Shown one piece after another: positions 1 through 64,000 of a DNA stretch of 64,000 nt (the first letter of the stretch is position 1; each line of letters starts with the position of its first letter). The position numbers and the translations under genes are program-made. Location: positions 5,635 through 69,634 of the forward strand of contig JALOTN010000006.1 of NCBI GenBank assembly GCA_025457885.1, written 5' to 3'. A model generated the notes under the pieces. It was not told the DNA's origin and ran no database searches. It was given only the letters and a program-made list of their open reading frames with translations. This stretch comes from Thermoplasmatota archaeon (lineage in GTDB: Archaea; Thermoplasmatota; E2; DHVEG-1).

Positions 1-66
1 AAAGATATAGTATATGATTGTCCATTCGTTCAAGAAGTTTACTCTTTGAAAAAAAGCTGCCAAGTA

Positions 67-110
67 TATCTTTTTTTAACATTGTATTTAACATCGTATC
101 TTTTTTTAAC
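67..110. repeat. 14-nt direct repeat TATCTTTTTTTAAC x2 (67-80 and 97-110) upstream of mfnA
   Basis: Read directly. Two identical copies lie 30 nt apart, 22-65 nt upstream of ATG 132. They are A/T-rich and could be TATA/BRE-like elements or a regulator site. Confidence 0.5.
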
Positions 111-131
111 TACAAGCTCTTATCCCCTATA

Positions 132-1289
132 ATGACTTCTCTTGATACTCGCAAGAAACAAAAAATATTCAAAGAATTGACTACCCTACAGCAGCGTGAT
201 TTTACTTTTTCCAGCGGTCGTATCCTTGGTTCTATGTGCACGGTTCCCCATCCTATCGCTCGAGAGATATACCAGCAATTCCTTGAGACCAACCTAGGGG
301 ACCCTGAGCTTTGCCCTGGGACAAAAGAAATCGAAAAACGATACATCGCTTTCATCTCCAAGTTGCTCCATGCACCAGCCTCATCAGCAGGGCAGATAGT
401 GAGTGGAGGCACTGAAGGGAACATAACCGCGATGTGGATCGCAAAACAACTCAGCGGAAAAAAAGAAATCCTTCTCCCAACCAGTGCTCATTTCTCGTTC
501 CAGAAGATAGCATCGTTAATGGACATGAGACTCACTGAGGTCCCTGTCACAAAAGAATATGTCATGGATATCAATGCTTTGAAAAAAAAGATACGGAAAA
601 CCCCAGCAGCAGTTGTTGGTCTTGCAGGATCAACCGAGCTAGGAACAATTGATCCTCTCCCTGAGATTAGTGATCTTTGTTCGGAGGAACATGTTTTCTT
701 CCATGTGGATGCGGCGTTCGGTGGTTTTGTCATCCCTTTCCTTAAAACCCTTCATTATAAGGTTCCAGCGTTTGATTTTTCTCTAAAAGGAGTCAGTTCT
801 GTATCGATAGACTCTCATAAGATGGGGTACGCTGCGATTCCCCTTGGAACAATTGTGATTCGCAGGAAACAATGGCTCAGTACCATCAGTGTGGATTCTC
901 CCTATATCAGCAGCGAAAAACAAACGGGGATTCTTGGGACTCGTTCTGGTGCACCGGTTGCTGCCGCCTACGCCATTGCGCAGTACCTTGGCTTTGCTGG
1001 CTATACACAGATGGTTCGTTCCTGCATGGATGTTACACGGTATGCCCAGAAACGGATCGAAGAGATTGGTCTAAACCTTGTAGTTTCCCCAACCATGAAT
1101 GTGCTTGGGGTCAAACTCAAACGACCAGGGGTCATCGTCAAAAAACTCTCTGAACGAGGCTGGCGGGTCAATAAGGTGGAGCGATTGTCGTGTATCCGTA
1201 TTGTTATGATGCCGCAAATCACAAAACAGATTATTGATGAGTTCATTCCAGTGTTGAAAAAAACTTGTGACGAGGTTGGTGAACTATGA
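132..1289 (+). CDS. mfnA: PLP-dependent L-tyrosine/L-aspartate decarboxylase (MfnA family)
   Basis: ORF 18..1289. Group II decarboxylase pattern with PLP-lysine context SIDSHKMGY. ATG at 132 (MTSLDTRKK) is preferred over the TTG at 18. The stop overlaps the next start (ATGA at 1286-1289). Confidence 0.85.
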   Translation: MTSLDTRKKQKIFKELTTLQQRDFTFSSGRILGSMCTVPHPIAREIYQQFLETNLGDPELCPGTKEIEKRYIAFISKLLHAPASSAGQIVSGGTEGNITAMWIAKQLSGKKEILLPTSAHFSFQKIASLMDMRLTEVPVTKEYVMDINALKKKIRKTPAAVVGLAGSTELGTIDPLPEISDLCSEEHVFFHVDAAFGGFVIPFLKTLHYKVPAFDFSLKGVSSVSIDSHKMGYAAIPLGTIVIRRKQWLSTISVDSPYISSEKQTGILGTRSGAPVAAAYAIAQYLGFAGYTQMVRSCMDVTRYAQKRIEEIGLNLVVSPTMNVLGVKLKRPGVIVKKLSERGWRVNKVERLSCIRIVMMPQITKQIIDEFIPVLKKTCDEVGEL

Positions 1290-1849
1290 GTCTGAAGCAT
1301 TTAGAAAAATCATTGTATGAAGCCCCCATCGTGAAAAAAGGTGAATATGATTATGTTATTCATCCTATCACTGATGGAGTCCCGTTTATCACCCCTGAGT
1401 TGCTTCGAGAGGTGACGGATGCGATGAAAAAACATATCAAGAAATGCGGGAAGTTTGATCGTATCGTCACTATGGAAGCGATGGGTATTCCTCTTGCCTC
1501 TGCCTTATCCCTTGATTTGGGGATCCCTTTTACAATCATCCGGAAACGACAATACGGATTGCCTGGTGAGGTGTCTGTAGAACAGGTGACTGGGTATTCT
1601 AAATCAAAGATGTATGTCAACGGATTGAAAAAAGGAGACACCGTTATTTTAGTAGATGATGTGCTCAGCACCGGTGGGACCTTAAAAGCAGTCCTGTATG
1701 TTCTTAAAGAGATCGGAGTCAATGTCAAAGGTGTGTTCATCGCAGTCTACAAAGGAACCTGCAAAGAACAAATAATGAAAGAATATACTATTCCAATAAC
1801 GACGATAGTGGATATCGATGTGGTTGAAGGAAAAGTACAAATAAAATAA
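1286..1849 (+). CDS. hpt: Purine (hypoxanthine/guanine-type) phosphoribosyltransferase, archaeal Hpt-like
   Basis: PRPP-binding motif VILVDDVLSTGGTL. Length about 187 aa. Translationally coupled to mfnA. Confidence 0.75.
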   Translation: MSLKHLEKSLYEAPIVKKGEYDYVIHPITDGVPFITPELLREVTDAMKKHIKKCGKFDRIVTMEAMGIPLASALSLDLGIPFTIIRKRQYGLPGEVSVEQVTGYSKSKMYVNGLKKGDTVILVDDVLSTGGTLKAVLYVLKEIGVNVKGVFIAVYKGTCKEQIMKEYTIPITTIVDIDVVEGKVQIK

Positions 1850-1892
1850 TTTTTTCAATCTGTTCTGATGTTAGTTAAGAGCTACCGAATGA

Positions 1893-2255
1893 TTAGATTA
1901 TCTTACTGTTATTTATCTTTCCGTTAATGAATTCTTGTAACCATATCCAAAGTTTATCCAAGGTTCTTCTTATGAAATTAGATAAAGGATTGTTCCCTCC
2001 TATGGTTGCAACCAAGTAATACAAAAATAAAATTCGGTAAACCGACGCATTATGACTCAAGTTAAGGATCCCTGAATTGTTCACGAAAGCATCGACTGTT
2101 GATTGTATTAACAGCATCTGTGAGGGAAGATAGTTTCTGTCATTTCGTTCGCACATTTTTCGAGCAATAAAATCTTGGATAACCCCTGCTTCGCAAACCA
2201 ATGTTCCCATACATAACAAAGAACAGACGATTACAAATAGCATGCTTTTCTTCAT
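1893..2255 (-). CDS. Small secreted hypothetical protein
   Basis: ORF with an N-terminal signal-like segment MKKSMLFVIVCSLLCMGTLVCEA. Last gene of a three-gene minus-strand cluster. No recognisable family. Confidence 0.5.
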   Translation of the reverse strand: MKKSMLFVIVCSLLCMGTLVCEAGVIQDFIARKMCERNDRNYLPSQMLLIQSTVDAFVNNSGILNLSHNASVYRILFLYYLVATIGGNNPLSNFIRRTLDKLWIWLQEFINGKINNSKII

Positions 2256-2257
2256 GT

Positions 2258-2923
2258 TCAGTACCTCCAGATAACAGCACCTAATGTATCCCAGAAATCT
2301 GTAATGAATCTATCCATAAAACTCATAGGAAACGTAAAGAGTAATATGGCGATAAGAACCAATGCAATAATAGGTAAGACGATCATCCCAATCAGAACAC
2401 CAAGAATACCAAATTGATATATCAGGGTTCTGAAATTCAAAAGTTGATAATCAGAAAAATAAACAAATAACTCTTGAAGAATTACGACCGAGGCGGCAAA
2501 GGAACAAAAAACCATGAGTGCGGGTATTACAATGATAGACGTCAATGCTATCGTCATAAGAATTGTCACCTGATTATGACCGAATAATAGAGCCAGTAAC
2601 ATGTATGTATATTCAATGAGATACACCAAAGACACCCAGATCATAGTAGGTGAATGAGTGCCATTATACCGATATACCATCGCTTCGACAGTTTCATGAA
2701 GTGATTGTAACGTAGAATTCGAAAAATATTTTTCAAGATTTGATTTTGCTCTTAGAAATACTTTCGATTGCACAACCTTTACAATAGTATCCAATGTTCT
2801 GTCCCTTTGTTGAATAATTTGTTGAATTGGTTTAGCGTTTGAATAGGACACAAGTGTCGTTGCAGAGAGAAAAACAACCAGTACCATCATCAGCCTTATT
2901 TTAGATCCTTTTCTTTTTTTCAA
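2258..2923 (-). CDS. Hypothetical membrane protein (N-terminal anchor plus about 4 TM helices)
   Basis: ORF with several long hydrophobic segments, ending 2 nt upstream of the next gene. No recognisable family. Confidence 0.55.
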   Translation of the reverse strand: MKKRKGSKIRLMMVLVVFLSATTLVSYSNAKPIQQIIQQRDRTLDTIVKVVQSKVFLRAKSNLEKYFSNSTLQSLHETVEAMVYRYNGTHSPTMIWVSLVYLIEYTYMLLALLFGHNQVTILMTIALTSIIVIPALMVFCSFAASVVILQELFVYFSDYQLLNFRTLIYQFGILGVLIGMIVLPIIALVLIAILLFTFPMSFMDRFITDFWDTLGAVIWRY

Positions 2924-3131
2924 CCTTTTTTCCTCCCTTGGAACATATTGTATGATGGATGATGAAAAAAAACACGAGACTTAATGTGATGTAGAGGAGT
3001 TTTTCTTGCAAAAGAGTCTGGATGTGAATTATTGGTTTTACGGTCACCGTTAAGGCGAAAACTACCAAAAAAGCATTGGTGCCGAAAATCCTAATTCCTG
3101 TGGTAAAAGAGCTCGTGTTCTTTTTCATCAT
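2901..3131 (-). CDS. Small hypothetical membrane protein (2 TM, Lys-rich tail)
   Basis: ORF of 76 aa with two hydrophobic helices. It overlaps the start of the downstream ORF. Confidence 0.4.
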   Translation of the reverse strand: MMKKNTSSFTTGIRIFGTNAFLVVFALTVTVKPIIHIQTLLQEKLLYITLSLVFFFIIHHTICSKGGKKVEKKKRI

Positions 3132-3294
3132 TCTACTCCCAGACTTAGTAGATTTTCCAGGGGTGTAATTTTATTTTCATCTATAAATATTTTATAGTGC
3201 AATCATCCAATCTTCATGTGTTTTTTATGTACTAATCCTTTTTTTTCATACAATAAACTATTTCAGCCCCTGCACTATTGCACAGTTGAGAACC

Positions 3295-3501
3295 ATGACT
3301 GAGAAAATCCCACAACACATGCATTGTCAAATCTGTGGAAAAGCCATCCAAGCATCAGACTCAGAAACCCTCTGCTCTGAGGAATGTAAACAACGATACC
3401 AGAGTATGACGAAAAAACGCAAACTTTGGGTCTACATCATGTATGCCCTCATCTTTGTCATGATCGCCGTTTTATTCTTTTCCTCATATATTGGATATTA
3501 A
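3295..3501 (+). CDS. Zn-ribbon protein with C-terminal TM helix (DUF2116-like)
   Basis: CQICGK...CSEECK cysteine pairs followed by the hydrophobic helix VYIMYALIFVMIAVLFF. ATG at 3295 lies within ORF 3286..3501. Confidence 0.6.
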   Translation: MTEKIPQHMHCQICGKAIQASDSETLCSEECKQRYQSMTKKRKLWVYIMYALIFVMIAVLFFSSYIGY

Positions 3502-3544
3502 CCAAGAAGAATGATGAAAGAAAAATAAGGAGAAGACTATTCGG

Positions 3545-3739
3545 TTATTCTGCGAGTTCTTCCTGAAGATCGATGACCATTTCTGTGAGGACATCTTCGA
3601 ATATCTGATGACGGTATTCTTTGACAGAGCCGTTGGCAAGGTGCGCTCGTGCAACAAAATCTCGGCCGTCTTTCAGGATTTCAATGTGGCAGACTGTTTC
3701 CATGCTTGTCCCGTCCTGTTTCACTCCCGTATTCATCAA
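3545..3739 (-). CDS. Small hypothetical protein
   Basis: ORF of 64 aa, soluble and acidic at the C-terminus. No family recognised. Confidence 0.4.
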   Translation of the reverse strand: MMNTGVKQDGTSMETVCHIEILKDGRDFVARAHLANGSVKEYRHQIFEDVLTEMVIDLQEELAE

Positions 3740-3890
3740 TGATATTTATAATTTTTGTGCGATTGACCAACGATAAGTAAAACATCGCACTACATATCAT
3801 CGGTTCCCATATTTGGCTCACCCGAAGTAATGGTTCTCAGGTGGACGTGTTTGTTTGTTCTGTGTGTTTTCCAATCATAAGCTCTTGAGG

Positions 3891-3914
3891 TTTAAATATA
3901 AAACATATTTATAG
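3891..3914 (+). promoter_or_regulatory. TATA-box-like A/T element upstream of the 3934 gene
   Basis: tttaaatataaaacatatttatag sits 20-43 nt upstream of ATG 3934. Assigned by archaeal TATA/BRE expectation only. Confidence 0.35.
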
Positions 3915-3933
3915 AAGAACATTGATGTAAAAT

Positions 3934-5238
3934 ATGAATGCAGGGGGAAATCAAATGAAAAATAGGTTTGGTAAACGTAATCGACTAGAGGCGGCACTCA
4001 TCGTGACTATTTTGATAATACCTATGGCGACGACTGCGTTTGCCTCTTCCCCGCAGATGTTACCATTTAATTCACCAACAAAATCAGTTGCTTATTTCGG
4101 TGATGAAATTGAATTAAAATATTATGATGAAGAAAATCTTGATCAATTAATTGGTATTTCAGGAGATGAGCCACCCTATACCTGGAAATCCGCTATTCGA
4201 TTAACTCATGATGAAATGGAACCATATGCTGATTGGACAATGACAAAAGTCAATGTCGCTTTCTGTGCTGACAATGGACAATCAGAGATTGACGTTCAGA
4301 TTTTCATTTACGATAAGGGGACATCAACACTCCCTGGTCCCATCATTGTTGAGGACACCACCGCTTGTTTGAATACAACGGGTATCACTGCTATCCCATT
4401 GGTCACCCCGGTCGATCTTGCGGGTCATGATGAACTCTGGGTTGCTGTTCAATGGACTCAAACTGCTCCTGGGCCTGGAGTGTATTACGCATGGTTAGAC
4501 ACGTTATCTGGTCCGCATGTTCCCAATAAAAGTGATTTTATCTTTTATAATAACGCTTGGAATCAGTTGCATATTTTGGTTCCATCCGCTGATGGCCGCT
4601 GGGGGTTAGGGGCGATCATCGAAGGCAGTCTCCCCGAACCACCAAATACACCAGTTGTATCAGGGCCAACCAATGGCGAGGTCGGTAGTCACTACTCCTT
4701 TACTCTTAATTCAACCGATCCGGAGGATGATGATATCTATTATCTTGTCGATTGGGGTGATGGTACTTCTGAAGACTGGATGGGACCTTATGACTCAGGT
4801 GAGACTGTCACTGTATCTCATTCGTGGAGCGAAAGAGGAACATATGTATTACAGGCGAAAGCAAAAGACGACCATGGTATGGAAAGTACTTGGTCCGATC
4901 CGTTTTATATAACGATCAGAGGACCGATTCTGATGCTTGGTAATATCACTGGAGGGATTGGTCAGATCTCTGTCGATATTGATAACATCGGTGATGCGAC
5001 TGCAATGAACGTCATTTGGACCATTCAAATCACCGGTGGTTTACTCCATCGAACAATCGTGGATATGTCTGAGACAATCTCGGAGATGGCACCTGCCACT
5101 TCGATAAAGGCAAAAGTACGACCGATTGGTTTTGGGTGGATTACGATTACCGTGACAGTTCATGCTCAATATACTCAGGGGATTCAGAAAACAGATGAAG
5201 GTATTCTTCTGTTTTTCATCACTTCCTTCCCTCCTTAA
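3934..5238 (+). CDS. Secreted PKD-module protein with C-terminal CARDB-like module
   Basis: Signal/anchor LIVTILIIPMATTAFA. PKD-like motif YYLVDWGDGTSEDWMGPY...HSWSERGTYVLQAKAKDDHGMESTWS. The C-terminal about 105 aa is homologous to the C-terminus of the M28 peptidase at 50184. Confidence 0.7.
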   Translation: MNAGGNQMKNRFGKRNRLEAALIVTILIIPMATTAFASSPQMLPFNSPTKSVAYFGDEIELKYYDEENLDQLIGISGDEPPYTWKSAIRLTHDEMEPYADWTMTKVNVAFCADNGQSEIDVQIFIYDKGTSTLPGPIIVEDTTACLNTTGITAIPLVTPVDLAGHDELWVAVQWTQTAPGPGVYYAWLDTLSGPHVPNKSDFIFYNNAWNQLHILVPSADGRWGLGAIIEGSLPEPPNTPVVSGPTNGEVGSHYSFTLNSTDPEDDDIYYLVDWGDGTSEDWMGPYDSGETVTVSHSWSERGTYVLQAKAKDDHGMESTWSDPFYITIRGPILMLGNITGGIGQISVDIDNIGDATAMNVIWTIQITGGLLHRTIVDMSETISEMAPATSIKAKVRPIGFGWITITVTVHAQYTQGIQKTDEGILLFFITSFPP

Positions 5239-5255
5239 ATGAAGAAAGTTAGGTC

Positions 5256-5266
5256 TTTTTTTTTTT
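5256..5266 (+). terminator. T11 tract after the 3934..5238 gene
   Basis: Oligo(T) run 18 nt after the stop codon. Archaeal terminators are oligo-T tracts. Confidence 0.5.
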
Positions 5267-5393
5267 GGCCCTGAAATATACATATGGTTAGTTTTTCCGG
5301 TCTATAAGGAAGCTTTTTTTGGATTGAATTAAATATATTTTGTGCGCAAGGTATATGTGCCTTAGCATCATATCAAGATTGGGACGAGGGAGT

Positions 5394-6275
5394 ATGAAAA
5401 CAATAAGGAATGCGGTCGTCGCAGGCCAGTTTTACCCCGGGTCAGAAAAACATCTCCGGCAACAGATTGAGGAATGTTTTCTTAGCACAAGAGGCTATGG
5501 GAGACTTCCGCAAGTTAATAACAAACAAGGAACCCTGAAAGGCTTAATCGTCCCCCATGCAGGATTCATCTATTCCGGGGCGATCGCCTCACATGCCTAC
5601 GGCAGGCTTGCAGAGGAGGGATTCGCGGACACATTCATCATCCTTGGGCCGAACCATACTGGTATGGGATCTGGTGTTTCCGTGATGACCACGGGAGCCT
5701 GGAAGACGCCCCTGGGGGTTGTTCGAATCGACGAAGAACTCGCCGGGTCCATTGCAACCGGTATCATAGATTCTGATGTCTCTGCTCATACCTACGAGCA
5801 TAGCATTGAAGTACAACTCCCGTTCCTCCAATACCTCTCTTCAGAGAGACCCTTTGAGTTTGTCCCCATTTGTATGATGATGCAGGATTACGACACCGTC
5901 CTTGATGTCGGTGGCATCATTGCTGACGCAATACATCGTTCAAAAAAACAGATCATTATCATCGCCAGTAGTGATTTTTCCCATGCTGGGTTCAATTACC
6001 AAAGTACACCACCTCAAGGGATACGAGTTGATGAATATGCGACCCAACAAGATAACCTTGCCATACAACAGATCCTAACCATGAACCCACAACAATTAAT
6101 CGATACCGTTGAACAGCATAATATCACGATGTGTGGATCAGGGCCGGTCGCATCCCTGCTTCTTGCTGCAAAAAAACTCAAAGCAACCAAAGCGGAACTC
6201 TTAAAATACGGGACGTCCTATGAGGTACACCCGGATTCCTCCTGTGTCGGTTACGGAGCGATCGCGGTATCCTAG
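5394..6275 (+). CDS. MEMO1 / AmmeMemoRadiSam system protein B family
   Basis: N-terminus MKTIRNAVVAGQFYPG, with VPHAGFIYSG and SSDFSHAG motifs typical of the MEMO1 family. ATG at 5394 lies within ORF 5340..6275. Confidence 0.8.
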   Translation: MKTIRNAVVAGQFYPGSEKHLRQQIEECFLSTRGYGRLPQVNNKQGTLKGLIVPHAGFIYSGAIASHAYGRLAEEGFADTFIILGPNHTGMGSGVSVMTTGAWKTPLGVVRIDEELAGSIATGIIDSDVSAHTYEHSIEVQLPFLQYLSSERPFEFVPICMMMQDYDTVLDVGGIIADAIHRSKKQIIIIASSDFSHAGFNYQSTPPQGIRVDEYATQQDNLAIQQILTMNPQQLIDTVEQHNITMCGSGPVASLLLAAKKLKATKAELLKYGTSYEVHPDSSCVGYGAIAVS

Positions 6276-6285
6276 GTGACCAATC

Positions 6286-7239
6286 ATGAAGAGACAACCT
6301 GTACGAGACATCCAGCTTCAAAAAAATTTGACTACCAACCAGTTGATAAAAGAGCTATATGATGCGGGAGGTTTTTCAGCAAAGAAACTCGCGGAGGGCG
6401 TCGATATCCTCACCCGGATGATCCAGGAAAAGGATTGTGTGACGTTCCTGTCCTTTCCCGCGTGTATCATCTCCACCGGGACTCGAGGTGTCATCAAGGA
6501 ACTCGTGAAACGAAAACTCGTCGATGTCATCATCACCACCACGGGTACCCTTGATCATGATCTCGCACGTGTCTGGAAGGACTATTACCATGGCTCCTTC
6601 ATGGCCGATGATGCCCAGCTACATCAGCAGGGGATCAACCGCCTGGGGAACATCTTCATTCCCCTGGAATGCTACGGGACCATCCTTGAGAAGAAGATCC
6701 AACCCATCCTTGCTGAGCTGTATTTGAAACAACAGAAATGGTCCACGAAGGATCTCATCTGGGAGTTTGGGAAACGTCTTGAAAAAGAAAAGAACGGTAA
6801 GGACTCAATTCTTTACTGGGCATGGAAAAACAAGATACCCATGCATGTCCCTGGCATCACCGATGGAGCGTTCGGCGCCCAGCTCTGGATGTATTACCAG
6901 GAGCATCGGAACTTCACCATAGATCTCTTCAAAGATGAGCAAGACCTCTCCGACATCGTGTTTGATGCAAAAAAAACTGGGGCTCTCGTCATCGGTGGAG
7001 GCATCTCAAAACATCATGTGATTTGGTGGAACCAGTTCTGCAACGGGCTTTCCCATGTGGTGTATCTGACAACCGCTGTCGAGTACGATGGCAGTCTGTC
7101 TGGTGCACAGACTCGTGAAGCGATCTCTTGGGGAAAAATCGCGGAGAAAGCAGATAATGTGACCATCGAAGGAGACGCAACTGTGCTGCTCCCATTGATG
7201 ATCAGCGCGTTACTTGAACGAATAAAGGGATACGACTAG
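6286..7239 (+). CDS. dys: Deoxyhypusine synthase
   Basis: Full-length match to the DHS pattern, including the GGGISKHH catalytic-lysine region. Length 317 aa. Confidence 0.9.
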   Translation: MKRQPVRDIQLQKNLTTNQLIKELYDAGGFSAKKLAEGVDILTRMIQEKDCVTFLSFPACIISTGTRGVIKELVKRKLVDVIITTTGTLDHDLARVWKDYYHGSFMADDAQLHQQGINRLGNIFIPLECYGTILEKKIQPILAELYLKQQKWSTKDLIWEFGKRLEKEKNGKDSILYWAWKNKIPMHVPGITDGAFGAQLWMYYQEHRNFTIDLFKDEQDLSDIVFDAKKTGALVIGGGISKHHVIWWNQFCNGLSHVVYLTTAVEYDGSLSGAQTREAISWGKIAEKADNVTIEGDATVLLPLMISALLERIKGYD

Positions 7240-7566
7240 CTAGGGGGTCATCCCTGGTCGTTTCTTCTCAAAAACCCGGTTCAGGATTTCTTTTTCATCC
7301 GTATCACGGATAAGCTCTTCTGGTTCTCTCTCCTGCATCGATGGTTTTTGCAATGAGTCCTGATGCTGATGCTTTCCTTTATGGAACGCACCATAAGCTT
7401 CGTTGATGAACTCGAGTTCTTCACGGGTCGGACACCAGGAAATCATGTTCTTATTGGTAAAAAAATTCGGTGAGTTCCGGTCAAACTGGATAGCGATCAT
7501 TAACTCCCCGGTGGTAACATCTTTTTCAAGCTGGAGAGAAACATAGATATTTTCTTGTTTTTTCAT
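7240..7566 (-). CDS. Hypothetical protein
   Basis: ORF 7240..7578, with ATG at 7566 (MKKQENIY) likely. No family recognised. Confidence 0.45.
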   Translation of the reverse strand: MKKQENIYVSLQLEKDVTTGELMIAIQFDRNSPNFFTNKNMISWCPTREELEFINEAYGAFHKGKHQHQDSLQKPSMQEREPEELIRDTDEKEILNRVFEKKRPGMTP

Positions 7567-7690
7567 ACAAGTTCCCATCCTTGTTGTACTGTCGATAACA
7601 CATAGAAGGTTTTATATTTTTTCTTTTTTGTTAGATACAAAATGTTTTTTTTCTAATAAAAAAAATATGAAAAAGAAGAATCACATCTGT

Positions 7691-7789
7691 TTAGTGCTTT
7701 ATTGTGACTTCTTTAATAAACTCATAATTTTTTAAGGAAGATTTTAGGTACTGCATGATGAGTTGTTTTTGATCCGCGCTTAAGGTCAT
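7691..7789 (-). CDS. Possible small ORF (32 aa) in AT-rich gap
   Basis: Manual translation MTLSADQKQLIMQYLKSSLKNYEFIKEVTIKH. Below the ORF-track threshold. It may be the shifted continuation of the ORF at 7800..7928. Confidence 0.2.
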   Translation of the reverse strand: MTLSADQKQLIMQYLKSSLKNYEFIKEVTIKH

Positions 7790-7799
7790 ATGGACACCA

Positions 7800-7928
7800 T
7801 CAGATGTTAAAATAATCAAGGATTTCGAAAAACTCTTTTTTTAGTATATATCCTTGGTCTGTTTTTTTTATCAAATCATGTTTCAGGCAGAATTCAATTA
7901 CCTCATCCTGTTCTTCACGTTCATACAT
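7800..7928 (-). CDS. Possible small ORF (42 aa), winged-helix-like fragment
   Basis: Manual translation MYEREEQDEVIEFCLKHDLIKKTDQGYILKKEFFEILDYFNI. Preceded by GGTGA 8 nt upstream of the ATG (SD-like). Confidence 0.3.
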   Translation of the reverse strand: MYEREEQDEVIEFCLKHDLIKKTDQGYILKKEFFEILDYFNI

Positions 7929-8043
7929 CTCTTGTTCACCTCACTTGGAATGGAGAGGATTCCATCTCTCTATAGTTTCTGTTGCCTCTGAAGATATTTA
8001 AACATAATCTGGTAGAATACCGGAATGATAATCAGCAGCAGGG

Positions 8044-10707
8044 ATGTTCTCCTGGAGGATTTCTCGGGGAATACCATTAAGATTATATGAAAATAGGAGT
8101 TCTCTTTTTTTTGTCATGCTAAAGAACATCCGAGATGCCACCAGGTTTTTTCCTATCGGCATCCTGTTGACCAATGTGGTATGTGTTTTGTTTGTCCTGA
8201 CGGTTCTTTCTGGTGGTTTTGGATCTGTTATGATCTTTAGTCAGCAGCTACTCGCGGTTTTCCTGATGCTAGGGGTTTCATTGTGTAATGTACCCCTTCT
8301 TTTGATGCTGCGTCATCTTTCCAAACCATCGTTAGGCGCCCGCGTGATCCTTGTTGGGGTCTTCTTTTGGTTTTTTGGATTTCTGATCCTTATAGTATCA
8401 AAGACAAACCTTCTCTGGATCAGTAGTATTTCGATGATCCTCTCTGGGATTTTCCTCTGCCTTCAGGGGTTGGGTCGTCAGCGAAGCGACCTGCGTTTCC
8501 TCACCATTTCATCATTTTTATATGCTCTGGTGTTTCTTCTTCTACAAACCATCCCCTCCCTCTGGTCTGTGTATCAGCAAGGCTCCTTCATGGTGAGCCA
8601 TGCAGTTGGTTATCTCATCGGTTCTCCTCTCGCTTTAGGACCAACCACGAGTGGGGCAGGGATTTTCCTTTTAACTTGTGTGGTTCTCCTGGGTTGTTTC
8701 TTTGTCATAGGCAGGAAAACACGAAGGGATGTGCTCTGGTTTTGTTTCTGGATTGGCTTTTTATGTATTCTTTGGTTTGGGTATCTTCTCCTCCTGGGTC
8801 TACTGTCATATCCAGCATCTGATGCGTTGAACCTTCATCCGGTGTTGTTTCTTTTGTGTCTGATCCCTCTCTTTGTTTCCCTGCTATCCTCTCAAGACAG
8901 AATCATGATCTCAGGATCATCATTCATTCAAAAACACTCTCTTAGACCTCATCTCATGAATGGTGCGGTCTGGGCAGCTGTGTTTCTGTTCCTCTCCACC
9001 TTTCTGTTCACCTTGGTTCTTCCATCAGGATCCCTTCCAGTTGAACCGCAAAAAATCGTTTTCTATGGAGATCATATGGTGGGGACCTGGGATGTACCCG
9101 AATATGGGAAATACGGGAAGGATGCTGTCGGGATGTTCGGTCTTTGGCCGGTGACCCTCACCACCCTGGGGTATTCCACGGAGATTGTTGTAAAGGACCG
9201 CGGAAAATTTCTTAATACCACACAACCTTTGCTGCAGAACATCACCCGGTATCTGAACCTAACGGATTATACAGCCATCCAGGAGTCGTCCCAAGTCACC
9301 ACTTCGCTGCTTCAGGGCGCCTACGTTTTTGTCGTCTCCAACCTGAATGTCTCCTTTACCGAACAGGAACAATCCATCATCTGGGACTATGTGAGAGGCG
9401 GAGGCTCCTTGCTGGTCATCGGGGATCACACGAATGTTGGAGGCATGCAGGAGCCATTAAATGAGCTGCTTACCCCGGTAGGGATCCGATATCGGTTCGA
9501 CGCTGCACTCCCCCTGGATGAGAAATTCAAATGGCTCTCCTGCACACAGCTGCTACATCATCCCATCACAATGTCTCTTCTAAATCTTGATGAACTGCAA
9601 TATGGGGTCGGCGCCTCCCTTGATCTGTCATCCTCTGCCTTCCCCATCATCATCGGATCATCGGTCCTCTCAGATGAAGGGAACCGGTCCAATGCTGATA
9701 TCGCCTACCTTGGTGATTATGAATATAACAAGGGAGAACAACTAGGAGATGTGGTCCTAGTCGCTGGGGCGTTCTACGGTGATGGGAGGGTCCTGGTGTT
9801 TGGGGACACCTCTTCGTTCCAGAACCCTGCATTACCCTCATCCTATCGATTTGTTCAGACGTGTTTTTCCTGGCTCGCTCGTGAACAGACCGGGGTGTTC
9901 TTTTTGATTCAAACCGGTGCCTCCTTAGGGTTTCTCCTCAGTGCAATCCTCGTGTTCGTCTTCTTCAGGAAAAACTCGACATCATTCATCTGGTTCCCCG
10001 CTGTTCTGTGTATCTCCTTGATCCTCACGGTCATCCTCAATCCCCCCCTGGTCGCTCTCCCAAGGAATGATATGGGTTCTGTTGTGTACATCGATGCATC
10101 ACATACCGAACGATTCTCTCTTGAATCATTCACGGATGACTCCCTTAATGGCTTCCTGTTGAACCTGCAACGCAATAACCTTCACCCCCGCATCCTCAGA
10201 GAATTCAACATAGAAACCATCCAAGGAAGCAGCATGATTGTTTTTAACGCGCCAACCACCACGTTTACCTCTGATGAAATCAGGTTCCTCCAAACCTATA
10301 TGACTCAAGGGGGTGTCGTCCTGCTTGCCACAGGATTTGAGGATAAAACAGCCTCCCTTCCTCTTCTTTCATCCTTCGGGTTGGATGTCGAACCAACCCC
10401 GCTTGGTCCAGTCCCGTACGTTGAAGAGAACCTTTCCCTATATCAAAATGAACCACGGTTCGTGGACAGCTGGCCAATCACGTTCAATGGGAACCAAACC
10501 ACCTCCTATTATAACTTCACCTGGGATGATCTGACGTTCCACCTCGTCGTGTTCCAACCATACGGCGCAGGGGGGCTCCTACTTATCGGAGACAGCCAGT
10601 TCCTCCTCAACAAGAACCTGGAGTCCATCTACGATTACTGGCCGGGTAACATCCTGTTCATAAAATACCTCCTCGATGAATTACCATTACAGGAGAACTA
10701 CTCATGA
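8044..10707 (+). CDS. Polytopic membrane protein, paralog A: N-terminal multi-TM block plus two extracytoplasmic GldG/DUF4350-like modules
   Basis: ORF of 887 aa with about 9-10 N-terminal hydrophobic helices. Module 1 is VFVVSNLNVSFTEQEQSIIWDYVRGGGSLLVIGDHTNVGGM. An internal TM pair follows, then module 2, MIVFNAPTTTFTSDEIRFLQTYMTQGGVVLLATG. Many N-x-S/T sequons. An alternative start is at 8116. Confidence 0.75.
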   Translation: MFSWRISRGIPLRLYENRSSLFFVMLKNIRDATRFFPIGILLTNVVCVLFVLTVLSGGFGSVMIFSQQLLAVFLMLGVSLCNVPLLLMLRHLSKPSLGARVILVGVFFWFFGFLILIVSKTNLLWISSISMILSGIFLCLQGLGRQRSDLRFLTISSFLYALVFLLLQTIPSLWSVYQQGSFMVSHAVGYLIGSPLALGPTTSGAGIFLLTCVVLLGCFFVIGRKTRRDVLWFCFWIGFLCILWFGYLLLLGLLSYPASDALNLHPVLFLLCLIPLFVSLLSSQDRIMISGSSFIQKHSLRPHLMNGAVWAAVFLFLSTFLFTLVLPSGSLPVEPQKIVFYGDHMVGTWDVPEYGKYGKDAVGMFGLWPVTLTTLGYSTEIVVKDRGKFLNTTQPLLQNITRYLNLTDYTAIQESSQVTTSLLQGAYVFVVSNLNVSFTEQEQSIIWDYVRGGGSLLVIGDHTNVGGMQEPLNELLTPVGIRYRFDAALPLDEKFKWLSCTQLLHHPITMSLLNLDELQYGVGASLDLSSSAFPIIIGSSVLSDEGNRSNADIAYLGDYEYNKGEQLGDVVLVAGAFYGDGRVLVFGDTSSFQNPALPSSYRFVQTCFSWLAREQTGVFFLIQTGASLGFLLSAILVFVFFRKNSTSFIWFPAVLCISLILTVILNPPLVALPRNDMGSVVYIDASHTERFSLESFTDDSLNGFLLNLQRNNLHPRILREFNIETIQGSSMIVFNAPTTTFTSDEIRFLQTYMTQGGVVLLATGFEDKTASLPLLSSFGLDVEPTPLGPVPYVEENLSLYQNEPRFVDSWPITFNGNQTTSYYNFTWDDLTFHLVVFQPYGAGGLLLIGDSQFLLNKNLESIYDYWPGNILFIKYLLDELPLQENYS

Positions 10708-13238
10708 GACGGATCCTCTGGCTTGGAGCATTCCTTCTCTCCTCGAGTTGGCTGTTCCTCATCCCCCAGTTCATCACCCCGAATCTCCCCGCTGGGCTGC
10801 TCTGCGTCCTCTTTGGGGTCCTCTGCTTCATCATAGGAATCTCATCAGTTGTGACACCACAACCAAACCTTCGATACCTTGTTCTCCTTTTCCCGCTCAC
10901 TATAGCAGCACTCCTAGTGCCCTTCCCCCACAATCTCGGAGTAATACTCCTTGGCCTTGGGCTTCTTTTTGTCTTGCTTTGTTACCGCTTCGAACGACTC
11001 CAAGCAATCCCCCTAGGTATTTCCCTTGCGGGGGTCCTACTCCTCCTGCAGACCCTGATCTTTCCTTTGTACGTCTCCCTTGCTTCCCATGGACATCGAG
11101 TAGACGTCCTTGCCTCAGTGATCTCCCCGATCGCGAATTTCCTTGGATTCCATACCTCGGCAACCAACGGGTTCCTCTTTGTTCAAACCCTCCAGACCAC
11201 CCCCTTCACCATCACCTGGGAGAGCCTTGGATGCCCCCTAGCCCTTAACCTCTTTCTTGCTGGGTTTTTCCTTCTCCTCCTCTTCTCCAAGACCAAACAA
11301 CAGATGCTGAAAAACACCATCATTTTTCTCATTGCAGGGACATCATACCTCCTCCTACGCTTCATCGCAATCCTCTCATTGTATCTTACGACTACAGAGC
11401 TGTCCGTGTTCTGGGACCCCTTGCTCACCACCCTTAGTTTCCTCCCCTTCAGCCTCCTTCTCATGAAACTAATCCCCCTGCAGAAACACGAAACAGTCAC
11501 CATACAAGCCCCATCGATAAAAATGACAAAAAAACACCTCGCAACCATGGTTCTTTTGATTCTTCTTGTCTCTTCATTGACTGCCGCATTCCTCTATCAT
11601 GACCCTGGGGTGAAAAAAACAGGTCGCGTCCTCATCGATGAATACCACAGCCAATGGGAAGACACCCTCCGACCTCTGGATACCGAATGGTACGGACTGC
11701 TCTCCACCTACAATTATTATTCCTGGGGGCGCTGGATATCCTATCATTATCCTGTGGAGACGAACACCAATGAGACCTTCACCACCTCACTCCTCAGTCA
11801 CTATGATATCCTCATCCTGAAATGCCCCACCGAAAGCTACACCACCCAAGAAATCCAAGCGATCAAAGACTTTGTTACCCATGGCGGAGGACTCTACCTC
11901 ATCGGGGATCATACCAACGTTTTCGGGATGAACACCTTCCTAAACCAAGTCTCTGAGGAGTTCGGGATCCGGTTCAAAACCGATGCCTCCTACGAGCTAG
12001 GCACAGGGGACCTCTCAGTCTACACCCCAGACCGATCCTATGCTCACCCCGTACTTCGTCAGGTCCCCCAGTTCGAATTCATGACCTCCTGCACCCTGGA
12101 GCCCACCTCTCTCTCCGCGTCCCTCCAAATGGAAAACATCATCATCGGCAACCGACTCATCAGCGAACCAGGCACCTATTCAACAGAGAATTTCTTCAGA
12201 GAATCCATCGCCTCCCCAGACTCCGAATACGGATACCTGCTCCAAGCTGCAGCGATCACGTACGGCGCAGGCCGTGTCGTAGCCTTCACCGACAGCACCG
12301 TATTTTCCAGCTTCTGTCTCTACACAGATGGATATCCTGCGTTCACCCTTGGCGCGTTGGAGTACCTGAATCGATCAAACTCACCAGCACCCCTATCAAC
12401 CATCCTTTTCGTCCTCGCCGTCGTCCTGTTCCTCCTCATCGCTTATCTCGTAAAAAATATCAACAAAACATTTCTCCTCTGGATGATCCTGTTTTCCGGA
12501 CTACTTGCGTTCTGCCTCACTGCCCCCCTCTGCTCATATCTCACAGACCTCTCCTATCAACCCACAGAAGCCGCTCTCGATTATCCCACGGTGGTCTTCG
12601 AACAGCAACATTCGACGGTCAACATCTCAGTTAAACCCACCGCATCACTAGGGGTTACCTCCACGAACTACGGGACGTTCTACATCTGGACCCAACGAGT
12701 CGGACTGGTCCCATCACTTGCGCCAACCCTCCATGATGCGACCACAAACGGTGATGTTATAATCCTGATTAACCCAACACGAGCTTTCACAGAAACAGAT
12801 GTGAAGCTCATCACCACCTACCTCGAACACGGCGGACGACTGCTCCTCATGGACAGCATCACAAATCCTGAATCCACTGCCAATGAACTACTTGGGAATT
12901 TTGGACTCTGGATCACCACCGAATCAACAAATAAACCACTTTACACCAATGAAACCGAGAACGGAAGTCTGACGCTCCAAGGTAATATCACCACCCCGTC
13001 GCTCACCATCACCGGCGGAACTCCCCTCCTCATCAGCAATGACAACAACACCTATGCAAGCATGGTTGAAATTACAAACCCAGACAACACCAAAGCACCA
13101 GGATACTTCGTTGTCATTGTCGACTCTGCATCGTTTTCTGATGCTCAGATGGGTGGCACCTTCACGGAACCAACAGATCAGCAACGCCAGATCTACAATA
13201 CCGAGTTTTTCCTTCTCAGAACGCTCTTGTCTTCATAA
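10704..13238 (+). CDS. Polytopic membrane protein, paralog B: archaeosortase-like N-terminal block (Cys177/Arg219) plus two GldG/DUF4350-like modules
   Basis: ORF of 844 aa. ATGA overlap with paralog A and AGGAG 9 nt upstream. Module 1 is DILILKCPTESYTTQEIQAIKDFVTHGGGLYLIGDHTNVFGM and module 2 is VIILINPTRAFTETDVKLITTYLEHGGRLLLMDS. Same domain order as A. Confidence 0.75.
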   Translation: MRRILWLGAFLLSSSWLFLIPQFITPNLPAGLLCVLFGVLCFIIGISSVVTPQPNLRYLVLLFPLTIAALLVPFPHNLGVILLGLGLLFVLLCYRFERLQAIPLGISLAGVLLLLQTLIFPLYVSLASHGHRVDVLASVISPIANFLGFHTSATNGFLFVQTLQTTPFTITWESLGCPLALNLFLAGFFLLLLFSKTKQQMLKNTIIFLIAGTSYLLLRFIAILSLYLTTTELSVFWDPLLTTLSFLPFSLLLMKLIPLQKHETVTIQAPSIKMTKKHLATMVLLILLVSSLTAAFLYHDPGVKKTGRVLIDEYHSQWEDTLRPLDTEWYGLLSTYNYYSWGRWISYHYPVETNTNETFTTSLLSHYDILILKCPTESYTTQEIQAIKDFVTHGGGLYLIGDHTNVFGMNTFLNQVSEEFGIRFKTDASYELGTGDLSVYTPDRSYAHPVLRQVPQFEFMTSCTLEPTSLSASLQMENIIIGNRLISEPGTYSTENFFRESIASPDSEYGYLLQAAAITYGAGRVVAFTDSTVFSSFCLYTDGYPAFTLGALEYLNRSNSPAPLSTILFVLAVVLFLLIAYLVKNINKTFLLWMILFSGLLAFCLTAPLCSYLTDLSYQPTEAALDYPTVVFEQQHSTVNISVKPTASLGVTSTNYGTFYIWTQRVGLVPSLAPTLHDATTNGDVIILINPTRAFTETDVKLITTYLEHGGRLLLMDSITNPESTANELLGNFGLWITTESTNKPLYTNETENGSLTLQGNITTPSLTITGGTPLLISNDNNTYASMVEITNPDNTKAPGYFVVIVDSASFSDAQMGGTFTEPTDQQRQIYNTEFFLLRTLLSS

Positions 13239-13328
13239 AAAAACCCTTTTTTTTCTTTTGATTCGTCCTTATTATCCAGGATAAGCATTAAATACAGGAA
13301 CAACGATAAGTTTCTCGGGGAAAGAAAT

Positions 13329-13997
13329 ATGGAGAAAAAAACTCTCATCTTAACCGTATCGGCAGCTGCCCTCATCGTGTTTGCTTCGTTTAGCTCTGTG
13401 GTTGGCTTGACAAACGAACAATCATCAGAACAAACCAAATCACCATTGTTTGCGATTCGTACGCAACGGTCGATTCAAACAACACATGAACAAACTATAC
13501 AATCACAATACCTGGGGAAAGGGATAACCTCTCAGTTGTTCCGCTCACGACAACCATCGCTCGATAGCGCCTTGGATCGAGTAGTGAAACTGCTAAATAC
13601 GAATCCTGATTTTTTTGCAAAAATCCTAAAAACCATCACTTCAAATCCACAGGTACAATCTCTTTTGAAGAAACAAGGGATGACGATGGATGAATTTAGG
13701 ACCTATCTGAATCAACTTAAAAATGATCCATCCCTCTTCATTGAGCAGATCCGCCGTGCGGAACCAAAGTTCTCAGAACAACAGTTACAATCACCGGCTC
13801 CACTGAGTTTGAACACCACAAATCCCTTCGCGTGTGTCATCACTGCGATTGTCATGATCCCTGTTGTGCTGGTAATCGGTCTGATTGTCGTGTTATTCAC
13901 CTTACGTATCCTGCAATGTCTGAACTTTAATGAGGTCATGAATAACCTTATGGAACAGATCTTACAGGGTCTTACTCCTGGAGAGTACCTTCTCTAA
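13329..13997 (+). CDS. Hypothetical secreted protein with C-terminal TM helix
   Basis: Signal-like N-terminus LILTVSAAALIVFASFSSVVG and C-proximal helix VITAIVMIPVVLVIGLIVVLFTL. No family recognised. Confidence 0.55.
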   Translation: MEKKTLILTVSAAALIVFASFSSVVGLTNEQSSEQTKSPLFAIRTQRSIQTTHEQTIQSQYLGKGITSQLFRSRQPSLDSALDRVVKLLNTNPDFFAKILKTITSNPQVQSLLKKQGMTMDEFRTYLNQLKNDPSLFIEQIRRAEPKFSEQQLQSPAPLSLNTTNPFACVITAIVMIPVVLVIGLIVVLFTLRILQCLNFNEVMNNLMEQILQGLTPGEYLL

Positions 13998-14054
13998 TCA
14001 TTTTTCTCTTTCTTTTTATTTTTCCTGCGATATATTTATATAGATTTCCAGAGA

Positions 14055-15113
14055 ATGTGTACTAGTACGAATATGATTTCTCATTTGAAAACCATCCTTC
14101 ATTGTCTAGGGGTATTGCTCCTTTTAGTAATCGGGAGTGTGCCTCTTGAAGCCCAACCAGAAAAAACGGAATATGCCTCTTCTTCTCCTTCTTATGATAT
14201 GGTCATCCGAGAGGGGCTCTCTGCGATAGAACAGCAACAGAAAAGAGAAGCTGATGACTCCCAGCAGCTCTCATCGCTGGTAACCTGGTATACCACACAT
14301 CCACTCATCGAGTATGCAAGCTGCATTGAACGATCTATCACGGTGCGATTCATCGATGGTTCCTATGTAGTTCTCTTCGATCCCTTGTCTGGCACATCAG
14401 AATCCGTTATTGGTACGCAGTGGCCTTCGATTCATCAAAGATATCTGGGTCCTACAAACAAAACCGCTGTTATCCTTAACCCTGCTGAATCCATGTATGG
14501 TCATCATCAATGCCAGCGGATTATCACCACCTTGTTACAGAAGGATTATTCGATTGAATATCTCGCAAACCAGGCAGTGGATGTATCGTATATCAGAAAC
14601 AATCTGTCCGCATCAATCATCTACATGAACACCCATGCGGGGTACTTTGATATCGATGGGGATCTTTTAGCAGATGCTGTGGTCATCGCAACGGGTGAGC
14701 CTTGGACGAACGAAACAGAAATTAAATACGCTGAGGAGATTCAGAACCATCTGATTGTCAAAGGTATGGTTGGTGACCAGGGGTTTGTGACATTCACCCC
14801 AGCATTTATTGAACAATATTATTCAACAAACCCGTTCCCAGGTTCTCTGGTGTTCATGGCAACGTGTTATGCTTTGGCGGACAGTTCTATGGCACAAGCG
14901 TTCCTTAATACCGGTGCATCGGTTTACCTAGGCTGGTCTCAGAACACGGTGTTCTGGACCAATAGCAGGACCTCCGTGCAGGTGTTTCATCTTCTGGCTC
15001 TGGGTGTTCCTGTTCAGTTGATCTGTCGGATGATTCGCTCGGGAGGATTCTATAACTGGTTGTTCCATTCAAAACTCATGTATATCGGGGATGGTACCTA
15101 CACTATCCCGTAA
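14055..15113 (+). CDS. Secreted clan-CD-like (C25/C11-type His/Cys dyad) putative peptidase
   Basis: Signal segment CLGVLLLLVIGSVPLEA. IIYMNTHAGYF (His-x-Gly) and LVFMATCYALADS (Cys) occur in the order and spacing typical of caspase-fold peptidases. Confidence 0.5.
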   Translation: MCTSTNMISHLKTILHCLGVLLLLVIGSVPLEAQPEKTEYASSSPSYDMVIREGLSAIEQQQKREADDSQQLSSLVTWYTTHPLIEYASCIERSITVRFIDGSYVVLFDPLSGTSESVIGTQWPSIHQRYLGPTNKTAVILNPAESMYGHHQCQRIITTLLQKDYSIEYLANQAVDVSYIRNNLSASIIYMNTHAGYFDIDGDLLADAVVIATGEPWTNETEIKYAEEIQNHLIVKGMVGDQGFVTFTPAFIEQYYSTNPFPGSLVFMATCYALADSSMAQAFLNTGASVYLGWSQNTVFWTNSRTSVQVFHLLALGVPVQLICRMIRSGGFYNWLFHSKLMYIGDGTYTIP

Positions 15114-15116
15114 GAA

Positions 15117-15141
15117 TTTTTTTTTTTTTTTTTTTTTTTTT
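15117..15141 (+). terminator. 25-nt poly(T) tract between convergent genes
   Basis: Counted directly: T x25. It starts 4 nt after the stop of the plus-strand gene and runs into the stop codon of the minus-strand gene. Confidence 0.5.
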
Positions 15142-16006
15142 ACCGTACCCAAAACATCGATCGCATAAGCATCTGAGCCTGCAATGGGAGATCTACTGGT
15201 TTTTTGCCTTCGATCATATCAAGGGTCGCCTGGGTGTAGGTATCAACGATCTGTTGGAAGAACCAGCGGCCATAATCACTATCAGCCCGTGCTGGGCTTC
15301 CGACATACCCCTCGGTTATTCCGATTTCTTTGAAGGTTTTACCTAAGACTCGGGGTGAATACAGATCCCGGTAGATGCTCTGGAGGTCTTTATAGGACGG
15401 GTCCACAAGGTAGGGATATTGATAGTTCATCAGGGAGGTTTCGCGGAAACAGGCATGGACTTCTTTTTTGGTATCAAAACCGACCTGTGGCTCTCGTTTC
15501 TCCACTTCTTTGTTGTAGAAATACGGTCCCCAGGGTTCGATGATTTTTATTGGTTTGTTCTTCATTGCTTTACTCATCGCACTGTAGATGGCTTTGAGAT
15601 GTCCAAGGTCCATGTGAAACGTACATATCACATAATATTTGAAACCGAATTTCGAAAGAGAACTGCAGATGTCAGTGATGATCATCTTGAGTGCTTTTAC
15701 TTGAACCGAGACTGTACCGGGGAAATCAGAGGCCATTTTTGTATATCCCAGGGGGATCGCTGGATAGAGGACACATGTCAGCTCAGGTTTCTTCTTCTTG
15801 ATTGTCCGGATTGTTTCCTTTGCGGTGTCACGTGCGGTCAAGAGATCAGTGCCGACGGGAAGATGAGGTCCATGTTCTTCTAAGGGACTTATCGGGATGA
15901 AGATGATGGTTTTCTCCCGGTCGAGTGCATCAAACTGCTTCCAGGAAAGCTCCTCGAGCTGTATGATTTTAAACTCGGTTTTGTTGTTGTTCTTCGCTGA
16001 TTTTAT
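15140..16006 (-). CDS. Creatininase-family amidohydrolase (ArfB/creatinine amidohydrolase-like), apparent non-canonical ATA start
   Basis: The ORF track gives 15140..15841 from a TTG. The same frame stays open upstream to 16015 and encodes KIIQLEELSWKQFDALDREKTIIFIPISPLEEHGPHLPVGTDLL, the family's metal-binding N-terminus. That stretch has no ATG/GTG/TTG. An ATA at 16006-16004 overlaps the map stop codon. Confidence 0.6.
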   Translation of the reverse strand: MKSAKNNNKTEFKIIQLEELSWKQFDALDREKTIIFIPISPLEEHGPHLPVGTDLLTARDTAKETIRTIKKKKPELTCVLYPAIPLGYTKMASDFPGTVSVQVKALKMIITDICSSLSKFGFKYYVICTFHMDLGHLKAIYSAMSKAMKNKPIKIIEPWGPYFYNKEVEKREPQVGFDTKKEVHACFRETSLMNYQYPYLVDPSYKDLQSIYRDLYSPRVLGKTFKEIGITEGYVGSPARADSDYGRWFFQQIVDTYTQATLDMIEGKKPVDLPLQAQMLMRSMFWVR

Positions 16007-25413: not shown

Positions 25414-26580
25414 TTACATCCCCTCCATGATATGAACCACACAGGTTGCGCCTGAGCCGCCTACATTATGGGCAAGTCCGATTCTGGCGTCTTTGACTTG
25501 TCGTTTCCCCGCCTCATTTCGCAATTGTAAGGTGAGCTCTACGATTTGTGCGACACCGGTGGCACCTACCGGGTGGCCTTTTGCTTTCAGACCCCCGCTT
25601 GTATTCACCGGTAAGGAACCGTCCATGGTCGTGATTTTATTATCAATGGCGGTGCCGCCTTTTCCTTTTTCGATAAAACCAAGGTCTTCAATAGCACATA
25701 TCTCTGCGATGGTGAAACAATCATGGACTTCTGCAAAATCAATGTCTTTCGGAGTGACATTCGCCTGATTATAGGCCATTTTCGCGGCATGAACCGTTGC
25801 ATCAAGAGTACAGATGTCTCGTCGTCCATGGAGCGCAAGCGTGTCAGATGCTTGTCCTGAGCCGATAATTTTCACTGGTTTATCGGTGAATTTTTTTGCT
25901 TTATCCGCTGCACAGAGGACTACAGAGGCTGCCCCATCGCTGACCGGGGAGCAATCCATAAGACCTAAGGGGTAGGCCACCATGGTTGCTTTCATCACGG
26001 ATTCAAGGGATATCGCGGATTGATATTGTGCATAGGGATTGTTGACGCCATTGGCATGATTCTTGACTGCCACCTGGGCGAGTTGTTGTTTGGTCGTCCC
26101 ATATTCATGCATGTGTCGGGTGGCGATCATCGCATAAATACCCGGGAATGTCGCTCCGAAGAATGCTTCCCATTCCTGGTCGGATGCAGCTGCGAGGATA
26201 TCAGTTGCTTCTGATCCTCCGACATCATTCATTTTCTCGATACCTCCGACGACGACCACATCGTTGATACCTGAGGCAATCGAAAGATATCCTTCTCGTA
26301 TCGCAAGGCTGCCAGATGCACACGCTCCTTCGACACGGGTCGCAGGGATATGAAGTTGGGAAAATCCTGAGACTTCCGCGACGAGTGCTCCGATGTGTTC
26401 CTGGTCGACGAACCGTCCAGAACTCATAGATCCGACATAGAGGGCATCAATGTCTTTTCCTTCTATTTTCGCATCTAGGATTGCTTTCGAGCCGGCTTCT
26501 GCGATGAGCTGACGAAATGATTTATCCCACAGTTCACCAAATTTCGTTAATCCTACTCCGATGACTGCTACATCTCTCAT
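25414..26580 (-). CDS. Acetyl-CoA acetyltransferase (archaeal thiolase)
   Basis: [10 protein letters not shown] (active Cys), [14 protein letters not shown] and [13 protein letters not shown] motifs. Confidence 0.9.
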
Positions 26581-26587
26581 TTTTTTT

Positions 26588-27637
26588 TCACTCCAAGAAC
26601 AGTAAGTTTGTCATTTTTGAATAGACTCCATAATCAACGTATTCTTTATCTGCGACCAGTTCAGCGACAGAGGGTGCTTTTTCTCGAGCGAGTCGTTTGA
26701 TGTTCTCCGTGACGGTCATATCGAACCCATCGCTTCCTGCGCCAGAGCCATAACTGGTCATGAAAATCCGGTCCCCTGGTTTTGCGACGTCTAGAACTGA
26801 GGCAAGACCAATCATTGAGGCACCAGAATACGTATTACCGATATAGGGGACCATGAGTCCTTGTTTGACTTGATCCATGGTAAAACCCAGTTTCTTTGCC
26901 ACATTGACGGGGAATTTCCCGTTTGGCTGATGGAAGATCGCATAGGTGTAATCCTGTGGTTTTGTACATGCCGTGGTCATCAGATTGTTGGCACAGTTCA
27001 TGATATGTTTAAAATAGGCTGGTTCTCCCGTGAAACGTCCTCCATGGGAAGGGTATTTCATCTCCGCTCTTCTCCAGAAATCCGGGGTATCCGTCGTATA
27101 GGAGAGGGTATGGTTAATGGTGGCAATCACATTGGTTTTTCCGATGATGAAGCCTGCACCACCAGCAGAGGCAGAATATTCTAAGGCGTCTCCGGGTGCT
27201 GCTTGGGAGGTATCCGCTCCGATTGCTACTCCGTATTTGATCATCCCTGCTTTGACAAAGGCCAGGCAGGTTTGAATTGCAGCAGTCCCTGCTTTACAGG
27301 CGAATTCATAGTCAGCGACCATAAGGTCCGGGGTGGCTCCGATTGCCTCTCCAACGATGGTCCCTGTTGGTTTGACCGCATAGGGGTGTGATTCACTCCC
27401 GACGTAGATAGCACCAATCTGTGATGGATCAAGGGTGCATCTTTTTAAGGCGTGTCGTATCGCTTCGACTGCGATGGTTGCAGTATCCTGATCGACAGAG
27501 GGGACTGATTTTTCAAAAATCCCAAGTCCTCGGCTGATTGCGTCTCCGTCTTTTCCCCATACTTTTGCGATGACTTCTGCTTTGATACGGTAGCGTGGAA
27601 TGTGTGCCCCGTAACTGACGATTCCGATTTCTTCCAT
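26588..27637 (-). CDS. Hydroxymethylglutaryl-CoA synthase (archaeal)
   Basis: [12 protein letters not shown] (Cys) and FHQPNGKFP. Conserved gene order with the thiolase and DUF35 genes. Confidence 0.9.
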
Positions 27638-27719
27638 GGTGAATCCAGCAAAAGCACAAACTAAAAAGACTACTTAAAAGTGCCGATTATTGTTCGACAA
27701 TTGACGAAATAAAATTGGT

Positions 27720-28616
27720 TTATCCGGAGAGGGTAATCTTCTTTCCACCTTTGAGTGCTTCTACGGATTGTTCTGCGACTTTCTCGAGTTTTTCGCTGTC
27801 CATGAGTTCCTTGCGTGCTTTGAGGTTCTGATTGCGGAGGATTTCCCGGTTTTCTTGGAAGCGTTGCATCCGTTCTTTTTTCACGGTCACAATCTTGGAT
27901 CGCATCTCGAGGGCTTTCTCATGGTTGCTTTGAGCTTCCTCTCTGACTTCGATGTATTTTTTATGTTTCTTATTGGCTTCACCGATGAGCGTGGCGATCT
28001 CATTGACTATTTTTTTGTATTCCTCATGTTTCTGTTGACTCTCATTGTAGTATTTCTGGACTTTTTCATGTTCTGTGTCTGCTTTTTTGAATAATTCTGT
28101 GATTGCTTTATCGGTGTCGGTAAGATCGACTTCTATGAGTTGTTGTTTTTCCATTTGTTTTTTTACTTCGTTGTATTCTTTTCGTTTTTGTTTGATGCGT
28201 TCGATCAGTTTGTTTTCCTTACGGGTGTCCAGGATGGTTGTCTCCTGTTCGTATTCCATCATTTGGATGTCTGCTTTGATTTCCTCTACTCGGAGCGGTA
28301 GGTTTTTTACGACATCCCCTTTTTTCTTTCGTTTCGCGTCAATAAGCTCTTTTGCCTGCTGTTGATACTGGTTCCTCTTCTCCTTGTGTTCCTTCATCTT
28401 TGCAACGAGTTTTTCCCGTTCTTTTTTGACTTTGTCCATGTCGGTTTTGAGTTCTTTGCGTTTATCATTGAGCATGTCTCGTTCGTCTCTGAACTGTTTT
28501 GCGACCTGGTTGAGCTCGTTACGCTTCTCGATGAGGCTTTGGTATTTCTTCTCTGCATTTTTTAGTTGCTCAAGGTCTTCTTTCTTTGTCGTTTCTTTAT
28601 CGCTCACAAGAGACAC
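27720..28616 (-). CDS. Archaeal K/E-rich coiled-coil protein (COG1340-like), paralog 2
   Basis: 298 aa with the same composition and length as 18020..18892. Shared stretches include LNDKRKELK / LNAKVRQMR and KAQEEHQE / SQQKHEEY. Confidence 0.65.
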   Translation of the reverse strand: MSLVSDKETTKKEDLEQLKNAEKKYQSLIEKRNELNQVAKQFRDERDMLNDKRKELKTDMDKVKKEREKLVAKMKEHKEKRNQYQQQAKELIDAKRKKKGDVVKNLPLRVEEIKADIQMMEYEQETTILDTRKENKLIERIKQKRKEYNEVKKQMEKQQLIEVDLTDTDKAITELFKKADTEHEKVQKYYNESQQKHEEYKKIVNEIATLIGEANKKHKKYIEVREEAQSNHEKALEMRSKIVTVKKERMQRFQENREILRNQNLKARKELMDSEKLEKVAEQSVEALKGGKKITLSG

Positions 28617-28657
28617 CCTTTTTCGAATACCGAATTATTCTCCCATTATAAGGTTTA

Positions 28658-31486
28658 CTACTGCTCTTTTACGCGTATCCGAACCTGGTTTTTACCTTTT
28701 TCCGCTATCCAGGGGATTTGGATATCAGCGATATTTCCAGCAGGCAGCGTGACTTCAACCTTGTTCTTCTGTTTTCCGTTGAGGTAGAAAAAGACTTTCA
28801 CGTTTCGTGCTGGGATGGTTCCATTGTTCGTCAGAGTAAAGGAGGTGATCACCTTTTCACCAGGGTTGAATGCTGTTGGCCAGTGGGACACGTTTTCGAG
28901 TGCAAGAAGGGTTGTTCCTTCTTTCATCGTGGTGACCAGATCGACGGATTCCTTCTTCTTTTTCCCGATTTTATTTGCAGACAGGGTCACTTGTGTCCAG
29001 TCTTTTGGTGCTGCAGCATCGGTGGGGGTGACGGTGACATGTATCGTTTTTGATGTTTTTCCTTCGAGTTCGACGGTGGTTGGTTCTATTGATAGTCCCC
29101 ATTTATTTTCTGGGCCGGTCTGGTGTGCAGATATTTCATAGGTCTGTGCTTTTTTAAAGGGGTTTTCAATGGTGATTTCGTAGTCGGCGTTTTGGGTTGA
29201 ATCGATTTCTTTAATCCGGTCTGTGCAGATGATTCGAACAGGTTTTGAGGTGAACACGATAGCTAGAATGATGATGAAGAATAAAATGATTACGACCAGG
29301 AGTATTAAAAGAACGTATTTTCCATCCTCAATGAAACCACCGCCGATAACATTGACCGTGATTTCGATGGTGGTGGTGGCCTCTGTGCTGCTGTCAGAGG
29401 TGACGGTGATGGTGATGGTGTCGGTTTTTTCGGTGGTGTTCTTGGGGACTTCGATGAGGACTTTGGCTTCGTTTGGTTTGCTGGTGTCCCCAATGCCGAG
29501 GTTTCTGATGGATTCTTGCGGGATGAGTTTCCAGTCGTTCTTGGATGCTACGGTGATGGTGTAGCTGTCGACATCATCAACTGCGCCCGTGTTTTTGTTT
29601 TTTACGACGAAGTAGAAGAAACGGTTTTCCCCTTTGCTGATGTTAATGGTGGGAGAGTACCCAAGTATTTCAACGTCATAGGTGATTGCTTCTTCGGAGA
29701 TTTCCCCCGTGACTGTTTGACGGGCGATACCGGTGTTTCCTGAAATTACGATTAATAGGTCGATGATGCTGCCGTAGGCTTCTTTGAGGGTATTGGTGGA
29801 ATTGACGTAGACCGGTATGAGTGCATAGCTTCCAGCGGAGACGCTGACTGAATCAGGCATTGAGAATGCCCATGCACCGGTTTTTCCCCGTTCAATGATG
29901 TGTACCTGTAGGGAATCTGCTTTTTTACTACTGATGTTAATGAGGTACTGTATGCTACCACCGGGGATGATTCTTCCTTCGGGGGGTGTGGTGGTGAAGC
30001 TATTTATCTGGATGTTTTGGGTCTCTTCGTATCGGACTCTGAGCAGTGAGGGGGATTGGCTGGATGGAGCTTGCAGATATAAGGGGGTGATAACAGTTTT
30101 AGTCCCATTGCTCAACGCGATCCCAAGGGAGAGTTTCGAACCATAGGTGATTTCTTTGTCCACCCCCGTGAAATTGAAAACAACGGGGATGATTTTCTTT
30201 CGCAGGAATCCTTGAAGGTCTTTCTTCGTGAGTTGTTTCTCGGAAGTAGCGATGGTGGTGTTTGTCTCATCATATAACGTAACGATAACACCGACTTTCA
30301 GAGGTATAAGACAAAGGGTTCTGGTGAAGTACAGCTCTGCGGTGACATCCTTGATTTTTAGGATCTTGTTTCGTTCCAATCCCTGATCGTTCGTCCAGAT
30401 GGTCGGGGTGGTGGTAATCTTGGCTTTTGAGGCATTCCCCTCTTGTTGTATGTCACTCATCAGTTGGTTGGAGCCTAGGTAGTAAATGCGGATGTCATCC
30501 TTGGAGATTTTTCCGGGGATGGAGACAGACGAGGGGTGTTGGGCGGAGTTGTAAATGAGGGAGGTGGACCGCATCGCGTTGATGATTTTTGCAAAATCCT
30601 CTGATGTGATGTTCGTGAGGGTTTCTTTGGCCATGGAGATGAGGTCTTTGATGGTTGTCCCAAGGGTTTGGAGTTTTGCTAGGTTGCTGCGGTTCTCAAG
30701 CCAGTTTCCTCGTTTCTCCCATCGAGCGAGGAACTTGTTTACATCGACGTATTTGGTGATTAGTGTGGGGAGAGTCTTGTTACTGGGGATGATTTCAACG
30801 CTGAAGAGGAGGCTGTCTCCCTGGGTGAGCGTGTTGGAGACATCAGGGATGGTTATCTGTTGTTTGTAGACGCCGCTGAAGAGTTTGGGCGTCAGCAGTT
30901 GGGTGGTGTTCGCTATTTTTTTGGGGATGGGAAAGGCTGATTCCATGTTGATGGTGTAGAGGGATACCGAGACTTGGTCCCGGAATTTCTTTAGGGTGAC
31001 ATCTGAGGAGAAAAACAGGTTGTAGACGATGTCTCCTGAGATGGTCACCGGTTCGGTCCCATTATACGTGTATCCTTCGACGACTCGGAGCGGATGTGGG
31101 AGGAAGAGTTCGAAGCCTTCGAAACCAGGGATTTCACTAAAGTTGAATTCGGGGAATAAAGCGAGGAGCCAGGAGGTGAACCAGACGAGGATTTCGTCGG
31201 TGTTCGGGCTGGGGATCGGGAGTCTTTTAGAGGCATTTACTATGAGAAGATCAGGGGGGTACTTAGAATCCTTTTGACTTGTCGGCGGGTATTCTGACAG
31301 GGTGATAAAGCCATATTCAGAATAGTTTTCATCTTCCATAAGTGAAAGAGCATTGGTGAAATAAAGAGTGGTTCGTCCGGTGGATTCTTCTGCTCTGACG
31401 GATGGATTCATAAATGCTGGAAAGAGGATTCCACTGAATAGGATGTATAGGACACAGAGTACTTGGAGCGCTTTGTGCGCTAGCAT
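28658..31486 (-). CDS. Large surface protein (COG1470-like) with signal peptide, one internal TM helix and CARDB-like C-terminal domains
   Basis: N-terminal VLCVLYILFSGILFPAFMNPSVRA. Internal helix YVLLILLVVIILFFIIILAIVF near residue 740. C-terminal FTLTNNGTIPARNVKVFFYLNG is CARDB-like. Confidence 0.65.
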   Translation of the reverse strand: MLAHKALQVLCVLYILFSGILFPAFMNPSVRAEESTGRTTLYFTNALSLMEDENYSEYGFITLSEYPPTSQKDSKYPPDLLIVNASKRLPIPSPNTDEILVWFTSWLLALFPEFNFSEIPGFEGFELFLPHPLRVVEGYTYNGTEPVTISGDIVYNLFFSSDVTLKKFRDQVSVSLYTINMESAFPIPKKIANTTQLLTPKLFSGVYKQQITIPDVSNTLTQGDSLLFSVEIIPSNKTLPTLITKYVDVNKFLARWEKRGNWLENRSNLAKLQTLGTTIKDLISMAKETLTNITSEDFAKIINAMRSTSLIYNSAQHPSSVSIPGKISKDDIRIYYLGSNQLMSDIQQEGNASKAKITTTPTIWTNDQGLERNKILKIKDVTAELYFTRTLCLIPLKVGVIVTLYDETNTTIATSEKQLTKKDLQGFLRKKIIPVVFNFTGVDKEITYGSKLSLGIALSNGTKTVITPLYLQAPSSQSPSLLRVRYEETQNIQINSFTTTPPEGRIIPGGSIQYLINISSKKADSLQVHIIERGKTGAWAFSMPDSVSVSAGSYALIPVYVNSTNTLKEAYGSIIDLLIVISGNTGIARQTVTGEISEEAITYDVEILGYSPTINISKGENRFFYFVVKNKNTGAVDDVDSYTITVASKNDWKLIPQESIRNLGIGDTSKPNEAKVLIEVPKNTTEKTDTITITVTSDSSTEATTTIEITVNVIGGGFIEDGKYVLLILLVVIILFFIIILAIVFTSKPVRIICTDRIKEIDSTQNADYEITIENPFKKAQTYEISAHQTGPENKWGLSIEPTTVELEGKTSKTIHVTVTPTDAAAPKDWTQVTLSANKIGKKKKESVDLVTTMKEGTTLLALENVSHWPTAFNPGEKVITSFTLTNNGTIPARNVKVFFYLNGKQKNKVEVTLPAGNIADIQIPWIAEKGKNQVRIRVKEQ

Positions 31487-31646
31487 ATCTTCTCAACCTC
31501 GATAGTAACTATCTATCTTATTATTATATAAATCTTTGTTTACAACACTTACCATCTTTGTTAAATTATAATAAGATATATATTTAATAACATTATGGGT
31601 GCGGATTTCTCTGTAAAAACAGATGAAAATTTTGAAAAAAACGTCA

Positions 31647-33164
31647 TTAGAGCAACGGGGTTTTCCGTAACCAGTCAAGGTCACTGATATACAAACTACG
31701 GATATCTGTCAATCCATAACGAAGCATCGCAAGTCGCTCCAGGCCAAGTCCCCAGGCGAGCACCGGGTTTTTCACACCAACCGGTTCAGTCACCTCTGGT
31801 CTGAAGATACCACTGCCTCCCAGCTCCATCCATTTCCCGTTCCAGAACACCTCGACTTCCATGCTTGGTTCAGTATAGGGGAAATATCCAGGTCGGAACC
31901 TGATTTTCTCAAACCCCATCCGGCGATAAAACTCCTTAAGTATCCCAATCAACTGCTTGAAATTCGCTTTCTCCTCATAAATAATCCCTTCGATTTGGTA
32001 GAACTCTGGGAGATGGGTCGTATCAATATCCTCGTTCCTGAACACCCTTTCCAAAGAGAACACCTTGCAGGGAGGCTGCGGATGGTGATACAAGTATCTG
32101 ATCGTATTGACCGTCGTATGGGTACGGAGCAATGCACGTTCCCCCTCTGTTTTCGAAAAGGTGCTCCCCCAACCTGTCGACCCGGTAGTGCCCCCATTCT
32201 CATGGACCAAAGCAACCTCTTGAACCAGCTGTTGGTCCTGAATCGGTACACTTTTAGGGACTTTACAGTAAAAGGTATCCTGCATCTCACGAGCAGGGTG
32301 ATCCTGTGGGATGAACAGGACATCCATATTCCAGAAACAGGACTCAACATAATCCCCTTGTATCTCCTGAAACCCCATCTCCACGAAGATCTGACGAATC
32401 TCTGAGATCAAATGAACCAAGGGATGTGCTTTCCCACCATACACGGCGGGGGCAAACGCATGAATATCATAGGGTCTAATGGCCTTCTGCATCCATTCAT
32501 TGTTCTTGATGATTGCACTGGTGACCTGTGTGATTTCTTCCTGTATCTCAAAACCCTTCTCCAGGATCTTCTTTCCATCATCGGTTAAAATGATGACGCT
32601 GGTGATCAAGTCTTTTTCTTTGATGACGTTCTTACGTGACGCCAACGGTTTAATGGTATTTTTCTCGATTTCCTGCTCTGGATGCTCATGGAGCTGTTGG
32701 AGCAGGGTTTCTTCCGCGGTGACCTCAGAAAGAGCAGTTTTCCCTTTCTCCGTGATTTCAATGATGGTTTCTTGTTCCTTTTTTATCGTCGCCCAACCGT
32801 TGGTCTTCAGCCATCCGATGGCGACTGGGATTTCATCTCCGTCTAGGAACCCGGAGAGCTCCTTTAAAGACAGAATCCCATTTCTTTGCGATAACATCTG
32901 AAGCGCTCGTCGCTCCGGGAGACCTTTTTCAACAAACCGTTTCCCTTCTTTCCCCAGGGAATACACTGTTCTCATATGATTCTCGACCAGCACCAGTTTT
33001 TTCGACTGAAGCCAGGAGGATGCATTGGCAATCTCGACCTCTTGGGTGAACTGTCCGGTCCTGAAAATATCCGCCGGGGAGCCTTTCCCCTGCAGTGTTT
33101 TCAATGCAAGGAGCACTTTTTTTTCGCTGAGGGAAAGTTCCCTGATGCTTTTTTCTATCTCCAT
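31647..33164 (-). CDS. pheS: Phenylalanine--tRNA ligase alpha subunit (archaeal type)
   Basis: Class II motifs FRNEDIDTTHLPEFYQIEG and AWGLGLERLAMLRYG, with N-terminal winged-helix repeats. Confidence 0.92.
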   Translation of the reverse strand: MEIEKSIRELSLSEKKVLLALKTLQGKGSPADIFRTGQFTQEVEIANASSWLQSKKLVLVENHMRTVYSLGKEGKRFVEKGLPERRALQMLSQRNGILSLKELSGFLDGDEIPVAIGWLKTNGWATIKKEQETIIEITEKGKTALSEVTAEETLLQQLHEHPEQEIEKNTIKPLASRKNVIKEKDLITSVIILTDDGKKILEKGFEIQEEITQVTSAIIKNNEWMQKAIRPYDIHAFAPAVYGGKAHPLVHLISEIRQIFVEMGFQEIQGDYVESCFWNMDVLFIPQDHPAREMQDTFYCKVPKSVPIQDQQLVQEVALVHENGGTTGSTGWGSTFSKTEGERALLRTHTTVNTIRYLYHHPQPPCKVFSLERVFRNEDIDTTHLPEFYQIEGIIYEEKANFKQLIGILKEFYRRMGFEKIRFRPGYFPYTEPSMEVEVFWNGKWMELGGSGIFRPEVTEPVGVKNPVLAWGLGLERLAMLRYGLTDIRSLYISDLDWLRKTPLL

Positions 33165-33273
33165 TAGAACCTGAAATTCACTTGCTACGTATTAAGATGT
33201 CGATACAGTTGTGGTGATGAGAAAAAATTATAAAACACTAGTCATTCATTGGTTCATCTATGGGGCGTATCCT

Positions 33274-33678
33274 ATGATTGGAAAGTTACCAGACGACATC
33301 TTACAGGCCATTTTAGAGACTATCCCTCTTGAATTTTCCGTGATTGATAAAAACGAAAAGGTTCTTGCATGGAATAAACACACGACCCGTATTTTCAAAC
33401 GACCCGAAGCTGTCGTTGGTCGGGATGTGCGCAACTGTCATCCAAAGAAAAGCCTTGGTAAGGTTGAACAGATACTTGAGGAGATGAAAGCAGGGAAACG
33501 AGAGAAAGCACGTTTCTACATCGATCTCTCATTGGGGCCGAACCAGGAGAAACAGAAAGTCCTGATTGAATATTATGCTTTACGGGATTCGAACGGGAAG
33601 TACTTGGGGTGTCTGGAAGCCTCGCAGAATATCGCGGAGCTGCAAAGGCTCTCTGGAGAAAAACGCTTAGTTGATTAG
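33274..33678 (+). CDS. PAS-domain protein (DUF438-associated PAS type)
   Basis: LPDDILQAILETIPLEFSVIDKNEKVLAWNK...VGRDVRNCHP pattern. ATG at 33274 lies within ORF 33211..33678. Confidence 0.65.
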   Translation: MIGKLPDDILQAILETIPLEFSVIDKNEKVLAWNKHTTRIFKRPEAVVGRDVRNCHPKKSLGKVEQILEEMKAGKREKARFYIDLSLGPNQEKQKVLIEYYALRDSNGKYLGCLEASQNIAELQRLSGEKRLVD

Positions 33679-33959
33679 GGACGCAGCAGTATCTCAAGGT
33701 CCAAGAGGAACAGTTTTTGGATCCATTCCCTGCAGGATTGCTTGTGTTTTTCACGATTCCGGCCTTTTACGATCATATGAGTCCGATGCGGTAGCGGGAT
33801 GCAGATCATCCCATTGATGTGATGCATGTCGACGCTTCTGACATCATATCGAGGGAAGGGGTTGTCGAACAAGGGGAGATACCCAAGATTCCTTTTCTTG
33901 AACCGAGCTTTTCGATTTGCTTCGGGATACGTATATTTCTTCTTGGAATTTCTCCTCAT
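33675..33959 (-). CDS. Small basic HNH-like protein of a type common in phage/virus genomes
   Basis: LGYLPLFDNPFPRYDVRSVDMHHINGMICIPLPHRTHMIV resembles the short phage 'LGF.PLN.PF....HHI....VIYIP..LH' proteins (from memory). 4-nt convergent overlap with the PAS gene. Confidence 0.45.
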   Translation of the reverse strand: MRRNSKKKYTYPEANRKARFKKRNLGYLPLFDNPFPRYDVRSVDMHHINGMICIPLPHRTHMIVKGRNREKHKQSCREWIQKLFLLDLEILLRP

Positions 33960-34080
33960 TTACGTCCTCCTACCTTGTTCATCTAAGATGTGAAACATGT
34001 GCAATATCCATCCTCTCAATTATCCCGAATGTTGCAGGGGTGTATATATATGTATAATGAGGGTGATTGTAAGTATTACG

Positions 34081-34090
34081 TTTTTATAGA
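34081..34090 (+). promoter_or_regulatory. TATA-box-like element upstream of tRNA-Ile
   Basis: tttttataga lies 30-39 nt upstream of the tRNA 5' end. Confidence 0.4.
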
Positions 34091-34119
34091 ACGAGCGTAT
34101 TACCCCTTTTCAACACCCG

Positions 34120-34194
34120 GGGCCCGTAGCTTAGATCGGTTGGAGCAACCGGCTGATAACCGGTAGGTCGAGAGTTCAAATCTCTCCGGGCCCA
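34120..34194 (+). tRNA. tRNA-Ile (anticodon GAU)
   Basis: Manual cloverleaf. Acceptor GGGCCCG/CGGGCCC, D-stem GCTT/GAGC, anticodon stem ACCGG/CCGGT with loop CTGATAA, 5-nt variable loop, T-stem GAGAG/CTCTC with loop TTCAAAT, discriminator A. No encoded CCA and no intron. Confidence 0.93.
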
Positions 34195-34283
34195 CTTTGC
34201 TATCTTACAATAAATGATCAGATGATTATCGTGCACCATTCGTCTTTTTTGCTATTATCTATCATATATAGCAAAATGTACTA

Positions 34284-35585
34284 TTAACAGTGGAAATAGT
34301 ACTTGTAATCCTGGTCTGTGATCTCGCCCATGTAATGATGCCATTCTTGTGTCTTTGTGTCAATGAACAGTTCTGCACCATCCCGCCCGATCGCATCCAT
34401 CAACACAGAATCTTGCTTGAACTCCTCTAAAGCCTCCATGAGGTTCGTGGGGAGCCGCTGGATGTTGTTCTCTTTTATCTCCTGGTCAGTCATTTTGTAA
34501 ATGTTCTTGGTGATCGGCTCGTAGTTGATTTTCTTTTTAATCCCGTCTAACCCTGCATGGGTCAATGCGGCAAACAACAGGTAGGGATTTGCTGCTGGGT
34601 CTGCATTGCGAACCTCAACATCCACATTCTTTTTCGAAGGGATCCGTATGAGACTGCTGCGGTTATGTGGCGCCCACGCAAGATAGATAGGTGCCTCATA
34701 ATGCGGAATGAGCCGTTTATAGGAATTCAACGTAGGATTAGCAATAGCAGCAATCCCCCGGGAATGACTCAGAATGCCTCCGATGAAATACCGGGCGGTC
34801 TGATTCAACCCGAACGGGTCGTTTTCATCAACAAACATATTTTTTCCTTTATTATATAACGCAATATGCGCATGCATACCACTCCCTGCCTCGTTGGAGA
34901 ATGGTTTAGGCATGAACGTGATATCAAAATTATACTGTGTCGCGATGTCACGTGCGATATATTTAAAGAAACAACAGAAATCAGCGGCTGGAATGGCATC
35001 TAAATCTGTTATTTCGATTTCATGTTGCGATTTACCTGACTCATGATGATGATATTTCACCTCACATCCACAGTCCATCAACGCATCAGACAGCTTCTTT
35101 CGATAATCCTTCGCATTATCCAATGGTGGAGCGATGAAATACCCCTGATTCTCCTTAATCTCTGTGAACTTACTTTCATTATGGTTAAACACATAAAACT
35201 CGATCTCTGGGGAGATAAGGATGCTGTCAAACCCCTGGTTCTTTGAAAGCTCCACTGCCCGCTGGAGGATATACCGCGGTCCCGCACGGTACAGGTTCCC
35301 CTCGACATCGAACAGGTTCGCACGGATCAATGCCTCCCCTTCAAGATGGGGGAGCACCAAAAATGTTTCAGGGTCAGGGACCGCTATCATGTCTGAGCGT
35401 TCCACCTTCCGGAACCCCACGGAGGATCCATCGAACCGGGAGCCTTTACACAAGAGATTTTCTCTTAAAAAACGCACCGCTGGAACATGAAAGACCCGCA
35501 GTCCCCCCATCAGGTCAGTGAAATGAATCTGAATCCATCGGATATGATGACTTTCGATTTCTTTTTTTATCTGTTGCTGGTTCAT
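34284..35585 (-). CDS. glnA: Glutamine synthetase, type I
   Basis: FDGSSVGF, KPFSNEAGSGMHAHIAL and NSYKRLIP motifs. Length 433 aa. Confidence 0.93.
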   Translation of the reverse strand: MNQQQIKKEIESHHIRWIQIHFTDLMGGLRVFHVPAVRFLRENLLCKGSRFDGSSVGFRKVERSDMIAVPDPETFLVLPHLEGEALIRANLFDVEGNLYRAGPRYILQRAVELSKNQGFDSILISPEIEFYVFNHNESKFTEIKENQGYFIAPPLDNAKDYRKKLSDALMDCGCEVKYHHHESGKSQHEIEITDLDAIPAADFCCFFKYIARDIATQYNFDITFMPKPFSNEAGSGMHAHIALYNKGKNMFVDENDPFGLNQTARYFIGGILSHSRGIAAIANPTLNSYKRLIPHYEAPIYLAWAPHNRSSLIRIPSKKNVDVEVRNADPAANPYLLFAALTHAGLDGIKKKINYEPITKNIYKMTDQEIKENNIQRLPTNLMEALEEFKQDSVLMDAIGRDGAELFIDTKTQEWHHYMGEITDQDYKYYFHC

Positions 35586-35686
35586 GCGGACATTGAAACA
35601 GTACGTATTATAAATTTTTTATGGATATGGATTTCTGAGCAAATAAAAAAAGGAAATAATCTGATTTCCCAAAATGAGACGAGAGA

Positions 35687-36514
35687 ATGCTGAAACGAAA
35701 CAAAATCCACCACATGGATTGCCTCAAGGGAATCCCCCAGCTTCAAGACGCTTCGATAGATGTGATTGTGACCTCCCCGCCGTATAACATCGGAAAACCC
35801 TATCGCTCATATAATGATATCCGGCCACGGGATGAATACCTGACGTGGATGGAGACTATTGCGGCACACTGCGTCTCAAAACTCAAAGAGAACGGGTCGT
35901 TTTTCCTCAACGTGGGGGGAAAACCAACCGATCCCTGGATTGCGTTGGATATCGCCAGCAGATTCCGGAGCCATTATCTTTTACAGAACACGATCCATTG
36001 GATTAAATCCATCGCTATTCCAAAAGAAGACGTCGGAGACTACCCAGCGATTACTGATGACATCGCCGTAGGTCATTACCAGCCGGTGAACAGCAATCGA
36101 TACCTAAGCAATTGCCATGAGTACATCTTTCATTTCACCAAAACCGGTGCTGTTCCCATTGACCCCCTCGCGATAGGGGTGAAATACCAGGATAAAACCA
36201 ATATTGGTCGTTGGAAGAAAGCATCACAAGACCTCCGGGGGCGAGGCAACACTTGGTTCATCCCCTATGAGACCATCCGCTCCGCACGAGCCCATCCAAC
36301 GTTTTACCCAACAAAACTCCCTGAAATGTGCATCCGGCTTCATGGGATCCAAAAAGACATGCTCGTACTCGACCCGTTTATGGGGACTGGTTCGACCGCG
36401 CTTGCATGTCACCAGCTTGGGGTGGATTTCCTCGGTTTTGAGATCGACAAAACATACGTAGAAATCGCAGAACACTCCCTCAAAGGACAAGAAAGAAAAC
36501 ACAAACATCTTTGA
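35687..36514 (+). CDS. Beta-class DNA methyltransferase (N4-cytosine or N6-adenine), orphan
   Basis: Motif IV VTSPPYN precedes motif [14 protein letters not shown] (beta permutation). No adjacent nuclease-like ORF. Confidence 0.8.
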
Positions 36515-36581
36515 TGAAACACATTGGTGTTGCAGAACCCTGTTGTTTTTAATACCTCCGTAGTATAGCAGGGACGTATCT

Positions 36582-37700
36582 ATGAAAAAAATCACCCGCT
36601 GGCTCCATGAAAGCTCCTACTGCGGAGCGCTCTCACCAGCCTGCCGCATGTGTGCAAAAGGATCAAAAATGGTCCTCCTCATCACCGGACAGTGTTCCAC
36701 GAACTGCTTCTACTGTCCCCTCAGCTTCAAAAAAGCAGGGACCGATAAGATTTTTGCTGACGAATGGGAACTGAATGACGAACACGACACAAAAAAACTC
36801 ATCAAGGAGGCGGAAAACATCGAAGCCTCTGGTGCAGGAATCACGGGAGGCGATCCACTCATCGTTTGGCAGCGAACAAAGACCTATATTGCGTTGTTAA
36901 AAGAAACATTTGGTGCATCATTCCACATCCACCTCTATACCTCCGCGCTGAAAAACCCAGAACACCTCACTGACCTTATTGCGGCAGGTCTTGATGAAGT
37001 CCGGTTCCACCCGCTCCCCCACACCTGGGCTCATATGCAGAAAAGCCCGATAAAAAAAACAATACAACGCATGGTTGATTCTTCCATCGATGTTGCAATC
37101 GAAATCCCGGTTCTCCCCAAGAAAGAAACAGACATCCTTTCATTGCTCACCTGGGCCAACGAACAAGGCGTTCAGTACATCAACCTAAATGAGCTAGAGT
37201 TCTCCGAACGAAACTGCGATGAATTCCTCAAAAAAGGATACCAGGTGAAAAATGCGATCTCCGCTGCAGTGAAAGGCAGCCAACAGACCGCTGCAATCAT
37301 CATGAAGAAAGCCCAACAAGAAAACCTACAAATCGGGATCCATTACTGCTCTGTCTCATTCAAGGATGGAGTCCAACTCAAGAATCGTCTTATCCGCAGA
37401 GCATCTCATATTGCGACACCCTACGATGTGATTACCGATGAAGGGACCCTCATAAAAGGAGTCATCTACCCAGAAGATCATTCGTTAGCCTCTCTGCTTT
37501 CCGTCTTACAAAAAACACAGATGCTTCCCTCTCGCTTGTTCCGACTTGATTACGAAAAAGAACGCATCGAGATCGCTGCATGGGTACTACAGAAAATCGC
37601 ACCAGCCCTCACCAAACAAGGATTCCGGTGCTTCATCGTCGAGGAATACCCCACCGCAGATCGACTTGAAGTAGAGCGTACACCACTGCCTGCTCGGTGA
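36582..37700 (+). CDS. Radical SAM protein (COG2108-like)
   Basis: CSTNCFYC cluster motif and a GGDPL glycine-rich SAM motif. Length 372 aa. Confidence 0.7.
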
Positions 37701-37704
37701 AAGG

Positions 37705-37714
37705 TTTTTATATA
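37705..37714 (+). promoter_or_regulatory. TATA-box-like element of the L7Ae-S28e-L24e operon
   Basis: tttttatata lies 73-82 nt upstream of ATG 37787. GGAGG (37773-37777) lies 10 nt upstream of the ATG. Confidence 0.4.
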
Positions 37715-37786
37715 GGAGCTACATTCCCACCTTACCATTCCCTCAGGGATGGATTCGATGAAAGCTCTCAAAGGAGGCTAAAAAAA

Positions 37787-38158
37787 ATGCCGATGTATGT
37801 ACGATTTCAAGCATCAAAAGAACTGCAAGATTTAGCCTATGAATTGATAGAAAAGGCTCGAGATGGGGGAAAACTAGGGAAAGGCGCTAATGAAGCCACC
37901 AAGTACGTCGAACGAGGCCAGGCAAAACTCGTCATCATGGCCGAGGACGTCACCCCTGAAGAAATCCTTGCACACATGCCACTTCTCTGCGAAGAAAAAA
38001 ACATTCCATACACCTATGTTCCTAGCAAAGAAGAACTTGGGAACGCCGCAGGACTTGGGATCCCAACGAGCGCGATTGCGATCGTCAACCCAGGCCGCGA
38101 GAAAGACCTCGTGGAAAACCTTATTAAAAAACTAGAGACAGAAAAGAAGCAGGGTTAA
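37787..38158 (+). CDS. rpl7ae: Ribosomal protein L7Ae (K-turn binding)
   Basis: [23 protein letters not shown] signature. ATG at 37787 lies within ORF 37697..38158. Confidence 0.93.
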
Positions 38159-38162
38159 GCAT

Positions 38163-38375
38163 ATGGTTATCGAAGGAACCCCTTGTGAAGTCGTTGAAGT
38201 CATCGAACGAACAGGGATGGCTGGTGAAGCGTCTCAAGTCAAAGTCCGTGTCCTTGATGGGCGAGACAAAGGAAAAATCATTACCCGGAACGTCATGGGA
38301 CCCGTTCGACTTGGAGACATCCTGATGTTAAGTGAAACACAACGAGAAGCAAAAAAACTAGGTGGACCACGATAA
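38163..38375 (+). CDS. rps28e: Ribosomal protein S28e
   Basis: [37 protein letters not shown] matches the S28e pattern. Confidence 0.92.
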
Positions 38376-38388
38376 GAGGGAGACAGGT

Positions 38389-38574
38389 ATGGTCGAGAAA
38401 AGAACATGTTCATTTTGCGGGACAGACATTGAACCAGGAACAGGGAAACTCTTCGTGAAAAAAGATGGCACCTCATTATATTTTTGTAAGATGAAATGCC
38501 AGAAAAACATGTTACATCTGGGTCGTATCCCACGACGGGTACGATGGACGAAAAGTTACCTGAAAAAATCATAA
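38389..38574 (+). CDS. rpl24e: Ribosomal protein L24e
   Basis: CSFCGTDIEPGTGKLFVKKDGTSLYFCKMKC zinc-ribbon pattern. ATG at 38389 lies within ORF 38362..38574. Confidence 0.9.
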   Translation: MVEKRTCSFCGTDIEPGTGKLFVKKDGTSLYFCKMKCQKNMLHLGRIPRRVRWTKSYLKKS

Positions 38575-38590
38575 TCGGAACGAAAAAGAA

Positions 38591-39850
38591 ATGCATATCG
38601 AGCTGCCCTATGGGAAAGGGACGCTACCATTGGATGTCCCTGAGAAAAACCTTCTTGAAGTAGCAGTACCAAAAGAATTTATCCAACCACAGCAACCTGA
38701 GCTGATGATTCAAGAGGCGTTAAAAAATCCTTTTGGAACAAAACGACTATCCACCCTTGTCGGAGCAGGAGACACCATTGCGATTGTCATCGATGATTAC
38801 ACTAGACCCTGTCCGACTAAGATGATCCTTCCACCTGTGCTTGCTGAGTTGAAAACCGCTGGCGTCTATGACCTTGACATCCGAATCATCATCGCAACAG
38901 GGACACACACTCCCCCTTCCTCAGATGCCGTTAAGGAACTTGTCGGCGATAAGATTTTCCGCAATTACATGATTCTTTCCAATGATGCCGTACATGGAAC
39001 CCATGTGAATGTTGGAAGAACCAAACGAGGTAACGACATCGAGATTCTCAAGGACTATGTAGAAGCTGATTTTAAAATCCTTCTTGGTGACATCGAATAC
39101 CATTATTTCGCTGGATACGGTGGGACACGAAAAAGCATCCTGCCGGGGATCTCCTCGAAAAATACGATCCAACGGAACCATAGTCTCCTTTTTGAGAAAC
39201 ACTCCTGCATGGGGATGCTTAAGGAAAACCCCATCAACCAGGAGATGAATGAGGCGATGCATCTTGCGGGATGCGATTTCGCCCTCAGTGTCGTACAAAA
39301 TTCCCAGCATCGGATCGTCGGAGCCTGGGCTGGAAAACCAGAGCTTGTAATGGATGCGGGTGTCAAACTCGTCGACACCATGTATAAAAAAGAAATCGCA
39401 GTAGCACCAGATATCATCATCACCGCGGCCAATGGCCATCCCCATGACATCAACCTGTATCAAGCGATGAAAGCCATGCATACCGCGTGTCAGATCATCA
39501 AACCTCATGGCGTTATTATTCTGATCGCTGAATGCCCTCAGCACCATGGTAGCCAACTCTATATCGATTGGATGAGGAACTATAAAACGTCACAAGAGAT
39601 ACAACAAGCGTTGCGTAAGAATTTCATTATTGGTGCTCATAAAGCGTTTTACCATCGGGTGACCATCGAGAACCATCCGGTGTTTTTTATCTCAGAGATG
39701 AACACACCAGATGTAACGGAACTATTTGGTTTTAGAAAAGAAAAAACACCGAATGATGCCTTAGCACATGCATTGAAGATTTCTGGGGAGGATTCCAAAG
39801 TTCTCGTCGTCCCACAGGGGACAACAACGTTCTTACGTATTCAACAATAA
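38591..39850 (+). CDS. LarA-family (nickel-pincer-dependent lactate racemase-like, DUF2088) protein
   Basis: IIATGTHTP and YHYFAGYGGTRKSILPG (the Lys of the cofactor-tethering region) fit the LarA pattern. Length 419 aa. Confidence 0.7.
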   Translation: MHIELPYGKGTLPLDVPEKNLLEVAVPKEFIQPQQPELMIQEALKNPFGTKRLSTLVGAGDTIAIVIDDYTRPCPTKMILPPVLAELKTAGVYDLDIRIIIATGTHTPPSSDAVKELVGDKIFRNYMILSNDAVHGTHVNVGRTKRGNDIEILKDYVEADFKILLGDIEYHYFAGYGGTRKSILPGISSKNTIQRNHSLLFEKHSCMGMLKENPINQEMNEAMHLAGCDFALSVVQNSQHRIVGAWAGKPELVMDAGVKLVDTMYKKEIAVAPDIIITAANGHPHDINLYQAMKAMHTACQIIKPHGVIILIAECPQHHGSQLYIDWMRNYKTSQEIQQALRKNFIIGAHKAFYHRVTIENHPVFFISEMNTPDVTELFGFRKEKTPNDALAHALKISGEDSKVLVVPQGTTTFLRIQQ

Positions 39851-39860
39851 AATTTTGATG

Positions 39861-39891
39861 TTTTTTTCAACAAAAATGAAGAATCATTTTT
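39861..39891 (+). terminator. T7 run plus perfect 8-bp hairpin after the larA-like gene
   Basis: ttttttt at 39861-39867. AAAAATGA-agaa-TCATTTTT at 39872-39891. Confidence 0.4.
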
Positions 39892-39966
39892 CCGAATACT
39901 ATCTTATTCGTTCCAAAAACGTTTTTACAGGGAAAAAGTAACAGATACTCGATATGTATTTAGAGG

Positions 39967-39980
39967 AAAAAATATATAGA
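39967..39980 (+). promoter_or_regulatory. TATA-box-like element upstream of the 40035 gene
   Basis: aaaaaatatataga lies 55-68 nt upstream of ATG 40035. Confidence 0.35.
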
Positions 39981-40034
39981 AAGTTTTATTAGTAATGACA
40001 CCTATGTACAATTGTTGTGTTATGGGGGAATCCT

Positions 40035-42152
40035 ATGCATAAAATAATAAAAATTGGTTTAATTATTGGTATTACTATCGCTTTTTTAACGCCAGTATCG
40101 TTAGTTATCGCTGATGATATTGAACCACCGGTCATCACCTCTATCCTCTATACACCCCATGCTGGTGTACGGACTGACCCTGGTTTCTTCTTATACCAAT
40201 CCTGCATTGTCACTGATAATGTCAGTGTCGCTGATGTGAAAATCAACATGACTGGACCAGCGGGATTTACTCCGATAAACACTACCATGACCAATGCAGG
40301 CGGGGGCAACTACTCCTATCAAGTCGATCCTGTTACCTTTTCAGGAACTTACACCTTTTTCATCTGGGCTATTGACACCTCAAACAACACTGCTCAATCA
40401 AGTCTCTATCATATGCTTGTGTTCGAAAATTATCTTCCTTATATTCATGTCGATGGGAATAACACCGTAGGCCCCTGGAATGGGACTGAGGAATATCCGT
40501 TACAGTTCATCAGTGATGCACTCGCGGTGCTTGCCGAGAACGGGACGATCTTTTTACATGCGGGAGTGTATCAGAACACGTCAATCTCTCTTGAAAAAAA
40601 CATGGTTCTCCTAGGTGAAAACCAACAGACCACTATTCTTGACGGCGCAGGGTTGACTGCGATTGAAATCAACGGGAATTATCTGGTCACCATTTCACAA
40701 CTGACGATTCAAAATGCAGGCATTGGAATCTCATTATTTAATGGAACGAATGCGACGATCTCCTCGTGTATCTTCACAAACAATCTCATCAGTGGCATCG
40801 ATCTTTATGAGTATCATAACCTCCTGGTTACGGATTGTGTTTTTCTTGATAACGCAAAAGCGATTCAGCTGACGAATGCGACGGACAATAAGATTTATCA
40901 TAACAACTTCATCAACAATCTTGTTCATGTTTCATGTCACCTCGATACCTCCTACAACATATGGGATAATGGAGTGACTGGGAACTACTGGGATAATTAT
41001 CGGTTGCTGTATCCCGCAGCCGACATCGACCCGTCAACAGGTACTTGGGACACTGCGTATGTGGTCAACGTCTCAGGGATCAATATCGATAATCACCCCT
41101 GGGTCTACCCTTCAGGATATATTGATACGATTCCACCACAGGTGACGGTTCTTTTCCCGAACGGGGGAGAAACCCTCTATGGAGAAATCACTATTCAATG
41201 GACTGCAACTGATGATCAAACCCTGGATTTGGACGGATCCATCCTCCTTGAATACAGCGCTGATAACGGCGCTAGTTGGAATACTATAGCTGCCCAGTTG
41301 AACAACACCGGGTCATATCTTTGGAACACCAGCCTTGTCTCCGATGGAGGCCTGTATCTTATTGCAGTGACTGCGATTGATGAGTTCTACAACGTTGGCA
41401 CAGATCGATCTGATGCAGTGTTCATCATCAATAACTTTGCCATGGAAACACCTGAGATCACTGGTCCTTTCCAGGGGGGAAATGGGATTCCCTTCAGCTT
41501 TACTGCTGTGGCGTATCATCCTGGTGGTGAACAGATTTACTATATCTGGGACTGGGGGGATGGCAACATTAGTGAATGGTATGGTCCGTACAACTCCAGT
41601 GTGCCGATGACGATAACGAACATCTGGGCAAATGACGGAGTCTATGATGTCCGGGTCAAAGCACGATACTCTGGTGGGAGCGAAAGCAACTGGTCCACGG
41701 TTCATCCCATGGTCGTTGCGGAACAGATTAATTTCTCCAATGTAAAACTAGGGACTATCTACTTTAAATTGTTCAATTTCAACCGTTCATTTATTTTCTC
41801 TGAATTCCTTGCTCGTATTGGGATGGTATTTATCCTTACTACCCATGAAATGGAGTTACAGGGTTATGCAACTGATGTAGTCAAAAAAGTGGACTTTCTT
41901 GCAGAAAACCAATTGAAGATTGAGACGGGGCAATTCACTGATGATGACGGCTCCGATGGGTTCTCCTGTGTGTTGAATGTAACCCGAGGAGCATATATCC
42001 TGAATATCACTGCCTATGATGCCAATGGAACCTTAGTCGATAAATATAGCCTCTTTACTGTCTTCTTCATCCGAATCGGGCGGTATGCCACAGGACTTGG
42101 CGGCGAGGGTCGCTTGCAGCGTCTCCAGGATATCCCCCGATTACGCGATTAA
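40035..42152 (+). CDS. Secreted right-handed beta-helix (NosD-like) plus PKD-module protein
   Basis: Signal IGLIIGITIAFLTPVSLVIA. Parallel beta-helix repeats LTIQNAGIGISLFNGTNATISSCIFTNNLISGIDLY. PKD-like IYYIWDWGDGNISEWYGPY. The C-terminal domain is shared with the next gene. Confidence 0.7.
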   Translation: MHKIIKIGLIIGITIAFLTPVSLVIADDIEPPVITSILYTPHAGVRTDPGFFLYQSCIVTDNVSVADVKINMTGPAGFTPINTTMTNAGGGNYSYQVDPVTFSGTYTFFIWAIDTSNNTAQSSLYHMLVFENYLPYIHVDGNNTVGPWNGTEEYPLQFISDALAVLAENGTIFLHAGVYQNTSISLEKNMVLLGENQQTTILDGAGLTAIEINGNYLVTISQLTIQNAGIGISLFNGTNATISSCIFTNNLISGIDLYEYHNLLVTDCVFLDNAKAIQLTNATDNKIYHNNFINNLVHVSCHLDTSYNIWDNGVTGNYWDNYRLLYPAADIDPSTGTWDTAYVVNVSGINIDNHPWVYPSGYIDTIPPQVTVLFPNGGETLYGEITIQWTATDDQTLDLDGSILLEYSADNGASWNTIAAQLNNTGSYLWNTSLVSDGGLYLIAVTAIDEFYNVGTDRSDAVFIINNFAMETPEITGPFQGGNGIPFSFTAVAYHPGGEQIYYIWDWGDGNISEWYGPYNSSVPMTITNIWANDGVYDVRVKARYSGGSESNWSTVHPMVVAEQINFSNVKLGTIYFKLFNFNRSFIFSEFLARIGMVFILTTHEMELQGYATDVVKKVDFLAENQLKIETGQFTDDDGSDGFSCVLNVTRGAYILNITAYDANGTLVDKYSLFTVFFIRIGRYATGLGGEGRLQRLQDIPRLRD

Positions 42153-42217
42153 AGAAGAATATTTAAATAGTAAGAAATCGAACATACCTATGAAGGAGAA
42201 ATGAGAATCATCCTCTT

Positions 42218-43318
42218 GTGGATGAAATGATAAAAAATAATATGAGGGATTATATGAAGAAAAAATATGTTAATATTCTTGTCTGTGTCGGAATGCTGTT
42301 GGCAACCTTCACTAGTTTCGGTTACCCCACTGCATCGGCACAACCTCCTGCCGTGCCTAGCGAACCAATCCCATCACCAGGGTCAAGCAGTGTCACCGTG
42401 TTTGTGGACCTGGAATGGGCTGGTGGTGAGCAGAACGTATCCTTTGATATCTATTTTGGTGTTGAAAACCCACCACCATTGGTCTTAACTGACGTCCTAG
42501 AGCCGAAGTATGAACCTGAGCGTCTTTTGTTGAACACGACGTATTACTGGCAGATTGTTTCTCATAACAGTCTCTATGAATACACCACGGGACCCATCTG
42601 GAATTTCACCACTGCGGGGAATCAACCGCCATTCAAACCAACGGTCCTTGATGGGCCTCAGAACGCTGGGAAAAATATACCCTTGGAGTTCGTGACCGTC
42701 GCCCCTGATCCGGAGGGAGACAAAGTCATGTATCAATGGGACTGGGGGGACGGCAACGTCAGTGACTGGTACGGTCCGTATGAATTCGGTGAGCAAACTA
42801 CGACAACCCATCAATGGGTTGAAAATGGAACCTATGAGGTAAAAGTACGGGCACGAGATGATTCCGGCAAACAGAGCGGCTGGTCAAAGGCTTATAATGT
42901 GACTATCCAACCTCAAGTCGAGTTATCAAACTGTAAACCAGGGTACCTTTACTTTGTGTTCTTAACCTTTGACAAAACCTATGGATATATTTACTCACTG
43001 GATCTCCTAGGTATATCCCTGATCATAAGCACCGGTGGGATGCGGGTCAATGCCATTGGCTCTGATTCTGTTCACTCCGTGGTTTTCCAGATGCAGAATA
43101 AATTTTTAGAGGACCAACGATGGAATGCGACCTCCATCAATGAAACCGGAACTGTGTATGAGGGGTACTTCTACCTCAACGACGGTCTGTATGAGACCTC
43201 CGCGTATGCCTACGACAGCGCGGGTCGCTTGATTGACCGAGCATCCCGTCAGTACGTCATCTACTATGAGTGGAAGTTCATCTTGCTTAAACAACTCCTG
43301 GGTCTTGGTGCAACCTAA
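42218..43318 (+). CDS. Secreted FN3/PKD-module protein, paralogous C-terminal half to the 40035 gene
   Basis: Signal after MKKKY (probable start 42254). VMYQWDWGDGNVSDWYGPY...GTYEVKVRARDDSGKQSGWS. The C-terminal about 130 aa aligns with 40035..42152. Confidence 0.7.
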   Translation: MDEMIKNNMRDYMKKKYVNILVCVGMLLATFTSFGYPTASAQPPAVPSEPIPSPGSSSVTVFVDLEWAGGEQNVSFDIYFGVENPPPLVLTDVLEPKYEPERLLLNTTYYWQIVSHNSLYEYTTGPIWNFTTAGNQPPFKPTVLDGPQNAGKNIPLEFVTVAPDPEGDKVMYQWDWGDGNVSDWYGPYEFGEQTTTTHQWVENGTYEVKVRARDDSGKQSGWSKAYNVTIQPQVELSNCKPGYLYFVFLTFDKTYGYIYSLDLLGISLIISTGGMRVNAIGSDSVHSVVFQMQNKFLEDQRWNATSINETGTVYEGYFYLNDGLYETSAYAYDSAGRLIDRASRQYVIYYEWKFILLKQLLGLGAT

Positions 43319-43374
43319 GATACCAAGAGAGAACCACTCGATGGATCGACTCCCCTACTGGAGTCTTTCCCCTG

Positions 43375-43384
43375 TTTTTTTTTT
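43375..43384 (+). terminator. T10 tract (followed by A9) after the 42218..43318 gene
   Basis: tttttttttt then aaaaaaaaa, 57 nt after the stop. Confidence 0.45.
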
Positions 43385-43454
43385 AAAAAAAAATTGAGAC
43401 CGCTGAGAATTCTTATAGGCTTAAATACCTTAGTGTGATTCCTTTCATCATTAA

Positions 43455-43973
43455 TTGGGGGTGAAATCGATCGATGAGGTAACAATAAAAATCATCGCGA
43501 TAGAAAAAAACGATGATGTGAATTTCATTTTCGGACAAACACATTTCATCAAAACCGTTGAAGACCTGTACGAGGCGATGAAAAATACGGTTCCCAACGG
43601 AAAGTTCGGTATCGCGTTTTGCGAAGCCAGTGGAGCCTGTAAGATCCGCAGCGAGGGCAACGATGCCGCTTTACAGAAACTTGCGGAGAAAAACGCCCAA
43701 AACATCGGAGCAGGACATACCTTTCTGATTTTCATGAAGGACTGTTATCCTCTGAATGTGCTTAATGCCATCAAAAACGTCCCTGAGGTCTGCAATATTT
43801 TCTGTGCAACTGCAAATCCAACCAAGGTCGTGGTGGCCGAATCAAAACTCGGCTCAGGAACTGGTCGAGGCATCCTTGGTGTCATCGACGGATTCATCCC
43901 CACCGGTGTAGAGACCACTGAGGAGATAGCCTGGCGGAAGAACTTCCTACGGCAGATTGGTTATAAACTCTAA
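43455..43973 (+). CDS. Adenosine-specific kinase-like protein (Adenosine_kin/DUF355 family)
   Basis: FGQTHFIKTVEDLYEAM...GIAFCEASG...GAGHTFLIFM...FCATANP pattern recalled for this archaeal family. Confidence 0.65.
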   Translation: MGVKSIDEVTIKIIAIEKNDDVNFIFGQTHFIKTVEDLYEAMKNTVPNGKFGIAFCEASGACKIRSEGNDAALQKLAEKNAQNIGAGHTFLIFMKDCYPLNVLNAIKNVPEVCNIFCATANPTKVVVAESKLGSGTGRGILGVIDGFIPTGVETTEEIAWRKNFLRQIGYKL

Positions 43974-44614
43974 CGGTCATGGCCGTGTTTTCCAACCAGC
44001 GGCACAAACACACATCCACCCAGATTTCGGATTGTTTGTTTTTGATGCTCTTTTGTAAGAAGGGTAAGGTCACAGTACATATCACCGACTGGGACAAGGA
44101 GTTTTCCTGGGTCTTGTAATTGATCAATCAACGGTTGTGGAATGCGAGGGGCGGCACAAGTGACATAGATCCGATCATAGGACTGATGCGCAGGAAGCCC
44201 GCAGGATCCATCACCGACTTCCACCACCACGTTAGAACAATGGATCTGCTCAAGGTTCTGTTTAGCGGTCGCTGCCAGCGTCTGAAATCGTTCGATGGTA
44301 TACACCATGCCGGTGTTCCCAACAATGTGTGCTACGATTGCGGCATGATACCCAGAACCTGTACCAACCTCTAAAATTCTCTGGCCCTTGTGGAGGTCCA
44401 ATGCCTCACACATGATTGCGACCATATGAGGAGCCGAGATCGTCTGACCATTCCCAATGTCCAAGGGGGTGTCCACATATGCATAGGTCTTGAGAGCCTC
44501 TGGGACGAAGACTTCTCGGGGAACGTCTCGGAAAGCCTGGATCACTGCATCGGTGTGAAGATACCCTTCCGTGTGCAGTTGATTGACCAGTCGGTCTCGT
44601 TCTTGTTCAAACAT
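43970..44614 (-). CDS. pcm: Protein-L-isoaspartate O-methyltransferase
   Basis: DVPREVFVP, ISAPHMVA and ILEVGTGSGYHAAI SAM motif. ATG at 44614 is preferred within ORF 43970..44662. 4-nt convergent overlap with the previous gene. Confidence 0.88.
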   Translation of the reverse strand: MFEQERDRLVNQLHTEGYLHTDAVIQAFRDVPREVFVPEALKTYAYVDTPLDIGNGQTISAPHMVAIMCEALDLHKGQRILEVGTGSGYHAAIVAHIVGNTGMVYTIERFQTLAATAKQNLEQIHCSNVVVEVGDGSCGLPAHQSYDRIYVTCAAPRIPQPLIDQLQDPGKLLVPVGDMYCDLTLLTKEHQKQTIRNLGGCVFVPLVGKHGHDR

Positions 44615-44701
44615 ATGATACTCTTTGAGTAAATGATCAAGATATATATCACCTTGCACCATTTATTTTTTATACCAAGAATCTATTTTCAGCCTTCTAT
44701 T

Positions 44702-45640
44702 ATGAAGAAACGACTGGTCATAGCGCTTGGTGGAAACGCGTTAATAAAAAAAGGTCAGAAAGGCACTATTTACGAGCAGTTCGCAAACACCCGTGAGAGC
44801 TGTCGATCGATCGTCCGGATGATCAAAGAAGGCTGGGATGTCGTCATCACCCATGGAAACGGTCCTCAAGTAGGAGCCCTTGTGCTTCAAAACCAAGCAG
44901 CAAAAGACATCACCCCGGAGATGCCTCTGGGGATCTGCGTCGCTGAAAGCGAAGGATTAATCGGTTATATGATCCAGCAATGCCTCTCCAATGAGCTGAA
45001 ACGAGAGCAACTGGAAAGACCGGTTATCGCCCTTATCACCCAAGTGATTGTTGATCCAAAGGATCCTTCGTTAGAAAACCCCACGAAACCGATCGGTCCG
45101 TATTATAATGAGGAGGAATCCCTTCGTATGCTTCACGAGGGGTACCATATGACTCGTTTACCCCGAGGCTGGAGGATTGTCGTACCCTCCCCAGACCCGA
45201 TCCGCATCGTCGAAGGTGATATCATCCGCAAGATGCTCGATGATGATATCATTGTCATCGCCTCCGGGGGTGGAGGGATGCCGGTCATCGAGAAAGAAGG
45301 CTGGGGCTTGGACGGTCTTGAAGCAGTAGTCGATAAGGATCTTGCCGCGGAACGACTCGCTGAGGCGGTCGGAGCTCAAGTCCTGCTCATCTTAACCGAT
45401 GTCGAAAAAGTGTATCTTCACTATAACACCCCTTCACAAGAACCCCTGCAGAAGGTCACCTATGATCAGATGAAACAATACTATCTTGATGGGGAATTCC
45501 CTGAAGGGAACATGGGGCCAAAGATCCTAGCAGCCTTGCGTTTCCTAGAATATGGTGGAGAACGCGTCATCATCTCAAACATCGAACAAGGCTGGGAGGC
45601 TCTTGAGGGAAAAACCGGCACCTTAATTGTCCCTAAATAA
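44702..45640 (+). CDS. arcC: Carbamate kinase
   Basis: VIALGGNAL and VITHGNGPQVG motifs. ATG at 44702 lies within ORF 44633..45640. Confidence 0.88.
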   Translation: MKKRLVIALGGNALIKKGQKGTIYEQFANTRESCRSIVRMIKEGWDVVITHGNGPQVGALVLQNQAAKDITPEMPLGICVAESEGLIGYMIQQCLSNELKREQLERPVIALITQVIVDPKDPSLENPTKPIGPYYNEEESLRMLHEGYHMTRLPRGWRIVVPSPDPIRIVEGDIIRKMLDDDIIVIASGGGGMPVIEKEGWGLDGLEAVVDKDLAAERLAEAVGAQVLLILTDVEKVYLHYNTPSQEPLQKVTYDQMKQYYLDGEFPEGNMGPKILAALRFLEYGGERVIISNIEQGWEALEGKTGTLIVPK

Positions 45641-45700
45641 GCCGAGGGTCTCTACACGTGTTTTTTATAAGCCTTCAATGCATATACCGCAGGTAACCCC

Positions 45701-46810
45701 ATGGATACCTCAATAGAAAAACAAATCAAAGAAATAGAAGATGAGATTTTCAAGACTCAGAAAAACAAAGCCACTGAGCATCATATCGGGAAACTCAAAG
45801 CAAAAATGGCGCGTCTTCGGGAGATGGGTGAGAAGCGAAAAAGCTCAGGCCAGAAAGGAAAAGGCTTCTCCATTAAAAAATCTGGGGATGCGACCGTCGG
45901 CATCGTCGGGTTCCCCAGTGTTGGGAAAAGCACGCTTTTAAATCAGCTCACCGCGGCGGACAGCAAAGTCGGAGATTACGATTTCACAACCTTAGAAACT
46001 ATCCCGGGGATGCTGAAATACAAGGGGGCGGAAATTCAAATCCTAGACCTCCCTGGTCTCATCGTTGGTGCATCCAAGGGGAGAGGCCGGGGGCGAGAAG
46101 TCATCTCAGCGGTCCGCAGCGTTGATCTGCTTCTCTTGATGATCGATGCATTTGACCTGCACTATCTCAACCTCATCGAAAAAGAGCTTCAGGTGGCAGG
46201 GGTGCGGATGAATCAGAAGAAACCAGAGGTCGTCATCACAAAAAAATCATATGGAGGGATAGTGGTGAACTCCACGGTTCCCCTTACGTATCTGAACGAG
46301 CTGCTTGTGAAATCCATCGCCTCTGAGTTTGTCATCAATGCAGATATCACCCTGCGGGAGGACCTCACTGAGGATCAACTCATTGATACATTTGCGCAAA
46401 ACCGGGTGTATATCCCTGCGTTGGTCGTCATCAATAAAACAGACTTAGTCGCTCCTGAGGTGTTAAAGTCCATGGTCACTCAACTGCATCAACGTCGATG
46501 GGACGTTTGTGCTATCTCTGCGAAAAACAAGCAGAACCTTGATCATCTGAAGGAACAGATTTTTTTGCATTTACGGCTCATCCGAATTTTTATGAAACCG
46601 GTGGGAAAGAAAGCTGACTATATGCAACCAATGATTCTGCGTGAAGGCGAGACGGTTGGTGACGCCTGTCGACATATCCATCGTGATTTCCATCGGAACT
46701 TCCGGTACGCCTCCGTCTGGGGTCCGTCTGCGAAACATGCAGGGCAAAAGGTAGGCCTTGAACACGTCCTGAAGGATCAGGATGTCCTGACGATCGTCGT
46801 GACAAAATAA
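45701..46810 (+). CDS. DRG-type Obg-like GTPase with C-terminal TGS domain
   Basis: G1 GFPSVGKST, G3 DLPGLI, G4 NKTD. TGS-like C-terminus. Confidence 0.88.
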   Translation: MDTSIEKQIKEIEDEIFKTQKNKATEHHIGKLKAKMARLREMGEKRKSSGQKGKGFSIKKSGDATVGIVGFPSVGKSTLLNQLTAADSKVGDYDFTTLETIPGMLKYKGAEIQILDLPGLIVGASKGRGRGREVISAVRSVDLLLLMIDAFDLHYLNLIEKELQVAGVRMNQKKPEVVITKKSYGGIVVNSTVPLTYLNELLVKSIASEFVINADITLREDLTEDQLIDTFAQNRVYIPALVVINKTDLVAPEVLKSMVTQLHQRRWDVCAISAKNKQNLDHLKEQIFLHLRLIRIFMKPVGKKADYMQPMILREGETVGDACRHIHRDFHRNFRYASVWGPSAKHAGQKVGLEHVLKDQDVLTIVVTK

Positions 46811-46907
46811 AAACGAGTTCCTTCTATGGTTTTTTTTTATGTGATGGAAAGCTTATTTATTTGCCTTCCTGATTACCCCCTGTCGATGAGACAACAGGTG
46901 ATGAGTG

Positions 46908-47582
46908 ATGTTGAAAACTCCCGCGATTGTGTTAAACGTGAAAACCTATACGGAATCCACTGGTACAAACGCTCTTGAGCTGACGAGACTCATGGGGAAG
47001 ATTGCTTCTGAGACCAATGTGAGTATGGCAATTGCAGTGCAAGCCTGTGACCTCTCCAGATGTGCTGAACTGGGTAGTATTCCTGTCTATGCACAGCACA
47101 TTGATCCGATTAAACCCGGAAGTAGTACTGGGTGGACGTTACCAGAGGCGGTTAAACAAGCTGGAGCAGTCGGCACGCTGATTAACCATAGTGAGCATCG
47201 GTTGATTCTTGCGGACATCGACACCTGCATATTGCGTGCGAAGGACCTTGGGTTAGAGACCCTTGTCTGTACTAATAATGTGGCGACCTCCAAAGCAGTC
47301 GCTACTTTTTCACCTGGGTTGCTTGCGGTGGAGCCTCCGGAGCTTATCGGTGGGGACATCTCGGTAACTACTGCAGACCCAGGTATCGTCAGTAACACCG
47401 TCCAAGCTGTTCGAAAAATCAACAGTTCCGTAAAAATCCTCTGCGGCGCTGGGGTGAAAAACGGAAAAGATGTGTCTAAAGCAATTGAGCTTGGTGCCGA
47501 TGGTGTGCTTCTCGCCAGTGGTGTGGTCAAAGCAAAAAACAAAGAAGAGGTCCTTCGGGATTTAGCCGCAGGCATTTTTTAG
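46908..47582 (+). CDS. tpiA: Triosephosphate isomerase (short archaeal type)
   Basis: LINHSEHR and AVEPPELIG motifs. About 224 aa. Confidence 0.9.
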   Translation: MLKTPAIVLNVKTYTESTGTNALELTRLMGKIASETNVSMAIAVQACDLSRCAELGSIPVYAQHIDPIKPGSSTGWTLPEAVKQAGAVGTLINHSEHRLILADIDTCILRAKDLGLETLVCTNNVATSKAVATFSPGLLAVEPPELIGGDISVTTADPGIVSNTVQAVRKINSSVKILCGAGVKNGKDVSKAIELGADGVLLASGVVKAKNKEEVLRDLAAGIF

Positions 47583-47586
47583 AATA

Positions 47587-48234
47587 TTATGCTTCTTTGA
47601 GCTGTCTGATGGCCGTCCGATAATCTTTGCTATGGAAGATGAAGCTTGCTGCAACTAGGACATCAGCCCCGTTCTGTTTCACTAGCCTGGCGTTTTGATT
47701 ATTGATTCCGCCATCGATTTGTAAGTAGATCTTCTTGTGTGTGCGTTGAATGGCTTCATACGCCTGCTTAAGCTTGGGGACCATCTCAGGGATGAAACGC
47801 TGACCTGAAAAACCAGGGTGAACCGACATGATCAATACCAGGTCGACCTCAGGGAGTAGCATGCTGATTTCCTCAAAGGAGGTCTCTGGGTTTATCGAAA
47901 TCCCTGCCTTACCTCCACCTTCCTTGATATGACGCAGGATCGGGACAGGGTCTGCGTTAGCCTCTTTATGAATGGTGATAAGGTCAGCACCCGCTTTCAA
48001 GAAGGCATCGACATACTTTTCCGGATGTTGTATCATCAGATGACAATCCAGGAACAGAGTGGTTTTTTTCCGTATGTTTTCAACCACCACTGGCCCAATT
48101 GTGATGTTTGGGACGAAATGACCATCCATGACATCGATGTGAAGCCATTCTGCCCCTGCATCAGCGACTGCTGTGATTTCCTCTTGGAGTCTTGTAAAAT
48201 CCGCAGATAGAATCGATGGAGCGACAATCACCAT
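47587..48234 (-). CDS. rpe: Ribulose-phosphate 3-epimerase
   Basis: APSILSADF, HIDVMDGHFVPN and VHPGFSGQRF motifs. Confidence 0.92.
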   Translation of the reverse strand: MVIVAPSILSADFTRLQEEITAVADAGAEWLHIDVMDGHFVPNITIGPVVVENIRKKTTLFLDCHLMIQHPEKYVDAFLKAGADLITIHKEANADPVPILRHIKEGGGKAGISINPETSFEEISMLLPEVDLVLIMSVHPGFSGQRFIPEMVPKLKQAYEAIQRTHKKIYLQIDGGINNQNARLVKQNGADVLVAASFIFHSKDYRTAIRQLKEA

Positions 48235-48470
48235 AGATACTCAGCAGATGATATGACCCAGGTCTTTATAAAACTAAACCATTCTTCTTGAGATGTGATC
48301 CTGTCCTGGAATTATGTCAAAATGATATTCTACCAGCATACGCTTTTATAGATGAAGCACCCTCGTAGGTCTTGGAACACCGATATGGTCAGGCCGAACA
48401 CCATCTTTTTTTCCCAAGGCCTGCCCATCCCATCCCATATCTTTCTTCTCCGAGAACAACAGAGAGTGTT

Positions 48471-48483
48471 AAAATATATAAAG
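48471..48483 (+). promoter_or_regulatory. TATA-box-like element upstream of the radical SAM gene
   Basis: aaaatatataaag lies 47-59 nt upstream of ATG 48530. Confidence 0.4.
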
Positions 48484-48529
48484 ATTGCACGATATAGCCC
48501 TTGTCAAATCCCATAGAAGGTTGACCGTT

Positions 48530-50053
48530 ATGAAGGAATTAGAGAAAACATCCTCTGTGTGCCCTGCGTGTTTCCAAGAAGGGAAAATCCATAAGATTGA
48601 TGCAAAGATCATTGAAGATGACGGGAAAGTCTGGATTGCCAAAACATGTGATGAACATGGAGAGTTTAAGGATATTTACTTTGGTGATGTCGGGTTGTAT
48701 CAGAAATGGATGAAATTCGGGAAAAGTGGTGACGTTAACCCTGATGTGAAGACCTCATTATTTGACGATCCTTCTTTGTATCCGGAGCATCGGTCGCAAA
48801 GTGTGCTGACGAATCTGTTGGTGACGAACCGATGTAACCTGCGTTGCGGGTATTGTTTCATGAATGCAGGTGCCTCAGGGTACGTCTATGAACCTTCCCT
48901 TGATGAGATTAAAAAAATGCTGGAGCAGGCGCGCAAGGAACGACCGATGGGATCTAAAGCGATCCAGATCACAGGCGGGGAGCCTACGATTCGGGAGGAT
49001 CTCTTTGACATCGTCCGGCTTGCTCGAGAAGCGGGTTTCTCTCATATCCAGCTGAACTCCAATGGGATTAAACTTGCAGAGAGTGTAGAGTATTGTAAGA
49101 AACTGAAAGAAGCAAAGGTCAACACAGTGTACATGAGTTTTGATGGAGTCAGTAAGGAGACGAATCCCTGGATTGACCAGCTTATTCAGACAATTGAGAA
49201 CTTCCGTGAGGCGAATCTCCGTGCAGTGCTTGTCCCAGTGATCATCGGTGAGAAGAATCTTCATGAGACCGGGAAGATTATTCAGTTTGCATTAGATCAT
49301 ATCGACATTATCCGTGGCGTGAACTTCCAGCCGGTCTCGTTCTGCGGGCGGATTACGAAAATTAAGGATGAGAAACGGGAGAAACAACGGGTGGATTACG
49401 TCCGCATGATGGAGGTGATCGAAAAGGAGTTCCATGGTCTGATCAGCCGGGATGATTTCTATCCGGTTCCCTTCGTGTATCCTGTCTCTGAGCTCATCGA
49501 GTCATTGAAGGGAGAAAAACAAGTCGAGTTCACCGCCCATCCAGGGTGCGGTGGTGCGACATACATCTTCCTTGAGGATGGTAAACCGTTGCCGATCACC
49601 CGGTTCATCGATGTGGAAGGATTCATGAAATTCATCAATAAACAAGCTGAGGTGAAAGGACCATTGAAAAAAGTACGGGTCGCGACATCCTTCCTTCGGA
49701 ACGTGGATAAATTCGTTGATAAGGAGAAAGCGCCAAAGGATTTCGATCTGAAAAAGATCCTGATTGATGCCGCGGTCGGTGGAAGCTATGATTCCTTACG
49801 TGGTTTCCATTATAAGAGTCTGTTTGTTGGTTCAATGTGGTTCATGGATACCTTTAATTTGAATCTCCATCGGCTGGAACGATGCTGCATCCATTACACG
49901 ACCGAGGAGGGCATCATTCCCTTCTGTTCCTACAATGGTCTTGGATATGGGGATAAAATCCGTGAGAAGCATTCTCTACCTATCAAGGAATGGGAGGAGA
50001 AAACAGGTCGGCCGATGCGGGATGACCTTTGGAAACATGGCCCGTTAACCTAA
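48530..50053 (+). CDS. Radical SAM enzyme with N-terminal Zn-ribbon, MJ0619/GDGT-MAS (tetraether lipid synthase, Tes)-like candidate
   Basis: CPACF...CDEHG ribbon, CNLRCGYC cluster motif, about 507 aa. Architecture as I recall for the Tes/GDGT-MAS family. ATG at 48530 lies within ORF 48485..50053. Confidence 0.5.
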   Translation: MKELEKTSSVCPACFQEGKIHKIDAKIIEDDGKVWIAKTCDEHGEFKDIYFGDVGLYQKWMKFGKSGDVNPDVKTSLFDDPSLYPEHRSQSVLTNLLVTNRCNLRCGYCFMNAGASGYVYEPSLDEIKKMLEQARKERPMGSKAIQITGGEPTIREDLFDIVRLAREAGFSHIQLNSNGIKLAESVEYCKKLKEAKVNTVYMSFDGVSKETNPWIDQLIQTIENFREANLRAVLVPVIIGEKNLHETGKIIQFALDHIDIIRGVNFQPVSFCGRITKIKDEKREKQRVDYVRMMEVIEKEFHGLISRDDFYPVPFVYPVSELIESLKGEKQVEFTAHPGCGGATYIFLEDGKPLPITRFIDVEGFMKFINKQAEVKGPLKKVRVATSFLRNVDKFVDKEKAPKDFDLKKILIDAAVGGSYDSLRGFHYKSLFVGSMWFMDTFNLNLHRLERCCIHYTTEEGIIPFCSYNGLGYGDKIREKHSLPIKEWEEKTGRPMRDDLWKHGPLT

Positions 50054-50114
50054 AATCATTATTCTTTTTTTTTCTCTTTATTCTCTTGGTTTTCTCCTTA
50101 TTCTATGATAGTAC

Positions 50115-50130
50115 AAAAATATATAAATAA
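50115..50130 (+). promoter_or_regulatory. TATA-box-like element upstream of the M28 peptidase gene
   Basis: aaaaatatataaataa lies 54-69 nt upstream of ATG 50184. Confidence 0.35.
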
Positions 50131-50183
50131 CGTAATCAAATATAGAGGTATAGAAAACCTTTAAGGTCTAAGGGGATTATTGT

Positions 50184-51539
50184 ATGAAACATAGAGGAAA
50201 TAAAACGTATAGGTTCTACAAGGCTTTAGTTATCGTTGTCACATTTGGTCTCTTACTCATTCCAGGTTATGCTCTGGCACATATCTCTGATATAATGAGC
50301 GATCCTACACCACATCACCCTGCATACATACAAAGTAGAGACGACCTAAAAACCGTCGTGATACCTCCCCGTAGTTCTCCATATCATCTGAATCCTCTTT
50401 CCACAATGAATCTTGATATTGCTGAATTGATTCAGCAGGTGGATGAATCTCTTATCCTTGGATATTTGGAGAATCTAACAAGTTTTGGGCCACGGCTCTC
50501 CGGGACAATTGCGTGTAATTTGTCTGCCCAATATCTTTATGAGACATTCCAGGGGATGGGTTTAGAGGTCCGCTATCATAATTACACTGATTATACGGTC
50601 TCTGGAAGGAATGTTGAAGCGACATTACCCGGGACCGGATCTGATAATATCTTTATCATCTGTGGGCATTATGATTCAGTTGCCTCTAGTCCTGGTGCGG
50701 ATGATGACGGCTCTGGTGTCGCAGCAGTCCTTGCTGCAGCAGAAGTGATGAGGAACTATGAGTTTTTCCACACCATACGATTTGTCGCATTTTCCGGGGA
50801 GGAACAAGGATTGGTTGGAAGCTCTCATTACGCGGAGGATGCTTATGCAGCGAATGAAACCATAATCGCAGTCCTCAATGCAGATATGATTGGGTTTGCT
50901 CCTTTACCATCTGATGGCACCAAAGGGAAAATATTTGAGAATGAGGCTTCCGAGTGGATCGTGCAGTACAGCCAAGCGGTAAGCCAAAACTACTGGGATT
51001 ACATTGGTATTGAACTGACGCCTCAGGGTGAGACCTGGGGGAGTGACCATTATTCGTTCTGGCAGTATGGGTATGATGCAGTGTTTTATCATGAACATAA
51101 TTTCAATGATTATTATCACTCTGCAAATGACACAATAAATCATATGAATCTTTCCTACTCTTCTCGATTCACCAGGCTTATTTTAGCAACCCTCGCAGAG
51201 ATGGCGTTGCAACCACGCCCGGTGCTTGAAATCTCCAGCATCAGTGGAGGTCTTGGGATCACCACACAAGTTCGCAACGTCGGTGAGCTCAACGCTAGTG
51301 ATGTGAATATTTCCATTTCTTTGACTGGGGGATTGCTGGGATTGTACGATATGTCTTCTATCACGGGAGTTGATTTGCTCGCACCATTAGAATCAACACA
51401 GCATAAAGCGATTCCATTCCGGATAGGTACTATCGAAATTGAGGTAGCCGCATGGGCATCCAACGCAGATCAAGTGACAAAACATGCGACAGGGTTCCTG
51501 CTAGGTCCTCTTGTGCTGAGGCTTGTTGTCACCCCATAA
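50184..51539 (+). CDS. Secreted M28-family aminopeptidase with C-terminal CARDB-like module
   Basis: Signal VIVVTFGLLLIPGYALA. Zn ligand motifs CGHYDS, ADDDGSGVA, SGEEQGLVGS and LNADMIG. The C-terminal module is shared with 3934..5238. Confidence 0.85.
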   Translation: MKHRGNKTYRFYKALVIVVTFGLLLIPGYALAHISDIMSDPTPHHPAYIQSRDDLKTVVIPPRSSPYHLNPLSTMNLDIAELIQQVDESLILGYLENLTSFGPRLSGTIACNLSAQYLYETFQGMGLEVRYHNYTDYTVSGRNVEATLPGTGSDNIFIICGHYDSVASSPGADDDGSGVAAVLAAAEVMRNYEFFHTIRFVAFSGEEQGLVGSSHYAEDAYAANETIIAVLNADMIGFAPLPSDGTKGKIFENEASEWIVQYSQAVSQNYWDYIGIELTPQGETWGSDHYSFWQYGYDAVFYHEHNFNDYYHSANDTINHMNLSYSSRFTRLILATLAEMALQPRPVLEISSISGGLGITTQVRNVGELNASDVNISISLTGGLLGLYDMSSITGVDLLAPLESTQHKAIPFRIGTIEIEVAAWASNADQVTKHATGFLLGPLVLRLVVTP

Positions 51540-51655
51540 TTTTCTTTTTTTTCTATTTCATCAGTTCCTTTTGCTCCTGATTATGAAGCGAGAACCTTAA
51601 TATCTACTTATTTTATACCTGTCTGAACCCTTTCAGAGAAAAGGGAGGCGCTTCC

Positions 51656-53179
51656 ATGGCAATTATCATTACTGGATCTGGTTTTACTATCGAAAAACTC
51701 ATTGAGGTCGCACGACATCATGAGGAGATACAACTCCATCCGGATGCTCTTGCCCGTATCAAGGCATGTCGGTTGATGCTTGAGAATAAAATCAAAGCCC
51801 ATGAGATTATGTACGGAGTCAACACGGGGATTGGGGAGTTCTCTGAAGTCGTACTGAATGATTCCCAGATGAAGGAGTTCCAGAAATATCTTATTTACAA
51901 CCATGCAGCAGGCATTGGAGATCCCGCCCCGCTGGAGTATGTCCGTGGCGCGATGGTCGCCCGGGTAAATGTCCATGCGCATGGGAACTCAGGGTGTCGC
52001 CCGGAGATCACTCAGACGTTGATTGAGATGTTAAATAAAGGTGTCACCCCGTTTGTCTGTCAGAAAGGCAGTGTTGGTGCTTGTGGAGATTTGGCTCCGA
52101 TGGCACAGATCGCATTACTTATGATGGGGGAGGGAAAAGCATACTATAAAGGAGAATTGCTGCAGGGTCGGGATGCGATGAAGAAAGCAGGGATACCCAT
52201 CCCTGGGTTGCAGGCACGGGATGGTCTGGCGATCATCAACGGATCAAATCTGTTGACTGCGATGAGTGGTTTATTTTTATATGATGCGAATAATTGGTTG
52301 AAGCAAGCAGAAATAGCAGCGGCTATGTCCCTTGAAGCCTTAAAGGCGAACATGAAACCGTACAACGTGAAGATCCATCAGGTGCGCGGGTTCCCTGGGG
52401 CGGTTCGAAGTGCTCTAGCGATTCAGAAATGCATCAAAGGCGGAGACCTAATTGAGGGTAAAATGAAATGTAAAGTCCAGGATGCCTATTCGATGCGGTC
52501 GACTCCCCAGGTGATTGGAGCGGCTCATGATGCTCTTGCGTATGCGCGGTCTCAGGTGGAAATCGAGCTGAATGGTGTGGGGGATAACCCGATTTTCTTC
52601 CCTGATGAGAACCTTCAGTTATCCGGGGCGAACTTCCAGGGATCACCCGTATCACTTCCAATGGATATGGCGGGTACGGCTATTACCATGGTATCTGTGT
52701 TATCAGAGCGTCGGATGAATCGTCTGAACAACCCTGCGTTGAATGTCGGGTTACCCGCGTTTCTAACTAAAGGAGCGGGGATGTTCTCTGGTTTGATGTT
52801 GAGTCAGTACACCGCGGATGCGTTGATTGTCGAACAGCGAATCTTATCAGCTCCTGCGTCGATCCAGTCGATTCCTGCTGCCGCGGACCAGGAGGATTTT
52901 GTCTCAATGGGGATGACAACAGCGATTAAGAATTTCCAGATTCTTGATAATGCCTATGGGATTCTTGGGATCGAGTTTATGGCTGCCGCGCAAGCCCTGG
53001 ATTTCCGTGATTATCAATGCGGGAAAGGGGTGACAAAGGCAAAAGAAATCATCCGAAAACATGTTAAGTTCCTCGATGAGGATCGACCGTTATACCCGGA
53101 TCATACTACAATGAAGGAGCTGGTGAAATCCGGTGAGATTCTCCATGAAGTCGAGACCGCTGTAGGAAGTCTGGAGTAG
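51656..53179 (+). CDS. hutH: Histidine ammonia-lyase (MIO enzyme) with Ala-Cys-Gly triad
   Basis: YGVNTGIGEF, NHAAG, GSVGACGDLAPM, INGSN, QDAYSMRSTPQV and DQEDFVSMG motifs. Convergent with hutU. Confidence 0.88.
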   Translation: MAIIITGSGFTIEKLIEVARHHEEIQLHPDALARIKACRLMLENKIKAHEIMYGVNTGIGEFSEVVLNDSQMKEFQKYLIYNHAAGIGDPAPLEYVRGAMVARVNVHAHGNSGCRPEITQTLIEMLNKGVTPFVCQKGSVGACGDLAPMAQIALLMMGEGKAYYKGELLQGRDAMKKAGIPIPGLQARDGLAIINGSNLLTAMSGLFLYDANNWLKQAEIAAAMSLEALKANMKPYNVKIHQVRGFPGAVRSALAIQKCIKGGDLIEGKMKCKVQDAYSMRSTPQVIGAAHDALAYARSQVEIELNGVGDNPIFFPDENLQLSGANFQGSPVSLPMDMAGTAITMVSVLSERRMNRLNNPALNVGLPAFLTKGAGMFSGLMLSQYTADALIVEQRILSAPASIQSIPAAADQEDFVSMGMTTAIKNFQILDNAYGILGIEFMAAAQALDFRDYQCGKGVTKAKEIIRKHVKFLDEDRPLYPDHTTMKELVKSGEILHEVETAVGSLE

Positions 53180-53206
53180 AGTCACAGGTTTCTTTTTCAA
53201 TTTTTT

Positions 53207-54877
53207 TTATTTTTTGATCATCGGGATTTGAATATGTGATTGTTTCACTTGTTGAATCGCTTCTTTGTATCCAGCGTCTGCATGTCGAGCGACCCCCATA
53301 CCTGGGTCGGTGGTGAAGACCCGTCTGATGCGTTCATCGGTTTCTGTGGTGCCGTCACAAACAACAACCATCCCTGCATGTGTGGATAATCCAATGCCGA
53401 CACCCCCGCCATTGTGGATTTGTACGCTATCTGCTCCTGCGGCGCAGTTGAGAAGTGCGTTGAGTAACGGCCAGTCTGCGATTGCGTCACTGCCGTCTCT
53501 CATTGATTCGGTTTCCCGGTATGGTGAGGCAACACTGCCGCTATCGAGATGATCCCTGGTGATGGCGATGGGGCCGATTTTTTTCTCCCGGACCATTTTA
53601 TTGATGACCAGGGCGAACTCTGCTCGCTCCCCGTATCCAAGCCAGCAGACACGCGCGGGAAGTCCTTCCCAGGGGAGGTGCTTCTCGGCAAGGGTGATCC
53701 AGTTTGTTAACACCATGTCTTTTGGAAAGAGTCTTCTGGCTGCTTCATCGGTTTTGAGAATATCCTTTGGGTCACCGGTGAGTGCGAGCCAGCGGAAGGG
53801 TCCTCGGCCGACACAGAACATCGGTCTGATGTATGCGGGGACAAACCCGGGGTAGTCAAACGCGTTTTTCAAGCCTGCTTTCATGGCTTGGCCTCGGAGG
53901 TTGTTCCCGTAATCGAACACTATTGAACCTTTCTTTTGAAAATCAAGGAGTGCAGTACAATGTTGTTTGATGCTTTGCATGGACTGTTTGATGTATAAGG
54001 TGGGGTTCTTTTTTCGTAGTTCATCTGCTTGTCGGAGTGATTCACCGTAGAATTTTGCAGGGACATATCCGTTGAGCTCATCATGTGCTGAGGTCTGATC
54101 GGTGACGATATCCGGGTTGAATCCTTCTTTCACTAACCAGGGCATGATGGTTGCGCAATTTCCCAATAAGCCAATAGAGAGTGGTTTTTTTTCTTTTTTC
54201 GCTTGAGCTGCGAGTGTTACTGCTTCATTGATATCTTTTATTTTTTTGTCACAGAATCCTGCGTTGATTCGTCGGTCGATACGTTTTTCATCACATTCAA
54301 CCGCGAGGCACACGCCTTGGTTCATGGTGACGGCGAGCGGTTGCGCACCACCCATACCACCAAGTCCACCGGTGAGGACGATCTTTCCTTTCAGGGTGCT
54401 TTTGAAATGTTTTTTTGCACAAGCAGCAAACGTCTCATAAGTCCCTTGGATGATTCCTTGGGTGCCGATGTAACACCAGGACCCTGCAGTCATCTGCCCA
54501 TACATGGTTAAGCCTTGGTGTTCGAGGTTTCGAAAGTTCTCCCAGGTGCTCCAGTGTGGGACGAGGTTTGAGTTCGCCATGAGGACCCGTGGTGCGGTCG
54601 TCCAGGTTTTGAAGACCGCGACTGGTTTTCCTGATTGAATGATGAGTGTTTCATCATCGTTGAGTTTTTTTAGAGTGGTGACGATTGCGTCGTAGCATTT
54701 CCAGTTGCGTGCTGCTTTACCGGTGCCACCGTAGATGATGAGGTCCTCTGGTTTTTCTGCGTTCTCCAGATTGTTCTCCAGCATCCGGAGGATTGCTTCT
54801 TGTTTCCAGTTTTTACAGCGCAGCTTGTTTCCCTTTTGAACCTTCACGTGTCGTGTCATGGTTTCGAATTTGCACAA
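53207..54877 (-). CDS. hutU: Urocanate hydratase
   Basis: [16 protein letters not shown]-binding motif. 556 aa and full-length family pattern. Confidence 0.92.
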
Positions 54878-55033
54878 GGAAAACGATATACAAAAACTTT
54901 GTTACATGTAGAATAAAAGGGAAGGACGGCTGGCCTCACTAGGAGGGGATGGGATGCACTCTAACAAAATAACAACTACCAGCCCAATTCCTTCCATGTT
55001 ATAATAAGAATAACCCCTATATATGCTTTTCGA

Positions 55034-55249
55034 TTAAATGAAGGAAATACTGACGACGTTGCTGCCCCGAAGGATAATTCTCCCCAGTCGGCGTTTGGTT
55101 TCATCCTTGGATTCTTCGACTTCATCCAGCACGAGGTTCATGTATTCATCGTATCCTAACAGCTTGCCTTCAATATGTCTGCCATCTTTTAAGAGAAGGA
55201 GTAATTTCTGGTTCACTGCTTTTTCCAGGACATCTAATGGTAAGGACAT
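55034..55249 (-). CDS. Sm-like (LSm) archaeal protein
   Basis: Sm1/Sm2 pattern LLLLKDGRHIEGKLLGYDEYMNLVLDEVEE...ILRGSNVVSI. ATG at 55249 lies within ORF 55034..55270. Confidence 0.88.
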   Translation of the reverse strand: MSLPLDVLEKAVNQKLLLLLKDGRHIEGKLLGYDEYMNLVLDEVEESKDETKRRLGRIILRGSNVVSISFI

Positions 55250-55319
55250 GGCAGAAGGTAAGGAGAGCACCCTTTTTAAAACTATTCCTTAGCCCCTCGA
55301 AGAACGTGGTTTCATCATC

Positions 55320-64000: not shown

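Follow-up and report, generated by a model that had tools for sequence, protein, structure and literature searches.

The window analysed here, a stretch of 64,000 nucleotides from a Thermoplasmatota archaeon, carries two adjacent genes, A and B, that encode large polytopic membrane proteins (Table 1). A preliminary description of this DNA had reported two open reading frames of 887 and 844 aa, and both are present, at 8044..10707 and 10704..13238. The former is the longest ORF for A; translation most likely starts at the ATG at 8116 and not at 8044, since the resulting 863-aa protein is an exact match to MCU0850028.1 and the A homologues are 859-873 aa long, while the 887-aa version has no exact database entry. 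The reported ATGA overlap, in which the B start overlaps the A stop, is real, and the same 4-nt start/stop overlap is found in 44 of 70 related loci. The AGGAG motif upstream of the B start codon is also there, with a spacer of 8 nt instead of the 9 nt first given. A scan for bacterial-type promoters and terminators returned counts no higher than those of shuffled sequence, the models being bacterial and unsuited to an archaeon.

Table 1. Features of the gene pair and of the two genes that follow it, in positions of the window
Feature	Position	Strand	Description
Gene A	8116..10707	+	Probable start 8116 (863 aa); longest ORF from 8044
A membrane block	8116..9045	+	9 TM: 5 TM, 33-aa outer loop, 4 TM; hydropathy, positive-inside rule
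A ectodomain 1	9046..9891	+	GIFT/GATase1-like; Pfam IFT52_GIFT 4.8e-11, ABC_transp_aux; hhalign to B ectodomain 1; GDHT 9421-9432, DTS 9805-9813, three conserved sequons
A two-helix TM hairpin	9892..10071	+	Brings the chain back outside
A ectodomain 2	10072..10704	+	DUF4350/GIFT-like; DUF4350 1.5e-09, residues 728-860 (887-aa numbering); motif IDASHTE 10090-10110
Coupling signal	10691..10707	+	AGGAG 10691-10695, 8-nt spacer, ATGA 10704-10707
Gene B	10704..13238	+	844 aa; MCU0850029.1, NCBI name 'GldG family protein'
B membrane block	10704..11597	+	9 TM and an outer loop bearing a small beta-sheet; H131 11094-11096, E173 11220-11222, R219 11358-11360
B ectodomain 1	11598..12383	+	GIFT/GATase1-like, invariant crevice: DEYHSQWED 11637-11663, GDHTN 11904-11918, H448, DST 12291-12299
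B two-helix TM hairpin	12384..12554	+	Hydropathy, topology
B ectodomain 2	12555..13235	+	GIFT-like; part matching IFT52 by sequence
Gene C	13329..13997	+	222 aa, N- and C-terminal hydrophobic segments
Gene D	14055..15113	+	352 aa, signal-like N-terminus, invariant NTHAGY and MATC motifs

Hydropathy and AlphaFold models, the latter predicted on sub-sequences of database proteins, give A and B the same layout: nine N-terminal TM helices, a first ectodomain of about 265-295 aa, a TM hairpin and a second ectodomain of about 220-230 aa, with 11 TM helices per protein and 22 for the two together. The N-terminal block had been put at about 8-10 helices, which agrees with the nine found in both proteins; of the two or three helices proposed between the ectodomains, exactly two are present and a third is not. 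The topology of both proteins is supported by the positive-inside rule, the K+R counts favouring, for A and B alike, an N-terminus inside and both large domains outside. In addition, some longer B variants carry extra C-terminal Ig-like surface domains (CarboxypepD_reg, SdrD_B), consistent with an extracytoplasmic C-terminus. The four strand-helix-GG modules quoted from the ectodomains were all recovered verbatim. The description of these domains as N-x-S/T-rich is weakly true: when compared with composition-preserving shuffles, ectodomain 1 of A is enriched in sequons (5 versus 1.8 expected, P about 0.02) and the other three are not. Sequon enrichment was rejected as evidence of glycosylation, being significant in that one domain only.

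The two proteins had been called paralogues, which stands for their C-terminal two thirds, where the similarity is significant (BLASTP, 26% identity, E 3e-24; hhalign, 99.7%, 543 columns). It could not be traced into the N-terminal membrane blocks, which have no detectable sequence similarity (hhalign probability 8%, the sole match being 21 columns at the equivalent TM6) and share an identical topology of five TM helices, an outer loop and four TM helices.

The ectodomains of A and B belong to the GIFT/GATase1-like domain superfamily. Their assignment to the GldG/ABC_transp_aux/DUF4350 type is borne out by Pfam, both proteins being above the gathering score for IFT52_GIFT (PF23355; A 42.6 and B 53.4 bits, cut-off 27.2) and for DUF4350 (PF14258; A 38.8 and B 41.5 bits, cut-off 30.4), and B also for ABC_transp_aux (PF09822; 47.5 bits, cut-off 34.7). 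The proposed GATase1-like fold was likewise found, in its flavodoxin-like form, the fold relatives being IFT52 (19.2), the fourth domain of site-1 protease (17.3), the GATase1-like protein 3rht (16.2), a ThuA-like protein (15.8) and OST48 (15.3). IFT52 (5fmr) was also matched by hmmsearch of the A1 profile against PDB sequences (E 4.2e-06, profile positions 678-781). No characterised family spans most of the length of either protein: TIGR03521, the GldG equivalog, gives 32.4 bits for B and 14 for A, far under the curated cut-off of 389.85.

B is already named 'GldG family protein' by NCBI, so the proteins are not new to databases. This name, the ABC_transp_aux score of B and its weak match to TIGR03521 would suit a role of A and B as GldG-type auxiliary subunits of an ABC-2 exporter encoded elsewhere, as in GldA/GldF/GldG-type systems. 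We consider this quite unlikely, given the distance from the TIGR03521 cut-off, the rarity of ABC_tran (2 of the 109 bacterial neighbours, no gene seen in the window), and a 9-TM block that resembles neither ABC-2 permeases nor any solved transporter fold; classical GldG has single terminal anchors and no such block, in line with the description of the related arCOG01314 proteins (PMC5898192). What A and B share with GldG/ABC_transp_aux proteins, whose function is likewise poorly understood, is the extracytoplasmic GIFT/GATase1-like domain and membrane anchoring; they differ in having the 9-TM block, two GIFT domains split by a TM hairpin, a paralogous partner, and no ABC ATPase or ABC-2 permease adjoining them. 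Identity with GldG itself was rejected on the equivalog score and on the lack of a GldA/GldF-type association at the examined loci.

Other known systems are similarly partial matches. In the arCOG01314/DUF4350 proteins a signal peptide is combined with one TM helix at the C-terminus; they are encoded in operons with vWA and COG0714 AAA+ genes, and have been assigned to a predicted archaeal MoxR-vWA 'secretion or membrane remodeling complex' (Makarova, Galperin, Koonin 2015, PMC5898192). They resemble A and B in their DUF4350/GldG-like extracellular domain, in their occurrence in archaea and some bacteria, and in being predicted to form complexes (PMC5898192); with 11 TM helices, a paired arrangement and no vWA or COG0714 neighbours, A and B do not belong to that system. 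To OST48 (DDOST)/WBP1 the similarity is structural only, that in sequence being marginal; OST48 is anchored by one TM helix and acts within the STT3 complex, whereas the surroundings of the pair showed no AglB/STT3 gene. One B homologue (P0109) has a precomputed match to PF03345, the OST48/WBP1 family, to which A and B were not assigned, neither having a PF03345 match at E <= 1. IFT52, a cytoplasmic scaffold of eukaryotic cilia without a membrane domain, resembles the two proteins in its domain fold alone. With regard to class I GATases, ThuA-like proteins and GH42 'trimerisation' domains, A and B have Asp-His in place of Cys and lack a partner synthase or glycosidase domain.

This replacement bears on whether the ectodomains are catalytic. 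The nucleophile-elbow position is occupied by G-D-H-T in ectodomain 1 of A and B and by ATG or MDS in the second ectodomains; because the elbow is G-D-H-T the Cys nucleophile of the GATases is absent. The GDHT elbow is peculiar to this family; in 3rht and 2gk3, related proteins of the PDB, that position reads GGW and GGY. A catalytic class I glutamine amidotransferase was therefore rejected, as the proteins have no Cys at the elbow, no conserved Cys, and hence no Cys-His-Glu triad. The earlier term 'non-catalytic' is correct as to the missing nucleophile, but the crevice holds Asp, Glu, His and Ser residues that are invariant family-wide, and a role in binding or catalysis is therefore likely. 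At least 95% of 78 B sequences, from both domains of life, keep D312, E313, S316, W318 and E319, G401-D402-H403-T404, H448 and D530-S531-T532 in addition to H131 and R219 of the membrane block, and an invariant QDPG linker directly precedes the pocket. The clustering of these residues in space is suggested by sequence, secondary structure and topology. Conserved residues in ectodomain 2 of A are D660, H663, R686, D826, E836 and N845.

The same data can be read as those of a non-enzymatic envelope scaffold or anchor, the GIFT domains docking surface proteins or polymers, as OST48/WBP1 or IFT52 are thought to do, and the conserved residues serving binding and assembly. IFT52 and OST48/WBP1, the nearest relatives in structure, are scaffolds that catalyse nothing, and the missing Cys and the added Ig-like domains of some B variants would fit as well; an invariant Asp/Glu/His/Ser set in one crevice, together with a membrane Arg and an outer-face His, would be unusual for a pure scaffold, and we regard this reading as rather unlikely, if worth serious consideration.

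The 9-TM block has no relative in Pfam, NCBIfam or PDB. Against Pfam and NCBIfam, the A membrane block gave no recurrent or significant match (the best in 3 of 43 members, E 0.031), and comparison of the 9-TM block with solved membrane-protein folds of the PDB, ABC-2 permeases and transporters included, gave no significant structural match; nothing consequently limits what chemistry to assume for it. Conservation is asymmetric between the two proteins. In the B block H131, E173, R219, W237 and P248 are conserved family-wide, R219 being an invariant Arg buried in a TM helix, whereas the A block is poorly conserved and keeps, at the same level, just two glycines, G175 and G180 of an 'LGPxxSG' loop. 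The topology places the conserved residues of B at the outer face and probably not along the transmembrane path. This position, as well as the near absence of conserved residues in the A block and of any likeness to solved transporter folds, argues against a secondary transporter or flippase with a pathway through the 9-TM blocks and with the GIFT domains as fused extracytoplasmic domains for substrate binding or gating. The number of TM helices in the pair and the buried R219 point the other way, and the absence of a nearby ATPase would fit the use of proton-motive force; we hold such a transporter to be improbable.

An exosortase/archaeosortase-like origin of the block, or another intramembrane sorting enzyme that would process C-terminal sorting signals, has in its favour a layout of multiple TM helices and an outer-face loop with conserved residues, and a match of one of 51 B membrane blocks to TIGR04178 (exo_archaeo; E 0.0064). 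That match is at chance level, about 0.3 being expected from 51 scanned, none of 43 A blocks gave one, neither block has a conserved Cys, and no match to Pfam Exosortase_EpsH (PF09721) was obtained; the candidate was rejected as very improbable.

The pairing of the two genes, whose conservation the preliminary description had named as a check, is kept far beyond close relatives and into bacterial phyla. Of 80 related loci, drawn from Thermoplasmatota and around a dozen bacterial phyla, about 70 have an A-type gene immediately followed by a B-type gene. The two genes are arranged in this way, on the same strand, at essentially every archaeal or bacterial locus where the upstream sequence reaches far enough, and A-type and B-type ORFs are clearly told apart by their HMM scores. 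The A-A and B-B pairwise distances are correlated with r = 0.975, and with r = 0.93 for bacteria alone (Mantel, 0 of 999 permutations reaching the observed value). The pair is thus inherited as a unit, a pattern that two consecutive steps of one pathway could also produce. The module comprises at least 800 sequence clusters (50% identity) in both prokaryotic domains. All members seen so far come from uncultured organisms. Literature searches on this architecture (GIFT/GldG in archaea, DUF4350, GldG cryo-EM, GATase1-like with Thermoplasmatota) found no paper; no member of the paired family has been studied, and it is an undescribed variant of the GldG/DUF4350 kind.

Conserved partner genes are absent. 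The usual associates of these domains (ABC transporter, MoxR, DUF58, transglutaminase), which the preliminary description had noted as lacking nearby, do not appear among the families listed for the window (25 of 35 in one scan); the genes around the pair encode Memo, deoxyhypusine synthase, proteins C and D, creatininase and MetAP. The upstream ORFs of 311 and 317 aa, tried as MoxR or DUF58, are Memo-like and deoxyhypusine synthase. Among the 109 bacterial neighbours the commonest Pfam families, FG-GAP and GEVED, occur three times. Clustering of all flanking ORFs revealed no neighbour common to archaeal and bacterial loci, the shared ones being shadow ORFs inside A and B. Neither a glycosyltransferase, AglB nor a polysaccharide gene lies consistently near the pair in the window or among the bacterial neighbours, and the window ORFs that were scanned include no AglB-like gene.

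Taken together, these data lead us to infer, tentatively and with somewhat less than even confidence, that A and B form a two-subunit membrane complex acting on a substrate at the outer face, probably glycan or lipid-linked. The two proteins, kept co-translated by the start/stop overlap, would be subunits of a stand-alone complex, most likely an obligate, pseudo-symmetric heterodimer of 22 TM helices, in which four GIFT (GATase1-like) domains would crown the outer face of the cytoplasmic membrane and an ABC ATPase would apparently not be involved. B would be the working subunit, with conserved His, Glu, Arg and Trp residues on the outer-leaflet side of its 9-TM block and a conserved Asp/Glu/His/Ser pocket that would sit where true amidotransferases have their Cys-His-Glu triad; A would be a diverged partner whose membrane block may have lost such residues. 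The complex would probably bind an extracellular substrate close to the membrane and might also alter it chemically; most plausibly this would be a glycan or a polyprenyl-phosphate-linked or otherwise lipid-linked glycoconjugate of the cell envelope. Such a substrate is suggested by the position of the conserved residues and by analogy with GATase1-like/GIFT domains, for the latter of which a sugar-binding role has been proposed (PMC7226087); the pocket may catalyse or only bind. A bolder version, which we deem unlikely, would make the pair an ancient and hitherto unrecognised two-subunit membrane enzyme with a membrane domain of new fold and a repurposed GATase crevice (Asp-His for Cys), whose substrates on the outer side of the membrane would be surface or lipid-linked glycans and whose two genes would have passed between Bacteria and Archaea as a unit sufficient in itself.

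GIFT/GATase1-like domains occur in bacterial gliding (GldG), eukaryotic N-glycosylation (OST48/WBP1), site-1 protease and intraflagellar transport (IFT52), and their role is still unclear. The module described here puts two of them on each of two co-inherited polytopic proteins, with a sharply conserved pocket, and offers a clean system, free of partner genes, for testing what the GIFT crevice does; its membrane domain is a candidate new membrane-protein fold. What is new is the co-inheritance of A and B, the lack of a cross-domain partner, the orphan 9-TM block and the invariant residues of B. A two-subunit enzyme, if confirmed, would represent a new class of envelope-biogenesis machinery, and would place in a prokaryotic, membrane-embedded setting the GIFT domains known in eukaryotes from OST48 and IFT52.

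In archaeal loci the pair is followed immediately by C and D, small proteins of membrane or secreted type, which would suit the scaffold described above; their absence from bacterial loci speaks against it. Gene D, found in 23 archaeal and no bacterial loci, has no match in Pfam or among PDB sequences. Both genes being archaeal only, their membership of the module is uncertain. Gene C follows B in 31 archaeal and no bacterial loci, in one to three tandem copies.

The two adjacent open reading frames of the preliminary description, coupled by an ATGA that joins the stop of A to the start of B, lie where they had been placed (see table), and the four 'strand-helix-GG' stretches quoted from them were all found verbatim in A and B; the AGGAG before B is also present, with a spacer of 8 nt and not 9. 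The start of A is most likely a downstream ATG, correcting the one first assumed, because the 863-aa form is an exact match to MCU0850028.1 ('hypothetical protein MUC80_01975', Candidatus Thermoplasmatota archaeon) and the A homologues measure 859-873 aa; the 887-aa version has no entry in the protein collection searched. B corresponds to MCU0850029.1, named 'GldG family protein' by NCBI, and members of the family are variously called 'hypothetical protein', 'DUF4350 domain-containing protein' or 'GldG family protein' in the databases. The non-coding stretch that lies 5' of A gave no match in Rfam.

Coordinates of the gene pair and of other features in the window
Feature	Position	Strand	Description
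Non-coding stretch 5' of gene A	7579-8115		unusually long, ~540 nt
TTTAAA box	near 7994		AT-rich, within the non-coding stretch
Gene A, longest ORF	8044..10707	+	887 aa
Gene A, most likely start	ATG 8116	+	863 aa
AGGAG	10691-10695		before gene B
ATGA overlap	10704-10707		A stop / B start
Gene B	10704..13238	+	844 aa
Gene C	13329-13997	+	222 aa, hydrophobic N- and C-terminal segments, conserved SPLF..R motif
Gene D	14055-15113	+	352 aa, signal-like N-terminus, invariant NTHAGY (H194), MATC (C271)
DUF7121 paralogue, first	18020-18892	-	
Very large ORF	21173-24892	+	1239 aa, sole match PPC pre-peptidase domain
DUF7121 paralogue, second	27720-28616	-	
Very large ORF	28658-31486	-	942 aa, no Pfam match at 1e-8
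Several ORFs	28658-61948		two Peptidase_C25 (gingipain-like), M28 peptidase, histidine ammonia-lyase, urocanase
tRNA gene	34120-34194	+	single; sole Rfam match in the window

At the domain level, the outward-facing ectodomains of both proteins are members of the GIFT/GATase1-like superfamily, and the GATase1-like fold first assigned to them proved correct. IFT52_GIFT of Pfam matches A with 42.6 bits and B with 53.4 (gathering cut-off 27.2), DUF4350 with 38.8 and 41.5 (cut-off 30.4) and ABC_transp_aux with 29.4 and 47.5 (cut-off 34.7), the weaker Pfam matches being also to GATase1-like families (MBTPS1_4th, ThuA, DUF4159 and DUF2194). The fold relatives were headed by the IFT52 GIFT domain (score 19.2), followed by the 4th domain of Site-1 protease (17.3), the GATase1-like protein 3rht (16.2), a ThuA-like protein (15.8), OST48 (15.3) and WBP1 (13.1), with GH42-type 'trimerisation' domains and true amidotransferases ranking lower still. 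A and B are not catalytic amidotransferases, since Cys is missing, and they lack the defining features of OST48/WBP1 that were tested; that the pair works as an exosortase-like sorting enzyme is scarcely credible. No paper on this architecture was found in the library searched, and A and B differ in both architecture and neighbours from the arCOG01314 DUF4350/MoxR-vWA system (PMC5898192, Makarova et al. 2015). The initial observation was real and its interpretation largely right; on present evidence A and B are GIFT-domain membrane proteins and not a categorically new system.

Hydropathy, an AlphaFold model of B (pLDDT 81.5, pTM 0.80) and loop K+R counts led to a single plan for both proteins: a cytoplasmic N-terminus followed by five TM helices, an outer loop, four TM helices, ectodomain 1, a hairpin and ectodomain 2. 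This plan resolves the 8-10 helices and 2-3 additional TM segments described earlier into nine helices and a two-helix hairpin. K+R content reaches 11-40% in short cytoplasmic loops and is almost nil in short outer loops of more than 2 residues; the outer loop after TM5 spans 33-47 aa in A and B and, in the model of B, includes a small beta-sheet. The epithet 'N-x-S/T-rich' is weakly true, applying to ectodomain 1 of A (5 sequons against 1.8 expected, P ~0.02; 3 of them kept among archaeal A proteins) but not to the remaining ectodomains, none of which exceeds shuffles. Paralogy begins at the final helix of the N-terminal block and extends to the C-terminus (BLASTP 26% identity, E 3e-24; hhalign 99.7%, 543 columns), whereas the N-terminal blocks have no significant sequence similarity (hhalign 8%); since the two blocks share a 5+4 helix arrangement and a conserved outer loop, a whole-gene duplication that included them is plausible.

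This nine-helix membrane block is without known relative: neither Pfam, among 51 B blocks and 43 A blocks, nor NCBIfam yielded a recurrent family, and no PDB sequence match was obtained. B residues 1-302, modelled separately, gave a confident structure (pLDDT 88.7, pTM 0.84), for which Foldseek against the whole PDB returned no match at E <= 0.001 (best TM-score 0.18), so that the block, as modelled, appears to be a fold unlike solved structures. A secondary transporter or flippase is distinctly improbable.

Across 78 archaeal and bacterial B sequences, residues kept in at least 95% comprise H131, R219 and P248 in the membrane block (E173 and W237 in 85-95%), D300, G302, K305 and G307 at the junction to ectodomain 1, D312, E313, S316, W318, E319, K373, E383, G401-D402-H403-T404, H448, R524 and D530-S531-T532 in ectodomain 1, and T658, W662, Q664 and R665 in ectodomain 2. 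As read from the topology, all those of the membrane block are on the outer-leaflet side. The motifs of ectodomain 1 come after the modelled beta-strands 309-312, 396-400 and 523-528, and their position at the C-terminal strand ends would correspond to the GATase1 active-site crevice, with GDHT at the predicted 'nucleophile elbow'; this elbow motif is family-specific, the related PDB proteins 3rht and 2gk3 reading GGW and GGY. At the same level the membrane block of A retains G175 and G180 alone, and its ectodomains a thinner set (H438, T439, D462, D520, E541, D564, T565; D660, H663, R686, D826, E836 and N845). The pattern is that expected of one functional (B) and one degenerate (A) paralogue acting together, B carrying a sharply conserved putative site. 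A non-enzymatic envelope scaffold, to be weighed against such a site in B, is unlikely.

The family is large and clean. Out of 1.84 billion cluster representatives, a B profile retrieved 3136 at E <= 1e-3 and, at the stricter limit of E <= 1e-30, 809, the 150 matches listed all having E < 1e-133 and most of them near full-length coverage. A search of GTDB in which each species was represented by a single genome gave 222 relatives, and the 80 best comprise ~42 Thermoplasmatota MAGs and ~38 bacterial MAGs; for these 80, record titles name Thermotogae, Blastocatellia, Desulfobacterales, Desulfobulbia, Thermodesulfobacteriota, Ignavibacteriota, Chloroflexia, Anaerolineae, Phycisphaerales, Candidatus Anammoxibacter, Verrucomicrobia, Lentisphaeraceae, Victivallales, Armatimonadia, Patescibacteria, Bacillota and Bacteroidota as bacterial carriers. 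The A/B order is kept across Thermoplasmatota and bacteria: in essentially all loci with enough upstream sequence, the B-type gene has an A-type gene immediately 5' of it and in the same orientation. A-type genes score 250-1500 bits with the A HMM against 25-110 with the B HMM, and for B-type genes the relation is reversed. The 4-nt start/stop overlap recurs in 44 of 70 loci (29 archaeal, 15 bacterial), the others having mostly few-base gaps or overlaps. A-A and B-B pairwise distances are correlated (r = 0.975; in bacteria alone r = 0.93, with 0/999 Mantel permutations reaching the observed value), and in each of the two neighbour-joining trees the archaeal sequences group as a single clade. 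The duplication is therefore older than the spread of the pair, which moves and evolves as a unit. Some archaeal B-type proteins (P0213, P0214 and P0216; L039 626-4126 and L040 4343-7843, two related loci) are longer, 1140-1166 aa, with C-terminal CarboxypepD_reg / SdrD_B / SpaA-type Ig-like domains; L039 and a further locus, L036, come from one MAG, so some genomes carry two different A/B pairs.

A and B are quite probably two subunits of one outward-facing complex. In the best-supported reading, which as a whole is still tentative, they would form an obligate heterodimer whose outer face bears four GIFT domains, and B would supply, at the membrane/ectodomain interface, the conserved putative site that binds a membrane-proximal extracellular substrate and perhaps processes it. 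The most plausible substrate would be a glycan or a lipid-linked glycoconjugate, because domains of this type are also found in carbohydrate-active enzymes and OST48/WBP1, and because GIFT domains have been proposed to bind sugars (PMC7226087); by this analogy glycan handling is conceivable, if rather doubtful. A new membrane fold is possible, and the function is one that we can only infer.

In the window the pair sits among housekeeping genes, with Memo-like and deoxyhypusine synthase genes upstream and creatininase-family, MetAP (M24), Sua5/YrdC, HTH regulator and DUF7121 genes downstream on the opposite strand. This gene order recurs in a complete Thermoplasmatales MAG chromosome (52% identity) and is ordinary vertical synteny. 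Archaeal and bacterial loci have no common neighbour besides A and B, and among the 109 genes that flank the bacterial pairs at most 3 occurrences were counted for any one Pfam family, and 2 for ABC_tran. The absence of ABC transporter, MoxR, DUF58 and transglutaminase genes, remarked on earlier, holds for the window in the scans made, one of which listed 25 of 35 families. Since neighbours are not shared, ABC_tran is rare and none of the usual partners was seen, the module appears self-sufficient: an ancient, co-evolving, partner-free two-gene module of both prokaryotic domains. Despite the NCBI name, A and B are not GldG, since their match to the GldG equivalog of NCBIfam reaches 32 bits where the cut-off is 390, and no ABC partner was seen in the window; a GldG-type accessory to an ABC exporter encoded elsewhere is improbable.

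Two genes accompany the pair in archaeal loci alone. The first, gene C, encodes a ~222-aa membrane protein and lies directly 3' of B on the same strand in 31 loci, in 1-3 copies; CP070798, the complete Thermoplasmatales MAG chromosome, has three paralogues in tandem (L001 12631-14911). Gene D, a secreted-looking protein of ~353 aa without Pfam or PDB sequence match, is found on the same strand in 23 loci, always 3' of B; its two motifs are invariant across the 23 archaeal homologues, with a His...Cys spacing presumably reminiscent of clan CD cysteine peptidases. The two DUF7121 paralogues have ~9 kb between them, the first being part of a conserved Creatininase-MetAP-Sua5-HTH-DUF7121 block also present in L001. 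The peptidase and histidine-catabolism genes of the window would fit a protein- and amino-acid-degrading sediment archaeon.
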